A stretch of 64,000 bases of DNA, taken from Desulfobacterales bacterium. GTDB lineage: Bacteria > Desulfobacterota > Desulfobacteria > Desulfobacterales > UBA2245. Where the stretch lies: the NCBI GenBank assembly GCA_040771865.1, contig JAXGZF010000003.1, positions 248,001-312,000 of the forward strand, read 5' to 3'. The stretch's first letter is position 1. Each line of letters begins with the position of its first letter. The notes under the pieces were generated by a model that was not told where the DNA came from, ran no database searches, and saw nothing but the letters and a program-made list of their open reading frames with translations. Below, in pieces: positions 1-64,000 of this stretch. The position numbers and the translations under genes are program-made.

Positions 1-2
1 CC

Positions 3-722
3 CTGATCGACTGGGGGGAGTTTCGGATTCACACCCTGTCTCCGCTGAGGCCCTCTGGATCACCCGAAGAGGCGGTCGCGGAAATGAAAACTGCCGCCGA
101 AAAGATCATGGCAAAGGGGAAATTTCTTCTGTCGCTGGGCGGCGATCACGCCATTGCAATCGGACCGGCGATCGCCGCCTCCCTGATCTATCCAAACCTG
201 GGCATTTTACAGGTAGATGCGCATCTGGATCTTCGCGATCGGTGGAACGGCAGTCCATACAACCATGCCTGTGTGATGCGCCGCATCGATGAAGAGGCGC
301 GGATCCCCATGGTTCAGGTGGGAATACGTGCATTTTGCGCTGAAGAGCTTGAATATGTCCGGTGCCGGAATCTTCGGCCTGTGTATGCGCACACCATCGA
401 TCCGGCGGACAATTCCTGGATTCAGGAGGTGGTTGACAGACTGCCCGAAAACGTCTACCTGAGCGTCGATCTGGACGGTCTGGACCCATCGGTGCTGCCG
501 GCAACCGGAACCCCCGAGCCCGGCGGCCTGAGTTTCCGACAGCTTGTTTCGCTGATCAAGGCGGTCGGACGCAGCCGGCGGGTGGTAGCCGCAGACATTA
601 ATGAACTTGCCAAAATAGAAGGTTCCCTATTTTCGGAATACACGGCCGCCAAGATCGCCACCAAGATTTTCATCCACTGCGCTTATCGGGAAGCGGTTTT
701 TCAGAAAGGTCGGAATCCGTGA
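3..722 (+). CDS. speB: Agmatinase (ureohydrolase family), 5'-truncated by the window edge
   Basis: Motifs GGDHAIA, DAHLD, DLDGLDPS and TGTPEPGG. The frame is open from position 3, upstream of the ATG at 84. Confidence 0.85.
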   Translation: MIDWGEFRIHTLSPLRPSGSPEEAVAEMKTAAEKIMAKGKFLLSLGGDHAIAIGPAIAASLIYPNLGILQVDAHLDLRDRWNGSPYNHACVMRRIDEEARIPMVQVGIRAFCAEELEYVRCRNLRPVYAHTIDPADNSWIQEVVDRLPENVYLSVDLDGLDPSVLPATGTPEPGGLSFRQLVSLIKAVGRSRRVVAADINELAKIEGSLFSEYTAAKIATKIFIHCAYREAVFQKGRNP

Positions 723-1234
723 CGGCGGCTGTCGATTCGCTGCCCGAGCGCATGCGGCAGTTCGCCCAACAGATCACGCCGTCCTCATGGAACGTCGTGC
801 TCCATCCTGGACAAAATCGCTGGATCGCGAGTACGCTGAACCTGCTGCTATCGGTCAAATCCGGTCCGTTTGAAGTGTTCACCGATTCCGAGGGTCGCCT
901 GTGCGGCCCGGAAACTCCGGGCGCCGTTCCCTGTCCGGCACTGCTTCGGGGAAATCTTCTGTACACCCCGCTTGACGAAATGCAAATCAATCGGCCCGGA
1001 ACGGCGGCTCATGCGGTCATTCAAATATGGCCTTGCGCCGGCGACTGGAAGGAACTGATCATCGAAGCCATGGCCCAGACGGCCGTGTGCCGGTATCTGG
1101 CCTTTGAGGCACGAATTCATCGAACTGAATTCACCACGGCATTTCGCAGGCCGGATATTGCGCCCGGCGACCCGCTGTATCGAAAAGCAAAACAGTTGTT
1201 TCAAAAACGGGCCGTTCGATTTTCAGGCGAATGA
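719..1234 (+). CDS. Hypothetical protein
   Basis: 171-aa ORF whose GTG start overlaps the speB stop (GTGA). No motif recognised. Confidence 0.55.
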   Translation: MTAAVDSLPERMRQFAQQITPSSWNVVLHPGQNRWIASTLNLLLSVKSGPFEVFTDSEGRLCGPETPGAVPCPALLRGNLLYTPLDEMQINRPGTAAHAVIQIWPCAGDWKELIIEAMAQTAVCRYLAFEARIHRTEFTTAFRRPDIAPGDPLYRKAKQLFQKRAVRFSGE

Positions 1235-1424
1235 TCCGCCGCTGCATGAATGCACTCGAAATCAATATAAAATTCAAAGCCATTTTTTCGGTTGATCAAT
1301 CCTCGAATCTTCTTTAGGATGCCGGCTTACTCGTCACTGAAATTTTGTCGGCTGTTTCGATGAACCAGCGGCAGCATCGTCATCCTGGTGAAGCGATTCG
1401 AAACTTAGAGGGAAATGCCTGAAA

Positions 1425-2177
1425 ATGGAAAAGCACGAAAGCCGGCGCTACCCTTCGGTCAAAGCGGCATCAAACGCAGATCGCATCAATATGGTAAAGG
1501 ACATCTTTGCCACGATCACGGGAAAATACGATTTTTTAAACCACCTGCTCAGCCTGCGCCGGGATGTGGCCTGGCGGCGCCGGACGGTTGGCGCCATGCG
1601 TTTTTTCAGAACCCACCGTTTGCTGGACATGGCTACGGGCACCGGGGATCTGGCCATCGAAGCGGCCCTGGTTCATCCGGACATTCAGGTGATCGGCATG
1701 GATTTTGTGAATGAAATGATGGACGTGGCTTGGGAAAAAATCATCCGCAAAAAGCTTTCCGGCCGCATCAGTCTGGTCCAGGCCGACGCCCTTCGAATTC
1801 CGGCTGCGGAAAACAGCTTTGACGCAGCAGCCATCGCTTTTGGCATTCGAAACATTCCGGAACGTCTGGCGGCTTTAAAGGAAATGGCCCGGGTGGTGGT
1901 TCCCGGCGGCAGGGTCCTAGTGCTGGAAATGACCTTTCCCCGCAGTGTTTTTTTTCAGAAAATCTACGATATCTATCTGAATCGTCTGCTGCCTCGCCTT
2001 GCCCGTGCATTTTCCCCGAATCCGGCGGCTTATGAATATCTGGCTGACTCGATCATGAATTTTCCCACAGCCCAGCGGTTCGCTCGTCTGATGGAACAAG
2101 CCGGCCTGAGAGACATCGAAATGCACCCCCTGACCTTTGGCGTCGCCTGGCTTCATGTGGGTCATAAACCGCAGTAG
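1425..2177 (+). CDS. ubiE: Demethylmenaquinone methyltransferase (UbiE/MenG)
   Basis: KYDFLNHLLS, SAM-binding LDMATGTGD, AFGIRN, YEYLADSI. Confidence 0.9.
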   Translation: MEKHESRRYPSVKAASNADRINMVKDIFATITGKYDFLNHLLSLRRDVAWRRRTVGAMRFFRTHRLLDMATGTGDLAIEAALVHPDIQVIGMDFVNEMMDVAWEKIIRKKLSGRISLVQADALRIPAAENSFDAAAIAFGIRNIPERLAALKEMARVVVPGGRVLVLEMTFPRSVFFQKIYDIYLNRLLPRLARAFSPNPAAYEYLADSIMNFPTAQRFARLMEQAGLRDIEMHPLTFGVAWLHVGHKPQ

Positions 2178-2203
2178 CTCTCGCAGCCAAGTCAATAAAG
2201 TGG

Positions 2204-2985
2204 GTGCACGGAAATTACAGATTAAAATTCGGGCGCGAAAATGTCTGGATAAGCTGGGGATACGGTTCATGGCGGCATTTATACTCCGCCGAAAATTCTC
2301 GAAGACGTGCGCAGTTTGATAAAAGAATTCAATGGATAAACAGTGATGGAATTGTCCGTCTCAACCCGTTTGTACGGGCCAGCCAAGTCCACTATCATTT
2401 CTGCCTGATCCATCCGTTCCGGACGGCAACGGCAGAACCGCCGGTCTCATCGGGGCCCATGGCGCTTCAAAGCTCCGGTATTGATTATGTTTCCAGAGCG
2501 CTTTCCAGTTAATATTACAGAAAAGTTGACAATTACTACATCGCGTTTTCAAAGAACATCAAGCTGAAAACCAATGTCACCCCGTTTGTCGAGTCTGCAG
2601 CAAAAGCGACGGTTAGTTCTCTTTCCGCAAGCAAGCAAACCATCGTCCGCTTCATGAGAATATTTTTCCTCAGTTTATTGCTCTTTAACAGGGTGTTGAA
2701 AAACAAGAATCAGGCCGTCAGGCAAGGCGCGCGGCGATGCGACAAGCGCAGCATATTCAAGCATATGTGAGCATTGGCGAGAGCCGTGCAACGCTGAATG
2801 GCGGCCTCAGGCGCAGTTTTTCAACAGCCTGTTAAAGCCGGCAGACTTACTCAACCGCGGCACGGTCCGCTGTGCCAGCTTCAGGACAACCCCGCGCATA
2901 GAATACGCCGCAGTTTTCTTTTCTGTACGGCGGCATCAGCACACGGACCGCGCTAAGGGAGCTGAAAAAACCACAAAAACAGTTT
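2204..2985 (+). pseudogene. Degraded Fic-domain gene, interrupted by a MITE
   Basis: Fragments across frames: GNYR, HGGIYTPPKILED (from ~2268), QWINSD...HYHFCLIHPF (HPF 2411-2419), then a frameshift to DGNGRTA (2422-2442). In-frame TAA at 2510. C-terminal STRTALRELKK (2938-2970) lies after the MITE. Confidence 0.75.
2689..2831. mobile_element. MITE-like repeat, copy 1 (143 bp)
   Basis: Terminal inverted repeats CAGGGTGTTGAAAAAC / GTTTTTCAACAGCCTG, flanked by TTAA direct repeats. Reverse complement of copies 2 and 3. Confidence 0.85.
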
Positions 2986-2986
2986 G

Positions 2987-4750
2987 TCAGAACAGGCCAA
3001 AGACCTTTCCGGTTTTTGTGTCCACATCGATCCGCCGAAACGCCGGGTTGGATCCGGTACCGGGCATCAGGCTGATATCCCAGGCACAGGGGCACAAGAA
3101 ACGGGCTCCGGAGTATACCAGCACATCTCGTATGGGAAGCTCCCATCCTTTTGGAACGCCCTTTAAACGGGGATCATGGCTCAGGCTCAGATGGGTCTTG
3201 ACCATGACCGTCGCAAAATCATCGTACCGGGGATCCTCTTCCAGGCGTCTGGCCTTGGCTGCGGCGTCCGGGCTCCAGGCAACCCCATCGGCGCCGTAAA
3301 TTTCTCTGGCAATCATGGCGACCCGGTCTCGCAGTTTCATCTCTTTTGGATAGAGAAAATGAAAACTCGGTTCTTCGCTGCAGGCGTCGATCACCGCGTC
3401 GGCCAGTTCCAGCGCTCCCTTGCCGCCTCTAAGCCAGTGATCCGAAACGGCAAATCGAGCCCCGGCCGCTTCGGCGGCTCTTCGTACCAGAGCGATCTCA
3501 TGAACGGTGTCCGTATAAAAACGGTTCAGGCATACCACCGGATTCATACCGGATTTCCGAATGGTGGCAATATGATGAATCATGTTTTCCAGACCCATTT
3601 CCACCAAGGCCAGATCCTCTTTCAGGTAAGCTTCTGGAAGGGACAGGCCCGGGGTGACCTTGGGGCCGCCGCCGTGCATCTTTAAGGCACGGATCGTGGT
3701 GGTGAGTACCGAAACATGGGGCTTCAGACCGCTGAGACGGCATTTGACGTTCCAGAATTTTTCAAACCCGATGTCTGCGGCAAATCCGCTTTCGGTCACA
3801 TGATAGTCAAACATCTTCAAGCCAATGCGGTCGGCTATGATCGAGGACTGGCCGATGGCGATATTGGCAAAGGGCCCGGCATGAACCATGCACGGCTGGT
3901 ATTCCGCGGTGCACATCAGCGTGGGATTGATGGTCTTGCGCATCCAGGCGGTCATGGCGCCGCCCACTTCCAAGTCGCCGGTGGTTACTGGATTGCCGCT
4001 GCGATCAAAGGCCACGGTGATTTTATCCATGCGCTTTCTCAGGTCTTCCAGATCACGGGCAATGGAAAGGATTGCCATGCATTCAGAGGCTGGCGCAATA
4101 TCAAAACGAGACTGCATGGTAAACCCGTCATGGCGGCCGCCCATGCCGATCACGATATTTCGAAGCGCCTGGGCACAGAAGTCGATTACCCAGCCCATCT
4201 CGATGCGGGTCGGGTCGATGTTCAGCCGCCGCATGCCCGTCAGTCGATCGAGCTGTTCATCGTTGTAGTTGCGTTCGTGCTGCATGCGGGCGGTCATGGC
4301 CACCATGGCCAGATTGTGGGCGTTCATGATGTCATTGATGTCGTTGGTCAGTCCCAGGGAAAAATCCGTCATGGGAATCAGCAGCGCGTTGCCGCCGCCG
4401 GCCGCCGTGCCCTTCACGTTCATGGTGGGCCCCCCCGAGGGCTGGCGCAGGGCACCTCCCACCTTTTTCCCCCGCTTGCCCAGCCCCTCCATAAGCCCAA
4501 GGGAAGTGGTGGTTTTTCCCTCGCCCAGCGGCGTTGGAGTGATCGCGGTCACCTCGATGTATTTTCCATTGGGCCTGTCCCTGAGACGATCAATGATTTT
4601 CATGAAATCCAGCTTGCAGAGCCTTCCCATGGGAAGTACCTCGTCTTTTTGAAGTCCCAGATTCTTTCGCCACTGATCTGGCATGGGCATGTGTTCTTCG
4701 GCCGCCTCGGAGATCCGCCAGTCTTCCATTTCAAGAGGATTGTATGCCAT
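2987..4750 (-). CDS. fhs: Formate--tetrahydrofolate ligase
   Basis: [57 protein letters not shown]. Confidence 0.95.
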
Positions 4751-4994
4751 TGTATGATTTCCTGGTTCTGTTTGGTTTAAATTTTATTAAATTCAGATCG
4801 TTATCACGACAGGAAGACTTTTGACAAGAAGTTTTGCGGCCCGGAAAAAAGAAAACGTGTTGTGGCAATGATTTTGTTGAATATGCATAACACGCCGATG
4901 TCGACGCGATGAGTGCCTGAACATGCAACCGACTCATTCGCTTTGCAGGCTTTAATCCCGATTGCTGGGACTATTCGATTTCCAATCAAGCGAT

Positions 4995-5030
4995 AAAAAA
5001 AGACTAACCGACCTGAGTCGATTAGTCTTT
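4995..5030 (-). terminator. Intrinsic terminator
   Basis: Minus strand AAAGACTAATCGAC-TCAG-GTCGGTTAGTCTTT: 14-bp stem with one G-U, running into a T tract. Confidence 0.8.
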
Positions 5031-5062
5031 AAGGAAGAGAAAAAGATGAAATTTACGGTTGA
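4995..5062 (-). ncRNA. Candidate sigma54-dependent small RNA (~68 nt)
   Basis: Bounded by a -24/-12 promoter (5074-5087) and an intrinsic terminator (4995-5030). Contains the pyrimidine-rich tract UUUCAUCUUUUUCUCUUCCUU. Confidence 0.55.
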
Positions 5063-5071
5063 CTATTTTTA

Positions 5072-5089
5072 AAGCAAATGGAATGCCAA
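5072..5089 (-). promoter_or_regulatory. Sigma54 (-24/-12) promoter
   Basis: Minus strand TTGGCATTCCATTTGCTT: exact GG-N10-GC spacing with TGGCA and TTGC flanks. AT-rich tract immediately upstream (5100-5160). Confidence 0.7.
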
Positions 5090-5212
5090 AATTCAATTTT
5101 TACGCGATATTTAAATTTATTTTATAACCTATTAATATTTATTAAAATTTTTCAATATCGCACTGCTGAGGATTTCCGGAAGCAGATATTTTTGCACAAA
5201 AACCTTGCCGAA

Positions 5213-5310
5213 AAGTTCATATTTTTAAACTTCAAATCCCTGGCGAATTTCTAATTATCTGTATTTAAAGACTTTTATTGCAATTCCGGAAAGTTCAATA
5301 TTTTGAACTT
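5213..5310. promoter_or_regulatory. Two related palindromes, putative activator binding sites
   Basis: AAGTTCAATATTTTGAACTT at 5291-5310 (perfect 8-bp arms) and AAGTTCATATTTTTAAACTT at 5213-5232. Confidence 0.5.
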
Positions 5311-5567
5311 GTGGCCATTATTCTTGAACTTGATAAATTCAATATACTTTTCGAGCGGCCGAAGCGAAAATAAAAGCTTGTGAAGAAGCCAAGAGACAAA
5401 TGCGGTTACCGCTCCGCCGCAGGGGGTGAAGCGCATTGAATGGTCGCCAAGACCCTGAGACAGCGGGTGCTCTCTGACCGGATTTCCATGTGCAAATGCG
5501 TTCGATGGCGCCACTCCACAAAGTTCATGTTGAAAATCATTGAAGTTTTCTCTCTGGCGAACAAATG

Positions 5568-5600
5568 AAGAGGGTGTTGAGATAAACTCAATACCCTCTT
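5568..5600 (-). terminator. Hairpin downstream of tRNA-Leu
   Basis: AAGAGGGTGTTGAG-ATAAA-CTCAATACCCTCTT inverted repeat. Confidence 0.65.
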
Positions 5601-5610
5601 TGAATATCGG

Positions 5611-5697
5611 TGGTGCCGAAGGCCGGACTTGAACCGGCACGGGCGTAGCCCACTACCCCCTCAAGATAGCGTGTCTACCAAGTTCCACCACTTCGGC
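5611..5697 (-). tRNA. tRNA-Leu(GAG)
   Basis: GCCGAAG...CTTCGGC-ACCA acceptor stem, anticodon arm CTATC-TTGAGGG-GGTAG, long variable arm, GTTCAAGTC T-loop. Sits directly downstream of secG. Confidence 0.95.
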
Positions 5698-5706
5698 ACA
5701 GACGCA

Positions 5707-6075
5707 TTATTTTTGGTCTGCGGGCTGAGCAGGCGTCTCGTGTGTTTTGGAGGTCTGATCAGCGGTTGCCGGCATTCCCGTTTCGGTGTCGGGCGCCGTC
5801 TGGGTTATGGGTGCCTTGGCATTTTCCATGACCGATTGCCTTGTCCTGTCGCTCGATATATAGGCAAGCGTCAGGGATGTCAGCATGAATACAATTGCCG
5901 CCACGGTAGTTGCTTTACTCAAAAAGGTCGAGGCACCGGTGCTGCCGAAAAGCGTCTGACTGGACCCGCCGCCAAAGGCGGCACCCATATCGGCCGCTTT
6001 TCCGGTTTGCAGCAGGACAATTAAAATCAGGGCCACACAGACAATCACATGTATTATAACCAGCACAGCTGACAT
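5707..6075 (-). CDS. secG: Preprotein translocase subunit SecG
   Basis: LIVLLQTGKAADMGAAFGGGSSQTLFGS, two TM segments, tpiA-secG-tRNA-Leu order. Confidence 0.95.
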   Translation of the reverse strand: MSAVLVIIHVIVCVALILIVLLQTGKAADMGAAFGGGSSQTLFGSTGASTFLSKATTVAAIVFMLTSLTLAYISSDRTRQSVMENAKAPITQTAPDTETGMPATADQTSKTHETPAQPADQK

Positions 6076-6087
6076 TGTATTTTTCTA

Positions 6088-6849
6088 TTATTTTTCAAAT
6101 TGTATAATCTGGCTGAAAACTTCTGCTTCCAGGCTCGCACCGCCCACCAGCGCACCGTCCACATCCGGCATTCCCATAAGCTCCTTGATATTGCCGGGTT
6201 TGACGCTACCTCCATATAGTATTCTTATGGAATTGGCAAGCGGATTTAAAAAAACCTCTTCCATAAGCCCGCGCAGGAACTGGTGCACTTCCTGGGCCTG
6301 CGCGCTGGTCGCGGTTTTTCCGGTACCTATGGCCCAGACGGGTTCATAGGCAATCACAAGCGACCGAAGCTCTTCCGACGAAAAACCTTTTAAGCCGAAT
6401 TGGATTTGTTTGTCAAGCACGGAAAAAGTCTCTCCGGCATTCCGCTGCTGATCACTTTCGCCTACGCACAGAATAGGAATCAGCTGATGGAACAAGGCGG
6501 CCTGAATTTTTTTATTGACAGTTTCATTGGTTTCTCCGAAATACTGGCGTCTTTCGGAATGCCCGATGATCACATACCGGCATCCGAGATCCTTTAGCAT
6601 TACAGGTGAGATTTCGCCTGTGTAAGCGCCCTTTGATTCCCAGAACATGTTCTGAGCGCCCAGAGCTATCCTGCTGTTTTTGAGGGCGTCGGCTGTTTGG
6701 GACAAAGCCGTAAATGCGGGTGCGATCATAATATCCACACCATCGACGTCTTTTACTCTTTGTACCAGTTCGATGGCGGTTTGAAAGGCCTCAGGACCGG
6801 TTTTGAACATCTTCCAGTTTCCGGCGATCAGCGGCGTGCGGTTTTTCAT
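6088..6849 (-). CDS. tpiA: Triosephosphate isomerase
   Basis: IAGNWKM, IGHSERR, AYEPVWAIGTGK, LVGGASL. Start moved to the ATG of MKNRTP (6849). Confidence 0.95.
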   Translation of the reverse strand: MKNRTPLIAGNWKMFKTGPEAFQTAIELVQRVKDVDGVDIMIAPAFTALSQTADALKNSRIALGAQNMFWESKGAYTGEISPVMLKDLGCRYVIIGHSERRQYFGETNETVNKKIQAALFHQLIPILCVGESDQQRNAGETFSVLDKQIQFGLKGFSSEELRSLVIAYEPVWAIGTGKTATSAQAQEVHQFLRGLMEEVFLNPLANSIRILYGGSVKPGNIKELMGMPDVDGALVGGASLEAEVFSQIIQFEK

Positions 6850-7001
6850 GGCATCCAGTTCCTTTGATGTTTTGCGGTTAAGATGAACGGCTGTGCGTTT
6901 GACCGTGGCTTTTCGCTTCTTGAGAAAACTTGATCTTGGGCTCGGATAAAATACGCAACCGTTCACTCCGGCGGCCTGATTGTTTTTCTGTTTCGGGCTC
7001 G

Positions 7002-8006
7002 TTAAAGCTGAGCTCCGATCATGGCCGCCATTTCCACCATCCGGTTTGAATAGCCGGTTTCATTGTCGTACCAGGACAGCACCTTGACCATGTTGCCGGA
7101 TACATGGGTGGTCTGGGCGTCGACAATGGACGAAAGGGGGCAACCGTTAAAATCCACGGACACCAGTGGGAGCTCGTTGAATCCAAGAATGCCGGCCAGA
7201 GGGCCCTGTGCAGCCGATTTGAGGGCGTCGTTGACATCCGTGACGGTGACGCCGGATTTTTCAACCGTGGCTACAAAATCCACGATCGAAACATTGGGAG
7301 TTGGAACCCGGATGGCCAGGCCGTTGAGTTTTCCGGAAAGCTCCGGCAACACGAGGGCGACTGCCCTGGCGGCGCCGGTCGTTGTCGGCACCATGGAAAG
7401 CGCTGCGGCACGGGCTCTTCTAAGGTCCTTGTGCGGAAAATCCAGAAGCCGCTGGTCACCGGTGTAGGCATGGACTGTGGTCATCAGGCCGTATCGGATG
7501 CCGAAATTTTCGAGCAGCACCTTTGCCACCGGAGCCAGACAGTTGGTGGTGCAGGATGCATTGGAGATGATGTGATGCTGCTTGGGTTTGTACTGGGATG
7601 AGTTGACTCCCATGACGATGGTGATATCAGGATCTTTGGCGGGCGCCGAGATGATGACCTTGCGGGCGCCTGCGGAAAGATGTTTTGATGCGCTATCCCG
7701 GCCTGTAAAGAATCCTGTGCACTCCGCGACAACGTCCACGCCATGGCTTTTCCAGTCCAGGCTGTCTGGATCCTTAATCGATGTGACGGCGATGCTGCGA
7801 CCGTCGACTTCAATGCTGCCTTCACCTGCATGAACCGGGCAATTCAGCTTTCCGTGAACGGAGTCGTAAGCCAACAGATGCGCCATGACTGCCGGATCAG
7901 ACAGATCATTGATGGCGACGACTTCAACTTCGGGATGGGCCATGGCGGCGCGAAATACAAGCCGGCCGATTCTTCCAAAACCGTTGATTCCAATTTTGAT
8001 GCTCAT
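7002..8006 (-). CDS. gap: Type I glyceraldehyde-3-phosphate dehydrogenase
   Basis: GINGFGRIGR, SNASCTTNCL, SWYDNE. GGAGG RBS precedes the ATG at 8006. Confidence 0.95.
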   Translation of the reverse strand: MSIKIGINGFGRIGRLVFRAAMAHPEVEVVAINDLSDPAVMAHLLAYDSVHGKLNCPVHAGEGSIEVDGRSIAVTSIKDPDSLDWKSHGVDVVAECTGFFTGRDSASKHLSAGARKVIISAPAKDPDITIVMGVNSSQYKPKQHHIISNASCTTNCLAPVAKVLLENFGIRYGLMTTVHAYTGDQRLLDFPHKDLRRARAAALSMVPTTTGAARAVALVLPELSGKLNGLAIRVPTPNVSIVDFVATVEKSGVTVTDVNDALKSAAQGPLAGILGFNELPLVSVDFNGCPLSSIVDAQTTHVSGNMVKVLSWYDNETGYSNRMVEMAAMIGAQL

Positions 8007-8166
8007 AAAACCTCCTTTGGGGCGCCATAGATTAATAAGGCACAGCATTGATGCGCGCCGTAAGCATGTACAGCATTTTACCGCAGGGGAAAACATCCTG
8101 CATCACGTCACGGCATTGAAAACGGCCATGATCATGCTGCGGAAAACCGAAGATTTCTTCAGATGC

Positions 8167-8583
8167 CTATTTGCTTTTCTTGTTGCCCTTAAGAATTCTG
8201 CTTGCCAGAGAGATGCTCTTTTTGCCGTAATCTTCAACACACTGGGCCAGTTCTCCGACTTCCATGTTCCTTCGAGCGCTTTCAGCCTTGATTAAAACGG
8301 GAAGATTGATGCCTGAGAGAACCTCTACCCTGCTTTCTTCGAGAAAAGAATAGCTCAAATTCGATGGCGTTCCTCCGAACATGTCGGTCAGAATCAATAT
8401 GCCTTTTTTCTTGTCGACTTTCTTGATGCCTTCCATGATTTTGGCCCGCAGTTTGTCGGCATTTTCCTTCAGATCAATAGAAACAGCCGTGACGCCTTCC
8501 GGTCGATGGCCGAGAATAAATTCTGTGGCCTCGATGAGTGCTTGTCCCAGCTGACAGTGTGTTACGATTACAATACCAATCAT
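8167..8583 (-). CDS. PTS mannose/fructose-type EIIA component
   Basis: MIGIVIVTH, LTDMFGGTPSN, GINLP. Confidence 0.85.
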   Translation of the reverse strand: MIGIVIVTHCQLGQALIEATEFILGHRPEGVTAVSIDLKENADKLRAKIMEGIKKVDKKKGILILTDMFGGTPSNLSYSFLEESRVEVLSGINLPVLIKAESARRNMEVGELAQCVEDYGKKSISLASRILKGNKKSK

Positions 8584-8659
8584 GGTACTCCTTGTTCGCA
8601 GATCGTGTTGCGCCTTGGCGATTGAATTGAAAGAGGCTTTTCATGGGAACCCTTGGCTC

Positions 8660-9523
8660 TCACTGGTCGATGTCCCGGTGGCTGATTTTAACACATCGTT
8701 GCTTCTGAAAGATATGATCAAAAACAGCCTCTGCTATGGCAACCGATCGATGGCGTCCACCGGTACAACCAACAGCAATGGTCAGGTATGCCTTGCCTTC
8801 CTTTTCATGCAATGGAATAAGATAGTCAAGCAGATCCAGATATTTGTCAAGAAATATGAGTGTTTCCTCGTGATTCATCAGGTATTGTTTGACCCGCGGC
8901 TCTTTTCCGCTGAGTTCTTTTAATTCGGCAATAAAATACGGGTTGGGCAGGAATCGGACGTCCATGATCAGATTCGACTCATGGGGAATGCCGAACTTGA
9001 ACCCGAAGGAAAGGACGCTGATGGTCATGGGGGTGAACTGCTTGCTCTTCTGCGCAATTTCGAAAATAATCGATTTCAATTGATGGACATTATAGCGCGA
9101 TGTATCGATGATTTTATCGGCAACGCTTCTAAGCGCGAGGAGTTGATTTATTTCAGCCTGAATGCTTTCGGAAAGGCCCTGATGCCTGGAAAGGGGATGG
9201 TGCCGTCGGGTCTGGCTGTAACGCTGAACCAGAATTTCCCTGTCGGACTCAAGAAACAGAATCTGGTAATGATATCCATGTTCTTTCAGCCACTGAAAAA
9301 TCGAGGAGTATCCGGCTATAAAACTTTTTTCCCGCAAATCCATGACAAAAGCCAGACCGGAGATTTCGGAAGGACTTTGAATGGGAATTTCCAGGAACTT
9401 GGGAAGCAGCACCACAGGCATATTGTCGACGCAGTAATAACCCGCGTCTTCAAAAGCCGCCAGCGCCGTGCTTTTCCCAGAGCCGGAAAGGCCCGTGATG
9501 ATTGTTATGCTGAGATGCTTCAC
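8660..9523 (-). CDS. rapZ: RNase adapter RapZ
   Basis: TGLSGSGKS, CVDNMP, SFGFKFG, DVRFLPNPYF, GCTGGRHRSV. Confidence 0.92.
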   Translation of the reverse strand: MKHLSITIITGLSGSGKSTALAAFEDAGYYCVDNMPVVLLPKFLEIPIQSPSEISGLAFVMDLREKSFIAGYSSIFQWLKEHGYHYQILFLESDREILVQRYSQTRRHHPLSRHQGLSESIQAEINQLLALRSVADKIIDTSRYNVHQLKSIIFEIAQKSKQFTPMTISVLSFGFKFGIPHESNLIMDVRFLPNPYFIAELKELSGKEPRVKQYLMNHEETLIFLDKYLDLLDYLIPLHEKEGKAYLTIAVGCTGGRHRSVAIAEAVFDHIFQKQRCVKISHRDIDQ

Positions 9524-9575
9524 CCGGAATGTCCGTAATGAGACGCTTTAAAGCGTTTTTCGATCCGCCTTTCAA

Positions 9576-10034
9576 TCAGAATTCATCGTCATCATCTTGA
9601 ATGATATCGTAAACTTCCTCTTTGCTTCGAGCGACTATCAGACGTTCCTTGAAAGGGTCATTTTTCAGAATTCTGGAAATGCGCGCCAGAAGTTTCAGAT
9701 GGTCCCCCGCAGAATTTTCAGGAGTGAGCAACAAAAAGAAGATATGGGTGGGTTTTCCATCCATGGAATCAAAATTTACGCCGTTTCGGCTCAAGCCGAA
9801 TCCCAGGATCAGAGAGTTCAGGCCTTTGACCTTTCCGTGAGGAATTCCGATTCCTCCGCCGATCCCTGTACTGCCGAGTCTTTCCCTTTCCATGAGAACT
9901 TCGACGAGATTTTGATGGCGGATGCCGGAAATCCGGGAGATCGGCGCGGCAAGTTCTTCAAGAATCCCCTTCTTTTCCTGAGCCTCAAGGTCGATTAGAA
10001 TCGCATCCCGAGGTAAAACGTCTAAAATTTTCAT
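9576..10034 (-). CDS. ptsN: PTS EIIA(Ntr)-like protein
   Basis: ERERLGSTGIGGGIGIPHGK, HLKLLARISR; position in the rpoN operon. Confidence 0.88.
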   Translation of the reverse strand: MKILDVLPRDAILIDLEAQEKKGILEELAAPISRISGIRHQNLVEVLMERERLGSTGIGGGIGIPHGKVKGLNSLILGFGLSRNGVNFDSMDGKPTHIFFLLLTPENSAGDHLKLLARISRILKNDPFKERLIVARSKEEVYDIIQDDDDEF

Positions 10035-10095
10035 TTCAAGTTCACCGGGGGCGCGGACGGCGGCACTGCAGCCTCCGGCACTCCATAAAGTGGCA

Positions 10096-10629
10096 TCAAG
10101 CCATGGGTTCGATCAATCCGTAATGTCCGTCTTTGCGGCGGTAGATCACATTGACCTGATCGGTCCGGGAGTTGGTGAAAACGAGAAAATTATTATTCAC
10201 CAGATCCATCTGCATTACGGCCTCGTCAACATCCATGGGTTTGTACTCGATACTTTGAACCATGATCTGACGATCGCTCGCATCTTCGGGCAGATTTACG
10301 GGGCCTTCCGCCATCCGTTCCAGACCGCTTTTGATACCCCCTCTTCGGTCTCTGGTTTTCTGCTTATTTTTTTTGATTTGCTTTTCCAGTTTATCCAATA
10401 CCATGTCAATCGCTGAATACATGTCGCTGGTTTCTTCTTTGCCGACAATATTGAGCCGGTCGCCGATGATGTTGATTTCGGCAATATGACGGAATTTTTC
10501 GACGGAAAGTACGACATTGGCTTCTGCGGGGTTATCAAGGAGTCTGTCGAAGCGATCCAGTTTTTCCCCGACGTAAGATTTCAAAGTTTCGGAGGGGTCA
10601 AGGTTTTTAAATGTTACAGACGTCTGCAT
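10096..10629 (-). CDS. hpf: Ribosome hibernation factor (long HPF/RaiA)
   Basis: DMYSAID, KLEKQIKK, KPMDVDEAVMQM, YRRKDGHYGLIE. Confidence 0.92.
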   Translation of the reverse strand: MQTSVTFKNLDPSETLKSYVGEKLDRFDRLLDNPAEANVVLSVEKFRHIAEINIIGDRLNIVGKEETSDMYSAIDMVLDKLEKQIKKNKQKTRDRRGGIKSGLERMAEGPVNLPEDASDRQIMVQSIEYKPMDVDEAVMQMDLVNNNFLVFTNSRTDQVNVIYRRKDGHYGLIEPMA

Positions 10630-10642
10630 AGAACGGACCTCC

Positions 10643-12070
10643 CTAAAATTTTTTGCGTTTATTTGATGGCAGAATCTTGAGCATTTCCCGATACTTGGCG
10701 ACAGTACGCCGCGCGATGTCGATATTCTCTTTTTTTAAAAACTCAGCGATTTTGTTGTCACTGAACGGTTTCCTGGGATTTTCGTTCTCAATGATCTGCC
10801 GAATCCTTTCCTGTACGCTGGCCGAAGCGATCGCATCGCCGTGAACGCGATTAATAGAACTATTAAAAAAATATTTCAATTCAAAAATACCCTGCGGCGT
10901 ATAGGCGTATTTGTTGGTTGTCACCCGGCTGATGGTCGATTCGTGCATGTTGATGTCCAGCGCTACATCTTTCAGCACCATGGGCTTCAGATACTCGATT
11001 CCATGTTCAAAGAAATTTCTCTGAAATTTCAGAATGCTTTCCATGACCCGGTAAATGGTTTTTTGACGTTGATGAATGCTGCGGATCAGCCAGGCGGCGG
11101 AGCGCAGTTTCTCCTGAATATAGCCTTTTGCCTGATCGGGGAGATCCGCTCCCTTCTTGAGGGTGTGTTTGTAAAAAGAGTTCACTCGAAGCTTGGGAAG
11201 GCCGTCATCGTTGAGAACGATGACAAAATTATTTTCGATTTTGTAAACGTATATGTCCGGAGTGATGTAGATGGGCTCATCCTCGCTAAACTGCCGGCCG
11301 GGACGGGGTTCCAGCCCCTGGATGATTTTGACTGCGGCAACGACCTCTTCGATGTCGATCTTGAGTGCACGGCTGATGGCTTTGTAATTGTTGTTTTCCA
11401 GATGGTTGAGGTGGCTGTTTATGATTGCAGTGACGATCGTGTTGTCCAGCTTCAGATGACGCACCTGGATCAGCAGACATTCCTGAAGATTCCGGGCGCA
11501 TACGCCGACAGGATCGAAAACCTGCATCCTGGCCAGTAATTTTTCGACGGTTTCTACCGTGCAGTTGCACTGCCTTGCGATTTCTTCAACCGCAATGTCC
11601 TGAAGGTATCCATCCCGATTCAGATTGCCGATGATTCTTGAGCCGATCTCCCCCTCTTCCCGGGTCGGAAAAATCATCATCAGCTGCCACATGAGATGTT
11701 CTTCGAGAGATTCTTTTTTGGAGATAAAGGATTCGAAGCTGGGAGTTTCTTTTTTTTCATATTCCGCATGAACCCGTTCCGTGGAGTTGTATTCTTCAAT
11801 GTAGTTGTTCCAGTCGATATCATCTGGAATTTTCTCTTCGATGGTTATCTCCTGGACCGGCATTTCGGCAGGAGGCTGTTCAACCTCCTCAAAGTCTTCA
11901 GATGATGTGTCCAGAACTTCTTCGAGAGCCGGATTTTCCTCCAGCTCCTGGCGGATCGTATCCATCAGTTCCAGCCGGGACAACTGCAGCAGCTTAATTG
12001 CCATCTGAAGCTGCGGCGTCATGATCAGCTGCTGTGAAAGCTTTAAATTCTGTCTGAGTTCAAGCGCCAT
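10643..12070 (-). CDS. rpoN: RNA polymerase sigma-54 factor
   Basis: TPQLQMAIKLLQL, HESTISRVT, RpoN box ARRTVAKYRE. Confidence 0.97.
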   Translation of the reverse strand: MALELRQNLKLSQQLIMTPQLQMAIKLLQLSRLELMDTIRQELEENPALEEVLDTSSEDFEEVEQPPAEMPVQEITIEEKIPDDIDWNNYIEEYNSTERVHAEYEKKETPSFESFISKKESLEEHLMWQLMMIFPTREEGEIGSRIIGNLNRDGYLQDIAVEEIARQCNCTVETVEKLLARMQVFDPVGVCARNLQECLLIQVRHLKLDNTIVTAIINSHLNHLENNNYKAISRALKIDIEEVVAAVKIIQGLEPRPGRQFSEDEPIYITPDIYVYKIENNFVIVLNDDGLPKLRVNSFYKHTLKKGADLPDQAKGYIQEKLRSAAWLIRSIHQRQKTIYRVMESILKFQRNFFEHGIEYLKPMVLKDVALDINMHESTISRVTTNKYAYTPQGIFELKYFFNSSINRVHGDAIASASVQERIRQIIENENPRKPFSDNKIAEFLKKENIDIARRTVAKYREMLKILPSNKRKKF

Positions 12071-12794
12071 ATTGCAATCTGAAATCTTCTCCTAAATAGA
12101 AGCGCCGGGCCGTTTCGCTGGCCGCAATCCATTCCGGCGGGCCCGATTCAATGACCCTTCCTTCATTGAGTATATACGCCGTATCGCATACCCCCAAAGT
12201 TTCCCTGACATTATGATCCGAGATCAGAATGCCGATACCTCTTTCTTTTAGATGCGCGATAATTTTCCTAATGTCAATAACCGCCAGAGGGTCAACTCCG
12301 GCAAACGGTTCATCGAGCAGAATGAAAGATGGATTGGTGGCCAGCGCCCGGGAAATTTCCAGCCTTCGACGTTCCCCGCCGGAGAGTTCGTTCGCTTTCT
12401 GGTTTGAAAGGTGGTGGACTCCCAGTTCCCGAAGCAGTTGATCCGCACGTTTTTCCCGAAGGGATCGGCTCAGATCAAAGAGTTCCAGAATCGCAAGGAT
12501 ATTTTGTTTGACCGTCAGTTTCCGGAATATGGATGTCTCCTGAGGAAGATAACCCACTCCCTTTCGGGCCCGCATATACATGGGATCATCCGTGATGTCC
12601 CAGTCGTTTAAAAAAATTTTCCCTCCATCGGACCGCACCATGCCGACGGTCATGTAAAAAGTGGTGGTTTTGCCGGCGCCGTTGGGACCGAGAAGACCCA
12701 CCACCGATCCGCTTTCCACGTTCAGGCTCACCGAATCGACCACCCGCTTTTCACGGTAGATCTTTACCAGGTTGTCAAGTGATAGTTTTGCCAT
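12060..12794 (-). CDS. lptB: LPS export ABC ATPase
   Basis: GPNGAGKTTTFY, LSGGERRR, LLDEPFAGVDP, SDHNVRETL. Confidence 0.95.
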   Translation of the reverse strand: MAKLSLDNLVKIYREKRVVDSVSLNVESGSVVGLLGPNGAGKTTTFYMTVGMVRSDGGKIFLNDWDITDDPMYMRARKGVGYLPQETSIFRKLTVKQNILAILELFDLSRSLREKRADQLLRELGVHHLSNQKANELSGGERRRLEISRALATNPSFILLDEPFAGVDPLAVIDIRKIIAHLKERGIGILISDHNVRETLGVCDTAYILNEGRVIESGPPEWIAASETARRFYLGEDFRLQYGA

Positions 12795-12803
12795 CCACTG
12801 ATC

Positions 12804-13349
12804 TCAGGGCGTTTTTCCAGGCGGTGTGTGGAATTGGGCTTCCACCCGTCTGTCCCGGCCGCTTTCAACCTCGATACGACCGCTGGTTTGATAATAGGTG
12901 ATCTGATCTCCGGATATCGTATCGTTCCCGCTGACAATCCTCGCCGGACTGCCCGATAAAATCAACACCTTTGTGTCGTTAATGTAGACGGCCTGATCGG
13001 CTTGTGCAACCCTGTTTTCAAAATGAATCACCACGTTGCCGGACGCGATGATTTTTTCGATCGCGGCGCTTCTGCTTTCTCCCTGCAACCCTTCCTGGGA
13101 ATGAAAAATTTTCAGGCTGGCGGCGGTGATGACCCTGTCGTCCTGAACGGCCCGCACATTACCGGAAAATTCCGCCACGGTTTTTTCTATGTCGTACAGC
13201 AGCCGGTCCGAAGTGATTTCGATCCTGTTGGTTTGCACCGGATTATTCGCCGTCTCCGGTGCCTCGGCCCGTACAATTGAAGCGCCGATCCACAGAACGG
13301 CAATGAAATGAATCATAAAAGATAAGCTGATTTTAAAAAATGACTTCAT
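12804..13349 (-). CDS. lptA: LPS transport periplasmic protein LptA
   Basis: Signal peptide, OstA-like beta motifs (IEITSD, FSGNVRAVQ, ASGNV), synteny. Confidence 0.8.
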   Translation of the reverse strand: MKSFFKISLSFMIHFIAVLWIGASIVRAEAPETANNPVQTNRIEITSDRLLYDIEKTVAEFSGNVRAVQDDRVITAASLKIFHSQEGLQGESRSAAIEKIIASGNVVIHFENRVAQADQAVYINDTKVLILSGSPARIVSGNDTISGDQITYYQTSGRIEVESGRDRRVEAQFHTPPGKTP

Positions 13350-13920
13350 TGAAGACGCCCTTTACGTTTCCGTTTAACACGGCGTTTGAGCTGTTCAAAT
13401 CAATTGAAATTGTATCTGCGCGAAGATCGAGCCCCTGCCCGGAAATGGCAACCGGTTTATGAGACAGAATCGTGCCGGCCTTGAAGTTGTACAGCAGATG
13501 CTCTGTTTGAAGCGAAAAGGCTTCAGCCTCAGCCGAGATGTTGCCGGTCAGCTCGATGTCGTTGGAGTCCGTGTACAGGATACCTTTATCGGCTTTAAGC
13601 CGGATTTGCTTCTGATCTTTGAAAAAAAATACCACCGATGGCTCGTCAACGATTGCCTGATGTTTTTCATCGATAAATATTGCAGACAGGGCGTCCAGAG
13701 TCCACTGCCTGATTCCGTCTCGGGTGGCAGTATGGTGAAGCTGATTCAGCGACAGGCTGGCCGGCTCGGATTCAGGTGCGGCTTCCGGAGTTTCATGGCC
13801 GTTCGGTCGGGACTGATAGATCGAAAAAACTCTGAAAATGCCGAACAGCGTCAGAAAAATAAGAAACAGCAGAACCCACTTGAGGTGTTTTGAAAAGAGA
13901 TTCGTCCTAATCAGCGGCAT
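13333..13920 (-). CDS. lptC: LPS export protein LptC
   Basis: N-terminal TM, QWTLDA, LTGNI, LNGNVKG; lies between kdsC and lptA. Confidence 0.75.
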   Translation of the reverse strand: MPLIRTNLFSKHLKWVLLFLIFLTLFGIFRVFSIYQSRPNGHETPEAAPESEPASLSLNQLHHTATRDGIRQWTLDALSAIFIDEKHQAIVDEPSVVFFFKDQKQIRLKADKGILYTDSNDIELTGNISAEAEAFSLQTEHLLYNFKAGTILSHKPVAISGQGLDLRADTISIDLNSSNAVLNGNVKGVFNEVIF

Positions 13921-14449
13921 CTGAAAAACGTTTCAATACTTTTTCCCAAAGATTCCGGGACTGGAGCAAACACTCGCATACTTCCCGCACGGCGCCTTTG
14001 CCGCCTTTGGATTCGGTTGTCATCATCGCCGTTTTTTTGATCAACGGATGCGCGTCAGCGACGGCTACCGGAAGCCCGACGCGTTGCATGAGGGCCAGAT
14101 CGGGAAGATCATCGCCGATAAATGCCATCTCTTCAAAGGAGATGTCGAGTTTTTCCGCCAAGGCGCTGACAGCCGCAGTCTTATTGCTCAGCCCCTCCAG
14201 AACGTGGGGAATGCGAAGCTCCCGACACCGGCGCCGCAGGGATTCGGATGCTCTTCCGGTGGCGATGCACACCTCGATTCCGGACTCGACCAGCAGCCGC
14301 AGTCCCAGGCCGTCTTTGACGTTAAATACTTTGATTTCATAACCATCTGCGCTGAAGATGATTCCGCCGTCGGTCAGCACTCCGTCGACATCCAGTACCA
14401 GCAGTTTGATTTTTTGCAGGGCATTGAAAACCTCGGGTTTTGGATTCAT
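13907..14449 (-). CDS. kdsC: KDO-8-phosphate phosphatase
   Basis: LDVDGVLTDG, FNVKDG, IGDDLPD, GGKGAVRE. Confidence 0.92.
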   Translation of the reverse strand: MNPKPEVFNALQKIKLLVLDVDGVLTDGGIIFSADGYEIKVFNVKDGLGLRLLVESGIEVCIATGRASESLRRRCRELRIPHVLEGLSNKTAAVSALAEKLDISFEEMAFIGDDLPDLALMQRVGLPVAVADAHPLIKKTAMMTTESKGGKGAVREVCECLLQSRNLWEKVLKRFSDAAD

Positions 14450-14464
14450 TTTGGCCTTATGCTT

Positions 14465-15304
14465 TCACGTAAGCGATGAATCGACGGGTTGCGCAGCCTT
14501 TCGAATGGCCTTGAGCTGTTCGAATACTGTTTCCAGCGAGTCCAGCGGCAGGGAGTTGGGCCCGTCGCACAGGGCCTTGTCCGGGTCCGGATGAACCTCC
14601 ATGAAAATGCCGTCCGCCCCGGCCGCCACTGCGGCTCTGGAAAGCATCGGCGCGAACTCGCGCTGGCCTCCCGAACAATTCCCCTGGCCTCCGGGCAGTT
14701 GAATGCTGTGCGTTGCATCAAATATGACGGGCCATCCGATATCGTGCAGCACCTTGATGCTTCGAAAATCGACCACCAGGTTGTTGTATCCGAAAAAGGT
14801 ACCCCGTTCGGTCAGCAGAATGCGTTCGTTGCCGGCGAAGGTGATTTTTTTGACCACATGGGCCATGTCCCAGGGCGCCAGGAATTGTCCCTTCTTGATA
14901 TTGAGGGGTTTTCCCGTGCCGGCGGCGGCCAGAATGAAGTCGGTCTGGCGGCACAGAAAGGCCGGTATTTGAAGGATATCCAATACGCTTGCCGCTGCTG
15001 GAATTTCCTGTTCGGTATGAACATCGGAGAGTACCGCAATCTTGAGGTCCGACTTTATTTTATGAAGGATTTCAAGCCCGTCGGTGATTCCCGGACCTCG
15101 ATAAGCATCGATCGAAGTACGGTTCGCCTTGTCGTAGGACGCCTTGAATATAAAAGGTATTTCAAGCCTTCCGGTGAGTTCTTTCAAAAAAGAAGCGATG
15201 CGGTAAGTGGTCGGGTAATCCTCGATCACGCAGGGCCCTGCGATAATGATCAGGGGATGTTCCGGTCCGATCTGAATGTTTCCAATTTTTACAACCCGAG
15301 CCAT
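14465..15304 (-). CDS. kdsA: KDO-8-phosphate synthase
   Basis: AGPCVIE, KASYDKANRTS, IPAFLCRQTD, KKGQFLAPW, FDATHS. Confidence 0.96.
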   Translation of the reverse strand: MARVVKIGNIQIGPEHPLIIIAGPCVIEDYPTTYRIASFLKELTGRLEIPFIFKASYDKANRTSIDAYRGPGITDGLEILHKIKSDLKIAVLSDVHTEQEIPAAASVLDILQIPAFLCRQTDFILAAAGTGKPLNIKKGQFLAPWDMAHVVKKITFAGNERILLTERGTFFGYNNLVVDFRSIKVLHDIGWPVIFDATHSIQLPGGQGNCSGGQREFAPMLSRAAVAAGADGIFMEVHPDPDKALCDGPNSLPLDSLETVFEQLKAIRKAAQPVDSSLT

Positions 15305-15568
15305 ATTGTACTATAAGACCATTCATCGAAGACAATTTGTATGGTGTTTGCTGACGGCGATATCGACGCCCGCCCACCGGACGTCCGGTTGCCAGGTACG
15401 GCTGTAAATCCGTATATTTCGGATGTTTAAAGCAGTCTATCGTGCACCCCAGTAAATGTCAAGAAACGAAAATCAGGCCTTGATTAGCGGATTTTTAGCT
15501 GTTAATGTTCTAATTCAATTACATAAACAAAGACGAGATAAGGCGTTTCGGCAGGAGAAAATAAGAGC

Positions 15569-16927
15569 TTGAAATCACGATTATGGCTGTGGCTGGCCGC
15601 GCTGATTCTGGCGCCGATGGTCTGGATTCTGACAATATTTCTGGAAGGAGAGGCGCCGAATGCGGTTCTTGAAATGACTTCAGGCGGCATCGGCCGTTCC
15701 GGAGAATTGTCCGTTTCGGCTTCCGACATGAAGAGGGGGCTCCGTCGCTTACGGATCGACTTGCTCAAGGATGGGAAAGAGATGATCCTGTTCGAGAAGG
15801 ATTTTGCGCGGTTGGGATGGTTCAGCGGCGGAACCGACCATGAGATTTCCTTCAAGGTCGCGGTTGAGCCGGGGAAATTGGGAATATCCGACGGCAAGGC
15901 GCTTATCCGACTGTCCGTTCGGGATCACTCATGGCGGAAATGGCTGAAAGGAAATCTGACTTATCTGGAAAAAGAAGTCATGATCGATACCCAGCCGCCT
16001 AAGGTGGATGTCCTTACCAGAGTCCACAACCTTGGTCAGGGTGGAACCGGTCTGGTGATTTACAGGGTTTCCGAGCCAGGAACCAACAGCGGAGTTCAGG
16101 TCGGCGGCAATTTCTTTCCGGGGCATGGCGGATATTTCAAAGACCCCGATATCTGCATGGCCTTATTCGCCCTTGGTGATGATCAGGGGCCTGGAACCAC
16201 GATTCATGTCAGCGCCCGGGATGCGGCCGGAAACAGCACGATGGCCGGTTTTCCCTATCATATTCGCAAAACCCGCTATCCGGAAGACAAAATCAATATT
16301 TCAGATCAGTTTCTAAACTGGAAGCTTCCGGAATTTGCCGATGAAATTCCATCTGATGCGTCCCAGTTGCCGGTAGACCGTTTTTTGTGGGTCAACCGGA
16401 ATCTGAGAAAGCAGAGTATTGAAAAAATATGCGAAATCACAAAACAGACGGATAAGGATATTTACTGGAAGGGCACTTTTCTGCGCCTGCCCAACTCCGC
16501 CACGCGTGCGGGTTTCGGGGATCGTCGCAAATATTGGTATGAGGGGCGTATGATCGACGAGCAGGTTCACAAGGGAATCGATCTGGCTTCTTTAGCGCAA
16601 TCCCCGGTTCCGGCATCCGGAAGTGGAAAGGTGATTTTTACCGATAATATCGGCATCTTCGGTAAAACCGTTGTCGTAGATCATGGTTTCGGGCTTTTTA
16701 CCACCTATTCGCATTTGAGTGCCGTCGATGTTCAACCCGGTCAGATGGTGGCCAAGGGGAAAATCCTCGGCCGAACGGGCACGACCGGAATGGCCGGCGG
16801 GGATCACCTGCATTACGGGGTGATGGTGCATGGCGTTTTTGTGAATCCGCTGGAATGGTGGGACGCTTCCTGGATTGAAAACAATATCTTGTCCAAAATT
16901 GAAAGCGTGAAAAGCGGATTGAACTGA
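15569..16927 (+). CDS. M23 family metallopeptidase (membrane-anchored)
   Basis: HKGIDLA, YSHLS, GTTGMAGGDHLHY; N-terminal hydrophobic segment. Confidence 0.88.
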   Translation: MKSRLWLWLAALILAPMVWILTIFLEGEAPNAVLEMTSGGIGRSGELSVSASDMKRGLRRLRIDLLKDGKEMILFEKDFARLGWFSGGTDHEISFKVAVEPGKLGISDGKALIRLSVRDHSWRKWLKGNLTYLEKEVMIDTQPPKVDVLTRVHNLGQGGTGLVIYRVSEPGTNSGVQVGGNFFPGHGGYFKDPDICMALFALGDDQGPGTTIHVSARDAAGNSTMAGFPYHIRKTRYPEDKINISDQFLNWKLPEFADEIPSDASQLPVDRFLWVNRNLRKQSIEKICEITKQTDKDIYWKGTFLRLPNSATRAGFGDRRKYWYEGRMIDEQVHKGIDLASLAQSPVPASGSGKVIFTDNIGIFGKTVVVDHGFGLFTTYSHLSAVDVQPGQMVAKGKILGRTGTTGMAGGDHLHYGVMVHGVFVNPLEWWDASWIENNILSKIESVKSGLN

Positions 16928-16984
16928 TTGGAAGCTGTCGGAGCGCTTTCAAGTCGAATTCGGTTTTAGCAGAAATGAGCGTTC

Positions 16985-18175
16985 ATGAAATCGTGCAAAG
17001 TTTCAAAAACTTATCAGCAGATCAACGCCAAAATTCGTTCGGGCGAGGTCGTTGTCGTGACGGCCGAAGAAATGATCGACATCGTCAGGGACAAGGGGCC
17101 TGTGGAAGCGGCCCTTCAGGTGGATGTCGTGACCACCGGCACATTTGCGCCGATGTGTTCATCCGGTGCGTTTATCAACTTCGGTCATTCGATTCCGGGC
17201 ATCAAGGCCTCCCGCGTCTGGATCAACGATGTTCCGGCTTACGCCGGCCTGGCGGCAGTGGATTGCTATCTTGGCGCCACGGAGCCTGCCGAGGATGATC
17301 CGTTAAATAAAATTCATCCCGGGCAGTTCAACTACGGCGGAGGCCATGTGATCGAAGATCTTCTGGCCGGCCGAAAGGTTTCCCTTCGAGCCTCCGGATA
17401 TGGAACCACCTGTTATCCGAATCGGCGGATCGAAAAACAGATTGCGCTGGCCGATCTTCCCAATGCCGTTTTGTGCAATCCGAGAAACGGATATCAGAAT
17501 TACAACTGCGCCGTGAACCTGACACGGAAAACCATTTACACTTACATGGGAACGCTTAAACCCATGGCCGCCAACGCCAATTACTGCTCAGCCGGTCAGT
17601 TGAGTCCGCTTTTGAATGATCCCTATTTCAGGACGATCGGGCTTGGCACCCGTATTTTCCTTGGCGGAGGCGTTGGATATGTGACCTGGCACGGCACCCA
17701 GCACAGATGTGAGGTCGAACGCACGCCGGAAGGCGTTCCAACCCGGCCGGGAGGGACTCTGTGGCTGATGGGAGATATGAAAACCATGAGTCCCGAGTGG
17801 ATCCGGGGTGTCAGCATTCAGGGGTACGGTTGCTCGATGGCGGTAGGATTCGGGATTCCCATACCGATATTGAACGAGGAAATGGCTTTTCATACGGGGG
17901 TATCCGACGATCGAATCTTCACCCAGATCATTGACTACGGGCAGGATTATCCCAATGGAATCAACAGGAGTCTTGGAACCGTCAGCTATGCGCAGCTCAG
18001 GAGTGGAACCATAACGCTCAACGGCGAGTCGGTTCAGACCGTGCCGCTTTCCAGTCTGGTCAAGGCCAGAGAGATTGCCGGGATTCTGAAAGACTGGATC
18101 GCAAATGGAAAATTTCTTCTGGGCGAACCTCAATTTACCTTGCCCAGCATCGCGTCTCCTGCGGCGGCCTATTGA
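16985..18175 (+). CDS. Homocysteine biosynthesis protein (DUF39 / aspartate-semialdehyde sulfurtransferase type)
   Basis: KTYQQINAKI, VDVVTTGTFAPMCSSG, YGGGHVIEDL, NPRNGYQNY, GQLSPLLNDP, TIGLGTRIFLGG. Confidence 0.8.
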   Translation: MKSCKVSKTYQQINAKIRSGEVVVVTAEEMIDIVRDKGPVEAALQVDVVTTGTFAPMCSSGAFINFGHSIPGIKASRVWINDVPAYAGLAAVDCYLGATEPAEDDPLNKIHPGQFNYGGGHVIEDLLAGRKVSLRASGYGTTCYPNRRIEKQIALADLPNAVLCNPRNGYQNYNCAVNLTRKTIYTYMGTLKPMAANANYCSAGQLSPLLNDPYFRTIGLGTRIFLGGGVGYVTWHGTQHRCEVERTPEGVPTRPGGTLWLMGDMKTMSPEWIRGVSIQGYGCSMAVGFGIPIPILNEEMAFHTGVSDDRIFTQIIDYGQDYPNGINRSLGTVSYAQLRSGTITLNGESVQTVPLSSLVKAREIAGILKDWIANGKFLLGEPQFTLPSIASPAAAY

Positions 18176-18208
18176 TCTGAATCGGACAATATTCGGGATT
18201 TCGGGTGA

Positions 18209-18805
18209 ATGATACGCACTTTTATTGCCATTGAACTGCCGCCCCACGTCATGGAAGTTATCGGACGGGTTCAGGAACGGCTGAAATCTTTCGATTTCAG
18301 GATCAGCTGGGTTCGTATGGAAAATATTCATCTGACGCTGAAATTTCTGGGGGATGTTGATTCCGACCGTGTTCCGGAAATCGGAAAGTTGATGACGCAG
18401 GCGCTTTCCCGGCAGGAATCCCTGGAAATTTTTGCCAGCGGTTTGGGCGTGTTCCCGGGTATACAAAGTCCCCGGGTGATATGGATCGGCATCGGTGGAC
18501 AGGTGCAGCGTATTGCAGCGATTCAGGCCTCGATTGATCAATATCTGGCGGGTGCGGGTTTCGAGAAAGAAAAGAGAGTTTTTACGGGGCATCTGACCTT
18601 GGGCCGGATCAAGGGTCAGATTGACGGCCGTCGTCTTGAGAGGGCCATGAGATCGCTTGAGGATTTTAAAACGCAGGGGTTCCGTGTGGACCATGTGAGC
18701 TTGTTCAAAAGCCAGCTGACCCCGCAGGGGGCCATTTACAGCCGTCTTGTTTCAGTGCCGCTGGAAAACAGACCGTCGGAGCAGTCCGGGTCGCCGGTTG
18801 AATGA
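18209..18805 (+). CDS. thpR: RNA 2',3'-cyclic phosphodiesterase (2H family)
   Basis: Two HxT motifs ([14 protein letters not shown]); directly upstream of recA. Confidence 0.9.
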
Positions 18806-18852
18806 TTGCCGGCGGCGATGAAAACATAAGTCGGCTTTTGCAGGAGGATTGG

Positions 18853-19881
18853 ATGAATACTTCACCGGAGAAGACGAAAGCGGTCGAGGCCGCCATGAGT
18901 CAGATCGAGCGCCAGTTTGGAAAAGGATCCATCATGAAGCTGGGCAGCCGCCCTGTTGCGGATGTGCCCGTGATATCCACAGGATCTCTGGCTCTCGACA
19001 AGGCCCTGGGGATCGGCGGAATTCCCAGGGGACGGGTTGTTGAGATATTCGGCCCGGAATCTTCCGGCAAGACCACCCTGGCGCTGCATGCAGTTGCATC
19101 GGTTCAGAAGCGTGGAGGCATTGCCGCCTTTATAGACGCTGAACACGCTCTGGATACCGAATACGCCAAGAAGTTGGGCGTCAACTGTGATGAGCTTCTG
19201 GTTTCCCAGCCGGATACAGGCGAACAGGCCTTGGAAATTGCCGATATGCTGGTGCGGAGCGGCGCCGTCGAGATCTTGGTGATAGATTCGGTCGCCGCTC
19301 TTGTGCCGAGGGCCGAGATCGAGGGGGAGATGGGTGATGCCCATATGGGTCTTCAGGCAAGGCTGATGTCGCAGGCTCTGCGCAAACTGACGGCCAACAT
19401 CGGAAAAACCATGACCACCGTGATATTCATCAACCAGATTCGTATGAAAATCGGCGTGATGTTCGGCAATCCGGAGACGACTACCGGAGGGAACGCCCTG
19501 AAATTTTACGCCTCTTTGCGGCTGGATATTCGGCGTACCGGTGCGATCAAGGACGGTCAGGATATCGTCGGCAACCGAACCAAGGTCAGGGTGGTGAAAA
19601 ACAAGATGGCACCCCCGTTCAAGGAAGCCGAATTCGATATCATGTACGGTGAAGGGATCTCACAGACCGGAGATCTGATCGATATCGGTGTGGATATCGG
19701 CGTGATTGAAAAGAGCGGTTCCTGGTATTCTTTCAGCGGCGAGCGGATCGGGCAGGGGAGGGAAAACGCCAAGAAGCTCTTAACCGAGAACAGGGAGCTT
19801 CATGACGCCATCCGTTCCCGGGTGAGATCCGGTCTGGGGCTTCCCGAAATCAACGAGGAAACTGCCGCCGACAGACCGTGA
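18853..19881 (+). CDS. recA: Recombinase A
   Basis: [52 protein letters not shown] precedes the ATG at 18853. Confidence 0.98.
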
Positions 19882-19937
19882 AATGAAACCGGCTGAAATA
19901 AGGGGTCCATTAACAGATTTCAACGACGGAGCATTCG

Positions 19938-22571
19938 ATGACAGGCAATCAGACACGCAGACTATTTCTCGACTATTTTGAGAAACACCATCACCGGATT
20001 ATTAGAAGCTCTTCCCTGGTTCCCCAGGATGACCCGACGCTGTTGTTCACCAATGCCGGCATGGTCCAGTTTAAACGCACCTTTCTCGGAGAAGAGAAAA
20101 GAGATTATGTCCGGGCGGCGAGTTCTCAGAAATGCGTCCGGGCTGGAGGTAAGCACAATGATCTGGAAAACGTGGGCTACACCGCCCGGCATCATACCTT
20201 TTTCGAGATGCTGGGAAATTTTTCCTTCGGCGACTATTTCAAGGAAAAAGCCATCGAGTTTGCCTGGGATCTGTTAATTAACGGCTACAAGCTTCCTGCC
20301 GATAAATTGTGGGTATCGGTATATCTGGACGACGATGAGGCCCATGATCTGTGGCATAAAAATATTGGCGTTAGGGAAGACCGCATCGTGCGTTTTGGGG
20401 AGAAGGATAATTTCTGGTCCATGGGGGATACCGGACCGTGCGGTCCCTGCTCGGAGATTCTCATCGATCGTGGGGAAGCCTTTGGCTGCGGCAGCCCCGA
20501 GTGCCGTGTCGGATGCGACTGCGACCGGTATCTGGAAATATGGAATCTGGTGTTCATGCAGTTCAACCGGGATGAATCCGGCCGAATGACCCCTCTCCCC
20601 AGGCCGAGCATCGACACGGGAATGGGGCTTGAGCGCATCGTGTCCATTGTACAGGATGTACCGACCAACTACGATACCGACCTGATTCTTCCGATTCTGC
20701 AGAAGGCTGAAGCGCTTTCCGGAAAGCGTCGCGGACAGTCCGCCGAAACCGGCGTGGCCATGAAGGTGATTGCCGATCACAGCCGGGCGGCGGCTTTTCT
20801 GGTCGGCGACGGCGTCCTGCCTTCCAATGAGGGAAGGGGGTATGTGCTGCGCCGCATTCTTCGAAGAGCCATCCGCTATGGACGCCAGATCGGATTGAGC
20901 CGGCCGTTTCTGCACGAGACCGTAAAGACGGTATTCGAAATCATGAAGCCGGCCTATCCCGAACTGTCGGAGGCGTCCGCCTTCATCACCAGCGTGATTC
21001 ATAACGAAGAGGTCCGGTTTTCCGAGACCCTGGATCATGGTTTGAAACTGCTCAATGAAACCCTGGCCGATATTCAGGCCAGGGGACTTTCGAAGGTGCC
21101 CGGCGACGTTGTTTTCAAGCTTTACGATACCTACGGATTTCCCGTGGACATCGTGCGGGACGTGGTGCGGGACCAGAACCTCGAAGTGGATATGGCGGGA
21201 TTCGAGTCGGCCATGGCCGGCCAGCGTGAAAAATCAAGATCGGTTGCCTCGTTTTCAACGCTCGGAGATGCCTACAAGGGTCTTTCATCTCGCGGCATCA
21301 TACCTGAATTTGTGGGGTATGATTCCCTGTCCTGCGAATCTGAGATTCTGCTGATCGTTGAGGATGGCAAACAGGTAGACCGGGCCGAGGCTGGCGCTTC
21401 GGTGGAGGTGGTGACCGCCGCTACCCCCTTTTATGGGGAGTCCGGCGGTCAGACCGGAGACCGCGGCACGATCAGCGGCCCGGATTTTCAGATGGCCGTT
21501 TCGGAAACGGTCAAGGACCCCACCGGTCTGATCATTCACAAGGGAGAGGTGGCGTCCGGCGCCGTCGAACTGAACCATCGCGTCACCCTGAGCGTGGACC
21601 CAGAGGCCAGGGCTGCCACTGCCAGAAATCACACGGCCACTCACATTCTGCAATCGGCGTTGCGCCAGATTCTGGGAGATCATGTAAAACAGGCGGGCTC
21701 CATGGTTTCTCCCGACCGGTTGCGATTTGACTTTACCCATTTTTCACAGGTGGACGCAGAGACCCTGAACCGGATCGAAACTCTGGTCAACGCCAGAATT
21801 CGGGAAAATGTGTCAACGGGCATCGAGGTCATGGCGGCCGAAGAGGCTTTTCAATGCGGGGCGACCGCGCTGTTTGAGGAAAAATACGGGGATTGGGTGA
21901 GGGTGATTTCTCTGGCAGATTTCAGCAAGGAACTCTGCGGTGGAACCCACGCCCGGCGCACCGGCGATATCGGTTTTTTCAAGATCGTATCCGAATCCAG
22001 CGTGGCTTCGGGCGTTCGGCGTATCGAGGCGGTCACCGGCACTCAGGCCGTTGCCCATGCCCAGGCCTGTTCAGGTATCCTGAACAGGATCTCCCAACAG
22101 GTCAGGGAAAAGCCGGATCAGCTTCCATCGCGCATCGACAGGTTGATGGCCGACCAGAAGTCTCTTGAAAAGGAACTGGAACGGTTGAAAGCCAGGATGG
22201 CCGCGAGCGAGGCGAAAAGCGCCGGCGATGAATTTCGCATGATTCAGGGTGTCAGGGTGCTGGTCAAGAAGGTGACGGCCGACAGTCCGGCCGGTCTTCG
22301 GAACATGGCCGATCAATTCCGGGACAGAATCGGTTCCGGGATCGTGGTGCTGGCCGCTTCCGCAGGGTCCAAGGCCATGCTGGTCGCAGCGGTCACCAGG
22401 GATCTGACGGATAAGTATCCGGCGGGCGATATTGTTAAACATGCTGCGACCGTTGTCGGCGGAAGCGGCGGCGGCAGACCCGATATGGCCCAGGCCGGCG
22501 GCACGATGCCCGAGAAAATCGATGAAGCTCTGGACCGTGTCTGCCAGATTCTGGAACACTGGCCCCAGTGA
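19938..22571 (+). CDS. alaS: Alanine--tRNA ligase
   Basis: LLFTNAGMVQFK, HHTFFEMLGNFSFGDYFK, NHTATH, ELCGGTH, GGGRPDMAQAGG. Confidence 0.98.
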   Translation: MTGNQTRRLFLDYFEKHHHRIIRSSSLVPQDDPTLLFTNAGMVQFKRTFLGEEKRDYVRAASSQKCVRAGGKHNDLENVGYTARHHTFFEMLGNFSFGDYFKEKAIEFAWDLLINGYKLPADKLWVSVYLDDDEAHDLWHKNIGVREDRIVRFGEKDNFWSMGDTGPCGPCSEILIDRGEAFGCGSPECRVGCDCDRYLEIWNLVFMQFNRDESGRMTPLPRPSIDTGMGLERIVSIVQDVPTNYDTDLILPILQKAEALSGKRRGQSAETGVAMKVIADHSRAAAFLVGDGVLPSNEGRGYVLRRILRRAIRYGRQIGLSRPFLHETVKTVFEIMKPAYPELSEASAFITSVIHNEEVRFSETLDHGLKLLNETLADIQARGLSKVPGDVVFKLYDTYGFPVDIVRDVVRDQNLEVDMAGFESAMAGQREKSRSVASFSTLGDAYKGLSSRGIIPEFVGYDSLSCESEILLIVEDGKQVDRAEAGASVEVVTAATPFYGESGGQTGDRGTISGPDFQMAVSETVKDPTGLIIHKGEVASGAVELNHRVTLSVDPEARAATARNHTATHILQSALRQILGDHVKQAGSMVSPDRLRFDFTHFSQVDAETLNRIETLVNARIRENVSTGIEVMAAEEAFQCGATALFEEKYGDWVRVISLADFSKELCGGTHARRTGDIGFFKIVSESSVASGVRRIEAVTGTQAVAHAQACSGILNRISQQVREKPDQLPSRIDRLMADQKSLEKELERLKARMAASEAKSAGDEFRMIQGVRVLVKKVTADSPAGLRNMADQFRDRIGSGIVVLAASAGSKAMLVAAVTRDLTDKYPAGDIVKHAATVVGGSGGGRPDMAQAGGTMPEKIDEALDRVCQILEHWPQ

Positions 22572-22599
22572 TGATCGATCAATAAATATCAGGATATTC

Positions 22600-22935
22600 T
22601 TGGAAGCCGGAAAAGAATTCGAAACTGCCCAGAAAGCAGGCGCGGATACGCTGCGTCGAAACATCATGGCGCTTTTATCCGCCAAAGACGGTTTTCTTTC
22701 GGCCCAGGAAATTTCCAGACAGTTCAGGATACCAGAAAAGGATGTGTATATTCATCTGGAACATATCCGGCGAACCGCCCGTCGATCCCGGCAGGAATTA
22801 AAGGTCCTTCCGGCCGTGTGCAACATCTGCGGCTTTGCCTTTAACAAACGGAATCGGCTTTTCAAGCCGGGCCGATGCCCGGTATGCCGCCGGCAGCATA
22901 TCTCACCGCCCGGTTTTTCCCTGAAACCGCGGTGA
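22600..22935 (+). CDS. HTH plus Zn-ribbon transcriptional regulator (COG3357-like)
   Basis: LSAQEIS...EKDVYIHLEHIRR followed by CNICGFAF...PGRCPVC. Start uncertain (TTG at 22600 after AGGA). Confidence 0.7.
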   Translation: MEAGKEFETAQKAGADTLRRNIMALLSAKDGFLSAQEISRQFRIPEKDVYIHLEHIRRTARRSRQELKVLPAVCNICGFAFNKRNRLFKPGRCPVCRRQHISPPGFSLKPR

Positions 22936-22957
22936 GACGCCCTTTTTCAACAGTATG

Positions 22958-22990
22958 GCCCCTGCCCGATGCAACGGTCAGGGGCTTTTT
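22958..22990 (+). terminator. Intrinsic terminator after the alaS transcription unit
   Basis: GCCCCTG.CCG-loop-CGG.CAGGGGC followed by TTTTT. Confidence 0.65.
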
Positions 22991-23082
22991 GATCTTATTT
23001 GAAATGAATTGCGTTAAACGCTTGATTTTTGACGTAATAGACACTAAAAAAACAAATTGCATTTCTGAAACGAGGGGTTGGC

Positions 23083-23415
23083 GTGTCTCGAAAAATCAGA
23101 ATAGACGATTTGAAGCCCGGAATGAAACTGGCCAAGGCGCTGACTACCAGGGCCGGCATCCTGCTGCTGCCCAATGGGACGGAACTCACCGAATCCCAGA
23201 TACAGATCCTGCGTACCATGAACGTTGAGAAGGTTTCGATCATCGGACCGCCCACGCCGCAGATTTCCAAAGAGCAGCTGCTTTCCGACCTGGACCGGCG
23301 TTTTCACAAGGTGGAATCCAAACCCGCGATGAGATTTATCAAAAAAATCGTTCAAGAACATATCGAGAGTCTCTATGAATCCAATGGATCCTGCGATACT
23401 GAGGAGCAGTGTTGA
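23083..23415 (+). CDS. Hypothetical protein, partner of the HDOD protein
   Basis: IRIDDLKPGMKLAK...LLLPNGTELTESQI resembles the N-terminal module of HD-GYP/HDOD proteins. Confidence 0.65.
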   Translation: MSRKIRIDDLKPGMKLAKALTTRAGILLLPNGTELTESQIQILRTMNVEKVSIIGPPTPQISKEQLLSDLDRRFHKVESKPAMRFIKKIVQEHIESLYESNGSCDTEEQC

Positions 23416-24193
23416 GACCATAGCCTCACTGCCATCCATTCCCAGCTCACTGAAACAGATTATGAACCTGATCGAAAGCCCCCGGGTGACCCTGGAAGAA
23501 ATCGCCAATCTGATATCTAAGGACCTTGCATTGACCAGCCGGGTTCTCAAAGTTGTCAATTCGGCCATCTACGGGGTTCCCGAACGCATATCCTCGATCA
23601 GTTATGCGATCATGATGCTGGGGATGGATACGGTCAGGGGGCTGGTGATCGGGGCTGCAGCCTTTGAACTCATGCAGAAGGTCATGGCTGGATTGTGGCG
23701 GCACTCGATCGCATGTGCGACGGCCACACGGATCATCGCTCTGAGGAGGGATATTCGCAATGTCGAAGAAGTGGCCATTGCCGCCCTGCTTCACGATGTC
23801 GGAAAGGTTTGTTTCGGATTGAAGTATCCTCTGGAACTCAAACTGGCCATGGACCAGGCCCAGGACGAGGAGATCACGTTGCTTGAGGCGGAAAAAGCCC
23901 ATTTTGCGGAAGATCATGCCGTTGCCGGCAGATGGTTGACCGAAAAATGGCGGTTTAACCGGAAAATGGTGGAAATCATCGCATACCACCACGCGCCGCG
24001 TCTTTCACGCACGGCAAGATTTGAGACCTCGATTGTCCATTTTGCCGACATTCTCGTGCGAGCCAGGGGAATCGGGTTTGCCGGTGACAAAATGATGCCG
24101 TTCTTGGACGACAAGGCCTTTGAGATGCTCAGACTTTCGAAATACGAGATCCAGCTGGTTCTTGAAGAACTCGAGGAGGGCCTTGATGCATGA
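23375..24193 (+). CDS. HDOD domain signal-transduction protein
   Basis: LPSIP, DLALTSRVLKVVNSAIYG, LWRHS, ALLHDVGK, DHAVAG, YHH. Confidence 0.88.
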   Translation: MNPMDPAILRSSVETIASLPSIPSSLKQIMNLIESPRVTLEEIANLISKDLALTSRVLKVVNSAIYGVPERISSISYAIMMLGMDTVRGLVIGAAAFELMQKVMAGLWRHSIACATATRIIALRRDIRNVEEVAIAALLHDVGKVCFGLKYPLELKLAMDQAQDEEITLLEAEKAHFAEDHAVAGRWLTEKWRFNRKMVEIIAYHHAPRLSRTARFETSIVHFADILVRARGIGFAGDKMMPFLDDKAFEMLRLSKYEIQLVLEELEEGLDA

Positions 24194-24244
24194 AGTACGG
24201 CACGCCATGGCCGCTGCACTTCTTGATTCCGCTTTTGAGTGAAA

Positions 24245-25591
24245 TCAGTTCAGAACCGTGCGGATCACCTCGGCGATACGGCTGCAACCGGTTTCGGCCA
24301 GCTCCGCGCTGTGCGCTTCGACCATGACTCGGCAGAGATTTTCCGTTCCCGAATATCGCACCAGTACGCGACCGTTTTCCCCCAGCCCGGTTTCAACCTC
24401 CCGAATGACGGCCGCAATCCGGGGTTCGGAAAAAATTTCGGGTTTTCTGCTGACCGGGACATTGATCAGCTTCTGCGGATAGACATCCATCAGTCGGGAA
24501 AGCGCCGAAAGGGGGCTGCCCGACCTGAGCATTGCGGCGATCAGCTGCATGCCGGCCAGAATACCGTCGCCGGTGCTGTGATGCTCCAGAAAGACGATGT
24601 GCCCGGATTCTTCTCCGCCGATAACGGCCCCCAGCCTTTGCATGTCTTCCAGCACACGCCTGTCTCCAACCCCGGAGGCATGATGCCGCAATCCGTGTTT
24701 TCTGCAGGCCAGCCTAAGACCCAGGTTGCTCATCACGGTGGTGACCAGACAGTTTTTTTGAAGCCTTCCCAGATTTTTGAGCATGATGGCGCAGATCAGC
24801 AGAATCTGGTCGCCGCTCAGCCGATTTCCGGTTTCATCCACCGCGATCAGGCGGTCCGCGTCGCCGTCAAAAGCAAGCCCCAGATCAGCTCCGCACCTTA
24901 GGGTGAGACCCTGAAGACCCGCTGTATGCTGGGAACCGCACTGATCGTTGATGTTGAATCCGTCGGGATGGTTGTGAATCACCTCCACCTGAGCGCCGAA
25001 CCTCGTGAATGCTTCGGGCGCCAGAAGGCTGGCCGCTCCGTTCGAGGTGTCCATGGCGATTTTCATTCCCCGCATGGTGAGATTTTCAGGCCAGACGGAG
25101 CCTAAAAAATCCAGGTATTTCCGGTCGGCGTTTTCCAGGGGGCGTATGCGTCCGATGTTTTCAGACGGCGCCAGAAATTCGGAAAAACCCTGTTTTTGAA
25201 CCAGCGCCTCGATATTCTCTTCCTCGGCATCGGTCAACTTGAAGCCCTGGCCGGAAAATACCTTGATGCCATTATCCGGATACGGGTTGTGAGAGGCCGA
25301 AACCACGATGCCGGCATCGGCGCCGGCGGCACGGGTTGTATATGCGATCGCCGGGGTGGGCAGCATGCCGGTTAGAAGCGCGTCTGCCCCCATGGAGGCG
25401 ATTCCGGCGGCAAGCGCGCTTTCCAGCATATCCGAGGAGATCCGCGGATCTTTGCCGATCAGAATGCGACAGCGCCCAGAATGAAAAAAAAGGCGGGCGA
25501 CGGCCCGGCCAACGGCCATGGCCGTATCCGCATCCATGGGATAGCGGTTGGCCTTTCCCCGAATTCCGTCGGTACCGAAAAGTTTAGTCAT
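24245..25591 (-). CDS. glmM: Phosphoglucosamine mutase
   Basis: LFGTDGIRG, SASHNP, FDGDADR, GGEESGH, RYSGTE. Confidence 0.95.
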   Translation of the reverse strand: MTKLFGTDGIRGKANRYPMDADTAMAVGRAVARLFFHSGRCRILIGKDPRISSDMLESALAAGIASMGADALLTGMLPTPAIAYTTRAAGADAGIVVSASHNPYPDNGIKVFSGQGFKLTDAEEENIEALVQKQGFSEFLAPSENIGRIRPLENADRKYLDFLGSVWPENLTMRGMKIAMDTSNGAASLLAPEAFTRFGAQVEVIHNHPDGFNINDQCGSQHTAGLQGLTLRCGADLGLAFDGDADRLIAVDETGNRLSGDQILLICAIMLKNLGRLQKNCLVTTVMSNLGLRLACRKHGLRHHASGVGDRRVLEDMQRLGAVIGGEESGHIVFLEHHSTGDGILAGMQLIAAMLRSGSPLSALSRLMDVYPQKLINVPVSRKPEIFSEPRIAAVIREVETGLGENGRVLVRYSGTENLCRVMVEAHSAELAETGCSRIAEVIRTVLN

Positions 25592-26856
25592 CAGCGGGCT
25601 CCATCATGGTTTTTCCATTTTTGAAAAAGGTTCAGTTCCGGCAGAGTGGCGGACGCCCTGCGGCAGTAATTCCATACCACCGCGTCCAGCCAGCGGGTTC
25701 CGTGAAAGATCGCGTCGGAACAAAGCCCCTGAATGGAGCGGATATAATCGGTATCCTTTTTTTGAAGGCAATCCTGTACGGCATTCATGAATCGATTTCG
25801 ATCGATTTCTCCGGCGGCTTCATCCGCCGGCAGCTCCATGGCCCGGCTCAGCGTTTGTATGTTTTCACAGAACCGGATTCGGAAGTCGGTTTCGGACAGT
25901 GAGGCTGTTGAAGCTGTTTTTGAGATATTGTGCGCCATGGCCTGAAGACGCTTGATCCGCTCGGTTCCGGCTGCTTTCAGGATTCCCAGAGCGCCCTGAA
26001 AAATCTCTTCTCCGAATTCGCGGGATTTGAAAAACGGCCGTCGGACACATTGATACCATTGCTCCAGAGCCTGCAGGTTGGCGGCGTAATAAATGTTGTT
26101 TTCAAGAATCCGCAGCATTCCGGCGTATCGACCGGGCTTATGATCCAGAACGAGGTTTTTCAGGGATTTTCCGGAAATCAGCTTGTTGGATTCGGGGATG
26201 TCGTTGCGTAGAACACTGCCGGCTGCCGTAACATTGCCGAAGCCGACCCGCACCGGTCCCACCAGTCCGCCCTGGCCTCCAAGGAAGATTGGCGGCTGGT
26301 TGAGCATGACCCCGCGGGGCACATCTCCGATCAGGCTGGCGGTTGTTTTGTCGCCCTCCGGCGTGAAATTGAAATGAATAAAGGAGCTTCCGACCTCGCT
26401 GTGATTTTTGGGGCCCGTGCCTCCGGCCATCAGGCAGTCACAGAAGTTGATCAGGCTGCCCAGGGTAACGAAAGGAAACAGAATGGTCTGTTTCAGTCCG
26501 ACGCAATGAGCGGCGCTGGCATATTCCTCGATCAGGCAGCCTTCCCTGACATGAGCGCCCATTGCCAGGGATGCGCCCATCAGAAAAACTGACTGCCGGA
26601 AATATCCGCTTTTGAGCGCAACCGCCGATCCGATCCGACAGTTGTCGACCGTTGCCACGCCTTCCTCTCCCAGCCGGACATGGGAGGACACGATCGTGTC
26701 TTTACCGTAAATCCGGCATCCCGGGTAAATCGTGACATTGTTTTCGGATATGCGATCGATGTCCACCTCCGGCCCGATGTCGACGGAAAGTGGATTGAGA
26801 ATTCGGACCCCCTTTTTGATCAGCTGAATGATTTTATTCCGGCAGGCAAGTTCCAT
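25591..26856 (-). CDS. GlmU-like acetyltransferase (left-handed beta-helix region only)
   Basis: Begins at LIKKGVRILNPLSVDIGPEV (the GlmU linker helix), then hexapeptide-like repeats, NF..EGDK and VGPVRVG. Coupled to glmM. Confidence 0.65.
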   Translation of the reverse strand: MELACRNKIIQLIKKGVRILNPLSVDIGPEVDIDRISENNVTIYPGCRIYGKDTIVSSHVRLGEEGVATVDNCRIGSAVALKSGYFRQSVFLMGASLAMGAHVREGCLIEEYASAAHCVGLKQTILFPFVTLGSLINFCDCLMAGGTGPKNHSEVGSSFIHFNFTPEGDKTTASLIGDVPRGVMLNQPPIFLGGQGGLVGPVRVGFGNVTAAGSVLRNDIPESNKLISGKSLKNLVLDHKPGRYAGMLRILENNIYYAANLQALEQWYQCVRRPFFKSREFGEEIFQGALGILKAAGTERIKRLQAMAHNISKTASTASLSETDFRIRFCENIQTLSRAMELPADEAAGEIDRNRFMNAVQDCLQKKDTDYIRSIQGLCSDAIFHGTRWLDAVVWNYCRRASATLPELNLFQKWKNHDGAR

Positions 26857-27229
26857 GTTCGGCTCCTGAAATACATGTCTTGGGAAGCACTATATTCACT
26901 GTATTTTTGAGAAATTGTCAATGCCGGAATTCCGGGCGGGCAGCCTGATGGAAAAACCATCTAACTGGATTTTGTATGATCTTTGTGATAAAGATGACTG
27001 CGTAAAAAAAATCGATTGATGCGTTGCGCGGCATTCCTGAGCCTGAATCCGGATTCGCGAAACCGTCAATACGAAGAGATATGATTGGAACGCCATCTTG
27101 TCGATATCACAACGATGCATTTCAAGAATAATTTCCCGAAAGACCGCCCCCTCACATGCTTCCCTCATGGACAAGTTCAGCAATGGAATGGGACGCGGCG
27201 TCGGTACCGGATAAAAGGACTGCATTCAA

Positions 27230-30200
27230 ATGATTAAACTGTTTTTGTCGATTCAAGCGTCGACGGTTTGTTTTGTGACTCGAATCATGCCTCGGTTTTT
27301 CAAAATTTCCGGCACGAGGTTGTATTTCGGAAGATGTCCGCAGGGCATCTTCGGCCCCTGCATTGTGTTTTTTCCGGTTTATCAGAACCGCCTGTTTTGC
27401 GGCCTTTCGGGAATTGTGGCATTTAAGGCGTCCCGGAAGCCTCGGGTCCGGGCTGATTTTGACCGGTTGAAGCAGATGCTCGAAATACTGGAGCAAAAAG
27501 GAATGCAAACCTGTCTGACCTCCGGACTGGACATGACATCGGATTATCTGGGCGGCGCCTGTGCAAAGGATTTTTACCGGACGACCGCGACATTTAAATG
27601 CCGTGATCCGTTTCACGAAATTTTTACCGACAGCCGCCTGATATCCGAGCTCAAACAGATTCAGGGCCGGCTGAACGAAATCCTTGCGCGTGAAACTCAA
27701 AGCTTTGCCGAGCATATGGGCCGCCTGGAGGCTTCGGCGTTTAAAGTGGTTTCCGAAAGAATCGACACGCTGAAAGATATCTCTTGGCAGATTGGATCGG
27801 AAATTGCCGCGAATATCGAGAAGGTCAGATCCTTGATGGGCGCATATTCCGGAACCCTTTCGCCGAATGTGGTCGGTCTGTTTAAAAATATCAACGCCGT
27901 ATTGAACAGCATTGACAGACTGGAGGTCCGGGGCAGGGATTCGGCGGGAATCTCACTGATGTTCGTCCTGGATAAGGCTCGGTATGAACGCTTTGAGGAC
28001 GCGCTGAAGGAGGAGTTTCTGACAGACGAGTACCATGCCCGGCTGGAGTGGAAGGTTTTGGGGAATCGGTGCATCAACGTTCATGAATACGGGGCGAAAA
28101 GCCCTTCCGGTCCAATTGTCGGACTGAGCTTTGCGTACAAGATTGCCGCCGAAATCGGCAGTCTTGGCGACAATGTTCGGTTTCTACGAAAGCAGATTTC
28201 CGAAGATGACGTTCTCAAGCAGCTTTCGCAAATCGGATGGCGGCATCATACCGTGTCTTCCCACACCCGATGGGCCTCGGTGGGGGTGATCGCCGAGGCC
28301 AACTGCCATCCCCTGGACAGCCAGGTTGCAGGCAGGGGGGCGGAAGGCATCATTCATGTCTGCCTGAACGGGGATATCGACAACTATCTGGAACTCAGGG
28401 CCGAACATGAACGGCAGGGGAATCGGATTGCGCAGGAGATTACCACCGACACCAAGATTATTCCGCTTCAGATCGAGGCCTATCTTCGCAAGGGGTATGA
28501 TGTCGCCGAATCATTCCGTAAGGCGGTCAATGATTTTCAAGGCTCCCATGCGATTTCCATGCACACGGACCTTGCGCCCGGCAAGTTTTTTCTGGCGCAG
28601 AAGGGAAGCGGGCAGGCGGTGTTTATCGGTATTGCCGAAGAACACTACATGCCGACTTCCGAAGTTTACGGATTTGTGGAGGAAACGTCCAGATATATCA
28701 AAATGAGCGGTGAGTCCGCGTTGAATGAAAAGACCGGAGAGGCCGGCGGGCAGATCGTCATTCTCGATCAGCAGTCCGCGGGAGAGCTTGAGGGGATTGA
28801 AGCCATGCATTACGATGGAACCCCTATCTGCCTTGTTCCGGAAGATATTCAGCAAACGCTTATTACCTCCAGGGACATCGACCGACAGGGGCATCCCCAT
28901 TACTTTTTCAAGGAAATCATGGAGTCTCCGGAATCGGTTGAAAAGACGCTACAAAATCGATGGAAGCGCATTCCCGGTTCGGATTCATCCTGTGCCGTCT
29001 ATCTCGATGAAGCCGAGTTTCCCGAAGCGCTTCGGCGCGCGTTTGTCGGGAACCGGATTCGAAGGGTCTTTTTTATCGGACAGGGAACCGCCGGTGTCGC
29101 AGCCCAGGTATGCGCCGATATCCTGCATTACTATTTAAATGATCCCGCACTTCCGGTCTGCGCGCTCAAATCCTCCGAACTCAGCGGATTCAGGCTGGTT
29201 GACGGCGACAACGGCACGGCCATGTCCGACACGCTGGTGGTGGCCATCACCCAGTCCGGAACCACGACGGATACCAACCGGGCCGTGGATATGGTTCGTG
29301 CCCGGGGAGCTCACACCCTTGCCATTGTCAACCGGCGGGATTCGGACGTGACCTTTAAGGTTCACGGTGTTGTATACACCAGCAGCGGCCGGGACATCGA
29401 AATGTCCGTGGCTTCTACAAAGGCGTTTTATTCACAGATCGTGGCCGGCGCGCTGGTCGCTCTTTTTATCGCGCAGCTGAAAGGCGCCCGCGATGTCCGG
29501 TTTGTCACCGGAGCCGTCCGTGAGCTTCGGGAACTTCCCGGTCATATGCGAACCATCCTTGCCGGTCATGAAAAGATCGCCGCCTCGGCAAGACGCATCG
29601 CCGTCACAAAAACCTACTGGGCCACCGTCGGAAGCGGTCCCAACAAGGCTTCGGCGGATGAGATTCGAATCAAGCTCAGCGAGCTTTGCTATAAGACCAT
29701 TTCATCGGATTTTATCGAGGATAAGAAGCATATCGATCTATCCTCGGAACCGCTGATCATTATCTGCGCGGCGGGCGTGCGCGAGGCCGTCATCGGGGAT
29801 ATCATCAAGGATACGGCGATTTTCCGTGCCCACAAAGCCACTCCCGTGGTGATTGCCGACGAGGGAGATCATAGGTTCGATTCCTATGCCGTCGATGTCT
29901 TTCATGTGCCCCGGGTCAGCGAGCAGCTTGCACCGGTGGTCAATACGCTGGTCGGCCATATCTGGGGGTATTACGCGGCCCTGGCGATCAACGAGGGCTC
30001 CCGGTTTCTGTTTGATTTCCGGCAGGATATCGAGAAAATCATCGGGGATTATTCCAGCCGGGGGCTGGATATTTTCGAGATCATTCTCGAGAAGAGATTT
30101 CGGGAGAAGATCGCCCGGTTTGACCATGAGTTCAGGCAACGTAAGGCGGAAAAACGGTTTCCCACCGCCATCGGTTTCGAGAAGGTCGTGGACCTGACCC

Positions 30201-30982
30201 TGCTTCTGAAATATCTCGCCGGCAAACTTCCGGTTTCTGAATTTGAAATGGACTTCGGCGCCAAGGGAAGAGCCCTGAACATTGTCAATACGCTGATGGA
30301 GTGCATGGCGGAGTTTATTAACGCGATGGCCCGTCCAGTGGATGCCATCAAGCATCAGGCCAAGACCGTGACTGTGGGCACCAGCCGGATCAGCGAAAAG
30401 ATCGAAGGCATTCTCTTCGACAAACTGGCCGAATACAACCTCGGTATTTCCCGGCTGACTCCCCGCAACGTGCTGGTCCTGAGAAACCTTCAGGAAATCG
30501 TATCGAGGATTGAAGGCGAGATTCTATATCGCATCGGCGGGCTCAATCTTCTTGGGGAGCCGACAGAGGAAACCACCATTCAGATCGTCAGAAAGTCCGG
30601 TTCCCTGGCTTTGATTCCATCCCGCGTGGAAACCGACAGTCGTCTGAAAGGAACCAAGCGCATCATCGTTCGTCAGGGAAATGTCTATATCGGAAGGGGG
30701 CGAAAGGATGATCGAAAGATCATTGTGATTCCGCTGCTTTCGGAATTTCCCGCGCCGCCGTTGATCGAATGCCTGCTGCTGCTGAATTTCGATTTTAAGG
30801 AAAATGTTTCTCTGGATGCCAGAATCAAAGCCCTGGGCGGAAAATACGAGCATATTAAAAACATTGTTCAGGAGAACAGCATCCAGTGGGATAAGGCGAT
30901 GATCGATCGCGTGAAAATCGAGGATCTGTTCGGAATTTCAGCCGAAAAGATCGCCGAGCAGATCATCGTTTCATTGCGCTGA
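27230..30982 (+). CDS. glmS: Atypical large glutamine--fructose-6-phosphate aminotransferase
   Basis: CGLSGIV, LEVRGRDSAG, HTRWASVG, NCHP, NGDIDNY, TDT, ITQSGTTTDT, SVASTKAF, AKTVTVG. Start codon uncertain. Confidence 0.8.
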   Translation: MIKLFLSIQASTVCFVTRIMPRFFKISGTRLYFGRCPQGIFGPCIVFFPVYQNRLFCGLSGIVAFKASRKPRVRADFDRLKQMLEILEQKGMQTCLTSGLDMTSDYLGGACAKDFYRTTATFKCRDPFHEIFTDSRLISELKQIQGRLNEILARETQSFAEHMGRLEASAFKVVSERIDTLKDISWQIGSEIAANIEKVRSLMGAYSGTLSPNVVGLFKNINAVLNSIDRLEVRGRDSAGISLMFVLDKARYERFEDALKEEFLTDEYHARLEWKVLGNRCINVHEYGAKSPSGPIVGLSFAYKIAAEIGSLGDNVRFLRKQISEDDVLKQLSQIGWRHHTVSSHTRWASVGVIAEANCHPLDSQVAGRGAEGIIHVCLNGDIDNYLELRAEHERQGNRIAQEITTDTKIIPLQIEAYLRKGYDVAESFRKAVNDFQGSHAISMHTDLAPGKFFLAQKGSGQAVFIGIAEEHYMPTSEVYGFVEETSRYIKMSGESALNEKTGEAGGQIVILDQQSAGELEGIEAMHYDGTPICLVPEDIQQTLITSRDIDRQGHPHYFFKEIMESPESVEKTLQNRWKRIPGSDSSCAVYLDEAEFPEALRRAFVGNRIRRVFFIGQGTAGVAAQVCADILHYYLNDPALPVCALKSSELSGFRLVDGDNGTAMSDTLVVAITQSGTTTDTNRAVDMVRARGAHTLAIVNRRDSDVTFKVHGVVYTSSGRDIEMSVASTKAFYSQIVAGALVALFIAQLKGARDVRFVTGAVRELRELPGHMRTILAGHEKIAASARRIAVTKTYWATVGSGPNKASADEIRIKLSELCYKTISSDFIEDKKHIDLSSEPLIIICAAGVREAVIGDIIKDTAIFRAHKATPVVIADEGDHRFDSYAVDVFHVPRVSEQLAPVVNTLVGHIWGYYAALAINEGSRFLFDFRQDIEKIIGDYSSRGLDIFEIILEKRFREKIARFDHEFRQRKAEKRFPTAIGFEKVVDLTLLLKYLAGKLPVSEFEMDFGAKGRALNIVNTLMECMAEFINAMARPVDAIKHQAKTVTVGTSRISEKIEGILFDKLAEYNLGISRLTPRNVLVLRNLQEIVSRIEGEILYRIGGLNLLGEPTEETTIQIVRKSGSLALIPSRVETDSRLKGTKRIIVRQGNVYIGRGRKDDRKIIVIPLLSEFPAPPLIECLLLLNFDFKENVSLDARIKALGGKYEHIKNIVQENSIQWDKAMIDRVKIEDLFGISAEKIAEQIIVSLR

Positions 30983-31058
30983 GGCCAGCGGCAGGCATAG
31001 AAAAGGGCGCTCCGGCGGCTGGGTTGCGGGTTGCTTCCCTCATGAACAGATGAAGGCC

Positions 31059-32774
<1,716 letters not shown>

Positions 32775-33091
32775 TCAGACTGTGTACTTCAACGAACATC
32801 GATTTTGCCTTTTTGGACCGCCATCGGCAGTTTATTCGTATATTTTGCCGAAGCTCTCAACAGTTTTTTAAATTTCATCAGTGCCGGCGTTATTTTGCAC
32901 CTTGTGCGGATCATCAGCTCAGGGACGGAGATTCGATCTCTAAAGAGGCAAGAGACGATGCCGCAATTCCGATCATGAAAATAAAGATAAAGAATTGAAT
33001 CGTTTCCACGATGCATCCATGGCGTTTGGACCGGCTTCCGAAAACCGGATCGAAGAAGGGTTCCGGAAGCCGGTGAAAGGTTCCGCCGCGC

Positions 33092-34369
33092 TTACTGGGC
33101 GATAAAGATGTCGTCGGCAAATCTGGCGGTTGCGCCCAATTCGGCTTCAATGCGGATCAGCTGGTTGAACTTGGCGACCCGGTCGGTTCTGGACATGGAG
33201 CCGGTTTTGATCTGCCCGCTGTTGATTCCCACGGCCAGATCGGCGATAAAGGTATCTTCGGTCTCACCGGATCTGTGCGAGATGACGGTCGTATATCCGG
33301 CGCTTTTGGCCATTTCAATGGCGTCCAGCGTCTCGGTGACCGTGCCCACCTGGTTGAGTTTGATGAGAATTGAGTTGGCAATCCCCTGCTCGATGCCTTT
33401 TTTGAAAATGGAGGGGTTGGTTACGAAGATGTCATCTCCGACCAGTTGAATGGTGCCGCCGAGCTGCTCCGTCATCGCTTCCCAGTTTTCCCAGTCCTGT
33501 TCGGCAAGGCCGTCTTCAATCGAAAGAATCGGGTATTTTTCGATTATTTTTTCATAATAATCAATCATCTCCTGGGACGACAGGGATCTGTTTTCGGATT
33601 TCAGCGCATACCTGCCGTTTTCATAAAATTCGCTGGCCGCCGCGTCCAGCGCCAGTCCGATATCGGCACCGGGCCTGTAACCCGCGTTTTCGATGGCGCG
33701 GATAATGCATTGAATCGCTTCCTCGTTGGATTTGAAATCCGGAGCGAATCCACCCTCGTCTCCGACCGCTGTGGCGTATCCCTTTTTCTTTAATATGTTT
33801 TTTAAGCTGTGAAAGGTTTCGGCGCCCATCCGGACCGCCTGCACGAGGCTTTTGGCGCCCACGGGAACAATCATGAATTCCTGAATGTCCAGATTGTTCG
33901 CCGCATGGGCGCCGCCGTTGATGATGTTCATCATCGGCATGGGAAGGCATCTGGCCTGAATGCCGCCCAGGTAACGATAGAGCGGAAGATCGTAAGCACT
34001 GGCGGCGGCGCGTGCGGCCGCCATGGAAACGGCCAGAATGGCGTTGGCGCCGAACTTGGCCTTGTTGTCCGTTCCGTCGAGCTCGATCAGGAAACGGTCG
34101 ATATTGCCCTGGTCTGAGGCGTCCATTCCGAGGATTTCGGGACGGATTTCCTGATTCACGTTGCGTACGGCTGTGGCAACGCCTTTTCCGTTGAAGCGTT
34201 CGGATTCGGCGTCTCGCAGCTCCAGCGCTTCCCGGGTGCCTGTGGAGGCGCCTGAAGGCACCGCAGCCCGACCGACGGCGCCGCATGCCAGCAGAAGGTC
34301 CGCTTCAACAGTTGGGTTGCCCCTGGAATCCAAAATTTCCCTTGCTTTTACATCTACGATTTCGGTCAT
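33092..34369 (-). CDS. eno: Enolase
   Basis: [40 protein letters not shown]. Confidence 0.98.
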
Positions 34370-34607
34370 GCCGTTCTCTTTCCGTTGATTTGAGTTAACT
34401 TTATGATATTTTTAGATTTAAATGTATCGTGGTCCTTGACAATTTTTGATGAAATGTTACTCTTCAAAAGTTTTTATGTCAAGCTGACTGGAGACATTCT
34501 TTTATATGAAAGCAGCCTCGGGTATTTTCATGCGTTGTCGTGTTTTCTCCGGTATCGAGGTTGTTGACATGTTTAGATTCAGAGAAAATTAATCTGGAGA
34601 AAAGGTC

Positions 34608-35030
34608 ATGAAACCAAGAAGCGAATATGAGCAGGCCCATCTGATAGTCGCGGCGATTCGGCTGTTGGAATACCAGAATAATTCTCCTCCCAGCGTGGAG
34701 GCTGTTTCCCGAATGCTGCAATTTTCCATGGAACAAACCGAGAGAATTTTAAGAAAGCTGGTTCAATCTCAAGCTGTCGACCGCGCTGAAGGCGCCTTTG
34801 GAACCCGCCTTTTTATCAAGGATCATCTGGCCGTGGAGTCGCTTTTCAAGACTGACGGGGAAAGCGGTCTGGAAATGGAGATCAAAAAATTTCAGGAGAA
34901 CCGGAAACCCATTTCCCAGAAAATTGAATCTATTCAGGCTGAACAAAGAGAGAAGAAAAAAAACCTTTTTGCCGAGCTGGAGAAAAAGCTCAAGGGCGGA
35001 GCGGATAAGACTTCGACGGTGGAAAAATAA
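34608..35030 (+). CDS. Hypothetical protein (wHTH-like N-terminus, charged coiled-coil C-terminus)
   Basis: GGAGA RBS; 140-aa ORF co-oriented with surE. Confidence 0.7.
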   Translation: MKPRSEYEQAHLIVAAIRLLEYQNNSPPSVEAVSRMLQFSMEQTERILRKLVQSQAVDRAEGAFGTRLFIKDHLAVESLFKTDGESGLEMEIKKFQENRKPISQKIESIQAEQREKKKNLFAELEKKLKGGADKTSTVEK

Positions 35031-35068
35031 GCCTTCCGCAATCGTCGTCCTGAAAAGGAGTATGTTTT

Positions 35069-35782
35069 GTGAAGTTGATTCTCACCAATGACGACGGAAT
35101 TGAGGCGCCTGGATTGAGCGCTCTGGAATACGCACTGGGGAATCTGGGCGAGCTGGTTGTGGTTGCTCCGGAATGCTCTCAATCAGAGATCGGCCATCAG
35201 GTCACCACGAAGGCGCCGATAGGCTTCAGAAAAATTTCATCCGCGCGTTACGGCGTGTCCGGCACGCCCGCGGACTGCGCTCGAATCGCTCTGACCGCCC
35301 TTCATCCGGATGCCGACTGGCTGATTGCCGGAATTAACCGCGGCGGAAATCTGGGTGCCGACATTTACATGTCCGGAACCGTGGCGGCCGCAAGAGAAGC
35401 CGCTCTGCTGGGAATCAAGGCGATTGCAATTTCCCATTATGTGGCTGAAAATCGCGAGGTCGATTGGGCGCTTGCAGCGCGACGCGCGGCGCCGGTTCTC
35501 AAAAAACTCATTGACAGCGGGCTTGAACCGGCCTGCTTTTTTAACGTCAATCTTCCGCATCCGCCGGATTCACTTCCGGATCCGCCTGTCTCTTTTTGCG
35601 CTCTGGATACGATGCCCCTGGCAATCCGCTTTCGTCGCAACGGGAATCAATTTGTTTACAGAGGAAACTACCATCAGCGCCCTCGCCAGATGGGACGCGA
35701 TGTGGATATGTGTTTCAGCGGAAGAATTGCCGTTTCAAAGATTCCTCTCGAAATGGCGGATGCGTGTCATACGGGGAAATAG
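35069..35782 (+). CDS. surE: 5'/3'-nucleotidase SurE
   Basis: LTNDDGIEAPG, GTPADC, GINRGGNLG, YMSGTVAAAREA. Confidence 0.93.
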   Translation: MKLILTNDDGIEAPGLSALEYALGNLGELVVVAPECSQSEIGHQVTTKAPIGFRKISSARYGVSGTPADCARIALTALHPDADWLIAGINRGGNLGADIYMSGTVAAAREAALLGIKAIAISHYVAENREVDWALAARRAAPVLKKLIDSGLEPACFFNVNLPHPPDSLPDPPVSFCALDTMPLAIRFRRNGNQFVYRGNYHQRPRQMGRDVDMCFSGRIAVSKIPLEMADACHTGK

Positions 35783-35896
35783 GCTGCCACAGATGATGTG
35801 CCTGCCGGCGGTGCCGGGATTACTTGTGGACAGCCGGGTCCGGCTGTGATATCAGCGGCTTAAGTTTTCAGAAATCCCCAAAGAGGAGAATCTGCC

Positions 35897-36142
35897 ATGA
35901 ATCTGTGGACGGCGGCTCTTCTGGTTTTTGCCATCAATCTGCCGTTTGGATTCTGGCGCGCCGGAACCCGAAAACTTTCCATGGCCTGGTTTTTAGCAGT
36001 TCACATTCCGGTTCCCTTGGTTATTGGAATTCGTTATTTTTCCGAAATCGGGTGGCAGCTGAGTTCATATCCCATTTTAATTGCCGCTTTTTTTGGAGGG
36101 CAGTTTTTCGGAGGAAAGATCAGGAATAGAAGCGGATCTTGA
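35897..36142 (+). CDS. Small membrane protein
   Basis: GAGGAG RBS; INLPFGFWRA...WFLAVHIPVP; three hydrophobic segments. Confidence 0.7.
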   Translation: MNLWTAALLVFAINLPFGFWRAGTRKLSMAWFLAVHIPVPLVIGIRYFSEIGWQLSSYPILIAAFFGGQFFGGKIRNRSGS

Positions 36143-36254
36143 ATGGGAAAATGGTCTGAGCTGTTCGAAGGAGGCTTTTCAGGGATCCGTATTTTGAAGG
36201 ATTTTGTTTTTAGGCATGTTTTATAAAAATCACACATTAAACCAAAGGGGCGCC

Positions 36255-36593
36255 ATGTATACGGTTAAAGCAACCGATGTTCAGGAAGTCGAGCGGCTGA
36301 ATGCCAGAGTGAGGCTGGTTGTCACTCGAAACACCTTTCCGGGGCTTGAAGCGGCCAGTCAGGGCATGCTGTCGCTGGATCCGGGAGTTGCCATGAAGGA
36401 CCATGTTCACGAAAAAAGCATCGAGATATTTTATCCGGTTTCCGGAAAAGCGGTTCTGGTCATCGATGGAAAAGAATACCTCATGGAACCCGGAATTGCG
36501 GCGTGCGTGCCCAAGGGGGTCGGGCACTATCTTCGAAACGATTCTCCGAATACGGCATTTCAGACCATCATTACGCACGTGCCGCATTTATAG
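36255..36593 (+). CDS. Cupin domain protein
   Basis: HVHEKSIEIFY and PKGVGH cupin motifs. Confidence 0.8.
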   Translation: MYTVKATDVQEVERLNARVRLVVTRNTFPGLEAASQGMLSLDPGVAMKDHVHEKSIEIFYPVSGKAVLVIDGKEYLMEPGIAACVPKGVGHYLRNDSPNTAFQTIITHVPHL

Positions 36594-36608
36594 AGGCCGC
36601 TTTATTTT

Positions 36609-38660
36609 TCAAGAAATTCCGGTGTGAAGCGAGGTTTCGCCGGGCAGGGTCCCGGGTATCAGGACTTTTTGAACGGCTTCGGAAATGCGGGCGCGGGTTA
36701 ATGGCTTGGTCAATATTTCATGAATGCCGACCGATTCCGCCGCGCTTTCGGACAAGATATCGCTGTAGCCCGTGCACAGAATGATCGGTATGCTCCGATG
36801 GATCTTTCGGATTTCCGCTGCAAAATCGAGGCCGCTGATATGCGGCATGGTCATGTCGGTGATGATAAGGTCGAATTTGTCGGGGTTTTCCCGAAACATA
36901 TTCAGGGCTCTGTGAACGCTTGTTTCAGCAACCACCTCATATTCCAGGCTTTCCAGCAGGTCATGGCCCACGGCGGCGAGTATGGCTTCGTCGTCGACCA
37001 GAAGGATTTTCTGGTTTTTTATCTTTGACGGAGTTATGGAGACGCTCTGCCCGCATTCCACCAGTGGAGCATCGACCTCCATGACGGGAAAATAGACCTC
37101 GAACACGGTTCCTTCGCCCGGACTGCTGGATACAAGGATCACGCCGCCATGGTTTTTGATGATGCCGTGAACAACCGAGAGCCCCAATCCTGTACCTTCG
37201 CCGGTGGGCTTGGTACTGAAAAACGGGTCAAAGATCCGGTCGATGATTTCCGGCTGTATTCCGTGTCCGGCATCTTCCACGGTCAGTTTCTGATATTTTC
37301 CGGGTTGGAAATCCGGATTCAGGGACGCTTTCTTCGCATTGATTGTCACATCCTCCAGGCTGACTTTCAGCAGCCCTCCTTTTTCTTTCATGGCATAGGC
37401 CGCATTGACGCACAGATTCATGATCACCTGATGAATATGGGTCGGATCTGTCATCACCGGAGACAGGTTGGAAGCGATATTCTGGCGGATTTCAACGGAG
37501 CTGGGAATCGATGCGCGCAGCATTTTCAGGGCTTCTTTAATGATGATGGACAGTTTGTAGGGTTGAGGCTCTCCGGGAGCCTGTCGGCTGAAGGTCAGGA
37601 TTTGATTGACGAGGTCCTTTGCGCGCAGACTGGCTTTAAAAACCTCTTTCAGCCTTTTCTGCTGGCCACTTTCTTTCGGTGCTTCGAGCATTGCCAGTTC
37701 GGTATACCCCATGATGGCGCTGAGAATGTTGTTAAAATCATGGGCAATTCCGCCGGCCATGGTCCCGATGGCCTCCATTTTCTGAACGAGATGCAGCTGC
37801 TTTGACAGGTATTGATTTTCGGTTTCTCTGATTTTCAGGGATTCGGCCATCTGGTTGAAGGCTTGCGCGAGTTTTCCGATCTCATCGACGGATTCGACGG
37901 GAACGGTTTTCACCTCCCCGCCGGCGCCGATCAATTTGACCCCTTCGGTCAGTTTCTTGAGCGGCCGCGATATCCGTTTCGAGATCAGGAAAATCATGGG
38001 GGAGATAAGGACCAGAAAGATCAAGCCGATGAATATGCCGGCTGCCAGCAGTTCGTTCAGCTGCCGGGTCAGATTGGCTTTTGTCATTGATACCCGCACG
38101 TACCCGATGACGTGATCCATCGATTCGGGTCCTGAAATATCCGGAAAGGAGGTTTCCTGCTCCATATCGAAGATTTCTCCCGAAAGAACCGGAGCAAAGA
38201 AAATAAAGGATCTTGAAGCGTTACGAAAGAACGGCAATTCGGACTGGAATGCTTCCGGGGAAAGGGTGGCCTGATCCGGTTCCGTTTTTCCGGAATCGGT
38301 TTGATTGGAATCGAATGAAGCGCTTTTCAGGTCCTTCAGCAGTTTCCCCTGACGGTTGTATATCGAAACCGCATAAATATCGGGCTGCTCCATTATTCCT
38401 TCTCCAAGGGCGGTCAGCAGCGTTTCATTTTCCGAAAATACACCGATTTTGGAACTGTGGGCCAGAATCTGTGATATCAGGAGCCCTCTCTGGGTGAGAT
38501 GCAGCGTCAGAGCATTGCGCTGGTATTGAAAGAAAAAAAACGTAAAGGCTGCAACCAGTAGGAAAATGCAGACGGTGAAGATCATGAAAATCCTCAGCCC
38601 AAAACTTTCCCGCGGCTGTTGAATGAAATTCAATTTCAATGGTATTGGTTCCTTATTCAA
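36609..38660 (-). CDS. Membrane hybrid sensor histidine kinase (2 TM, periplasmic domain, HAMP, HisKA, HATPase, REC)
   Basis: [13 protein letters not shown] (HAMP), [39 protein letters not shown]...ITDMTMP...KP. Confidence 0.93.
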
Positions 38661-39564
38661 CCATAATTACTTCGTTTAAAATTTTGCCCTCCAGTTGAAT
38701 GCCCAGTTTGGCTGCGACCTTTGGATTGACTGAAATCAGCGGGTTTCTGGCCTCGGCTCTGGGTATGGATTGAACCGGCGTTCCATTCAGAATTCTCTGC
38801 GCCATTTCGCCGGCCTGCAGTCCCATGTCATAAGGGTCGGCACTGATCGAGATCAGTGCGCCCAGTTTCAGATACTTGTCCGAAAAAGTCAGAATTGGTA
38901 TTTTGTTTTCAATTGAAAACAATATCAGAAATTCAACGGTTTTCGGCGTGACGACGGTCAGATCCGGAATCATCCAGAATACATCAACCTGATTTTTGAA
39001 GTTTTTCAGAAGATCGGGGACCTGGTTTGAGCTGTACGCCGGAGCGGACCTGAGCTGAAGATTCAGCACTACGGCGGCGGATTCGGCTTTCTGCCGCAAC
39101 ATGCCGGTTTGGGAGGGGTCGTATAAAAGCCCGACGGATTGAACGGATGGAATGATTTTTAAAAGCGCTGTCATCTGTTTTTCCGGCGGGATGACCATAT
39201 CCACGCCCGTGATGTTGGTCGCCCCGTTTACAATGTTTTCCGGATGAAGCGCCATGACGTAAACAACGGGGATATTGCGGATATTTTTGACCGCCGTCAA
39301 CGCGTTGGTGCCGATGGCCAGAATCAGATCCGCATTTGCAAACCGAAGCTCCTCCTGGATGTCCGGATTCGGAAGATCGGCCAGCGCGATGTGCGTAAAC
39401 GACTGCCGGAAGAGGCTTTGAGCACCCTGGACGGCCGTTTCGTAGGGGGGAACGTTCAGGGAATAAACCGCCGCAATCTGGGATCCCGCCCACGCCGGAT
39501 CCGATCCGGACACCGCCAGACGGATGATCAGGCCGATGATAACGATGATTCTTCCGAGCGTCAT
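38653..39564 (-). CDS. Periplasmic ABC-type substrate-binding protein with no adjacent transporter
   Basis: Signal peptide (AWA), LILAIGT, IPVVY, NITGVDM, VGLLYDP, GALISI, GLQAGEMAQRILNG, VNPKVAAKLGI. Overlaps the kinase start by 8 nt. Confidence 0.85.
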   Translation of the reverse strand: MTLGRIIVIIGLIIRLAVSGSDPAWAGSQIAAVYSLNVPPYETAVQGAQSLFRQSFTHIALADLPNPDIQEELRFANADLILAIGTNALTAVKNIRNIPVVYVMALHPENIVNGATNITGVDMVIPPEKQMTALLKIIPSVQSVGLLYDPSQTGMLRQKAESAAVVLNLQLRSAPAYSSNQVPDLLKNFKNQVDVFWMIPDLTVVTPKTVEFLILFSIENKIPILTFSDKYLKLGALISISADPYDMGLQAGEMAQRILNGTPVQSIPRAEARNPLISVNPKVAAKLGIQLEGKILNEVIMVE

Positions 39565-39714
39565 ATCTTAATAAAGTTCCGGAACCCGTGGGGCTTCCGG
39601 ATAGGGTAACTTATATATTCTTGAATGTTGATTAAAAAACTGGTAGAAGCTCCTAACATATTTTTCTTTTATGCGAAATATTATTTTTTCATCAAATACT
39701 AGACGGGTCTGAGC

Positions 39715-41631
39715 ATGAAAGCAAAAGTTTTCATCCTTTCACTTTTCTTCTGCCTGACGCTGATTCGGTCTGCATCCGCCGAGTTTTCAGAGGAGATGCG
39801 GATTCTGAAATTGTTTTACGAGGAAAAGGATCTGGTTGTTTCCTCAACCCGCCATCCCAAGCATATTTTCGATTCCGCTGAAAACATAACGGTGATTACC
39901 GCCAGGGAAATCGAGGCCATGAACGCCCATACCGTGGGCGAGGTGCTTTCCCGTATGCCGGGGCTGTTTGTAAACTCCAACCGTGATTTCGGCGCCGCCA
40001 CCCTGATCAACGCCCAGGGGGTGAGCGCCCGGCACGTGCTGATCCTGCTCGACGGGATTCCCTGGAATTTCAATTTCAACGAGACCGCCGAAACCAACAC
40101 CATTCCCATCGGCATCGTCGAGCGCATCGAGGTGGTCAAGGGTCCGGCATCTTCGGTCTGGGGGCCGTATCTGGGCGGGGCGGTCAACATCATTACCAAG
40201 GATGTGGGAAGCAGCGGCATCCCATCCGGCAGCATCAGCGCCTCATACGGCAACAGCAGAAGCGGCGACTACCGCGCCCAGGTCAAGGGGACGGCCGGAA
40301 TGACGGGATATTATCTGTATGCCGGGCGCCAGGTCTCGGACGGACTCGTATCCGGGCGAAGCTTTGACAATGACGGTTTTTTTGCCAAGATTTATGCGCC
40401 GGTGACCGATGCATTATCGCTTGGCGCCAGCCTGGGTTACAGTGATCCGGATGCGGATTCGGGCGATTACCCGGCCTACGGCTTTTCAAGCAATTACTGG
40501 TCTCGGGCCTTGTGGGGCAAGGGCTATCTTCGGGGGGAAATAACGGATTCGCTTTCCCTTCACGCCTCGGCCTATAAGCTGATGCGAAAAAATGTTTCGG
40601 AAAATCTGGAGCTCGGCCTTAACGGGTCTTCGGGAGACCTGCTGCTGTCCACAGACAGCGAGGAGGACTTCAGCGGCGCCAATATCGAGTTCTCCTGGAA
40701 ACCCGCAAACCATTCCGTGGTGGCCGGGGGGGAATATATCCGGGGGGATTTTGATACGCGCCTCAGAAGCGGGGAATACTACCAGTTTCTGGGCGCTCCT
40801 CATCTCTCTCTGGATCAGAGCGCTGAAACCCGACAGAGTTTCTATATCAACGATACGATTCTGCTGGGGCGGTTTTCGCTGACCCCCGGTCTTCGCTATG
40901 ATCACAGCAGCCTGGGGGACGGACATCTGAGTCCGAGTTTCGGGGTGACCTGCAAACTTCCGGAAAACACCCTGCTCAGAGCCTCGATCGTCCGGGGCTT
41001 TTCCCTCCCCCCCTTATCGCTTAAAAAAACCGGCGGGTTGTTTCTGGATCCCAACCCGGATCTGGATTCGGAGAGCATCTGGTCCTATCAGGTTGGAATG
41101 GAAACCGCTCAGAAATATTTCTGGGTCAAGGCGACGCTTTTTTATCATGAAATCGAAGACGGTCTTGTCAAAATCTATTATGGTGGCGGACCTCCGGCCT
41201 ATGATGACATTTATGTGAACGGGAGTTCAGCTGACCAGGAAGGCTTTGAAATCGAGTGGGAAACGGTTCCGGTCTGGAATCTCTCGTTAAAGGCCGGATT
41301 TTCCTATGTCCATTACAGCCCTGCAGATATTGAATCAGGTGCGGAAAATGCCTATACGGCCGATATCTGCCTGAAATATGATGACAACCAGGGGCTCAAC
41401 CTTCAGCTGATGGGATATTTGACAGACTGGGGACTGCCTGCAGGGCGGCAAAGCGAGGACGGCCGGTTTCTCTGGGATCTGGTCTTTTCCAGGCGCCTGT
41501 CCGGTTTTGGACGAATATCGCCCGAGGTCTTCGGTGCGGTTCATAATCTTTTGAATCAGGATCAATACCTCTTTCCAGAACAAAAATACCCGGATCGCTG
41601 GATGGAAGCCGGAATCCGTATTCGTTTTTAA
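39715..41631 (+). CDS. TonB-dependent outer-membrane receptor
   Basis: Signal peptide (ASA), plug motifs ITVITAREIE, LLDGIP, VERIEVVKGPASSVWG...GGAVNIITK; GLRYD; NPDLDSE; C-terminal GIRIRF. Confidence 0.93.
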   Translation: MKAKVFILSLFFCLTLIRSASAEFSEEMRILKLFYEEKDLVVSSTRHPKHIFDSAENITVITAREIEAMNAHTVGEVLSRMPGLFVNSNRDFGAATLINAQGVSARHVLILLDGIPWNFNFNETAETNTIPIGIVERIEVVKGPASSVWGPYLGGAVNIITKDVGSSGIPSGSISASYGNSRSGDYRAQVKGTAGMTGYYLYAGRQVSDGLVSGRSFDNDGFFAKIYAPVTDALSLGASLGYSDPDADSGDYPAYGFSSNYWSRALWGKGYLRGEITDSLSLHASAYKLMRKNVSENLELGLNGSSGDLLLSTDSEEDFSGANIEFSWKPANHSVVAGGEYIRGDFDTRLRSGEYYQFLGAPHLSLDQSAETRQSFYINDTILLGRFSLTPGLRYDHSSLGDGHLSPSFGVTCKLPENTLLRASIVRGFSLPPLSLKKTGGLFLDPNPDLDSESIWSYQVGMETAQKYFWVKATLFYHEIEDGLVKIYYGGGPPAYDDIYVNGSSADQEGFEIEWETVPVWNLSLKAGFSYVHYSPADIESGAENAYTADICLKYDDNQGLNLQLMGYLTDWGLPAGRQSEDGRFLWDLVFSRRLSGFGRISPEVFGAVHNLLNQDQYLFPEQKYPDRWMEAGIRIRF

Positions 41632-41763
41632 GCCACTCGGCGGAGAATTCTCTACAGCAGGAGGGTTTTCGTTCAAATCGATCGTTTTGGCTTGCATTTT
41701 TTCATGCCTTTGCTAACCTGCCTGTAAATTCTGAAGCAGACCGGGCTGAAAAAGGAGATATTT

Positions 41764-41874
41764 ATGAAAAAAAATCAAAAGCGGAAAAAAATAGTGGTGG
41801 TGGATGCGGGTGTCAGCTTGAAAAAGTCATCGTACCTTATCTGTTGCTACTTACCTTTATTTCCCGTGCGATAA
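41764..41874 (+). CDS. Putative RiPP precursor peptide (geopeptide-like), 36 aa: MKKNQKRKKIVVVDAGVSLKKSSYLICCYLPLFPVR
   Basis: Not in the ORF track (under 60 aa). AAAGGAGA RBS at 41751-41758, basic leader with KKIVVVDAG, Cys-Cys core, own terminator, directly upstream of the rSAM/SPASM gene. Confidence 0.85.
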   Translation: MKKNQKRKKIVVVDAGVSLKKSSYLICCYLPLFPVR

Positions 41875-41908
41875 GGCCGTCGGATTCGTTTGATTTGAGC
41901 CCCAATTT

Positions 41909-41962
41909 TTCGGTTTCTTATACAGCGCCGATCGGGTTGTGTAAGAGACCGAATTTTTTTTT
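41909..41962 (+). terminator. Hairpin/terminator between precursor and maturase
   Basis: TTCGGTTTCTTATACAGC-loop-GTTGTGTAAGAGACCGAA: 18-bp stem with three G-U pairs, then 9 T. Confidence 0.8.
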
Positions 41963-42054
41963 AAACTCCGATACGGCTTTTGCCTGTGGCAACATCTGAA
42001 TTCCGACGATGAACCTTATTTCAGCAGGCGGGCCATCCAAACAGTCGGACGGAT

Positions 42055-43356
42055 ATGAAACTTTCCCATTATCTGAAGATATTTGAATCCAGGGACAATC
42101 CGGACGAATGCATCGCATTTTCCACGAAGAGAGCCTCGATTGTTCAGCTTGCACGAGAAACCCTGAATGAGATCTCCTCCGGAGATCTTTGCCGGGAGGA
42201 TGCCGAGCTTCTTGCCCGACTTGAGATCATTGTTCCGAATGTGGAGGCCGAAAAAAAAGCGATGCTCGCCTTTGGCAGGACCTGGGGGCGGAGCAGCCCG
42301 GTGCTCAACATCGTGGCGATTCTGAATCTGGACTGCAATTTTGCCTGCCCGTATTGCTACGAGAATGGCATCAAGGGGGATTTCTACATGTCCCGGCAGA
42401 CGGCCGATGCGCTGATTGCGTTTGCCAAGCAGCGTTTCGATGCCGACAAGAAGATGCTGCTGGCGGATTTTCACGGCGGAGAACCCCTCCTGAGCCTGGC
42501 TCTGATCCGCCATATCTCCGGGGCGCTCAAACCCTTTGTGGAATCAAGAGGCGGAACTTATTCCATTACCCTGGTGACCAACGGGTCGCTGCTAAACCGG
42601 AAAACCGTGGAAGCGCTGAAAACCCTGGGGCTTGAAAGCGTCAAGATCACGCTGGACGGTCCCGCGGAGCTGCACAATTCAAGCCGTCCCTACAAGTCCG
42701 GCGCCGGTACCTTTGATATTATTATCAACCATATCAAGGAGATCTGCGATCTTGTCAAGGTCAATATCGGCGGAAACTTTGAAGAGGGTAATTATCGGCG
42801 GTTTCCCGAGCTTCTGGATGTGCTGATCGATGAAGGGCTGACTCCGGACAGGGTCGGCGTCGTCAAGTTCGATCCCATTACCGCGAGTAAACATCCGCCC
42901 GAAGCTATGGCGGTCTATCAGGGCGGCTGTGCCAGCATCAACGAACCCTGGCTGGTGGAGGCCGAGGCCTTTTTGCGGGAGGCGATTTTTACCCGCGGAT
43001 ACCGGACCGTCAAGCCTCAGCCCGCCTTCTGCATGGTGGAGTCGGAAAACTGTTTTACCGTCAACTGGGACGGCGGGATTTACAAATGTCCGGCGTTTGC
43101 GGGCAGGCGGCGATTTCAGATCGGGGACCTGAAATCCGGGGTTTGCAATGCTTTCGACCCATACCATGTCCGGCACTGGGAAAAAAACCAGGACTGCAGG
43201 AATTGCGAATATCTGCCCATGTGCTTCGGCGGATGCCGGTTTTTAAAATGGATCCGCGACGGCAGGATTGATGAGGTGGACTGCAAAAAGCCATACCTTG
43301 ATGCGGCCCTCGAAGGGCTGATACTGCAGGAGGTTCGATATCGCGATGGCCGGTAA
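42055..43356 (+). CDS. Radical SAM/SPASM peptide maturase (geopeptide-maturase-like)
   Basis: CNFACPYC, FHGGEPLL, VTNGSLL, ITLDGP; SPASM region C...GGIYKC...CRNCEYLPMCFGGC...C; ~80-aa N-terminal extension that may bind the leader. Confidence 0.9.
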   Translation: MKLSHYLKIFESRDNPDECIAFSTKRASIVQLARETLNEISSGDLCREDAELLARLEIIVPNVEAEKKAMLAFGRTWGRSSPVLNIVAILNLDCNFACPYCYENGIKGDFYMSRQTADALIAFAKQRFDADKKMLLADFHGGEPLLSLALIRHISGALKPFVESRGGTYSITLVTNGSLLNRKTVEALKTLGLESVKITLDGPAELHNSSRPYKSGAGTFDIIINHIKEICDLVKVNIGGNFEEGNYRRFPELLDVLIDEGLTPDRVGVVKFDPITASKHPPEAMAVYQGGCASINEPWLVEAEAFLREAIFTRGYRTVKPQPAFCMVESENCFTVNWDGGIYKCPAFAGRRRFQIGDLKSGVCNAFDPYHVRHWEKNQDCRNCEYLPMCFGGCRFLKWIRDGRIDEVDCKKPYLDAALEGLILQEVRYRDGR

Positions 43357-43376
43357 TCCACCGGTTGTCAATCTAT

Positions 43377-43520
43377 CAGGCTGTTGAAAAACTGCGTCTG
43401 AGGCCGCCATTCAGTGTTGCGCGGCTCTCGCCAATGCTCGCATATAGCTTGAATATGCTGCGCTTGTCGTATCGCCGCACGCCTTGCCTGACGGCCTGAT
43501 TCTTGTTTTTCAACACCCTA
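43377..43520. mobile_element. MITE-like repeat, copy 2 (144 bp)
   Basis: CAGGCTGTTGAAAAAC...GTTTTTCAACACCCTA, flanked by CTAT and TTAT (imperfect duplication). Confidence 0.85.
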
Positions 43521-45488
43521 TTATAGCAGCCCGATCTCCCAGTTCCATATTCCGGGACGTTTTTTCAGCTCCATGCTTTTCGGCGTTGATTCATCTAAAT
43601 GCACAAACAGTGTGTATCCGGCTTTTTGAAGCCCCGGCAGCTTGTCTCGAAGATCCAGCTTCCAGTTCGGATAAATCCAGAAATTGCCTCCCTCAGGACG
43701 GACCCAGGCCAGTTCTCTCTTCGGGCTTGAAAAAGGCGCCAGCGGTTTGAGACGGTCGGAAAGAACTCTGGATATGCACAGGGGCCAGAAGCCTTCGATG
43801 ACGATTCCCAGAGGAAGGGGGCTGTGTTCGGGAAGCTCTAGAAAGTCTTTTGCGCTCAGTTCCGGGGAGACGATCGCTCCGGAAAATCCCAGGGATGCCA
43901 GGGCTTCGACGGCCAGCTCATTGGCGATGTTGCAGAAAGGTCCGGCCCAGAGATTCAAGCCCCTTTCACCCTCAAAAAAACCCGTCTGCCAGGGGGCGTT
44001 GAGTACGAAACGGCGAGCGCCAAGGCCAATCGCCTGCCGAATCATCGGCTGCAAAACAGGCTCGTCCTCAGCCCAGACCGCCGGAGACAGCCACCACCAG
44101 ATATTCGGAACTGATTTTTTCCCTGCCTGCCCAAGCATTTCTTCCGAAAGCCACAGACCGCAGGTCGACCTGGCGCCGTGCTTTTCAAGGCTTCGGCAGA
44201 CATTTAGGTTCATAGGTCTGGTGCGGCCTTTAAATCCGCGAGGAAGTTGAACGGATGCCGGAGCGTCGGGGACAGCGGCGGGAATCTGAAGCCTTGCATC
44301 CTGTTCGCGGATCAGCCGCTCCAGGGCCGGTTCCCGGCGGTCCACCAGAAAAACCGGCGTGCCTCTCGCGGGAACCGGTTTTTTGGAAAATTTCAGATGC
44401 AGACGGCCTTTTTTCGGCACATGCATGCCCACCCGGTATACCGCATGTCCGGGTTCATCCTCGTAGCCGATGCGAAGCACATCGCCGGGCAGAAGCGCCT
44501 CGCGGGGAATCAGGCAAGGGCTTTTCCCACTCCCCTGTATGTTTCCCATTAAAAGACCGGATCCGGTCTGGCGCTCGGTATCCACGGGATTCCAGAACCG
44601 CTGGGGCAAAAACCGGTAATGGGTTGACGGTCGGCCCAGGGCCTGGGCCAGAAGATCCATGGCCGATTTTTTCATCCGGCTGTCATCGCCGTGATCCCGA
44701 AGCATCTGATAGGCCTTGACCGTATAATAGACATAGTGCGGGCCTTTTTTCCGTCCTTCTATTTTCCATGCCCGAATCTGAGGTATCGGCAGGAGTGTTT
44801 TAACTAGAGTGTCCAGGCTCAGGTCCTGGCACGAAAAAAATCTTCGAATTCGGCCGTCCTGTTCATAGCGCCTGCGGCAGGGCTGAACGCACCGTCCCCT
44901 CAGGCCGCTTTTCCCTCCCAGATAGCTGCTCCAGTAGCATCGTCCGGAAATGCCGTAGCACAGGGCGCCGTGGACAAACACTTCAAGATCCAGCCCCGGC
45001 GGGCATGAGCCGGCCAGGACCTTGATTTCGTCGATGTTCAGCTCCCGGGGGATAACCACGCGCCGGACGCCCAGTGTTTTATGGATTGGACCGAGGGCTG
45101 CCGCAAATCCGGCATTGGCCAGGGTCGAGAGATGAATTTCTCCTGAAAAACCAAGCTGGCGGGCCAGAGATATCAGGGCAAGATCCTGAACGATCATGGC
45201 GTCCGGCCCGACGTTTTGTATAAGGCCCCGAACCAGGGATGCGGTCTGAGAAATTTCGTCGGAACGGATCAGCGAGTTGAAGGCGACATACACCCGTGCC
45301 TTTTGTTCATGGGCCAGCGCGGTCAGGCCCGAGAGTTCCTCGATCGTAAAATTGGGGGCTTCCATGCGGGCGGAAAATTGTTTCAGCCCGCAGTATACCG
45401 CATCCGCGCCGGCGGCCAGGGCGGCCAGAAACGCGGATTTGTTACCGGCGGGCGCCAGAATTTCCGGAACTGCGAACGGTTTCATCAT
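43521..45488 (-). CDS. Peptidase U32 family Fe-S protein (RlhA-like RNA hydroxylation)
   Basis: EILAPAG, GADAVYCG, FSAR, EVFVHGALCYGISGRC...RGRCVQPCRR, KIEGRKK. Confidence 0.85.
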   Translation of the reverse strand: MMKPFAVPEILAPAGNKSAFLAALAAGADAVYCGLKQFSARMEAPNFTIEELSGLTALAHEQKARVYVAFNSLIRSDEISQTASLVRGLIQNVGPDAMIVQDLALISLARQLGFSGEIHLSTLANAGFAAALGPIHKTLGVRRVVIPRELNIDEIKVLAGSCPPGLDLEVFVHGALCYGISGRCYWSSYLGGKSGLRGRCVQPCRRRYEQDGRIRRFFSCQDLSLDTLVKTLLPIPQIRAWKIEGRKKGPHYVYYTVKAYQMLRDHGDDSRMKKSAMDLLAQALGRPSTHYRFLPQRFWNPVDTERQTGSGLLMGNIQGSGKSPCLIPREALLPGDVLRIGYEDEPGHAVYRVGMHVPKKGRLHLKFSKKPVPARGTPVFLVDRREPALERLIREQDARLQIPAAVPDAPASVQLPRGFKGRTRPMNLNVCRSLEKHGARSTCGLWLSEEMLGQAGKKSVPNIWWWLSPAVWAEDEPVLQPMIRQAIGLGARRFVLNAPWQTGFFEGERGLNLWAGPFCNIANELAVEALASLGFSGAIVSPELSAKDFLELPEHSPLPLGIVIEGFWPLCISRVLSDRLKPLAPFSSPKRELAWVRPEGGNFWIYPNWKLDLRDKLPGLQKAGYTLFVHLDESTPKSMELKKRPGIWNWEIGLL

Positions 45489-45671
45489 GGTTTTCCAAAG
45501 CTGTCTGAAAAGAGAACGTTTCCTTATGGAGACGAGTTGAAATTGCATCGGGCCGATTCGGCGCTTTTCATTCCGGAAATTATCGAATATGATTCAGCAT
45601 GTCCACAGGTTTTATGATTTGCAAGCCGGCCGCATGAAAAACGGCTGTATGAAAGCAAGACTTCAATAACC

Positions 45672-47759
45672 ATGACGATGCGCAGTCAGCATTACCGGAG
45701 ACGGTCCGGTGCCAAAATTGTCAAAATTACCCCCCAGGCGGATGCCAGCCTGAAGAAGGTCTTTTCATCCATCGGGGTTCCCGGAAAACGTCCTTTTAAA
45801 CCGGATCCTTTCCAGCTTGAGGCGCTTGAGGTTCTTCGGACCGATGATTGTCTGGTCACCGCTCCGACCGGAGCCGGAAAAACCTGGATTGCCGAGCAGG
45901 CCATCGAGCGGATTCGCCGGAAAGGCGGCAGATCGTGGTACGCTTCCCCCTTAAAAGCGCTGAGCAATTCCAAGTATATTGAGTTTTCAAGGATATTCGG
46001 CCCTGAGAATGTCGGCATTCTGACCGGAGACCGGAAGGAAAACTCTGATGCCCCGATCGTTGTGGGAACCACGGAGATACTGAGAAACCAGCTTTACGAT
46101 GCCATGCATGAAGGCAAAACCCTGAACACGGATTTCGTGGTTCTCGACGAGGCCCATTTCCTGGGAGATCCGGAACGGGGCGTGGTCTGGGAGGAGATCA
46201 TGATCTATCTTCCCGGCCGCATTCCTTTGCTGCTGCTGTCCGCCACCATCGGCAACGCCCGGCAGATTGCCCAGTGGCTCGGCGCCATCCGTTCCCGTTC
46301 CTGCAGGGTCGTTGAGGAAAGCCGCCGGCCGGTTCCCCTGTTCCCCCTGTTTTTTCATCCGACCGGAAAACTCTATCCACTGCTCAATCCAGAAGGTCCC
46401 CGGCGGATATTTAAAAATGTCCGCTCCTTTATCAGCAGCCAGTCGCCGCCGGTTCTCGCCCCGGCCCGCAAGCTTCCGCCCTTTGCCGACATTCTGCGGG
46501 TTCTGAGAAAATACCGTCTGCTTCCGGCCATTTTTTTTCTCAAATCCCGGGCGGATTGCGATGCCGCTCTGGAACGGTGCATGGATAATCTCATCGAAGA
46601 TTCGGACCGCAAGATGCATTTAACCCAAAGGATTTCAGAGATTATCGCCGATCACCCTCACATGTCGGCGCACCGGCAGCGCTGGCACCTGGAGCATCTC
46701 GCCGTGGGCGCTCATCACAGCGGGCAGCTGCCGTCCTGGAAACTGGTTCTGGAACAGCTGCTGACCGACGGGCTTCTGGATGCGGTTTTCGCCACATCCA
46801 CCGTGGCCGCCGGCGTCAACTTTCCGGCTCGCACCGTAGTGTTTCTCAATTCAGACCGTTACAATGGCGTTGAGTTTCTGCCCCTGACCGCGACCGAACT
46901 GCATCAGATGACCGGCAGGGCCGGAAGAAGGGGAATGGACCGCATCGGTTTCGCCATGGCGATTCCAGGTCCGTTCATGGACCTGCGGCTGATTGCCCGG
47001 CTGATGGTTTCACCCCCTTCGGATGTGCTCAGCCAGATTCGCATGAATTTTTCCATGGTATTGAACCTGCTTTTGTCCCACGGTCCGGACCAGATCGAAG
47101 AACTCCTGGACAAGTCTTTTGCCGCCTTTCAGATGTTTCAAACCCAAAAGCGACCGGCAGCGGATGTTGAAACCGCTCCCAAAGCCTTGTGGATTGATTT
47201 TTTAAGGCATCTGAATTTTCTGAAGGAAACCGGTTTTGTGAAGCCCGACGGCGCCCTGACCGAAGACGGTCTGTGGGCCGCCCGGCTGCGGGTCGATCAG
47301 CCGGTTCTGATCGCCGAAGGCTTTCGAAGAAAGCTCTTTCCCGAGTCTGATTCCGGGCTGATGGCCGGCGTGGTGGCCGCATTTGTCAACGAGAAAAGCA
47401 CCGACGAGGGGGCGGATCAGTCTTTTGTTCCCAAGGCCCTGCTTCGGGTTTTTCTGAAAATTAAAAAGGGGTTGAAACCCTTTGCCGCAAATATGTCCAG
47501 GCAGGGCTTTGAGGTGCGGCAGCTTTTTTTCCGGCCGGCCGCGGCCGTTTACGCCTGGGCTCTGGGCTGGCCCTGGGAAGATGTGGTTCGGATTTCGGAG
47601 ATGGCCGAAGGGGATCTGGCCATGCTGATTCTGCGAACCGCCGACAATCTCCGGCATGTCCGGGCTTTGAGCGAGGCCTTCCCTGAAGCGGCTCAGACCG
47701 CCGGTGAAGCTATTGACAGGATTCTGCGTGACCCTGTGCTCATGGAGTATTCGGGGTAG
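45672..47759 (+). CDS. Ski2/HelY-like DEAH-box RNA helicase
   Basis: APTGAGKT, SPLKALSN, GTTEILRNQLY, LDEAH, LSATIGN, HHSGQLP, QMTGRAGRRGMD, EGDL. Confidence 0.9.
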   Translation: MTMRSQHYRRRSGAKIVKITPQADASLKKVFSSIGVPGKRPFKPDPFQLEALEVLRTDDCLVTAPTGAGKTWIAEQAIERIRRKGGRSWYASPLKALSNSKYIEFSRIFGPENVGILTGDRKENSDAPIVVGTTEILRNQLYDAMHEGKTLNTDFVVLDEAHFLGDPERGVVWEEIMIYLPGRIPLLLLSATIGNARQIAQWLGAIRSRSCRVVEESRRPVPLFPLFFHPTGKLYPLLNPEGPRRIFKNVRSFISSQSPPVLAPARKLPPFADILRVLRKYRLLPAIFFLKSRADCDAALERCMDNLIEDSDRKMHLTQRISEIIADHPHMSAHRQRWHLEHLAVGAHHSGQLPSWKLVLEQLLTDGLLDAVFATSTVAAGVNFPARTVVFLNSDRYNGVEFLPLTATELHQMTGRAGRRGMDRIGFAMAIPGPFMDLRLIARLMVSPPSDVLSQIRMNFSMVLNLLLSHGPDQIEELLDKSFAAFQMFQTQKRPAADVETAPKALWIDFLRHLNFLKETGFVKPDGALTEDGLWAARLRVDQPVLIAEGFRRKLFPESDSGLMAGVVAAFVNEKSTDEGADQSFVPKALLRVFLKIKKGLKPFAANMSRQGFEVRQLFFRPAAAVYAWALGWPWEDVVRISEMAEGDLAMLILRTADNLRHVRALSEAFPEAAQTAGEAIDRILRDPVLMEYSG

Positions 47760-48861
47760 GAGGTTTGCGCGAGATTCGGGCCAGATCGTCCAGAGCCTGA
47801 TCGTACCGGTCGATCATCTTCGGCCAGGAAAACCGGTCCATGGCCATGGCCAGTGCTTTTCTCAGCCCGGCAAATTCGGAAAGGTGCGTGATGAAATACT
47901 TCAGCCTGTCGACCAGATCGGTCGCGTTCTGATACAGCACGTCGGCATGGAATTCTGTTGGAATGATCTCGGGATAGGACAAGCGGTTTGGCAGAAGCGG
48001 AAGGCATTCAGAATGAACGGCTTCCACCACGGAGATTCCGAAATTTTCCTGAAATGCCGTGCTGACAACGATATCCCCTTTCGAAAGCCATTGGCGGTAA
48101 TCCTTCCGCGACGGGACATGGCCGTACTGGACGATCTGTTCTGAATATCTGCGCCGGGCTTCGGCAAATACCGCCGGCTGGCGGCTGAATTGCTCACCCA
48201 GCAGCGCCAGACGGAATTCCAGTCCTTCATCGACGATCCGGTTCAGGGCGTAAAAAAATGTGTCCGGATCTTTGTCAAATTCCCATCGATGATTCCAGAT
48301 GATCAGGGGAGGAAGGCCATCCTCAGACGTTTCCGGGCCGGATTCCGTTTCGCCGAACTCGCATCCGGGATGAAGCACGCCGGATTTGGCGCGAATCTCG
48401 TCGACAACCCAAAGCGGCCGGAATTCAGGCATCTTTCGAATGAAGTTCGGAAGCATCGCAAAAAATGTCTGATAATGGGTTTCGGAGTTGAAGAGAATCC
48501 GATCGGCGTTCAGCGCCGTGGTGATATCGGTAAATCCGTACTGCAGATCCATCGACTCGCCTGAAGCCAGCGGATAGGTGAGCTGGTTTTCATGAAAATA
48601 CACCAGAACCGGCGGACAGTTTGAACCGGCCAGGGCACTGAAGTCCGAAAGGCTCATCATGCTGGAGATGATCAGCCCGTCATACGCTTTCAGATCGGGG
48701 ATCTGCCGAATGAAATGCAGGGCCGCTCCGCGCATGCGCCACTTCCAGAACCGGGCGGGCAGATGGACTAAATCGATTTCATGTCTGGAGAACTTTTGAA
48801 GCCCTTCTGCAAAATACCGGTGAGAGCCTCCGAAAAAAGGCTCCATGAATAAAAATTTCAT
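47740..48861 (-). CDS. DUF3524 / GT-B glycosyltransferase (GTDC1/QTMAN-like)
   Basis: EPFFGGSH, LPARFWKWRMRGAA, YFHENQLTYP, WNHRWEFDKDP, ENFGISVVEA, LSYPE. Confidence 0.8.
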   Translation of the reverse strand: MKFLFMEPFFGGSHRYFAEGLQKFSRHEIDLVHLPARFWKWRMRGAALHFIRQIPDLKAYDGLIISSMMSLSDFSALAGSNCPPVLVYFHENQLTYPLASGESMDLQYGFTDITTALNADRILFNSETHYQTFFAMLPNFIRKMPEFRPLWVVDEIRAKSGVLHPGCEFGETESGPETSEDGLPPLIIWNHRWEFDKDPDTFFYALNRIVDEGLEFRLALLGEQFSRQPAVFAEARRRYSEQIVQYGHVPSRKDYRQWLSKGDIVVSTAFQENFGISVVEAVHSECLPLLPNRLSYPEIIPTEFHADVLYQNATDLVDRLKYFITHLSEFAGLRKALAMAMDRFSWPKMIDRYDQALDDLARISRKPPTPNTP

Positions 48862-49658
48862 GGGTTGCCGTTGAAATCCCCCGTATATTCTGCGGAAACC
48901 AGCTCGCCGACGAAATTGCCGATTTGCACCTTTACGGGAATTTTCCGGTGGTCGGCGGTTAACCAGAGCTTGAGTTCCGTATCCTTTGCCTTTTTAAATT
49001 CGCCCCCGACATGTTTCAGTTCGGATTCCAGCAGAAAAGCTTCAAAGCTGCCGGCCGGCACCGATACGGTTTCCTTTGATGCCACCCTGGCCGTTGCGTT
49101 CACAATTTTTTTCCCGTCGGTCGCCGGACGGACGATTTCGTCATTTTCTTTCATATCGACGGATCTGATGTAATAAAAAATTCCCAGCGGATCAAAGGTG
49201 CCGGGCTTTATCGGAATCGGCTTTTTACTTTTTCCGAAATTCGTGTAGGTGGCGGTTTGTTTTTCCCAGTCAAAGGAGACCTCGATATCCCGTTTCGAGC
49301 CGCCTTCCTGCTGTTTTTTCCGATACAGAGTCGAGTGTGAAAGGGCGGTGTCGACAAAGGCGTCAATCCGGTCGCGGACCTTGTAGAAAACGTCTATAAC
49401 GGAGTTGGAACTGGCGGTGAGAACAAAATGATAGGAATCCACTCCATTGACCGTTTTGATCGGCATGACCCGCATTTCGGCTGATCCGGCCGGAATAACG
49501 CCCCATCGAATGGAAAATGACAGTTTTTCTCCGGGCTGAAGCGCCGAGGACGGATTGATGCAGTAAGCCGTATTCCGCATGGCTCCAGCAATCGTCAATG
49601 CAATGACAAGAATTTTTGCGACAGATATCATGTTCGTTGAGCATGCTTTGTTTATCAT
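48858..49658 (-). CDS. DUF3108-like exported beta-rich protein
   Basis: GEKLSFSIRWG...AGSA, FYKVRD, DPLGIFYYIR, VSVPAGSFEA, LWLTADHRKIPVK. Confidence 0.75.
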   Translation of the reverse strand: MINKACSTNMISVAKILVIALTIAGAMRNTAYCINPSSALQPGEKLSFSIRWGVIPAGSAEMRVMPIKTVNGVDSYHFVLTASSNSVIDVFYKVRDRIDAFVDTALSHSTLYRKKQQEGGSKRDIEVSFDWEKQTATYTNFGKSKKPIPIKPGTFDPLGIFYYIRSVDMKENDEIVRPATDGKKIVNATARVASKETVSVPAGSFEAFLLESELKHVGGEFKKAKDTELKLWLTADHRKIPVKVQIGNFVGELVSAEYTGDFNGNP

Positions 49659-49722
49659 TCAGGCACTTGTTTAAAAAAAACGAAAATCATGTTTTCGTTT
49701 CATTCCCTCATAGATGGATTAG

Positions 49723-49865
49723 CAGGCTGTTGAAAAACTGCGTCTAAGGCCGCCATACAGCGTTGCGCGGCTCTCGCCAATGCTCACATATACTTGAATA
49801 TGCCGCGCTTGTCGAATCGCCGCGCGCCTTGTCTGACGACCAGATTCTTGTTTTTCAACACCCTG
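49723..49865. mobile_element. MITE-like repeat, copy 3 (143 bp)
   Basis: CAGGCTGTTGAAAAAC...GTTTTTCAACACCCTG, flanked by TTAG direct repeats. Confidence 0.85.
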
Positions 49866-49991
49866 TTAGGCTTTGCAACCCGCAGAGCGGGGTTCACGGC
49901 GCCTTCAAATATTTTATTCAATATAGTAACCATCGTTCGCTAAATCAAATTGAAGGTTTTCTGCATAAAGCGAAAATCTTTGTGAACCGGA

Positions 49992-51218
49992 TTATCCGAT
50001 GAAGCGCTGCATCTCAAAGATTGGAAGACAGATGGAGAGTACGATTAAACCCACGGCAACCCCCATGACAAGAATCATCACCGGCTCGAGAAGTGAGGTT
50101 ATTCTCAGTACGGTCGATTCGACCTCCTTTTCGAAAACGTCTGCGATTTTGTTCAACATGGTTTCGAGTTCTCCGCTTTGCTCTCCCACTTGAATCATCT
50201 GGATGGACAGCATCGGAAACACCTTGCTCTCCGCCATGGATGCTCCCAGTCCCTGACCTTTGCCAACCGCCGTGGCTGCGGCTTCGATGGCGTCGGTGAT
50301 CAGGATGTTTCCGGCGATATTTTTGACGATTTCCAGGGCGGTGAGCATGGACACCCCGTTTTCAAGCAGGGAGGCCAGTGTGCGGCTGAAGCGGGCAACG
50401 GAGAGTTTACACAGCATCGGGCCGATTCCAGGTATTTTCAACGCAGCCTTGTCGATGAAACGGCGTCCTTTGCGGGTTTTCCTAAAACTTCGTATGCCGG
50501 CCGTCGCTACAATGACAAGTGGAATCGCAAGCCACCCGTAGGATTTAAGGAAATTGCTGATTCCGATCAGAAAAAGCGTTGGCGCGGGCAGATTTTGTTT
50601 CATCTCCGCAAAAATGCCGGTGATGTTGGGAACGACAATACTCATCAGGAAAAAAAGAACAGCGGCCCCTACCAGCGCCATGAAGACCGGATAGGCCAGA
50701 GCGGAGTTTATCTTGCTCTTAAGCGCCTCCTGTTTTTCAGTCAGATCCGCGAGCCGATCCAGGACGATATCCAGGGTTCCGGAGGATTCTCCGGCTCGAA
50801 TCATGTTGATATACAGCGGAGAAAAAATTCCGGCATATGGCGTTAAGGCGCCGGAAAAGCTGTTTCCCCCCAGGATGGAATCCTTGACCTTGGCGAGCGT
50901 CTTTTTCAGGGAATGGGATTTGGTCTGTGGAATAAGGGTATCAAGGGCCGATACCAGAGGAAACCCCGCTCCCACCAGGGTGGCGAGCTGGCGGGTTGTC
51001 AGCGCAATTTCTGAAGCCCGCACACGGATCAGGGCGCCGGTCAGGGGGAAAAATCGGTATTTTTTGAGAGGCGCTGAGTCGATGGCTTCCTTGATGGCTA
51101 CGGGAAATATTCCCTGGCCGCGGAGTTTTTGCCGGGCGGCGGTCGCGCTTTCCGCATCCATGATTCCGGAGACGGTTTTGCCCTTTTTGTCGAGTGCGTT
51201 GTATTCGTATACCGGCAT
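49992..51218 (-). CDS. gspF: Type II secretion inner-membrane platform protein GspF
   Basis: MPVYEYNALD, TRQLATLVGAG, AGESSGTL, ALAYP, VGEQSGEL, LLEPVMIL. Confidence 0.88.
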   Translation of the reverse strand: MPVYEYNALDKKGKTVSGIMDAESATAARQKLRGQGIFPVAIKEAIDSAPLKKYRFFPLTGALIRVRASEIALTTRQLATLVGAGFPLVSALDTLIPQTKSHSLKKTLAKVKDSILGGNSFSGALTPYAGIFSPLYINMIRAGESSGTLDIVLDRLADLTEKQEALKSKINSALAYPVFMALVGAAVLFFLMSIVVPNITGIFAEMKQNLPAPTLFLIGISNFLKSYGWLAIPLVIVATAGIRSFRKTRKGRRFIDKAALKIPGIGPMLCKLSVARFSRTLASLLENGVSMLTALEIVKNIAGNILITDAIEAAATAVGKGQGLGASMAESKVFPMLSIQMIQVGEQSGELETMLNKIADVFEKEVESTVLRITSLLEPVMILVMGVAVGLIVLSICLPIFEMQRFIG

Positions 51219-51525
51219 AGGATGGATGACTCCAGATCAGATGGGTGGAATGTTATTGTTCCTGCGGCCCGTCAGCGAAGTCGGCGGTTTCCGCATGAGA
51301 CCGGTAATCCCTCTATCCTGATTTTCAGACCCTATATCTTTCGCCGCACATTCCAATCATTTCTGAGTCGATTGCGGTTCCGGTCCGTCGGCATTCAAGG
51401 CACGGGTAACAGTTCCGGTTCACGCGGTTGAACATTAGCGCACTTTTTGACTCTTTAAAACCTTTTTGATGCTGAATCGCGACGGAAGCGCTGAGAAAGG
51501 GCGGCAGAATGAATGCCGGGTCATA

Positions 51526-51570
51526 TAAACACGAAAGCCGCTTATTGCGAATAAACGGCTTTCGTGTTTA
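51526..51570 (-). terminator. Hairpin downstream of tRNA-Pro
   Basis: TAAACACGAAAGCCG...CGGCTTTCGTGTTTA inverted repeat. Confidence 0.7.
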
Positions 51571-51571
51571 C

Positions 51572-51648
<77 letters not shown>

Positions 51649-51659
51649 GCAGTTTGGAT

Positions 51660-51688
51660 CGTCTATCATTTTGAAGTTGTATTGTCAA
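51660..51688 (-). promoter_or_regulatory. Sigma70-type promoter for tRNA-Pro
   Basis: Minus strand TTGACA-N17-TAGACG with TG extension, 11 nt before the tRNA. Confidence 0.55.
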
Positions 51689-51767
51689 GAGAGTATGTGA
51701 TATTGAAAGAAGCAAGTAATATATTCTATAACTATCCGAAATACCTTGATAAAGAGGTTTTAATGCA

Positions 51768-52703
51768 ATGCCGCGCAGCGTAGAAAAATCAGCATTCGTG
51801 CGGCCCGGAAGGCTGGCGCCCGGAGACTGCATCGGAATCGCCGCTCCTGCCAGTCCTTTTGACAGGCAGCGTTTTGACCGGGGCGTTCACATGCTTCAGG
51901 AAATGGGATTTCAGACTATCATTGACGATGGCGTTTTTGAAACATCCGGTTATCTGGCCGGACCGGATGAGCATCGGGCGCAAATCATCAACCGCCTTTT
52001 TGCCCAAAAACACATCAAGGCGGTTTTCTGCGCAAGAGGGGGGTTCGGCTCCATGAAGATCCTGCCTTTTTTAGATTACCCGTCCATAAGCGGATCCCCG
52101 AAAATCGTGATCGGGTTCAGCGATGTGACCGCGCTTCTGACGGCTTTGCAGCAGAAGTGCGGTCTGGTGGTTTTTCATGGCCCCATGGTGACCACCTTGG
52201 CCGAATGTCCGGAAGAGACCGTCAAGAGTCTGCTTGCCGCGCTTTGTTCGGATTGCACCGTTGAACTCGTTGCCCGTAATCCCCATGTAATCCATTCTGG
52301 AACGGCTTACGGCAGAGTTTGCGGCGGAAACCTCTCCACCCTCTGCCATCTTGTGGGTACTCCATATATGCCTTGTTTCGAACACGCCATTCTCCTGCTT
52401 GAAGAAAGGGGGGAGCCGGTCTACCGGATCGACCGCATGCTGAGCCAGATGAAAATGGCCGGGTGTTTTTCAGGACTGGCCGGGCTGGTACTGGGGGATT
52501 TCCAGGATTGCGGTCCGATCGAACCGATTGTTCGCATCATCGAGCATGTCTTTGAGGATGTACCGATACCTATTGCCAGCGGTTTCAAGCTGGGCCATGA
52601 TTCCATCAATATGACGGCGCCCCTGGGTCTTGAGGCCATGCTGGATGCTCGGAGCGCCACGTTAAAATACCTCAGACCGGCAACGATCTCAACATGTGCA
52701 TAA
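51768..52703 (+). CDS. ldcA: LD-carboxypeptidase (S66)
   Basis: YLAGPD..RA, CARGGFG, GFSDVTAL, FHGPM, GGNLS, LEE, LGHD. Confidence 0.9.
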   Translation: MPRSVEKSAFVRPGRLAPGDCIGIAAPASPFDRQRFDRGVHMLQEMGFQTIIDDGVFETSGYLAGPDEHRAQIINRLFAQKHIKAVFCARGGFGSMKILPFLDYPSISGSPKIVIGFSDVTALLTALQQKCGLVVFHGPMVTTLAECPEETVKSLLAALCSDCTVELVARNPHVIHSGTAYGRVCGGNLSTLCHLVGTPYMPCFEHAILLLEERGEPVYRIDRMLSQMKMAGCFSGLAGLVLGDFQDCGPIEPIVRIIEHVFEDVPIPIASGFKLGHDSINMTAPLGLEAMLDARSATLKYLRPATISTCA

Positions 52704-53818
52704 AACAGCCGGACGTCATCATACCTTGCGGATGGCATGATATCGACACGCTGATGAGGCGCGCTCTGGCGGATCGGGTTTTTCCCGGGGGGGTGCTGTG
52801 GGTTTCCAGGGAGGGTCGGGTGGAGTTTGCATGCGCCTATGGATATGCGAACATTTTTACTGCAAAGCCCGTAACTCTGAACACGGCGTTTGATCTGGCC
52901 TCCTTAACCAAACCGCTGGCGACCGGGCTGGCGGTCATGAATCTCATGGCGCGGGGCAGGCTGGATCTGGAGCAGAACATCGCTTCTGTCCTGCCCGCTT
53001 TCGTCGATTCCGGGAAAGATGAAATACGGCTTTATCAGCTGCTTTCACATACTTCCGGGCTGCCGGATTATCAACCTTATTATAAAGAGATTTCCGGACT
53101 TTCCTGGCGTATTCGAAAGCCGTCCCTGAGGCGGCTTCTTGTAGAGGAACCCCTGGTCGGCTTGCCGGGGCGGGAGAGGGTATACAGCGATCTGGGATTC
53201 ATGATCCTTGAGTGGATTGTGGAGGCAGCGGCGGGGACGGGTCTGGACTGTTTTGTGTATGAAAACATCTACCGGCCTCTGGGAATCGAATCTCTTTTTT
53301 TTACGGATTCCCTGAAAGGCCACCGGCGGGAATGCGATTTTGCCGCAACCGAACTCTGCCCCTGGCGCGGAAGGCTTCTGGAGGGCATGGTTCATGATGA
53401 TAACGCTTATTCCGCCGGAGGCGTCGGGGGACATGCCGGTCTTTTCGGAACAGCCGGAGACGTGCATTCGCTGCTTTTCGAACTTTTCAGAGGATATGAA
53501 AATGATCCGGCATGTTTTTTCCCGCCCGATCTGGTCCGTGAATTTCTGACACCGAGAACCTGCTTTCAGGGCTGCCTTGGGTTTGATCAGCCTTCAGCCG
53601 AGGGGTCGAGCAGCGGCCGCTATTTCTCCAAGCACAGCGTCGGGCATCTCGGATTTACGGGAACTTCTTTCTGGATGGATTTGAGCCGTTCAATCATCAT
53701 AATTCTATTGACCAACCGGGTGCATCCCCGGCGGGATAACTGCAAGATCAAAGCATTTCGACCGGTTGTTCACGACAGAATCATGCAAAGGCTTTTGAGC
53801 GGCAGGTGCCAGGAATGA
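52694..53818 (+). CDS. Serine hydrolase (beta-lactamase-like family)
   Basis: FDLASLTK (SxxK), LLSHTSGL, YSDLG, VHDDNA, GHAGLFG, GHLGFTGTS, LLTNRVHP. Confidence 0.85.
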   Translation: MCIKQPDVIIPCGWHDIDTLMRRALADRVFPGGVLWVSREGRVEFACAYGYANIFTAKPVTLNTAFDLASLTKPLATGLAVMNLMARGRLDLEQNIASVLPAFVDSGKDEIRLYQLLSHTSGLPDYQPYYKEISGLSWRIRKPSLRRLLVEEPLVGLPGRERVYSDLGFMILEWIVEAAAGTGLDCFVYENIYRPLGIESLFFTDSLKGHRRECDFAATELCPWRGRLLEGMVHDDNAYSAGGVGGHAGLFGTAGDVHSLLFELFRGYENDPACFFPPDLVREFLTPRTCFQGCLGFDQPSAEGSSSGRYFSKHSVGHLGFTGTSFWMDLSRSIIIILLTNRVHPRRDNCKIKAFRPVVHDRIMQRLLSGRCQE

Positions 53819-54060
53819 AATATGTAAATTTATTAATTCCAAGCGGTTCCGATTCGATGGTGGTTGCCTTGCCGATAATTTTTCTTGTCATGGACCGATA
53901 TTTTTGTTAGCCATTCCGATGGAGTTTTTCAATAAAGAATTTATCTCCGGGTGTCGTCATCAAATATCTGACCGGGCGTTCAGATGCGGAAGAAAAGTGT
54001 TGACGGCTTAATTTTCAGCTTAAATGATAACGGATAATATCGCTTCCATCCTTTAAATGA

Positions 54061-55110
<1,050 letters not shown>

Positions 55111-55114
55111 CCGC

Positions 55115-55948
55115 ATGTTTTCAAGAAAAACGCTGATGATAGCAGGGGTGCTGATCTTGATCACGATCAGCATCATTGCTCTTTCGATGACCAGTCGACG
55201 GCATGTCACCGATGAGCCCGGTCCGATCGCTATTGCATTTATACCGCCCTTTCAGAAAATTTTGACGCATTTGACGAACGCCGCCCAGGATTTATGGCGG
55301 CATTATTTTGATCTGGTTCGAACGGCCCATGAAAACGATCGGCTTCGGCATGCATTGGCGCTGTCCGTTGAGGAATCCCGAAAGTGCCGGGAAGTCGAGC
55401 TTGCCAATCAACGCCTTAGAGATCTGCTGAAATTTAAAGAAATGGAGGTCTTCGACATTCTGGCGGCGGAAGTCGTCGGCCGCGACCCCTCGGTATGGTT
55501 CAAAACAATTGTCATCGACAAGGGAAAAATCGACGGCGTGACTAAAGGGCTTCCGGTCGTCAGCGCTCAGGGAATTGTCGGGCAGGTGATCTCCTCAGGA
55601 AACCGTTATGCCAAAGTATTGCTCCTGACGGATCCGGCCAGCGCAGCAGATGCCCTGATTCAAAGATCCCGCAGTCGAGGCGTAGTCAAGGGGAATGCCG
55701 CTCCCGACTGTCTTTTCGATTACGCAGTGAGAAATGATGATATCCAGATTGGAGATTGGGTGATTTCTTCAGGCCTTGACGGCGTCTATCCGAAGGGATT
55801 GGTGATCGGACAGGTGACCAGGCTGATGCGTCCGAATGATGATCTTTTTCAGGAAGTGATCGTTTCACCTGCCGTGGATTTCGAAAAAATCGAAGAGGTG
55901 CTGATCATTTTGAATCCGGAGAAACCAGGGGAAGAGCGCATTCCATGA
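55115..55948 (+). CDS. mreC: Rod shape-determining protein MreC
   Basis: N-terminal TM, coiled coil, IDKG..DGV, SSGLDGVYPKGL. Confidence 0.92.
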   Translation: MFSRKTLMIAGVLILITISIIALSMTSRRHVTDEPGPIAIAFIPPFQKILTHLTNAAQDLWRHYFDLVRTAHENDRLRHALALSVEESRKCREVELANQRLRDLLKFKEMEVFDILAAEVVGRDPSVWFKTIVIDKGKIDGVTKGLPVVSAQGIVGQVISSGNRYAKVLLLTDPASAADALIQRSRSRGVVKGNAAPDCLFDYAVRNDDIQIGDWVISSGLDGVYPKGLVIGQVTRLMRPNDDLFQEVIVSPAVDFEKIEEVLIILNPEKPGEERIP

Positions 55949-56472
55949 CATATATATATTATGCCCTGATCTGTCTGACCCTGATTGTCTTTCAGACATC
56001 CGTCGTGCCCTGCCTGATGCCTTCTCACTTTTTTTATGATGCCCTGATTCCGTTTATCGTCTATCTTGGCGTTTTTCAGCCGGGCTACGGATCATTTGCT
56101 TTTTTACTGGTTCTGGGGCTGATCATGGATGGATTGTCAGGCGGCGCGTATGGGGTCTACCTGGCTACCTATGTGTGGCTGTACGCCGGCGTCCGCTTGT
56201 TGGGCAGGATATTTCGGTTGAGAAACAGTGTGATCCTCTTGATTATTCTGGTGTCGGGCGTTTGTCTTGAAAATGCTGTTTTTTGGGGATCGATTCTTCT
56301 GTCAGGACAGGGAGCGCGAATGTATTGGTTTCCGATTCAGTCTATCGGTATGCAAGTATTGTGGACGGCATTGGCCGGATTGATTTTGATCAAGATTTTT
56401 GAAACGCTGCAGAAGCTCTGGAGCCATCGCATTCGCGCCCTCCGAACCGGAAAAACCAATGTTCTCGGGTAG
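55945..56472 (+). CDS. mreD: Rod shape-determining protein MreD
   Basis: Multi-TM protein between mreC and mrdA; GLIMDGLSG. Confidence 0.75.
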   Translation: MTYIYYALICLTLIVFQTSVVPCLMPSHFFYDALIPFIVYLGVFQPGYGSFAFLLVLGLIMDGLSGGAYGVYLATYVWLYAGVRLLGRIFRLRNSVILLIILVSGVCLENAVFWGSILLSGQGARMYWFPIQSIGMQVLWTALAGLILIKIFETLQKLWSHRIRALRTGKTNVLG

Positions 56473-56562
56473 CGTGATTCTTCTGTTTTCAATCGTGGCG
56501 TTTTACAATGTCTGCATTTATCCGAATTTTATGAGCAGGTTTCTATGCCCTAAGCTGAATAA

Positions 56563-58434
56563 GTGAGATATTCATTGAACAGTTACCTGAAATCAGTGGA
56601 TACGGATTGGTATAAACAGCGGCTGTCGGGTGCGATGCTCTGGGCCATGGCGGGATTTTTTCTGCTTTTTACACGGTTTTTTTATTTGCAGATCATAGAA
56701 GGCGAGGAGTTCAAAAGGCTCTCCGAAAACAACTGCATTCGTCTGCAAACCATTGATCCCCCCCGTGGGTTGATCTTTGACGCCAAGGGCAGCCTGCTGG
56801 TCGATAACCGTCCTTCGTTCAATCTTGGCATTGTTGTCAAGGACGCCCGGTTTCTGGAACAGACCCTTGAGAAACTTGCCGAGTGCATTCAGGAGTCTCC
56901 CGAAGCGCTCATGGAAAAGATTCGATCTTCCAGAGGCGTGCCTCCCCATAAGCCCGTTATTCTGAAAAGCGATATTGATCGTGATTTGCTTGCGGTCGTA
57001 GAGGTCCATAAGTTCGAACTTCCGGGGGTTGAAGTGATTGTGCAGCCGGTTCGAAATTATGCGTTCGGCAGCAATGCAGTTCACCTGATCGGCTACGTGG
57101 GACAGATCAATGCCGCTGAATTAAAGACCGAGCGCTATGCGGGATATAATCCAGGGGATTTGATCGGCAAGTGCGGTGTTGAAAACGTTTACGAACGATT
57201 TTTACGGGGGGAAACGGGGGGAAGGCAAATCGAGGTGAATGCTACGGGACGGGTTGTAAGGGTGCTGCAAACCTTAAACGCCAAGCCCGGCCATAATGTT
57301 TATCTGAGCATCGATCAAGAACTGCAGGAAAAAGCCGAAAGTCTTCTGGCCGATCAAGCCGGCGCCGTGGTCGCGATGGATCCCCGCAACGGGCGCATTC
57401 TCGTTCTGGCCAGCAGCCCTTCTTTTGATCCCAATTCATTTGTTGCCGGCATGAGCCGCGCAGACTGGGAGGCATTGATTTCAGGGGCCAACCGCCCACT
57501 GGAAAACAAGGCAATTCAGGGAGAATATCCCCCGGCGTCCACCTTTAAAATTATCACCGCCATGGCCGGTCTTGAGGAGGGCGTTATCACTGAGCACACA
57601 AAGATCTTCTGCAACGGCTTTTACCGGTTCGGAAATCGGGATTATCGGTGCTGGAAAAAAGAAGGACATGGATGGATGAGTGTTGTTGACGCCCTGGCGG
57701 AATCCTGCGATGTTTTTTTTTACGAGGTCGGCCAGCGTCTCGGCGTTGACCGTATCGCCAGATACGCAAAGGCCTGCGGTCTGGGAACGAGAACCAGAAT
57801 CGGACTGGATCATGAGGGGGCGGGGCTGGTTCCAACGTCCGAATGGAAGAAGCAAAGATACGGTGTCGGCTGGCAGCGCGGCGAGACTCTGTCAGTCGCC
57901 ATCGGGCAGGGATATAATCTGACCACGCCACTTCAGATGCTTTCGGTTGCGGCGGCGGTGGCCAATAACGGTCAATTGAAGAAACCTTATGTGGTGGATG
58001 CTATGGAAGCCCCGGATGGAACAATGGTCTACGGGGCGGTAGAGCATTCCGCTGGCCGGATACCGGCCAGCGAAAATACCCTGTCCATTATTAAAAAAGG
58101 GCTGTGGAAAGCGGTTAACGGAAATCGCGGCACTGCCGGAATTGCGAGGATCCATGGTGTTGAGGTGAGCGGCAAAACAGGCACCGCTCAGGTGATCGGC
58201 CGCAAGGACTCGGATTCATTCCGGAAAGTTGAAAGCAGACAACATCTGAAATCGCATGCGTGGTTTATTGCCTACGCGCCTTCGGAAAATCCGGTTATTG
58301 CCGTGAGTGTGATCGTAGAACATGGTGAACACGGTTCGAGTGCGGCTGCGCCTGTTGCCCGGGATGTCATTGCCGCTTATCTGGGAAAGAATAAACCCGC
58401 AGATGCGGCCACTCCGAAAGAAGAGATTCGCTGA
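56563..58434 (+). CDS. mrdA: Penicillin-binding protein 2
   Basis: PPRGLIFD, YPPASTFK (SxxK), ESCDVFFY, GKTGTAQ. Confidence 0.95.
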   Translation: MRYSLNSYLKSVDTDWYKQRLSGAMLWAMAGFFLLFTRFFYLQIIEGEEFKRLSENNCIRLQTIDPPRGLIFDAKGSLLVDNRPSFNLGIVVKDARFLEQTLEKLAECIQESPEALMEKIRSSRGVPPHKPVILKSDIDRDLLAVVEVHKFELPGVEVIVQPVRNYAFGSNAVHLIGYVGQINAAELKTERYAGYNPGDLIGKCGVENVYERFLRGETGGRQIEVNATGRVVRVLQTLNAKPGHNVYLSIDQELQEKAESLLADQAGAVVAMDPRNGRILVLASSPSFDPNSFVAGMSRADWEALISGANRPLENKAIQGEYPPASTFKIITAMAGLEEGVITEHTKIFCNGFYRFGNRDYRCWKKEGHGWMSVVDALAESCDVFFYEVGQRLGVDRIARYAKACGLGTRTRIGLDHEGAGLVPTSEWKKQRYGVGWQRGETLSVAIGQGYNLTTPLQMLSVAAAVANNGQLKKPYVVDAMEAPDGTMVYGAVEHSAGRIPASENTLSIIKKGLWKAVNGNRGTAGIARIHGVEVSGKTGTAQVIGRKDSDSFRKVESRQHLKSHAWFIAYAPSENPVIAVSVIVEHGEHGSSAAAPVARDVIAAYLGKNKPADAATPKEEIR

Positions 58435-59541
58435 ATGTTTGATCGAAGGCTTTTGCAGAACTTTGAATGGAGGCTTCTTGCGCTTTGTTTCACCTTGAGC
58501 GTTTTAGGCCTTATTGCACTTTACAGCGCCGTTTCGGCCGGATCACCTGATCCCCAGATGTCGCTTTTTTACAAGCAATTGATATGGTTTGGCACAGGCG
58601 CCGTTTTGATGATTCTGGCCTTTGCCTTGAATTATAAAATTCTGGATAAATGGGCCAACTTTATTTATGTCGGATGCATCGCCTTGCTGGTCGCGGTTTT
58701 GGTGATGGGAAAATATGCCGGCGGTTCTCGACGCTGGCTGCTTCTCGGACCGGTTTCCATTCAGCCTTCGGAGCTGATCAAGCTGGTCTTGATCATCGTA
58801 CTGTCCCGGTATTATTCAAAACTGACCAAGACCAACGGCTACACTCTGCGCGAACTGATTTTTCCGGCTTTTGCGGTGCTGGTACCCTGCGCTCTGATCA
58901 TCAAGCAGCCGGACCTGGGAACTGCCATGCTTTTGATCCTGATCGCCGGTTCGGTCACACTTTTTGTTAAAATCGAGCGCAGATCCTTCTGGATGCTGAT
59001 CTCGGGGACCATCGTGATGGCGCCCCTGGTTTGGTTTTTCCTGAAGGGGTATCAGAAACAAAGGATTCTGACCTTTCTGGATCCGGATCGGGATCCCCTG
59101 GGCGCAGGGTATCATATCATTCAATCGAAAATTGCGATCGGATCCGGAATGCTGACCGGCAAGGGGTTCCAGCATGGGACGCAAAACATCCTTTCTTTTC
59201 TGCCCGAACATCATACCGATTTTATTTTTTCGGTGTTTGCCGAAGAGTGGGGATTTGCGGGATCAGTTGTTTTGCTTGCCGGCTTTATGATTCTGATCAT
59301 CTGGGGGTTGAGCATCGCTTATCGGTGCAGAGATCCGTTCGGAGTTATTCTTTCCTTTGGAATAACGGCCATGATTTTCTGGCAGGCATTTATCAATATG
59401 GGTATGGTCATGGGGCTGATGCCGGTGGTGGGCGTTCCATTGCCATTGATCAGTTACGGGGGATCTTCGGTGGTAACCAATCTGATTTCAATAGGCCTGT
59501 TGATGAATATCAGCATGAGGCGGTTTATGTTCGACTCTTAA
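58435..59541 (+). CDS. rodA: Rod shape-determining protein RodA
   Basis: IQPSELIK, QPDLGTA, GYHIIQSKIAIGSG, LPEHHTDFIF, PLISYGGSS. Confidence 0.95.
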   Translation: MFDRRLLQNFEWRLLALCFTLSVLGLIALYSAVSAGSPDPQMSLFYKQLIWFGTGAVLMILAFALNYKILDKWANFIYVGCIALLVAVLVMGKYAGGSRRWLLLGPVSIQPSELIKLVLIIVLSRYYSKLTKTNGYTLRELIFPAFAVLVPCALIIKQPDLGTAMLLILIAGSVTLFVKIERRSFWMLISGTIVMAPLVWFFLKGYQKQRILTFLDPDRDPLGAGYHIIQSKIAIGSGMLTGKGFQHGTQNILSFLPEHHTDFIFSVFAEEWGFAGSVVLLAGFMILIIWGLSIAYRCRDPFGVILSFGITAMIFWQAFINMGMVMGLMPVVGVPLPLISYGGSSVVTNLISIGLLMNISMRRFMFDS

Positions 59542-59559
59542 AACGCTGCGGAGATAAAG

Positions 59560-59994
59560 ATGGGAAAAAGAAACAATCCCGGTATCATTACGACGTTTCT
59601 GGGCGCAGAGGATTCGGTGGACGGAGAGGTCCGATTCGGCGGTTCCATTCGACTCGATGGCAGAGTCCGGGGGAAAATTATTTCCGAAGCCGGAACACTC
59701 ATTATCGGAGAGAAGGCAGTTATCGAGGGGAATATTTCAGTGGGAATCGCCATCGTCATGGGGAGCGTTACGGGTAACATCGAAGCCCGAGATCGTGTCG
59801 AAATCTACCCGCCTGCCCGGATTTTCGGCGACATCGTTGCGCCGGTCATGTCGGTTGAAACTGGTGCGGAATTGAACGGAACCTGCAACATGACTCCCAG
59901 AATGGTTGCCAGACGATCTGAGGGGAATTTCTCGATGGAGTCATCGCAAGCGGCCGAAATTATTGAGGTCGATAAAGACGCAAAAAACCTTTGA
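59560..59994 (+). CDS. Bactofilin (polymer-forming cytoskeletal protein)
   Basis: TFLG...VDGEV.F.GSIRLDGRVRG, LIIGEKAVIEGNI, GAELNGTCNM. Confidence 0.88.
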   Translation: MGKRNNPGIITTFLGAEDSVDGEVRFGGSIRLDGRVRGKIISEAGTLIIGEKAVIEGNISVGIAIVMGSVTGNIEARDRVEIYPPARIFGDIVAPVMSVETGAELNGTCNMTPRMVARRSEGNFSMESSQAAEIIEVDKDAKNL

Positions 59995-60106
59995 CAATAC
60001 GAGGCGCATAATGCTATGTGATTTTCTTTGATTCTTATATTGGAAAAGTGCTTGGCTCAACTTTGAGTAGATCGGGTAATCTAATTAATGCAACGGAGGA
60101 CCGCCT

Positions 60107-60532
60107 ATGATTAAGGTCGATGCGTCTCTATTGTGGCAGATGGTCAATTTTATCATTCTGATTTTGGCCCTGAATTATGTTCTGTTCAAGCCCATTCGGA
60201 GGGTGCTGCTTCAGAGAAAAGAAAAAATTAAGGATTTGAACGATAGCGCTGTAGCGGCCGCGACCGGAGCCAAAGAGAGGGCTGAAGCTCTTGCGGCGGG
60301 CATTAAAGAGGCTAGGGAGCGCGGTTTGCAGAAGAAGGAAGAGTTGTTGCAGGCAGCTGCCAGTGAAGAGAAGGCCTTGATTGAGAAGATCAACAAGAAG
60401 GCTGTGCAAGATCTTGCGGCTGCAAAGAAAAAGATCGAATCGGAAATCGATGACGTGAGGGCTGCGCTGAAAAAGGAGATCGGAGGATTTGCCAAGGCGA
60501 TTGGTGAAAAAATTCTTGGGAGGGCCGTTTGA
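60107..60532 (+). CDS. ATP synthase F0 subunit b'
   Basis: QMVNFIILILALNYVLFKPI...R followed by a coiled coil; GGAGG RBS. Confidence 0.85.
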   Translation: MIKVDASLLWQMVNFIILILALNYVLFKPIRRVLLQRKEKIKDLNDSAVAAATGAKERAEALAAGIKEARERGLQKKEELLQAAASEEKALIEKINKKAVQDLAAAKKKIESEIDDVRAALKKEIGGFAKAIGEKILGRAV

Positions 60533-61218
60533 TGAGAAGATCGGGTGTTAACCGGAAGTTTTTCTGGGCGATGCTGTGCGTAATGGCGATGCTTCTGTCC
60601 CTTTCAGCGGGATCCGCTCTGGCTTCGTCTGAAGGCGGCGGGCATGGGGCAGGTCCGGCAGAGGGTGCTGTCAGCGAAGCGCAAGGCCATGAACAGAGCG
60701 CTCATGATACCGCCGAAGGCGGCGGTCACGCGGCGGAATCCAAGCACTGGGAAATAACCGACACCTACAAGACCATGAACTTTGTGGTTCTGGTTGCCGG
60801 TTTGTTTTTCCTCTTGAAAAAGCCGGCCACACAGGCACTTAATGCCAGAATTCTCGCCATTAAAGAACAGCTAGCCGAACTCGAGAAAAAGAAAGAGGAA
60901 GCCGAACTGCTTCTCGCCGAACACAATGAACGCATTTCCAGGCTGGGCGAGGAGGCCGACAGGATTCTTGAAGAGTCTATCAAGCAGGGTGAGGAAGCAA
61001 AGGCCAGAATTCTGAAAGAGGCTGCTGATTCGGCTGAACGGCTTGAGGAACAGGCCAAACGCAGTGTCGCTTATGAGTTCAAGCAGGCCAGGCAGCGGTT
61101 GCGTGAAGAAGTTCTTGAACAGGCGCTTGCAGAGGCGGAAAAGCTCATCATTAAAAAAATTAAACCGCAGGACCAGGAGCGACTTGCGGGTGAATTTTTA
61201 GAGAAGGTGGTGGCATAG
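60529..61218 (+). CDS. atpF: ATP synthase F0 subunit b with N-terminal extension
   Basis: Signal-like segment, His/Gly-rich linker, MNFVVLVAGLFFLLKKP, coiled coil. Confidence 0.85.
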   Translation: MMRRSGVNRKFFWAMLCVMAMLLSLSAGSALASSEGGGHGAGPAEGAVSEAQGHEQSAHDTAEGGGHAAESKHWEITDTYKTMNFVVLVAGLFFLLKKPATQALNARILAIKEQLAELEKKKEEAELLLAEHNERISRLGEEADRILEESIKQGEEAKARILKEAADSAERLEEQAKRSVAYEFKQARQRLREEVLEQALAEAEKLIIKKIKPQDQERLAGEFLEKVVA

Positions 61219-61765
61219 TGAAAAATTTAGCAATAGCAAGGCGTTATGCCAAGGCACTTCTGTTGATCGGGCAAGAGGACGGCAAGGCGGAGGCGTATGG
61301 AAGCGAATTGCAAATACTGGCGGATTTGACCAAAGATTCAAGTCTTGGCCAGGTGTTGACCAACCCGCTCCATGATGCTTCGGCTCGGAAAAACATACTG
61401 AATAATTTGATAAAGAAGCTGAAGCTTTCCAAGGCGATGCGGGCCTTTCTCCTGTTGCTGTTCGATAAGGGGCGCATTGGATTTGTTGCACAGATCAGTC
61501 AATTCTACAACAAGCTGGCGGATGAGGCAAAAGGCATCGCGCAAGCCAGCTTGGTTTCGGCAACTGAACTTTCATCCGAAACCATAAAGAAGATTCAAGA
61601 CGGTCTTTCAAAGATGGCCGGAAAAAAGGTTGTCCTGGAGGTAAGACAGGATCCTGAGCTGATCGGCGGTATCGTTGCGCGTATCGGGGACCTTGTATTG
61701 GATGGCAGCGTGAAAACGCAAATGCTGAAGATGAGGGAATCTTTAAAAAGGGGTGAGAGTGTCTA

Positions 61766-61766
<1 letters not shown>
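61218..61766 (+). CDS. atpH: ATP synthase subunit delta
   Basis: [23 protein letters not shown]. Confidence 0.93.
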
Positions 61767-63283
<1,517 letters not shown>

Positions 63284-63323
63284 GGCCGAATATCAACTAA
63301 AAGCGATATAGGGGCTGATTCAT

Positions 63324-64000
63324 ATGGCAACGTTAAAAGAAGTAAAAACAAAGATATCTGCGGTTAAGAAGACGAAGCAGATTACAAAGGCCATGAATAT
63401 GGTTGCTGCTTCCAAGTTGCGCGGCGCTCAGGCGAAGATGGAAAGTTTTCGTCCGTACGCGGGAAAGTTTGCCGAGGTTCTGGGAAGCCTTGCCGGAAGT
63501 GCCGCCGACGACGCCAGTCCGTTGCTGGTACCCCGAGATGAGGTCAAAAAAATCAATGTTGTTCTGTGTACATCCGACAGAGGACTGTGCGGTGGTTTTA
63601 ATTCGAATCTTATTGACAGGGCCGCAAAATTCCGGGCAGCTCAGGCTGCCAAAGGGGTAGAAGTTTCATTCACGGCTTTTGGAAAGAAGGGACGCGACTG
63701 GTGCAGAAAATCAAATTTTCCGATTGTAGATGCATATCTCGGCGTTGTTGGAGGAACATTTGATTTCAGCGTTGCGAACGCTTCCGGACGGAAGTTGATT
63801 AAGGCGTTTGAGGACGGTGAGTTTGATGAGGTTCATGTCATCTACAGCGAATTTATTGGAATGGCCAGACAGATTCCCGTAGTCAGACAGCTGCTTCCGA
63901 TTCCCCCTCTATCGAAAGAACCGGATTTCGAGGAAATAGAGGAAATCGGTAAAGAAAGCCATGTTGAACATATTTGCGAGCCCTCTGCAGACGCTTTGAT
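63324..64000 (+). CDS. atpG: ATP synthase subunit gamma, 3'-truncated by the window edge
   Basis: Translated by hand: MATLKEVKTKISAVKKTKQITKAMNMVAASKLR...TSDRGLCGGFN. Confidence 0.95.
   Translation, partial: MATLKEVKTKISAVKKTKQITKAMNMVAASKLRGAQAKMESFRPYAGKFAEVLGSLAGSAADDASPLLVPRDEVKKINVVLCTSDRGLCGGFNSNLIDRAAKFRAAQAAKGVEVSFTAFGKKGRDWCRKSNFPIVDAYLGVVGGTFDFSVANASGRKLIKAFEDGEFDEVHVIYSEFIGMARQIPVVRQLLPIPPLSKEPDFEEIEEIGKESHVEHICEPSADAL

Follow-up and report, generated by a model that had tools for sequence, protein, structure and literature searches.

A candidate circuit for making, re-importing and sensing a modified Cys-Cys peptide, encoded around a geopeptide-type radical SAM maturase in a Desulfobacterales bacterium

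A periplasmic binding protein that lacks a transporter and is encoded beside a hybrid kinase is known from the LuxP-LuxQ (AI-2) and TorT-TorS systems, in which the ligand is a small molecule and a TonB receptor is unnecessary. A short Cys-Cys peptide directly upstream of a radical SAM maturase is found in the Geobacter-type geopeptide loci, and NCBIfam lists the geopeptide system under the models TIGR04280 and TIGR04229 ('hypoth_equivalog'); our literature search found no paper on TIGR04280 or this system, the name matching only the Bacillus 'gageopeptide'. According to PMC7558416, methanobactin operons combine a ribosomal peptide with a dedicated TonB importer and with a periplasmic binding protein for which the operon encodes no transporter partner. 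In the Bacteroidales, a radical SAM enzyme, a precursor and a TonB transporter occur together in RaS-RiPP clusters, namely the Itf cluster with ItfF and a Parabacteroides cluster that also has a two-component system (PMC11002830, PMC9389541). Unlike the locus described here, these clusters contain a peptidase-ABC exporter and other enzymes, and the available parts of the two sources report no binding protein and give the transporter no role.

This locus occupies positions 36609-43356 of the window, that is, the whole 64,000-nucleotide stretch of Desulfobacterales DNA that was analysed. The five open reading frames of the initial annotation are all present, with a hybrid kinase and a binding protein on the minus strand and a receptor, a small peptide and an rSAM/SPASM enzyme on the plus strand. 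The two units diverge from a putative promoter spacer of 150 bp (39565-39714), described beforehand as AT-rich and indeed containing 35% G+C, versus 52% across the window. By inspection, this spacer contains TTCCGGAA followed after 10 nt by TTCCGGA (approximately 39577-39601), a repeat also found in an 89%-identical locus (L001). A k-mer search for common promoter words across 15 spacers returned A-rich words alone, and AAAAACTGGTA recurs in a few loci. The consensus promoter scan gave no more sites than in shuffled sequences, and the sigma-54 -24/-12 pattern had no match in either the block of the window or L082, a sensor-only set of the same genome. The sole Rfam match between 36000 and 44000 is a chance lncRNA, and a tRNA search of 43300-43600 found none. 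On the basis of Pfam and NCBIfam, the surroundings are housekeeping genes, as had been proposed: to the left lie those for enolase, SurE and a cupin, to the right those for a U32 protein and a helicase. The block itself was said to lack an exporter, a protease, TonB/ExbBD and a response regulator; it indeed has neither exporter nor protease, nor TonB/ExbD, nor a response regulator as a separate protein. The genome has TonB_C (3 matches) and ExbD (3 matches) at other sites. Nor does the window's locus encode a transcription-factor output. Contigs from four metatranscriptome runs do not cover the precursor gene or the greater part of the maturase gene, and such contigs cannot show absence.

The enzyme (42055-43356, plus strand, 433 aa) had been likened to the 'geopeptide' family, and its membership was confirmed by the TIGR04280 match of 515.7 bits (cut-off 400; E 1e-154), which spans model positions 1-428 of 428. 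Its translation contains the radical SAM CX3CX2C motif CNFACPYC and the 7-Cys SPASM motif CRNCEYLPMCFGGC, with TIGR04085 matching residues 326-407; across 35 maturase sequences there is no variation at C94, C98, C101, C326, C345, C381, C384, C390, C394 and C410. In the AlphaFold2 model (pLDDT 90.1), the N-terminal domain of three strands and three helices appears similar to a peptide-recognition element. The best fold match is the thioether-forming enzyme CteB, one of the sactipeptide/ranthipeptide maturases (5why/5wgg, TM 0.69), which is also the best sequence match among solved structures (5wgg, E 6.5e-18). The likeness runs along the entire maturase, taking in its N-terminal recognition domain as well as the SPASM clusters, and CteB likewise has a Cys-bearing substrate. 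However, the identity to CteB is 18-19%, and the scores against the PapB (114.8 versus 340) and SCIFF maturase (86.6 versus 425) models lie far below the NCBIfam cut-offs; QhpD also scores below its own. For a C-terminal extension found in three maturases, the protein atlas gave only sub-threshold leads (<=0.85).

The maturase gene begins 180 nt downstream of the open reading frame for a 36-aa precursor peptide, MKKNQKRKKIVVVDAGVSLKKSSYLICCYLPLFPVR (41764-41874, plus strand), which is preceded by the Shine-Dalgarno sequence AAAGGAG. The peptide consists of a basic N-terminus, the leader IVVVDAG, the CC pair and the 8-residue tail YLPLFPVR, which is of the CC-x5-P-x-R class and unlike that of the Geobacter class. 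Against the TIGR04229 geopeptide model (22 positions, cut-off 30 bits) it gave no match at E <= 10, and filing it under this family was rejected on that ground, despite its alignment with relatives; the model matched a single one of six related peptides (L002), at 11.1 bits and below the 30-bit cut-off. When the window's peptide is aligned with 44 relatives, C28 is invariant, with conservation of at least 90% at C27 and G16. The tails are all different (41/41), and no conserved metal ligand exists apart from the CC pair. Between the precursor and maturase genes, RNA folding revealed a terminator-like hairpin with a 20-bp stem and a U9 run (41909-41962, plus strand), which the consensus terminator scan omitted. 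The segment 41872-41975 folds at -36.5 kcal/mol (z -4.49), a stability equalled by 0 of 200 shuffles. The hairpin is probably an attenuator setting the ratio of precursor to enzyme.

The TonB-dependent outer-membrane receptor (39715-41631, plus strand, 638 aa) begins with a signal peptide directly followed by the Plug (Pfam, residues 53-151) and then the barrel (297-555); no N-terminal signalling extension of the FecA type was found with Pfam. On the opposite strand, the binding protein (38653-39564, 303 aa) belongs to PF04392 (ABC_sub_bind, Pfam E 5e-34) and has a signal-like segment at its N-terminus. Its AlphaFold2 model (pLDDT 92.9) is closest in fold to 3lkv, 3lft (an L-Trp complex) and 6hnj/6hni. 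A co-fold of residues 28-303 with the precursor scored 0.03 and 0.01 (mark 0.32) and is silent on binding either way. The kinase (36609-38660, minus strand, 683 aa) is, as initially read, a hybrid enzyme with two membrane segments, and these flank a periplasmic sCache_4 domain (residues 51-197); HAMP, HisKA, HATPase_c and a C-terminal receiver (552-664) follow, and no HPt domain is present. Its start does overlap the binding-protein gene, by 8 nt, and in 26 of the 26 related loci with both genes called it is no more than 30 nt away from the stop of the binding-protein gene, 19 of these pairs overlapping. No ABC permease or ATPase partner accompanies the binding protein at the window's locus, and Pfam identified no SBP-dependent ABC importer in the conserved blocks of this and six further loci. 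With a putatively secreted binding protein that has no ABC partner and adjoins a hybrid kinase with a periplasmic domain, the locus shows the gene pattern of LuxPQ and TorTS, whose binding proteins share this broad fold class. The LuxQ and TorS NCBIfam models match the kinase core weakly, but the families of the binding protein and of the sensor domain differ from those of the window. Elsewhere in the same genome, another PF04392 domain is fused to a hybrid kinase as its N-terminal sensor.

In a sample of 401 genomes of the phylum, the five-gene arrangement is far from chance. TIGR04280 at its 400-bit cut-off retrieved 30 maturase genes in 26 genomes; a receptor of the same clade is adjacent to 28 of them, a Cys-Cys-type precursor occurs in 28 of the loci, and a PF04392 binding protein stands beside 24, with the kinase adjoining it in 21 of these 24, although such counts overstate independence, kin having gene order in common. 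Most missing partners are accounted for by contig ends. Two informative loci do break the set: L088 has a binding protein without an adjoining kinase, and L110 has receptor, peptide and maturase with neither binding protein nor kinase within ~9 kb. PF04392 is too broad for a reverse census (at least 201 of the 401 genomes), and the receptor was used instead. At E <= 1e-50 there are 39 receptor-clade genes in 32 genomes: 32 adjoin a maturase, 5 lie at contig ends and 2 are informative exceptions, one of which (L125) retains its own precursor gene, whose first 14 residues match those of another locus in the same genome at 13 positions. Rare co-occurrence of receptor, binding protein and kinase with peptide plus rSAM enzyme had been named beforehand as the result that would refute a common circuit; the linkage is instead nearly complete in both directions. 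The genomes with two maturases all have two receptors and two binding proteins (4/4), and three of the four have two kinases; in the fourth (G255), the second kinase is a partial tblastn match only, at a distance of 570 nt to the gene for the binding protein. The same major clades recur in the maturase and receptor trees, which have 18 of 42 splits in common, with a Mantel r of 0.875 reached in 0 of 2000 permutations, but their deep branching orders are unlike. No exporter, leader protease or immunity gene is conserved in the block. MFS_3 exporters are encoded within two geopeptide loci from a single genus (L102, L103) and one locus of a sister maturase family (L113), and tblastn found no exporter of this type in the window's genome.

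In 8 of the 12 fetched loci of that sister family, the PF04392 protein gives way to a binding protein of family 5 (OppA-type) and the sCache_4 kinase to a dCache_1 kinase; the sister loci retain the receptor clade (7/12) and CC peptides, while 4 of the 12 are without receptor, binding protein and kinase. A functional unit is supported by linkage in both directions, co-diversification, duplication as a whole set and replacement of the sensor parts in the sister family.

On balance, we lean towards reading the five genes as a single unit, a loop through which the cell would make, re-import and sense its own modified ribosomal peptide as a species-specific signal. The N-terminal recognition domain of the maturase would bind the precursor through the leader IVVVDAG, and the enzyme would then modify the core around the Cys-Cys pair, the likeliest chemistry being thioether cross-links as made by CteB. 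The product would be exported by an exporter encoded outside the locus and, since the mature peptide would be too large for porins, would re-enter the periplasm through the dedicated TonB-dependent receptor. There, the transporter-less PF04392 protein, translationally coupled to the kinase, may capture the peptide, and the loaded protein may act on the sCache_4 domain, altering the output of the phosphorelay. This route from receptor to binding protein to kinase appears to be the best-supported part of the scheme; chemistry, export, import, binding and above all the quorum- or kin-sensing role are inferred. Because every genome examined has a distinct tail and its own receptor set, the peptide would most likely serve as a species-specific self-made signal, for autoinduction or kin sensing.

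A rather unlikely but still live alternative is that the peptide is a metal carrier or shared cofactor, reminiscent of methanobactin or PQQ, which would be loaded with a scarce metal in sulfidic habitats and brought back via the receptor to the binding protein, with the kinase doing no more than tune production; the system would then serve acquisition, not communication. Such a role is consistent with the adjacent cysteine pair as the sole invariant feature of the core and with the weak match of the receptor to the PQQ receptor PqqU among the NCBIfam TonB families. In methanobactin operons, the ribosomal peptide is accompanied by MbnT, a TonB transporter, and by MbnE, a periplasmic protein of the OppA-like kind (PMC7558416), and the sister loci employ the same family-5 class as MbnE. 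However, methanobactin matures via MbnBC and not through a radical SAM enzyme, its binding protein belongs to a family other than PF04392, and its regulator is a sigma/anti-sigma pair in place of a Cache kinase; with Pfam, no MbnB/MbnC-type family was found among the five genes and no FecIR-type regulator in the block. Acquisition also accords poorly with the absence of a conserved inner-membrane importer by the binding protein, which instead has a kinase coupled to it in each of 26 loci, with the divergence of all 41 tails and their want of any further conserved ligand, and with the closest enzymes, which consume the cysteine thiols in thioethers.

It is rather improbable that receptor, binding protein and kinase sense a non-peptide outside cue, such as an aromatic amino acid or a product of some other organism, and thereby regulate a peptide acting elsewhere, for instance as an antimicrobial. 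Two-component control is common for RiPP clusters, as with NisKR of nisin. The Bacteroidales studies also describe RaS-RiPP clusters in which a TonB receptor occurs with a two-component system, no function being assigned (PMC9389541, PMC11002830). The ligands of the only PF04392 relatives with solved structures are free aromatic amino acids (L-Trp, L-Tyr and L-Phe; PMC10443332, Table 1) and not peptides, which also counts against capture of the peptide in the proposed loop. Yet a common simple cue would hardly need a separate receptor and binding protein per peptide, as seen in 4/4 genomes, and would leave the near-exclusive adjacency of the receptor clade to maturases unexplained. Likewise, L125 keeps a peptide and its sensor genes although it has no maturase, the binding protein of the sister family is of a peptide type, and no immunity gene is conserved. 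That the adjacency is merely inherited gene order with no functional link seems hardly credible: many loci do come from related families, and synteny is common among kin, but the block is maintained amid completely different flanking genes (Pfam), its internal order and strand layout shift between clades while its content is kept, it is duplicated as a set, and its sensor parts are swapped for analogous ones in the sister family.

Peptide pheromones are textbook biology of Gram-positive bacteria, and the Gram-negative outer membrane is expected to exclude peptides this large; a conserved gene set in which a modified peptide has a TonB gate and a periplasmic sensor of its own would be a concrete, testable answer to this exclusion. 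More broadly, and more tentatively than for the loop itself, several orders of diderm anaerobes could each use a species-private, rSAM cross-linked Cys-Cys pheromone with a matching TonB gate and a binding protein-kinase pair to read it; extra sets might borrow a maturase (L125), and sensor-only sets such as L082 may hear neighbours. If so, this would be the first Gram-negative peptide quorum-sensing route relying on TonB-powered import. Were the peptide a metal carrier, it would represent a new class of such peptides in anaerobes. Iron and sulfate reducers of environmental importance carry the gene set, among them relatives of Geobacter that are genetically tractable. The proposed signalling loop, if true, would give a function to a RiPP family that databases have named but that is unstudied, and also to many transporter-less PF04392 binding proteins encoded beside kinases.

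All five ORFs that the initial annotation had grouped at window positions 36609-43356 are present, in two divergent units separated by a 150-bp AT-rich spacer (35% G+C versus 52% in the window), and the genes flanking the block are housekeeping genes. The reverse strand encodes a 683-aa hybrid kinase with sCache_4, HAMP, HisKA, HATPase_c and receiver domains (36609-38660) and a 303-aa PF04392 binding protein with a signal-like N-terminus (38653-39564), the kinase start and the binding-protein gene overlapping by 8 nt. On the forward strand follow a 638-aa TonB-dependent receptor (39715-41631), a 36-aa Cys-Cys peptide (41764-41874) whose gene is preceded by a good ribosome-binding site, and a 433-aa radical SAM/SPASM enzyme (42055-43356). 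The gap between the peptide and enzyme genes contains a 20-bp hairpin followed by nine U (z -4.49); hairpins of this kind are how an excess of precursor transcripts is usually maintained. Positions 39577-39601, in the leader of the binding-protein/kinase operon, hold TTCCGGAA, 10 nt and TTCCGGA; the close relative L001 has the identical element, which may act as an operator.

The 'geopeptide' family that the same annotation had named for the maturase is borne out: on the NCBIfam model TIGR04280 ('geopeptide radical SAM maturase') the enzyme scores 515.7 bits against a cut-off of 400, and it falls far under the cut-off of each remaining NCBIfam peptide-maturase model. It carries CX3CX2C and a full SPASM cysteine motif, and its best solved match, alike in sequence and fold, is the thioether-forming CteB. 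In the AlphaFold2 model (pLDDT 90.1) three strands and three helices come first, which is the layout of a peptide-recognition element. The short precursor model TIGR04229 ('geopeptide') gave no match to the window peptide, which can be aligned with 44 peptides sited upstream of related enzymes. These share a common leader type (x-[IL]-x-V-L-[DE]-x-G), a Cys that never varies and that follows another Cys in at least 90% of the sequences, and a tail some 8-12 residues long; the tails from geopeptide loci are all different (41/41). In three genomes the maturase has an additional C-terminal domain of 270-300 aa (L096:9001-11178, L095:5019-7097, L100:582-2786), for which Pfam gave no match and the protein atlas only sub-threshold leads. 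Its RY[LI]DDFID motif resembles the DDxxD of isoprenoid synthases, and the domain may perform a second modification, e.g. prenylation. At a further locus, the precursor gene (8849-8947) and the maturase gene are separated by an inserted 254-aa ORF (L008:9053-9817); we take its HFHGII motif to recall IS200/REP-associated transposases.

Co-occurrence of the five genes across Desulfobacterota, which the initial annotation had proposed as a check, is extensive. Among 401 genomes drawn evenly from the phylum, 26 contain a total of 30 enzyme genes above the TIGR04280 cut-off, and all 30 loci were searched with the proteins of the window and of seven other loci, Pfam being added where needed. An adjacent receptor of the window receptor's clade is found in 28 loci, both misses being contigs of 2.8 and 4.1 kb, and a precursor likewise in 28 of the 30. 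The PF04392 binding protein is present in 24; the misses are five contig ends and L110, where it is truly absent within about 9 kb. The kinase adjoins the binding protein in 21 of these 24 loci (misses: two contig ends and L088, in which an aconitase takes the kinase's place). Thirteen more loci from a species-level collection have the same content, and the flanks of six of them, scanned with Pfam, are completely different. Layout varies by clade while content is constant: in the window's clade the kinase and binding-protein genes point left and the other three genes point right; Geobacter-type loci have the receptor behind the enzyme, on the opposite strand. At one PF04392-type geopeptide locus (L127:3179-4627, genome G166), a sigma-54 response regulator convergent with the kinase gene provides a transcription output, a component that the window's locus is without.

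The census was also run in reverse, from the window receptor, which at E <= 1e-50 gives 39 matches, spread over 32 of those 401 genomes. Thirty-two of the matches adjoin a maturase, which in 29 cases belongs to the geopeptide family and in three to a sister family that resembles TIGR04280 below its cut-off; five matches lie at contig ends, the enzyme gene being expected off the contig (G315 and G125 judged by fetched sequence; G211:C559, G308:C101 and G235 by coordinates). The two informative exceptions are L125 and a block in the window's own genome. L125 has the receptor, binding protein and kinase (4560-10355), together with a precursor gene of its own (10444-10545; C-x-C core), but no enzyme. 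Thirteen of the first 14 residues of this precursor match the precursor of L084 in the same genome; thus the L084 enzyme could serve both precursors, and, on sequence grounds, it probably serves that of L125 in trans. Since L125 keeps precursor and sensor set without an enzyme, it is the peptide that the sensor set goes with, rather than the enzyme. The second exception, a block outside the window (L082:2933-9782, G000:C3), consists of a sigma-54 response regulator, TonB receptor, dCache_1 kinase and family-5 binding protein, whose best matches are sister-type loci (23-36% identity). It has no enzyme gene in its vicinity, and a pattern search for a peptide gene found none; the block might serve to 'listen' for the peptide of a different organism, or it might sense something different.

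The window genome (3.0 Mb, 13 contigs) has one geopeptide locus. Elsewhere it has three matches each to TonB_C and ExbD, and one weak match to peptidase-C39 on a 1.5-kb contig. A 1230-aa hybrid kinase (L081:4170-7862, G000:C9) has a PF04392 domain as its N-terminal periplasmic part, then three PAS domains, a case of the binding-protein fold used directly as kinase input. MFS_3 ('transmembrane secretion effector', EntS-like) transporters occur inside two geopeptide loci of one genus (L102:10308-11891, L103:3-1313), and in a sister locus such a gene (L113:1759-2964) seems to share about 4 nt with the maturase gene. All three are candidates for exporting the product; in the window genome no transporter of this kind was found. 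Metatranscriptome contigs from four runs labelled anaerobic digester include pieces of 158-265 nt matching parts of the block, with 0-1 differences in three runs (kinase, binding-protein, receptor and maturase genes) and 3-6 in the fourth (X5; within the receptor gene only). They lend weak support to transcription of the block, as such libraries can contain DNA. Just after the maturase gene (43373-43523) lies an element of about 150 nt with terminal inverted GTTGAAAAA / TTTTTCAAC, without an Rfam or tRNA match. It has 91 blastn matches in the 3.0-Mb genome, mostly 87-96% identical among the 60 matches listed, and in contigs of the RNA libraries its summed depth is very high. Its appearance is that of a miniature repeat element.

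Each of the four genomes that carry a pair of enzyme genes (G166, G255, G338, G021) has two receptors and two binding proteins, and three have two kinases; at L084 in G255 the kinase is a partial tblastn match only, 570 nt from the binding-protein gene, where gene calling found none. In G166 both gene sets are in tandem. The major clades are the same in the enzyme tree and the receptor tree, which have 18 of 42 splits in common, and the distances are correlated (Mantel r 0.875, reached by none of 2000 permutations); the trees disagree in the deep order of the clades. Since related loci are not independent, what this agreement shows is that the parts are inherited as one unit, not that they are co-adapted. 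Next to these duplications and the shifting layouts, we give hardly any credence to the reading that the block is inherited synteny alone.

Fourteen more genomes encode sister-family enzymes at 215-313 bits on TIGR04280, under the cut-off, and none of eight scanned reaches any other NCBIfam cut-off. Among 12 sister loci fetched, eight pair a family-5 binding protein (SBP_bac_5, OppA/MbnE class) with an adjacent dCache_1-HAMP kinase, seven have a neighbouring-clade receptor, three a sigma-54 response regulator and four Cys-Cys-type peptides as in geopeptide loci; four have no sensor parts at all. Non-homologous parts with the same task have thus taken the place of the binding protein and sensor domain, and we regard this swap to a peptide-binding family as the strongest single argument that the ligand is the peptide. 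It seems unlikely that the peptide is a metal carrier or shared cofactor, a reading modelled on the account of methanobactin in PMC7558416. The model of the window binding protein (pLDDT 92.9) has three solved PF04392 proteins as best fold matches. Since the solved PF04392 proteins bind L-Trp, L-Tyr or L-Phe (PMC10443332, Table 1), the window protein might, by analogy, bind a small aromatic ligand or recognize an aromatic residue of the peptide tail, which contains Tyr and Phe. That the sensor set reads another cue and merely regulates the peptide is, in our estimation, quite improbable. Two related sister loci that both encode a sigma-54 regulator (L120 and L118; one genus and one observation) have a sigma-54-like -24/-12 element (TGGTAT, 5 nt, TTGCT; L120:8816, L118:10331) 44 nt upstream of the maturase start, which hints at a feedback loop.

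We found no paper on TIGR04280 or the five-gene arrangement; most subscription journals were beyond the search's reach, and an earlier mention is possible. RaS-RiPP clusters with TonB transporters in Bacteroidales are mentioned in reviews, which, in the portions available, give the transporter no role. The reading we prefer, with modest but better than even confidence, is a loop: the peptide would be produced by the cell, exported, re-imported through the TonB receptor, captured by the binding protein and sensed by the kinase. The role of the peptide is likely that of a species-specific signal.
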